Source: a virus (taxonomy: Duplodnaviria > Heunggongvirae > Uroviricota > Caudoviricetes). Taken from it: a DNA stretch of 4,324 bases. Positions 1 through 4,324 of the stretch are shown here, in pieces. A program made the position numbers and the translations under genes. Positions within the stretch are counted from its first letter, which is position 1, and the number at the start of each line of letters is the position of its first letter. The notes below the pieces were generated by a model. It searched no databases, was not told the origin of the DNA, and worked only from the letters and a program-made list of their open reading frames with translations. The DNA lies in IMG/VR virus record IMGVR_UViG_2778261506_000003. The stretch is one strand, 5' to 3'.

Positions 1-869
1 CGTTTCCCCATGCCGTAGCGCGGATGGGTCAGCATATCCCACAGACACCAGGCCATGTTGTTGCTGTATGCCGGTTTAAACGTTCCGTCCCAGATACCGC
101 TGTATTGCCGCGTCTGCGGGTTATAATTCGACGGCACCTGCAGAATACGCCCGCGCAGATGATAATTACGGCTCACCTGCTGGCTGCCGAACTGCTCCGA
201 GTCCACCTGCACGCCGAACAGTGCCGTGTTCGGGTAGCACTGTTTCACATCGATAATTTCGGTGTATGACGACCAGAGCGTTTTGTTCTGCAGCTGGTCT
301 GTGGTGCTGTCCGGCGTCATCCTGCGCATCCGGATATTAAACGGGCGCGGCGGCAGGTTATCCACCACCACCGAGGCCAGATACTGTGAGGTGGTTTTGC
401 CCTTAATGGTGATGTCTTTTTCCGTCACCCAGCCACCGTTACGTTGTATCTGAACCAGCAGGCGGACTTCCGATGGATTCCTGTCCCCCTTTGAGGTGGT
501 TTCCACCAGTGCCTGCACGCCGAAAGTAAAACGCAGACGGTCAATGTTTGCCGACGTGATGGTCCGGGTGATCGGCGTGTCATATTTCACTTCTGTACCG
601 AGCACCGTCTCGGAGCCGGAGGATTCAAATCCCTCCGGCGGTGTCTGCTCCTGCTCACCGGCCCGGAACACCACCGTGACGCCGGATATATTGGTATTCC
701 CCTCACTGTCCAGCACCGGCGTACTGTTCAGCAGCACGCTTTTTAATCCATCCACCGGACCTTCAACCGGCCCTTCGCTGATGGCATCGATCACACTCAG
801 CAACTGCGTGGACTTCAGGTTGTCCTTCGCTTCGCGCGGAGTATGCCCCTTACTGCTGCCTTTACCCAT
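1..869 (-). CDS. J: Tail tip / host-specificity protein J (central tail fibre), N-terminal 289 codons; 3' end lies beyond the window start
   Basis: Minus-strand ATG at 869-867 opens a frame that runs to position 1 with no stop. The translation begins MGKGSSKGHTPREAKDNLKSTQLLSVIDAISEGP and ends in the window with ...NNMAWCLWDMLTHPRYGMGKR, matching my recollection of lambda gpJ. GGAG sits 8 nt upstream of the ATG. The ORF track omits it because it has no in-window stop. Confidence 0.93.
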   Translation of the reverse strand, partial: MGKGSSKGHTPREAKDNLKSTQLLSVIDAISEGPVEGPVDGLKSVLLNSTPVLDSEGNTNISGVTVVFRAGEQEQTPPEGFESSGSETVLGTEVKYDTPITRTITSANIDRLRFTFGVQALVETTSKGDRNPSEVRLLVQIQRNGGWVTEKDITIKGKTTSQYLASVVVDNLPPRPFNIRMRRMTPDSTTDQLQNKTLWSSYTEIIDVKQCYPNTALFGVQVDSEQFGSQQVSRNYHLRGRILQVPSNYNPQTRQYSGIWDGTFKPAYSNNMAWCLWDMLTHPRYGMGK

Positions 870-877
870 TCCTCACG

Positions 878-881
878 CTCC
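878..881 (-). promoter_or_regulatory. Shine-Dalgarno (GGAG) for J
   Basis: Minus-strand sequence reads ...tatGGAGcgtgaggaATGGGTAAA; GGAG has an 8-nt spacer to the J ATG at 869. Confidence 0.4.
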
Positions 882-891
882 ATAAACGACA

Positions 892-911
892 AAACCGCCC
901 GGAGGCGGTTT
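892..911 (-). terminator. I-J intergenic stem-loop followed by a U-rich tract (possible weak intrinsic terminator or attenuator)
   Basis: Inverted repeat aaaccgcc (892-899) / ggcggttt (904-911) with a 4-nt loop. On the minus-strand RNA this is AAACCGCC-UCCG-GGCGGUUU followed by UGUCGUUUAU, lying between the I stop (930-932) and the J start (869). Confidence 0.25.
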
Positions 912-929
912 CACATAAAACGTTTTTCA

Positions 930-1577
930 TCAGCGACCAATCACCACAACCTGACCACCATCCCCTTCGTCTGCCGTGCTGATCTCCTGAGAGACCACCC
1001 GCGACCCCACGCGCATTTCACCGTACAGAACGGGCAGAACATTGCCCTGGGCAACCATGTTATCCAGTGACGAGAAATAGGTGTTCTGTTTGCCGTTATC
1101 TGTACTGGCTGCCGTGGGCGTCCTGGCTTTCGGTGCCAGCATCTGCGCCACACCGCCCAGGATCATACTGGCCCCTGCCGCATACATACCCGATACAGCC
1201 GTGGCCCCCAGCCAGCCCACAGGGTTCCACCATGCAACCGCAATCAGCGCCGCCCCCAGCACTGCCTGAAAAATACCGCCACTTTTAGCACCCGCCGGAC
1301 GCGGTACGATGTGGATCACGGCACCATTTTCCAGCGGCTCATTAAGACGGGCAGACAATTCAGTTTCACCTGCATCACGCCCGGCAATGCGTACCTGGTA
1401 CCAGCCGTCGCTCAGTTTCTGACGAAATGCCGGGATCTGCATGGCCAGCGCCCGGATGGCTTCGGACCCCGTTTTCACTCGAAGGTCGCTGCGGCGGCTA
1501 AATCGTTGTAAATCCCCGTAAAGGCAGATGCGTGCCATGCCCGGTGACGCCAGAGGGAGTGTGTGCGTCGCTGCCAT
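930..1577 (-). CDS. I: Tail tip assembly protein I (gpI-like; N-terminal ubiquitin-like domain ending in Gly-Gly, then a hydrophobic segment)
   Basis: 215-aa ORF starting MAATHTLPLASPGMARICLYGDLQRF, as I recall for lambda gpI. The ...AKSGG motif at about residue 100 is followed by a hydrophobic stretch (IFQAVLGAALIAVAWW). Its 5' end overlaps the 3' end of K by 103 nt (1475-1577), the same overlap lambda has. Sits between K and J. Confidence 0.9.
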   Translation of the reverse strand: MAATHTLPLASPGMARICLYGDLQRFSRRSDLRVKTGSEAIRALAMQIPAFRQKLSDGWYQVRIAGRDAGETELSARLNEPLENGAVIHIVPRPAGAKSGGIFQAVLGAALIAVAWWNPVGWLGATAVSGMYAAGASMILGGVAQMLAPKARTPTAASTDNGKQNTYFSSLDNMVAQGNVLPVLYGEMRVGSRVVSQEISTADEGDGGQVVVIGR

Positions 1578-2218
1578 TTGTCGGTGTACCTCTCTCGTTT
1601 GCTCAGTTGTTCAGGAATATGGTGCAGCAGCTCGCTGTCACCACAGTAAATGGCGGCATGATTCGGCACCGATGAACCAAAACAGCACAGCAGCACATCG
1701 CCCGGCTGCGCCGCTGACAACGGCACCTGATACAGCCCTGTGGCCTCCAGATTATCCAGATAGAGATTCTGACCGTGACGCCACCAGTTATCCCCGCGAT
1801 GAAAATCCGGCATCTCAATTCCCGCCAGATGGTAAGCGTCCCGGAACAGCGTGTAACAGTCCGTCACCCCGTGCTCAAAGCGCCGCCCGGTGAGATGCGG
1901 CACACAGCGGAATTTATGAATCGCCCCCCGGCAGACCAGCCACCACGGCAAATCACTCTGTACCTGCAGCCGCCGGTCGGCCTCACTCAGCCAGGGCAGA
2001 CCACCGGGGTGGCTGTGGACCAGCGCCACAATCTCTCCCTGCATTTCTGCACTCAGCCAGTCCTCCGGCGACATACGGAAATACGCCTCCGGCTCACCGG
2101 AGATATTCACGCAGGGAAAATATCTTTCCTCCTCCGGCGTTCTCACCACGAAGCCGCACGACTCCGCTGGCGCACATCGCCGGGCGTGCGCCAGAATCGC
2201 TGATTCTGTCTCTGTCAT
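1475..2218 (-). CDS. K: Tail tip assembly protein K (gpK-like; JAB/MPN metallopeptidase domain plus NlpC/P60 cysteine-peptidase domain)
   Basis: 247-aa ORF from the ATG at 2218, which lies 5 nt after the L stop. JAMM motif HSHPGGLPWLSEAD (H-x-H-x7-S-x2-D) with an upstream Glu in AESCGFV. NlpC/P60-like Cys/His residues in the C-terminal half (VTDCYTLF, PNHAAIY, LLHHIP). An alternative internal start (ATG at 2074, preceded by GGAGG with an 11-nt spacer) would give the 199-aa form annotated for lambda. Confidence 0.9.
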   Translation of the reverse strand: MTETESAILAHARRCAPAESCGFVVRTPEEERYFPCVNISGEPEAYFRMSPEDWLSAEMQGEIVALVHSHPGGLPWLSEADRRLQVQSDLPWWLVCRGAIHKFRCVPHLTGRRFEHGVTDCYTLFRDAYHLAGIEMPDFHRGDNWWRHGQNLYLDNLEATGLYQVPLSAAQPGDVLLCCFGSSVPNHAAIYCGDSELLHHIPEQLSKRERYTDKWQRRTHSLWRHRAWHASAFTGIYNDLAAAATFE

Positions 2219-2223
2219 GGGAT

Positions 2224-2922
2224 TTACTGCGAAAGTTTGTTAATGGAAAGGAAGCTGCCAAAGTTGCCGACATTATTGCGAAACTTACAGCCACTCAGGC
2301 ATTTGCTGCATTTATCCTTCGTGATATCGGACGTCGGCTGGTCATATTCATCCGCGACCGCCGGACCGCTATAACCGCACTCATCGCCGCGATAGGTCCA
2401 GGTGCAGGTGTTGGCCAGCATGATACGTCCCGGAAAAACAGCGCCATCCGTTTCAGTCGGCGTGGACAGTACAAAAGAGGCACTGACCGCGCTCAGTTCG
2501 CTGCACTGCTCGATGCGCCAGCGGCTGATCACCTCCTGCTCCGGATCGGCTTCGCTGTTTCCGTTGACGAAGTTCACCGCATCCAGAAAGCGGGCGTAAA
2601 CCTTACGCCGGACCACCGTTCCGCCGACCAGACTCTGCAGATCTTCCGCCATCCCGGTGATCATGCCGTGCAGGTTAGAGACCGTCAGTGTCGGACGGGC
2701 AGCACTGCCCTTGCCGTTCATCTCAAATCCACTCCCCTGAATGGGATAGGCCTGATACTGCCGACTCTGCCAGGTGACAGACTCACCTTTTTCGTTCTGC
2801 TCATTACAGAAAAAGTAGCGATCCCCGCCTACCTCGGTCAGGTCGATTTCCCAGAGCACCACGCTGGCCGACTGCTCCGCACGAATGCATTCATTCAGCG
2901 TTTCCTGTTGTATGTCCTGCAT
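2224..2922 (-). CDS. L: Tail tip protein L (gpL-like; C-terminal cysteine cluster)
   Basis: 232-aa ORF, the same length as lambda gpL and with an N-terminus (MQDIQQETLNEC...) that I recall as lambda-like. Five Cys in the last ~60 residues (CTWTYRGDECGYSG...KCSKCLSGCKF). Its start overlaps the M stop by 1 nt (TGATG at 2920-2924). Confidence 0.9.
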   Translation of the reverse strand: MQDIQQETLNECIRAEQSASVVLWEIDLTEVGGDRYFFCNEQNEKGESVTWQSRQYQAYPIQGSGFEMNGKGSAARPTLTVSNLHGMITGMAEDLQSLVGGTVVRRKVYARFLDAVNFVNGNSEADPEQEVISRWRIEQCSELSAVSASFVLSTPTETDGAVFPGRIMLANTCTWTYRGDECGYSGPAVADEYDQPTSDITKDKCSKCLSGCKFRNNVGNFGSFLSINKLSQ

Positions 2923-3218
2923 CAGATCACCACTTCGTCAAACTGACACGAAAAATCGGTATAGGTGATATGTTCTGTCGCTGACCACGTTCGACACACC
3001 ACTCTGATTTTTCTGTTAATACCCGGCGGGCGCCAAAAAAAAGATTTATAGCCTTCATGCCGGGCTAAAAATTTTTCAAATGAATCACGTTCATTCGCCT
3101 CAACTTTGAAATCACAGGTGAAAACGCGCAGAGAATGATTAAGTCCATTTGGACTTCGTTGCTCATAACCATCGCCAAATCTTACAGTTTTTATCGATGG
3201 TTTATTTTCTGTTTTCAT
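2922..3218 (-). CDS. M: Tail tip protein M (gpM-like, divergent from lambda M)
   Basis: ORF ending at 2922. Preferred start is the ATG at 3218 (MKTENKPSIKTVRFGDGY..., 98 aa), preceded by GAGGA with a 4-nt spacer; the track's longer ORF begins at a GTG at 3260. The VRFGDGY motif and length resemble lambda M (109 aa) as I recall it. Lies between H and L. GC is low (about 40%) compared with L-K-I-J. Confidence 0.8.
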   Translation of the reverse strand: MKTENKPSIKTVRFGDGYEQRSPNGLNHSLRVFTCDFKVEANERDSFEKFLARHEGYKSFFWRPPGINRKIRVVCRTWSATEHITYTDFSCQFDEVVI

Positions 3219-3252
3219 TCCATCCTCTGGTAACCAGTGAAATTCTTCCGTA

Positions 3253-4073
3253 TTAGCCACTTAACATTCCCCCATCACGTCGCATATTTAACAGATTGCC
3301 CTGCACCCGCTGATCAACCATCCCCATAAGTGCTTTTATTGCCTGAGGGCCAATCTCTCCATTCTGGCCGTCATTTTGAATAGTGATTTGGTATACAGGG
3401 GCATAGGTAATATCTCCGCCTCCATTACCACTTTTACTATTAATAGCTCTGACACCAAGAGAACCATCGGAAGTTCGTGTTAATGGCATAATGGCTTCCG
3501 GACCAGCCTCACCAAAAACACCAGCCCCTCTTGCAAAAGCAAAAAATTGCGGGGAATCATAAATACCGTTCGAATACGTGTTCAATGACGGAGACTCATA
3601 AACACCGCCCTTTGCATTCGGAATAAATTTACTAATAGCACTCCCGATAGTTCCTAAAATCCCCCCAGAAGAACTGTTACTAATGCTGTCGAAAATCCCA
3701 GTAATTGAAGCCTTTAATGCTATTCGACTAAGATCCGAAATCACGGAAGTAGCGAAAGAACGAAAATTTGCCTTGCCTGTCGTGACAAAATCACCCAGCG
3801 CATCGGTCATTCCATCAAACATCTGAGTCGTGGTTGATTTTATCTGCTCACTGATATCCTTAGTGTCATCCAGCCAGTTATTGAATCCCTGGGAGGCACC
3901 ACTAACCCAGTCTCCTGCCTGAATATCGAGCTGCTCGTTTTTCTGTCTGACAATTTCTTTTTCTCGTTCCAGAGCATCATTCAGAGCCTGCATTTTCTCC
4001 TGAAAAACATGATTTGACATCCCACGGGATTTATCTGCATAGTCACGTTCAAGTTGCAGACGCTGATTGTTAT
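3253..4073 (-). pseudogene. H: Tail tape-measure protein gene (H-like), C-terminal ~270 codons only; the 5' part is separated by an IS5-family insertion
   Basis: Open frame ending at stop 3253-3255, 34 nt upstream of the M start. Low-complexity, Gly/Ser/Ala-rich C-terminal region typical of siphovirus tape-measure proteins (...NAKGGVYESPSLNTYSNGIYDSPQFFAFARGAGVFGEAGPEAIMPLTRT...), with an upstream coiled-coil-like segment (QEKMQALNDALEREKEIVRQKNEQL). The frame continues 5' into IS-derived sequence at 4074, so the track's 328-aa ORF is chimeric. Confidence 0.7.
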
Positions 4074-4089
4074 GGAAGGTGCGAATAAG
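4074..4089. repeat. IS5-type terminal inverted repeat (IRR)
   Basis: 16-bp GGAAGGTGCGAATAAG at the junction with tape-measure sequence. The flanking tetranucleotide 4070-4073 is TTAT. Confidence 0.7.
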
Positions 4090-4220
4090 CAGGTCATTTC
4101 TTCCCAAGCTGACTCGTTGATTAAAATTTCGCGGATCTGGGCCGATTTTTTTCCCGCAAACACATCGAATCAGCCTATTTAGGCTATTTTTTCCACCATT
4201 TCTGGCGTTATTTCCGGTTT

Positions 4221-4324
<104 letters not shown>

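What the first reader, a model, noticed from the sequence alone, without database searches (positions are those of the whole stretch)
930..2218. K (JAB/MPN + NlpC/P60) and I (ubiquitin-like, Gly-Gly) as an overlapping peptidase-substrate pair; K start is ambiguous
K carries a complete JAMM motif (HSHPGGLPWLSEAD) with a candidate upstream catalytic Glu (AESCGFV), plus an NlpC/P60-like C-terminal half. The candidate Glu lies upstream of Met49, so the 199-aa form annotated for lambda would lack it. The long frame starts 5 nt after the L stop, which suggests translational coupling. I has a ubiquitin-like N-terminal domain ending in SGG before a hydrophobic segment, and overlaps K by 103 nt. Earlier comparative-genomics work proposed that the JAB domain cleaves the ubiquitin-like protein; the sequence here fits that.
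Basis: partly seen in the sequence, partly recalled or inferred. Interest (0 to 1): 0.4.

Follow-up and report, generated by a model that had tools for sequence, protein, structure and literature searches.

The report
Lambda-type tail genes K and I
These are the ordinary tail-tip assembly genes K (a double protease) and I (a ubiquitin-like protein fused to a tail plug) of a lambda-like prophage; the pairing was predicted in 2006, and the "ambiguous" K start goes away because the short K in the lambda reference comes from one missing G in the 1982 sequence.

Summary
On the minus strand, K (1475-2218, 247 aa) starts 5 nt after the L stop and overlaps I (930-1577) by 103 nt.

K is a JAMM/MPN+ metalloprotease domain (residues 4-98) joined to an NlpC/P60 cysteine peptidase domain (111-224). 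I has a MoaD/ubiquitin-like N-terminal domain ending in SGG, then a hydrophobic stretch and a C-terminal domain.

The proposal that the JAB domain cleaves the Ub-like domain off I is that of Iyer, Burroughs and Aravind (2006). It is still untested.

The K start is not really ambiguous. Domain models, a confident structure model, 99 distant homologues, substitution patterns in 158 alleles and gene layout in distant loci all support the long form.

Lambda's 199-aa K is an artefact. J02459/NC_001416 lacks one G at position 14267. Independent lambda sequences, lambda DNA contaminating unrelated assemblies, and 232 of 235 reads in a 2011 dataset all carry that G, which gives an intact 247-aa K.

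The start of I is also annotated in three ways. The only universally conserved one is the Met14 ATG (window 1538, 64-nt overlap).

Verdict: already known biology with a useful annotation correction. Interest is low to moderate.

The parts
2224..2922 (-). Gene L (minor tail protein L, 232 aa). Its TAA stop (2224-2226) lies 5 nt upstream of the K start.
   Evidence: Pfam Phage_tail_L 326 bits and TIGR01600 328 bits. Junction cagTAAatcccATG.
1475..2218 (-). Gene K, full length 247 aa: JAMM/MPN+ domain plus NlpC/P60 domain. The true start is the ATG at 2216-2218.
   Evidence: ORF; Pfam; AF2 pLDDT 97.4; 81 of 98 distant homologues begin at or before this Met; the first start in the K frame lies -4 to +17 nt from the L stop in most distant loci.
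1925..2209 (-). K JAB/JAMM domain (residues 4-98). Includes Glu19 (2162-2164) and H68-S-H70...S78..D81 (1976-2017).
   Evidence: Prok-JAB 4-98, profile positions 4-103 of 114. Conservation in 99 sequences: E19 98, H68 99, H70 99, S78 93, D81 99. Foldseek match to PfJAMM1 5ld9/5lda, TM 0.67. 2kks aligns E19 with its PNEACG.
2072..2090 (-). Internal Met49 codon (2072-2074) with a GGAGG (2086-2090) 11 nt upstream. This is the start used for lambda's 199-aa K and by some gene callers.
   Evidence: Met at this column in only 14 of 99 homologues, Ile in 62. Not ATG in 5 of 158 close alleles. The K199 form scores 22.8 bits for Prok-JAB, below the 25-bit cut-off, and covers only profile positions 64-103.
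1547..1888 (-). K NlpC/P60 (C40) peptidase domain (residues 111-224). Cys121 is at 1856-1858; His187 and His199 complete the triad.
   Evidence: PF00877 46 bits. C121, H187 and H199 each conserved in 98 of 99. Foldseek matches to MepS/Spr, LytE and Acd33800, TM 0.6-0.69.
1475..1577 (-). K/I overlap: 103 nt from the I Met1 ATG (1575-1577), or 64 nt from the Met14 ATG (1536-1538). I is in the -1 frame relative to K.
   Evidence: An overlap of 58-106 nt in the same relative frame is found in all loci examined, down to 47% K identity. Third-position bias is lost here (12/11/16), as expected for dual coding.
930..1577 (-). Gene I (215 aa from Met1; 202 aa from Met14, the conserved start).
   Evidence: ORF. 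4.9e-104 match to lambda gpI chains 8iyk/8k35/8xcg. All 42 non-redundant orthologues have an ATG at the Met14-equivalent position, and in most of the distant loci it is the only possible start.
1275..1538 (-). I ubiquitin-like (MoaD/ThiS-type beta-grasp) domain, residues 14-101, ending in S99-G100-G101 (the two Gly codons are 1275-1280).
   Evidence: PF06805 covers 14-97. G101 is invariant. All top-50 Foldseek hits are Ub-like proteins, led by MoaD 3rpf_C at TM 0.73, but the model is low-confidence. A domain profile finds the same MoaD chain at only E 0.42.
1137..1274 (-). I hydrophobic, Gly-rich segment (residues 102 to about 147). Its length varies between orthologues and it ends in the conserved GGVAQML helix.
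   Evidence: Alignment A4. The equivalent lambda segment 137-152 is described as highly hydrophobic and possibly membrane-interacting (PMC10721106).
933..1205 (-). I C-terminal domain (residues ~125-215, equivalent to lambda 134-223). In lambda this forms the trimeric plug in the tail-tip lumen.
   Evidence: 9e7m chains. Cryo-EM descriptions in PMC10721106 and PMC12617516.
870..929 (-). 60-nt I-J spacer with a stable hairpin, followed by the J start (ATG at 867-869).
   Evidence: Fold dG -22.9 kcal/mol, z -3.55, 0 of 200 shuffles as stable. The simple terminator scan did not call it.

Best explanation
The region is the K-I part of a lambda-type tail-tip assembly operon (H-M-L-K-I-J, minus strand). 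K is made as a 247-aa protein from the ATG at 2218, probably by ribosomes re-initiating after finishing L, 5 nt upstream. It has two catalytically intact peptidase domains: an N-terminal zinc JAMM/MPN+ domain (Glu19, His68, His70, Ser78, Asp81) and a C-terminal NlpC/P60 cysteine peptidase (Cys121, His187, His199). I starts inside the 3' end of K, in the -1 frame, at the conserved Met14 ATG (1538) and possibly also at Met1 (1577). I consists of a MoaD/ubiquitin-like beta-grasp domain ending in an invariant Gly (G101), then a hydrophobic segment, then a C-terminal domain. The most likely mechanism is the one proposed by Iyer et al. 2006. During tail-tip assembly the non-structural K recognises the Ub-like domain of I, as archaeal JAMM1 recognises SAMP2. 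It cuts after the terminal Gly and releases the Ub-like domain. The hydrophobic segment and C-terminal domain stay behind as the trimeric plug under the tape-measure protein. Shown here: gene limits, domain folds, conservation of catalytic residues, the start of K, and conservation of the overlap. Inferred: translational coupling, the cleavage itself, and its site. The 199-aa K of the lambda reference is an annotation artefact caused by a missing G at J02459 position 14267.
For: Domains and motifs.
K structure: AF2 pLDDT 97.4; residues 1-48 form helix 3-15 and strands 21-26 and 31-36 of the N-terminal domain. Foldseek matches the N-domain to PfJAMM1, free and bound to the Ubl SAMP2, and to AMSH, Rpn11 and CSN5; it matches the C-domain to MepS, LytE and Spr.
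Long start: distant homologues of 228-271 aa align from their own N-termini. Codons 1-48 show a coding signature: variable sites 17/7/33 by codon position, synonymous fraction 0.50 in frame against 0.27 and 0.17 out of frame. The K start stays within -4 to +17 nt of the L stop in most distant loci. PGAP aa.
Lambda artefact: J02459 reads GGC-TAT, whereas LC730321, PV340536, KT232076, DE3 and imm434 read GGCGTAT. The deletion allele has 0 hits in IMG/VR against at least 120 for the intact allele. At least 10 independent assemblies contaminated with lambda DNA are 100% identical to the intact K. Table S5 of PMC3059205 lists '-' to 'G' at 14267 in 232 of 235 reads.
I anatomy and invariant Gly. Ubl fold.
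Fit with experiment: only gpI 134/135-223 is resolved in virions, and gpK is absent from virions by mass spectrometry.
Published hypothesis, including natural JAB-TAPI fusions.
Against: No experiment shows that I is cleaved, by K or by anything else. The missing N-terminal part of gpI in cryo-EM maps could be disorder rather than removal; residues 102-133, which lie after the proposed cut, are also unresolved. Virion mass spectrometry found only one gpI peptide (9.9% coverage), which is uninformative. The I structure model is low-confidence (pLDDT 50) and the sequence link to MoaD is not significant on its own (E 0.42). Which K domain acts on I is unknown; Iyer et al. also allow a role for NlpC/P60. 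In the Escherichia clade an ATG with a GGAGG upstream is kept at codon 49 (153 and 156 of 158 alleles), so some internal initiation cannot be excluded.
Confidence: 0.55

Rival explanations
1. K is made only from Met49 (199 aa), as in the lambda reference. The JAB-like N-terminal sequence is an untranslated remnant, so K is in effect an NlpC/P60 peptidase alone.
For: The lambda records annotate 199 aa. A GGAGG lies 11 nt upstream of Met49, and the long start has no Shine-Dalgarno. Several large 199-aa protein clusters exist.
Against: The 199-aa call in lambda is forced by a missing G that is absent from independent lambda sequences and from reads. Of 11 contigs with a K199 call, none carried the J02459 gap: three had a fully open 247-aa frame, four had other homopolymer frameshifts, and the frame of four was not determined. 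Codons 1-48 evolve as coding sequence. Six of the 23 invariant or near-invariant family positions, including the catalytic Glu, lie upstream of Met49, and Met49 is Ile in 62 of 99 homologues. K199 loses helix 1 and two core strands and drops below the Pfam JAB cut-off.
Confidence: 0.03
2. Both K247 and a shorter K199 (NlpC/P60 only) are made from the same mRNA in the Escherichia lambdoid clade, by internal initiation at Met49. This would give two isoforms with different roles.
For: ATG at codon 49 in 153 of 158 close alleles and GGAGG in 156 of 158. Spacing of 11 nt. Gene callers often prefer this site.
Against: The GGAGG is simply the codons for conserved Pro-Glu-Ala, so its conservation needs no extra explanation. 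Met49 is not conserved outside the clade (14 of 99). Five close alleles lack the ATG. An 11-nt spacing is long for efficient initiation. No protein evidence.
Confidence: 0.1
3. K binds the Ub-like domain of I but does not cut it. K acts as an assembly chaperone that delivers I to the J-L complex, and the Ubl domain stays attached but flexible, so it is invisible in cryo-EM.
For: Cleavage has never been shown. Cryo-EM also fails to resolve residues 102-133, beyond the proposed cut. K is non-structural, as a chaperone would be.
Against: All JAMM catalytic residues are kept in 93-99 of 99 sequences at 31-68% identity, which is hard to explain for a binding-only module (inactive MPN- domains typically lose them). 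The terminal Gly of the Ubl domain is invariant.
Confidence: 0.2
4. The long, conserved -1 overlap reflects programmed -1 ribosomal frameshifting that makes a K-I fusion protein (like lambda G-GT), placing enzyme and substrate in one chain.
For: I is in the -1 frame relative to K in every locus examined, with a 58-106 nt overlap. A few database proteins are K-I fusions (P0015, P0033). Iyer et al. mention rare TAPI-TAPK fusions.
Against: There is no X XXY YYZ slippery heptamer in the last 140 nt of K. An ATG is conserved at the start of the Ubl domain in 42 of 42 orthologues, and in most of the distant loci the I frame opens only one codon before it. The fusion proteins listed are clusters of 1-2 sequences whose junctions differ, consistent with sporadic frameshift mutations or errors.
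Confidence: 0.03
5. I is processed by the NlpC/P60 domain of K, not the JAB domain. The JAB domain has another target or only docks the Ubl domain.
For: [quoted passage not shown] The Cys-His-His triad is conserved.
Against: JAMM enzymes are the known class that cuts after the terminal Gly of MoaD/SAMP/ubiquitin-type beta-grasp proteins; the closest structural match is PfJAMM1 bound to SAMP2. In the NlpC/P60-only variants the JAB domain is reported fused to TAPI itself, which keeps JAB and Ubl together.
Confidence: 0.1

Closest known systems
Bacteriophage lambda gpK and gpI (tail tip assembly proteins K and I; TAPK/TAPI of Iyer et al. 2006)
   Same: Direct orthologues in the same H-M-L-K-I-J order. 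The K protein is about 95% identical to lambda's and I is 77-79% identical. Same L-K spacing and same 103-nt K/I overlap.
   Different: I is 215 aa rather than 223, with a shorter hydrophobic linker. The lambda reference record shows K as 199 aa because of a missing G; the real lambda K is 247 aa, like this one. In this window the neighbouring M and H genes come from a different, AT-rich lineage, and H is cut by an IS element.
Archaeal JAMM1 / desampylase acting on the ubiquitin-like SAMP (PDB 5ld9, 5lda), and bacterial JAMM-MoaD/CysO-type pairs
   Same: Same MPN+ fold and the full E...HxH...S..D zinc site. The partner is a MoaD-type beta-grasp protein with a terminal Gly. There is a sub-threshold hit to the NCBIfam desampylase model.
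   Different: Here the JAMM domain is fused to an NlpC/P60 peptidase. The proposed substrate is a linear fusion (Ubl-linker-structural domain), not an isopeptide conjugate. The module encodes no E1-like enzyme. The NCBIfam score (29.7) is far below that model's cut-off of 130, so K is not a desampylase equivalog.
NlpC/P60 (C40) endopeptidases such as E. coli MepS/Spr and B. subtilis LytE
   Same: Papain-like fold and a conserved Cys-His-His triad.
   Different: K has no signal peptide or cell-wall-binding domain. It is not found in the virion, so a peptidoglycan-cutting role during infection is unlikely. Its substrate is unknown.
F-type pyocin and other lambda-like tail modules (PDB 9l9p, 25vf 'putative tail assembly protein')
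   Same: Homologous I-like proteins (E 3e-17 to 2e-20). A gpK counterpart is likewise encoded but not resolved in the particle.
   Different: Distant sequences; these are bacteriocin particles rather than phage.

Membership tests
JAMM/MPN+ metalloprotease (Pfam Prok-JAB PF14464) | Score above the curated Pfam cut-off over most of the domain | tested here: met
   52.8 bits against a cut-off of 25; residues 4-98 cover profile positions 4-103 of 114.
JAMM/MPN+ metalloprotease (Pfam Prok-JAB PF14464) | Complete JAMM motif: Glu ... His-Ser/Thr-His-x7-Ser-x2-Asp | tested here: met
   E19, H68-S69-H70, S78 and D81 are all present. Conservation in 99 homologues: 98, 99, 94(+5 Thr), 99, 93(+5 Thr), 99. 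E19 aligns with the Glu of the JAMM protein 2kks.
JAMM/MPN+ metalloprotease (Pfam Prok-JAB PF14464) | MPN fold | tested here: met
   AF2 model pLDDT 97.4. Foldseek matches to PfJAMM1 5ld9/5lda (TM 0.67, rmsd 2.4-2.6 A), 2kks, AMSH, Rpn11 and CSN5.
JAMM/MPN+ metalloprotease (Pfam Prok-JAB PF14464) | Zinc-dependent cleavage after the C-terminal Gly of a Ub-like protein | not testable with these tools
   Needs biochemistry. No report was found in the searchable literature.
NlpC/P60 (C40) cysteine peptidase | Pfam PF00877 above cut-off over the whole profile | tested here: met
   46 bits against a cut-off of 23; residues 111-224 cover profile positions 1-105 of 105.
NlpC/P60 (C40) cysteine peptidase | Catalytic Cys-His-(His/polar) triad and papain-like fold | tested here: met
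   C121, H187 and H199 are each conserved in 98 of 99. Foldseek matches to MepS/Spr, LytE and Acd33800, TM 0.6-0.69.
Lambda tail assembly protein I (TAPI; Pfam PF06805) | Pfam domain above cut-off and orthology to lambda gpI | tested here: met
   85.8 bits against a cut-off of 23.8. E 4.9e-104 to gpI chains over the full length.
Ubiquitin-like beta-grasp (ThiS/MoaD type) | Beta-grasp fold of the N-terminal domain | tested here: inconclusive
   All top-50 Foldseek hits are Ub-like proteins (MoaD 3rpf_C TM 0.73, 1fm0_D 0.69, Urm1 0.70), but no E-value reaches 1e-3 and the model has pLDDT of only 52-68 in this domain. The sequence profile hits the same MoaD chain at E 0.42. A published PSI-BLAST link exists.
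Ubiquitin-like beta-grasp (ThiS/MoaD type) | Conserved Gly at the C-terminus of the domain | tested here: met
   G101 is invariant in 28 and in 45 sequences. G100 is at least 90% conserved in the 45-sequence set but is G/A/N in the more distant set.
Programmed -1 frameshift pair (lambda G/GT type) | Slippery heptamer in the overlap, and a downstream frame without its own conserved start | tested here: not met
   No X XXY YYZ site in the last 140 nt of K. An ATG is conserved at the start of I in 42 of 42 orthologues.

The most novel reading that the evidence does not exclude
K may be the dedicated two-headed maturation protease of the tail tip, with one substrate per domain. The JAMM domain would remove the Ub-like domain from I. 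[quoted passage not shown] A 2025 structural paper states that it is unknown how that cut is catalysed. K is the only peptidase encoded in the tail module and is absent from finished virions.
Probability: 0.1. Interest if true: 0.6.

Novelty: already known. Interest (0 to 1): 0.3.

Why it matters
The K-I pairing is one of the oldest predicted links between a JAB peptidase and a ubiquitin-like protein outside eukaryotes, yet it has never been tested.

Work on it that starts from the lambda reference (J02459/NC_001416, UniProt P03729, 199 aa) uses a K that lacks the catalytic Glu and half of the JAB fold. That form could look like an inactive remnant in models or fail in experiments. The real lambda K is 247 aa with a complete active site, so the hypothesis is cleanly testable: mutate E19, H68, H70 or D81, and look for the new N-terminus on I.

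The analysis also shows that I should be cloned from Met14 or Met1, not from the GTG at K's stop. Several annotation pipelines pick that GTG, which removes the first 25 positions of the 83-position Pfam model of the Ub-like domain.

For the window itself, nothing unusual is present.

Tried and rejected
1. Programmed frameshift in lambda K. I considered that lambda bridges the 76-aa upstream ORF and K199 by -1 frameshifting. Rejected: the K frame is open for only 6 codons upstream of Met49, with no slippery site, and the extra G is present in independent sequences and reads.

2. A real stock-specific deletion in lambda. Two later records (OR474059, flagged UNVERIFIED, and OR974322) share the gap. 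However, at least 10 de novo assemblies contaminated with lambda DNA, and the ATCC lambda reads, all carry the G. The two records are most simply reference-guided, though I could not prove that.

3. Exact look-up of the 76-aa frameshift product. It is absent from 15 billion proteins. This is weak evidence, because gene callers would probably skip an ORF that overlaps K199.

4. K-I fusion by -1 frameshifting. Rejected (see rivals).

5. Literature on a full-length lambda K, or on experimental I cleavage. Nothing was found. The Casjens-Hendrix review and the Liu et al. ribosome-profiling paper are not held.

6. Virion mass spectrometry for gpI peptides. One peptide at 9.9% coverage, so uninformative.

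7. AF2 of I. Low confidence, so the fold evidence is treated as supportive only.

8. Sequence-profile link of the I Ubl domain to MoaD/ThiS. E 0.42, not significant.

9. First attempt to scan genome contigs with the 99-sequence alignment. It failed for lack of a conserved stretch; a 10-sequence alignment worked.

10. Rfam scan of the window. No hits.
Full report
WHAT IS IN THE WINDOW

All long ORFs lie on the minus strand and form the distal part of a lambda-type tail operon:
- a C-terminal fragment of the tape-measure gene H (3253-4073, read through into foreign DNA up to 4239);
- M (2922-3260);
- L (2224-2922);
- K (1475-2218, 247 aa);
- I (930-1577, 215 aa);
- the first 289 codons of J (869 down to 3).

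The closest phage records are lambdoid Escherichia and Salmonella phages at 92-96% identity.

CHECK OF THE OBSERVATION

- The L stop (TAA, 2224-2226) is followed by ATCCC and then the K ATG.
- K residues 68-81 read HSHPGGLPWLSEAD, residues 18-24 read AESCGFV, and residue 49 is Met.
- I overlaps K by 103 nt and reads ...AGAKSGG(99-101) followed by a hydrophobic stretch.
- Pfam places Prok-JAB at K residues 4-98 (52.8 bits, cut-off 25; profile positions 4-103 of 114).
- Pfam places NLPC_P60 at K residues 111-224 (46 bits, cut-off 23).
- Pfam places Lambda_tail_I at I residues 14-97 (85.8 bits, cut-off 23.8).

That test is passed.

IS THE K START AMBIGUOUS?

Six lines of evidence say no.

1. Removing residues 1-48 drops the JAB score to 22.8 bits, below the cut-off, and leaves only profile positions 64-103. 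The 199-aa clusters in the protein database carry only the NlpC/P60 annotation.

2. An AlphaFold2 model built on 99 sequences is very confident (pLDDT 97.4, pTM 0.91). Residues 1-48 supply helix 3-15 and strands 21-26 and 31-36 of the N-terminal domain.

3. In an exhaustive search of 1.84 billion cluster representatives, full-length homologues of 228-271 aa at 34-50% identity align from their own residues ~3-15 to query residues ~3-10.
   - In a 99-sequence alignment, 81 of 98 homologues begin at or before the window's Met1.
   - Glu19 is kept in 98 of 99.
   - Six of the 23 invariant or near-invariant positions lie upstream of Met49.
   - Position 49 is Ile in 62 sequences and Met in only 14.

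4. Among 158 distinct intact K alleles (84-100% nucleotide identity), codons 1-48 evolve as coding sequence.
   - Variable sites by codon position are 17/7/33, against 54/29/113 for codons 49-213.
   - The synonymous fraction is 0.50 in frame, against 0.27 and 0.17 in the other frames.
   - Five alleles have no ATG at codon 49.

5. In loci from Providencia, Proteus, Morganella, Gilliamella, Xenorhabdus, Pasteurellaceae and others (47-77% K identity), the first start in the K frame gives 237-249 aa. In most of them it lies -4 to +17 nt from the L stop. The long start has no Shine-Dalgarno sequence. Re-initiation after L is therefore the natural reading, but it is an inference.

6. NCBI's PGAP already annotates 247 aa in E. 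coli genomes.

WHY LAMBDA SAYS 199 aa

Lambda has the same ATG after L and the same 48 codons. However, J02459/NC_001416 reads CCGGAGGC-TATTTCCGTATG where the window and other phages read CCGGAGGCGTATTTCCGTATG. In the reference, the upstream ATG therefore opens a 76-aa dead-end ORF, and the first usable start in the K frame is Met49.

The missing G is not real lambda sequence:
- Only four phage records share the 176-nt reference version: J02459, its RefSeq copy, one record flagged UNVERIFIED, and one isolate record that has the same coordinates as the reference. All other lambda derivatives span 177 nt.
- Direct reading shows the G and an intact 247-aa frame in LC730321 (total length 48,503), PV340536, KT232076, DE3 and lambda imm434.
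- The deletion allele has 0 exact matches in IMG/VR, against at least 120 for the intact allele.
- Eleven contigs on which a gene caller produced K199 were read, and none carries the reference gap. Three have an open 247-aa frame, four have other homopolymer frameshifts, and for four my script did not find the upstream anchor.
- At least ten low-coverage lambda contigs that contaminate genome projects of unrelated bacteria are 100.0% identical to the intact K over 744 nt.
- Table S5 of Allen et al. 2011 (PMC3059205) lists, for ATCC lambda, a '-' to 'G' difference at reference position 14267 in 232 of 235 reads. No locus is named there, because the position falls in the supposed L-K gap.

I found no paper that draws the consequence for K.

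Met49 was chosen, and gene callers still choose it, because a GGAGG lies 11 nt upstream. That GGAGG is simply the codons for the conserved Pro-Glu-Ala. Some internal initiation in the Escherichia clade cannot be excluded, but it would yield a protein without a foldable JAB domain.

K AS AN ENZYME

The full JAMM signature (E19, H68-S-H70, S78, D81) and the NlpC/P60 residues (C121, H187, H199) are conserved in 93-99 of 99 sequences.

Foldseek against the PDB splits the model cleanly:
- The N-terminal domain matches Pyrococcus JAMM1, free and bound to the ubiquitin-like SAMP2 (5ld9, 5lda; TM 0.67, rmsd 2.4-2.6 A). It also matches 2kks, AMSH, Rpn11 and CSN5.
- The C-terminal domain matches MepS/Spr, LytE and Acd33800 (TM 0.6-0.69).

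Both domains therefore look catalytically competent.

I AND ITS START

Databases hold three start models for I:
- Met1 (213-223 aa, as annotated in lambda);
- Met14 (200-202 aa, used by PGAP);
- a GTG overlapping K's stop (180-190 aa, chosen by several pipelines).

The GTG model removes Pfam profile positions 1-25 and can be dismissed.

Across distant loci the I frame is always -1 relative to K and overlaps it by 58-106 nt. In most of the distant loci the frame opens one codon before an ATG that corresponds to Met14. All 42 non-redundant orthologues have that ATG. The Met1 ATG exists only in the Escherichia/Citrobacter clade, with an equivalent at 97 nt in the Proteus, Providencia and Morganella clade. 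The conserved overlap is therefore 58-64 nt. Whether the 13-residue extension is made here is open.

There is no canonical slippery heptamer in the overlap. The few K-I fusion proteins in the database are clusters of one or two sequences with different junctions. Programmed frameshifting is therefore not supported.

The I family has four parts:
- an N-terminal domain ending in an invariant Gly (G101), where the preceding Gly is G/A/N in distant members;
- a hydrophobic, Gly-rich stretch of variable length;
- a conserved GGVAQML helix;
- a conserved C-terminal domain.

The AF2 model of I is poor (pLDDT 50; 52-68 in the N-terminal domain). Even so, all 50 best Foldseek matches are ubiquitin-like beta-grasp proteins, led by MoaD (3rpf_C at TM 0.73, 1fm0_D at 0.69) and Urm1. 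A sequence profile of the domain finds the same MoaD chain over its full length, but only at E 0.42. I rate the fold assignment as likely but not proven here. It agrees with the PSI-BLAST result of Iyer et al..

MECHANISM

Iyer, Burroughs and Aravind (2006) made three points:
- TAPI is a Ub-like protein with a C-terminal Gly.
- It is flanked by TAPK, which carries JAB and NlpC/P60 domains.
- JAB probably releases the Ub-like domain by cutting at the last Gly.

They also noted variants in which JAB is fused to TAPI itself.

Later cryo-EM fits this picture. In lambda and Ur-lambda virions, only gpI residues 134/135-223 are resolved, as a trimeric plug under the C-terminal helices of gpH. gpK is absent from virions by mass spectrometry.

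None of this proves cleavage:
- Residues 102-133 are also unresolved.
- The virion mass spectrometry has one gpI peptide.
- No biochemical test was found.

I put about 0.55 on the full model (K247 coupled to L, with JAMM cutting I after G101). I put about 0.2 on a non-cleaving chaperone role. Smaller weights go to NlpC/P60 being the processing domain, to a K199 isoform, and to frameshift fusion.

COMPARISON AND NOVELTY

This is an ordinary member of the lambda K/I family. The interpretation has been in print since 2006 and the domains are in Pfam.

This analysis adds three things:
- a firm resolution of the start question;
- the explanation of lambda's 199-aa K as a one-base error in the 1982 record, seen in a 2011 supplementary table but not interpreted there;
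- the finding that the conserved start of I is Met14.

These are annotation-level corrections that matter for anyone testing the hypothesis with lambda reagents.

OTHER THINGS SEEN

- Window 4071/4074-4324 is the terminus of an ISKpn26-like IS5-family element inserted in H, so this prophage is probably defective.
- G+C content falls from 55-62% (J', I, K, L) to 40-45% (M, H'). Phage matches break at about 2874-2944, which marks a mosaic joint at the L/M border.
- The 60-nt I-J spacer folds into a stable hairpin (dG -22.9 kcal/mol, z -3.55) that partly covers the J ribosome-binding site.

Noticed in passing
window 4071-4324 (junction at about 4073/4074): The right end of the window is the terminus of an IS5-family, ISKpn26-like element (inverted repeat GGAAGGTGCGAATAAG) inserted in the tape-measure gene H. 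ORF 3253-4239 is therefore an H C-terminal fragment read through into IS DNA, and the prophage is probably defective.
   Followed up: yes
window ~2874-2944 (L/M border) and 2940-4073: G+C drops from 55-62% (J', I, K, L) to 40-45% (M, H'). Most lambdoid phage matches stop at 2874-2944 while another set continues to 4073. This looks like a mosaic recombination joint. M here is 112 aa, against 109 in lambda.
   Followed up: partly
window 870-929, minus strand: The 60-nt spacer between the I stop and the J start folds into a strong hairpin (GAAACCGCC-UCCG-GGCGGUUUU core; dG -22.9 kcal/mol, z -3.55, 0 of 200 shuffles as stable). Its extended stem pairs with the GGAG in front of the J ATG. It may modulate J translation or stabilise the mRNA. 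The simple terminator scan did not call it.
   Followed up: partly
L004/L005 (lambda NC_001416/J02459), record position 14267: The lambda reference lacks one G that is present in independent lambda sequences and in 232 of 235 reads of a 2011 dataset. This splits K into a 76-aa dead-end ORF and the annotated 199-aa K. UniProt P03729 and the RefSeq protein inherit the truncation.
   Followed up: yes
L227, L229-L231, L233, L235-L238, L240 (genome contigs): Species-representative genomes of unrelated bacteria (Neobacillus, Pseudomonas, Shewanella, Chromatium, Bradyrhizobium, Leeuwenhoekiella and others) contain low-coverage lambda contigs, in three cases of about 48.4-48.5 kb. This is laboratory lambda DNA contaminating public assemblies.
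   Followed up: partly
L093-L103 and phage records PV340536, ON032529: Gene callers disagree on both genes. K is called at Met1, Met49 or elsewhere. I is called at Met1, Met14 or a GTG overlapping K's stop. Protein clusters of 199-aa K and 180-190-aa I are largely products of these choices, not of different genes.
   Followed up: yes
P0033, P0015 (database proteins): Rare K-I fusion proteins exist. In P0033 the junction (…KWQRRT|LPLASPG…) is what loss of one CA unit from the ACACAC run in the overlap would produce, shifting K into the I frame. Each is a cluster of one or two sequences, so they are probably mutations or assembly errors.
   Followed up: partly

Follow-up and report, generated by a model that had tools for sequence, protein, structure and literature searches.

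Lambdoid phage genomes are mosaic, in the sense of Botstein's modular theory. The comparison of HK97 and HK022 by Juhala et al. in 2000 reportedly revealed sharp joints at gene boundaries, and the classical view of such joints, which goes back to Hendrix and Juhala, is said to be illegitimate joining followed by the survival of those products in which the proteins are intact. Both the sharp joints at gene boundaries and the co-transfer of interacting structural genes are established (PMC9836094, PMC3945230). De Paepe et al. found that lambda takes up DNA of defective prophages, Rac included, via short and diverged homology; the main drivers are Rad52-like recombinases (Red-beta and the RecT of Rac), illegitimate exchange stays below detection, and traces of flanking homology are seen in only about 30% of mosaics (PMC3945230). 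The boundary between the tail genes M and L is not specifically named in these two treatments of lambdoid mosaicism (PMC9836094, PMC3945230), and our literature search for a specific description of an M|L joint or of an intact Rac tail found only general treatments of the subject.

For the tail tip itself the reference is the lambda complex, which consists of the gpH C-terminus, gpM, gpL, gpK, gpI and gpJ (PDB 8iyk and related entries). Lambda gpM is the hexameric distal tail protein, and its hexamer is the last six-fold ring of the tail. One face of gpM contacts the last gpV ring, and through its E-loops the protein is stacked electrostatically on the gpL HDI and gpJ HDII domains, which form a three-fold ring; the C-terminal helix of gpH rests on the gpI tripod (PMC10721106). 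The second reference is the Rac prophage of E. coli K-12 (trkG-ynaK-ydaY-ynaA/tmpR-lomR::IS5Y-stfR-tfaR). It is a deleted copy, in which everything from mid-H to lom is lost, and it is thus without M, L, K, I and J.

The window, that is, the whole stretch of 4,324 nt analysed here, carries a lambda-type siphovirus tail-tip cluster. According to the ORF listing all its genes are on the minus strand, and they are arranged in the order H-M-L-K-I-J as in lambda, with all six products matching Pfam family models above the curated cut-off. The 1-nt M/L and the 103-nt K/I overlaps equal those of lambda; the H/M overlap is 8 nt, compared to 4 nt in lambda. The tape measure gene H is present as a 3′ fragment (3253-4073, minus strand; Pfam Tape_meas_lam_C) with the last 272 codons of a gene which has 1077 codons in intact relatives. 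It is followed by M (2922-3260, minus strand), which starts with GTG and encodes a distal tail protein of 112 aa (Pfam Phage_min_tail) that matches the solved lambda gpM (8iyk_M) at E 2e-25, and by L (2224-2922, minus strand) for the hub protein of 232 aa (Pfam Phage_tail_L). The K gene (1475-2218, minus strand) encodes a protein with JAB/MPN and NlpC/P60 domains (Pfam Prok-JAB and NLPC_P60), which is 247 aa long in the window, unlike the 199 aa of the reference lambda annotation. The tail tip assembly/plug protein I (930-1577, minus strand; 215 aa; Pfam Lambda_tail_I) and the first 289 codons of the tail-tip host-specificity protein J (1-869, minus strand; Pfam FNIII-A_GpJ), which continues past the window end, complete the cluster. 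The first-pass annotation of this DNA had singled out 2224-4073, which is exactly L, M and the H fragment.

The remaining 4074-4324 are the end of an IS5 element. It begins at 4074 with the terminal repeat GGAAGGTGCGAATAAG, has 99.6% identity with IS5Y of K-12 and also matches IS5/ISKpn26. H stops at 4073 because an IS5 insertion or rearrangement truncates it, and the tail copy of the window is therefore defective. The K-12 Rac has its IS5 in lomR, whereas the window retains everything from the H 3′ end to J and has the IS5 in H. A contiguous match to the H/IS5 junction was found neither among the 5426 complete E. coli genomes nor in the Shigella flexneri and Escherichia ruysiae representatives. 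The IS5 end is no part of the M|L joint.

Similarity to lambda ends abruptly within this cluster. The nucleotide identity is 90.7% over 1-2944, and beyond 2944 none is detectable, so that nucleotide similarity to lambda M is confined to the last ~22 nt of M. At the protein level the identity to lambda is 98.3% for J (over lambda J residues 1-289), 95.5% for K (over the 198 residues of the reference lambda annotation), 93.5% for L and 76.7% for I, and falls to 41.9% for M and 29.2% for the C-terminus of H. The first-pass annotation had described M as clearly divergent from its lambda counterpart, which the numbers bear out, and L, K, I and J as close to lambda; among these four, I is the least similar.

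We located the switch with a three-way comparison of the window, lambda and the metagenome contig ENA_k141, the nearest relative of M/H found. The informative sites group the window with the contig rather than with lambda in H (327 versus 43) and M (133 versus 21), and with lambda rather than with the contig in L (159 versus 17) and J (126 versus 12). By maximum chi-square (445) the break is at codon 112 of M, its last codon; the maximum in permuted data is 19.3 and none of 500 permutations reaches the observed value. The two sides are thus phylogenetically discordant around a significant breakpoint. In the fine alignment the window and lambda agree fully at ~2880 and below, and 2899-2911 still matches the relative from Citrobacter sedlakii. 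Hence, we place the joint in about 2880-2944, centred on the TGATG overlap at 2922. Besides the TGATG stop/start overlap (2922-2924), this interval takes in 22 nt at the end of M and ~14 codons at the start of L, and the position proposed at first pass, the M-stop/L-start overlap near 2922, proves correct. A crossover inside L was also considered and rejected, since the sites there that resemble the M side (L codons 5 and 13; 2899-2911) are too few to shift the breakpoint. The data speak for a recombination joint between M and L.

The relatives of the two sides are different as well. Among phage records, L has 116 relatives at 90% amino acid identity or more, with lambda and 434 among them. 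M has 10 at 99% or more, every one of them with the same joint, and its next best match is not above 50%; the H fragment follows the same pattern. The separate search with M/H and with L, which had been recommended as a check, thus supports the joint. Outside E. coli the relatives of M adjoin an L that is only 78% identical to that of the window. In ENA_k141 (M 83% identical) this L has a GC3 of 0.38 and is as AT-rich as M, and in C. sedlakii (M 75% identical) its GC3 is 0.61. A clean unrecombined parent of M/H was found neither in the protein database nor in the genome representatives or viral contigs; the search yielded ENA_k141, a 1-kb Logan contig and C. sedlakii, and all other matches are at or below 55%. 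ENA_k141 is only 80% identical to the window at the nucleotide level and has a GC3 step of its own between L (0.38) and K (0.51). It is the best candidate for the unrecombined arrangement and, given this step, no more than a candidate parent. The lambda-type parental arrangement exists.

The same boundary separates other partners. L of the lambda type is found in 4202 of the 5426 complete E. coli genomes, at a median of two places per genome, and across these 4202 genomes its homology ends at window position 2944, 2933, 2925 or 2874. Four M/H types adjoin it: lambda, PhiR49_2, mEp460/PhiR55_1 and the Rac type of the window, and a set of 113 loci gives the same classes. M/H of the other types are only 29-50% identical to those of the window at the amino acid level, while L, K, I and the J N-terminus are 92-100% identical; the only exceptions are in I, which is 77% in lambda and 87% in PhiR49_1*. 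Each side of the joint thus occurs elsewhere with another partner. PhiR49_2, mEp460/cdtI and PhiR55_1 resemble the window in that L-K-I-J at 92-100% stand next to M/H types of their own through analogous joints. They differ from it in their M/H, which are 39-50% identical to those of the window and less AT-rich (GC3 of 0.50-0.56), and in mEp460 a 10-nt spacer replaces the M/L stop/start overlap. Exchange at the M|L boundary has thus recurred, as the cassette is found beside at least four M/H lineages.

We suggest that the joint arose by recombination between co-resident lambdoid phages or prophages, which was most likely driven by homology. One crossover would have taken place in the long conserved L-J DNA and the second in a short island at the M 3′ end/L 5′ end. 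This island is common to all four M types and reads TTTGAnnAnGT...CTGATGCAGGAYAT. Phage Rad52-like recombinases such as Red-beta and the RecT of Rac would catalyse an exchange on short and diverged homology of this kind. With the island on one side and the long conserved L-J DNA on the other, a homology-guided replacement is possible. However, the island is only about 20-40 nt long, and it is explained also by protein constraint (the FE/DxVV end of M) together with translational coupling.

The best surviving alternative concerns the mechanism only and leaves the existence of the joint as it is: an illegitimate recombination at a random position, which survived since a break at a gene boundary leaves both proteins intact. 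The breakpoint exactly at the last M codon agrees with this, as does the lack of detectable nucleotide similarity to lambda M upstream of the last ~22 nt, and about 70% of lambdoid mosaics are without a trace of flanking homology (PMC3945230). Nevertheless, the conserved short island of all four M types lies exactly at the boundary, and the use of this boundary with at least four M/H lineages in thousands of prophages is explained more easily by repeated homology-guided exchange. Illegitimate exchange was, besides, below detection when measured by De Paepe et al. (PMC3945230). We therefore regard illegitimate joining as unlikely, though it deserves to be kept in mind, and prefer the homology-driven exchange.

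The origin of the AT-rich side is indicated by an intact relative. The prophage of E. coli 63-2 is 99.8% identical to window 1-4073 and has an intact H of 1077 codons. Upstream of H it carries ydaY, the tail tube gene, head genes (with a P22-like capsid protein), terminase, ynaK and trkG. Its ydaY together with the H 5′ end is 99.4% identical to the K-12 Rac, and the ydaY/H and ynaK-trkG segments together are at 99.3-99.4%. The linkage to Rac markers and the identity to K-12 Rac are thus seen in the 63-2 relative, as the window ends in IS5. The SPF_0923 record, which is named a Salmonella phage and represents the same prophage, has a GC content of 42-51% from M up through terminase and of 52-63% over L to J and a portion of the fibre genes. 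The low GC extends ~13 kb upstream through unrelated genes. The H fragment of the window is 99-100% identical to H of 63-2 and of the SPF_0923 record. The AT-rich side is thus the virion module of a Rac-type prophage, which reaches from terminase through M, its last gene. The GC-rich side is a lambda-type tail-tip/host-range cassette L-K-I-J with L as the first gene. In relatives this cassette runs on into lom, stf and tfa, and it encodes the hub, assembly proteins and the host-recognition fibre. A tail-tip complex built from two lineages had been postulated at first pass, and these turn out to be the Rac type for M/H and the lambda type for L-K-I-J. Very probably, then, the window comes from a Rac-type lambdoid prophage of Escherichia and represents its tail-tip region, in which two histories are joined at M|L. 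It shares with the K-12 Rac the lineage of its M/H side, and the flanking genes of its intact relative are those of K-12; unlike the K-12 copy it possesses the joint.

Less favoured than illegitimate joining is the reverse direction of the transfer, in which a lambda-type phage gained the whole Rac-type block of head, tail-shaft, H and M genes. A single exchange is symmetrical and the window itself shows no direction, so much speaks for it. On the other side, the composition upstream of the joint is AT-rich and trkG, ynaK and ydaY are found there in the intact relatives, and the L-J cassette is the part that is seen with many different partners. Downstream of the joint the analysis of the relatives covered L-J, lom and the fibre genes only (about 10 kb). 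We consider this direction quite improbable and suggest that the cassette entered the Rac-type prophage.

The frequency of the joint in E. coli was also surveyed. With a probe that spans it (window 2545-3300, coverage of at least 80% required) it is found in 716 of the 5426 complete genomes (about 13%), and a probe for M/H alone (2945-3700) finds 721; M is at least 99% identical at the nucleotide level in 670 E. coli genomes. The joint further occurs in 10 phage records and in representatives of Shigella flexneri and Escherichia ruysiae. With 716 joint-bearing genomes against 721 that have M/H, the joint is fixed in the Rac-type prophage lineage and is no assembly error. Among the genomes that share the joint, M/H are 98.6-100% identical and L-J only 81-100%, which means that exchange with other prophages continues on the cassette side. 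A chimera made in assembly or an effect of the neighbouring IS5, suggested by the 1.15 kb between the IS5 end and the joint and by the exact H/IS5 junction that is contiguous in no complete E. coli genome (n=5426), is already refuted by this survey, in which the joint occurs without an IS in independently assembled genomes, in the phage records and in S. flexneri and E. ruysiae.

The composition changes at the same place as the homology. The GC content is 56.6% in the J part, 59.9% in I, 59.4% in K and 55.8% in L, and 41.0% in M and 44.2% in the H fragment; GC3 is 0.71, 0.62, 0.67 and 0.67 for J, I, K and L, and 0.35 and 0.38 for M and H. In the sliding profile of 200 nt the GC falls from 0.55-0.62 to 0.40-0.45 across 2800-3000. 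The single maximum-likelihood change point lies after 2883 (2-lnL support 2868-2939), with a log-likelihood ratio of 36.6, where 300 block shuffles gave 14.6 at most, and the likelihood test found no further change points inside either side. The synonymous codon usage of L+K+I+J differs from that of M+H (chi2 152, df 40, p 5e-15), and no differences were found within the sides (J+I versus K+L, p 0.35; M versus H, p 0.17). The step from high to low GC, which had first been noticed in sampled short stretches, thus holds for whole genes, and both the sliding GC profile and the codon usage support the joint at M/L.

A step of this size is not usual for neighbouring M and L genes. In 45 control M-L pairs from distant genera the difference GC3(L)-GC3(M) is 0.001 ± 0.069 with a maximum of 0.14, and that of the window is 0.33, or 4.7 SD from the control loci. 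The M and H of lambda itself have a GC3 of 0.65-0.66, similar to lambda L-J. Composition and codon usage therefore change at the position of the homology break and by more than a normal M-L pair differs. M and H do vary more than L, K and the J N-terminus among lambdoid phages in general, but an origin of the AT-rich, divergent M/H by gene-specific mutation and selection or by fast evolution, with no recombination, is already refuted by the matched GC3 in lambda and at the control loci, by site patterns that flip abruptly at one codon, and by the low GC that continues ~13 kb upstream into unrelated genes.

Seen against the lambda tail-tip structure, the joint parts the six-fold tube-like proteins and the tape measure from the three-fold hub. 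The M|L boundary would thus match a structural seam, and a hybrid tail could be expected to work. The window shares with the lambda complex its gene order, overlaps and Pfam families and has L, K and a J N-terminus that are 93-98% identical, and departs from it in the AT-rich M (42%) and H C-terminus (29%). Across all M types, no part of M is more conserved than the E-loop motif FGDGYxQR..GL; the columns which are invariant across the types are F28 G D G Y. Q R35, G39 and L40. In a monomer model these conserved columns fall in a predicted hairpin (residues 21-43), which would sit where the E-loop is expected, at low confidence for the loop (pLDDT of 51-57). A motif in the last ~50 residues of H (I.N.G.NG...RDGG..S) is also shared across the types. 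Phage-named records of the vB_EcoS-... kind carry the joint, which only hints at a functional hybrid tail.

These observations allow a wider reading, which we put forward tentatively and hold to be somewhat short of an even chance: M|L may be a preferred plug-in point of lambdoid tails, with one circulating host-range cassette and the gpM E-loop as a universal adaptor. L-K-I-J and the fibre genes may circulate in E. coli among at least four otherwise unrelated lineages of tail shaft, tape measure and distal tail protein (Dit), and the cassette may be continually overwritten by gene conversion between co-resident prophages. What would allow this is the gpM E-loop (FGDGYxQR..GL): it docks on the gpL/gpJ ring and would be kept constant across the M lineages. 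If the reading is true, swapping everything 3′ of M could redirect the host range across the lambdoid phages.

The joint itself is ordinary textbook lambdoid mosaicism, and sequence with it is already present in public annotated genomes and phage records. As in known cases, more than 90% nucleotide identity gives way abruptly to none where two genes meet, each module is a functional unit (tail shaft, tape measure protein and Dit versus hub and fibre), and the partners in the exchange are phages and prophages of one host. Nothing differs in kind; here the M|L boundary is quantified as recurrent across four M/H lineages. The present analysis adds the assignment of the AT-rich side to the Rac type, a formal breakpoint, the frequency of the joint in E. 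coli and the finding that the boundary recurs with four M/H lineages. The locus has little weight on its own and is a clean, formally tested example of lambdoid modular exchange, in which L-K-I-J, the cassette for hub and host recognition, travels as one block and apart from the tape measure and the distal tail protein. In practice, host-range engineering has a natural cut site in the M|L boundary. Annotators should expect two histories within one tail-tip complex, and prophage typing by tail genes will conflict on opposite sides of ~2922.

Finally, the low identity of I to lambda (77%) is due to a separate internal mosaic patch. At ~1050-1500 the gene is 65-83% identical to lambda at the nucleotide level, while the flanks are at 92-99%, and residues ~100-150 of the protein exist as two alleles. 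In the first nine sequences the lambda allele accompanied the lambda-type H/M, and a co-variation of I with H was considered because lambda gpI supports the gpH C-terminal helix. It was rejected, since in locus L096 with M/H of the Rac type I is only 76% identical to that of the window, which is the level of lambda I, and loci of the PhiR49_2 type (L123, L135 and L161; I at 76-79%) contradict it as well.

Conservation on the two sides of the M|L joint was compared among the genomes that carry the same joint, with window positions 1-2922 set against 2923-4073. The M/H side is near-invariant, at 98.6-100% nucleotide identity across the E. coli, Shigella and E. ruysiae genomes sharing the joint, whereas L-K-I-J spreads from 81 to 100%. 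The combination of an invariant M/H and a variable L-K-I-J fits a multi-copy cassette which is gene-converted by co-resident lambdoid prophages.

A second, smaller mosaic patch is located in gene I (window ~1050-1500, residues ~100-150). It corresponds to the central, hydrophobic and Gly-rich segment of I, for which two alleles exist; the allele of lambda and of the lambdoid comparison locus PhiR49_1* is 65-83% identical to that of the window at the nucleotide level. Which I allele is present does not follow from the type of M/H, with the locus L096 as the counter-case: its M/H is of the window type, yet its I is just 76% identical to that of the window.

Outside E. coli, the closest relative of the M/H module is found in positions 2-8738 of a metagenome contig (ENA ERZ27254723 k141_25771). 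GC3 in this contig is 0.38 in H, 0.28 in M and 0.38 in L, followed by 0.51 in K, 0.45 in I and 0.51 in J, and the step may mark a joint at L|K, one gene further downstream. There is no intact gene call for K in the contig.

In the window gene H is cut short by the end of an IS5 element (4074-4324), with the terminal repeat GGAAGGTGCGAATAAG at 4074. The IS5 end is 99.6% identical to K-12 IS5Y and 98-99% identical to ISKpn26/IS5D. A contiguous match to the exact H/IS5 junction was present in 0 of 5426 complete E. coli genomes. IS5-family insertions occur elsewhere within the same H gene in other genomes. The mechanical ORF of 328 aa on the minus strand (3253-4239) is a chimera of the IS5 end and the H fragment: it starts at a GTG within the IS5 end and reads on into H, and its start is therefore ruled out as the true start of H.

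The Rac prophage of K-12 derives by deletion from the prophage type of E. coli 63-2. Sequence identity between the two extends through trkG-ynaK-ydaY as far as nt ~935 of H (ynaA/tmpR), after which it resumes only at lom; hence, K-12 is devoid of the 3' end of H and of M, L, K, I and J. The genes ompN and uspF, which flank Rac in K-12, are also found, together with sitABCD, as chromosomal genes beside tail fibre genes in positions 1-5000 of ON032529.1 ('Salmonella phage SPF_0923'). This record thus has the appearance of a prophage region of Escherichia type that includes flanking host DNA, and not that of a packaged Salmonella phage genome.

Finally, reference lambda (NC_001416) lacks one G at ~5270, corresponding to window ~2075-2085 and K codon ~46 (GAGGC-TATTTCC, against GAGGCGTATTTCC in the window). 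The missing G splits K, so that only 199 aa, begun at an internal Met, are annotated and the JAB/MPN domain is left without its first half. In the re-sequenced lambda PV340536.1 the G is present and K comprises 247 aa, as in the window.
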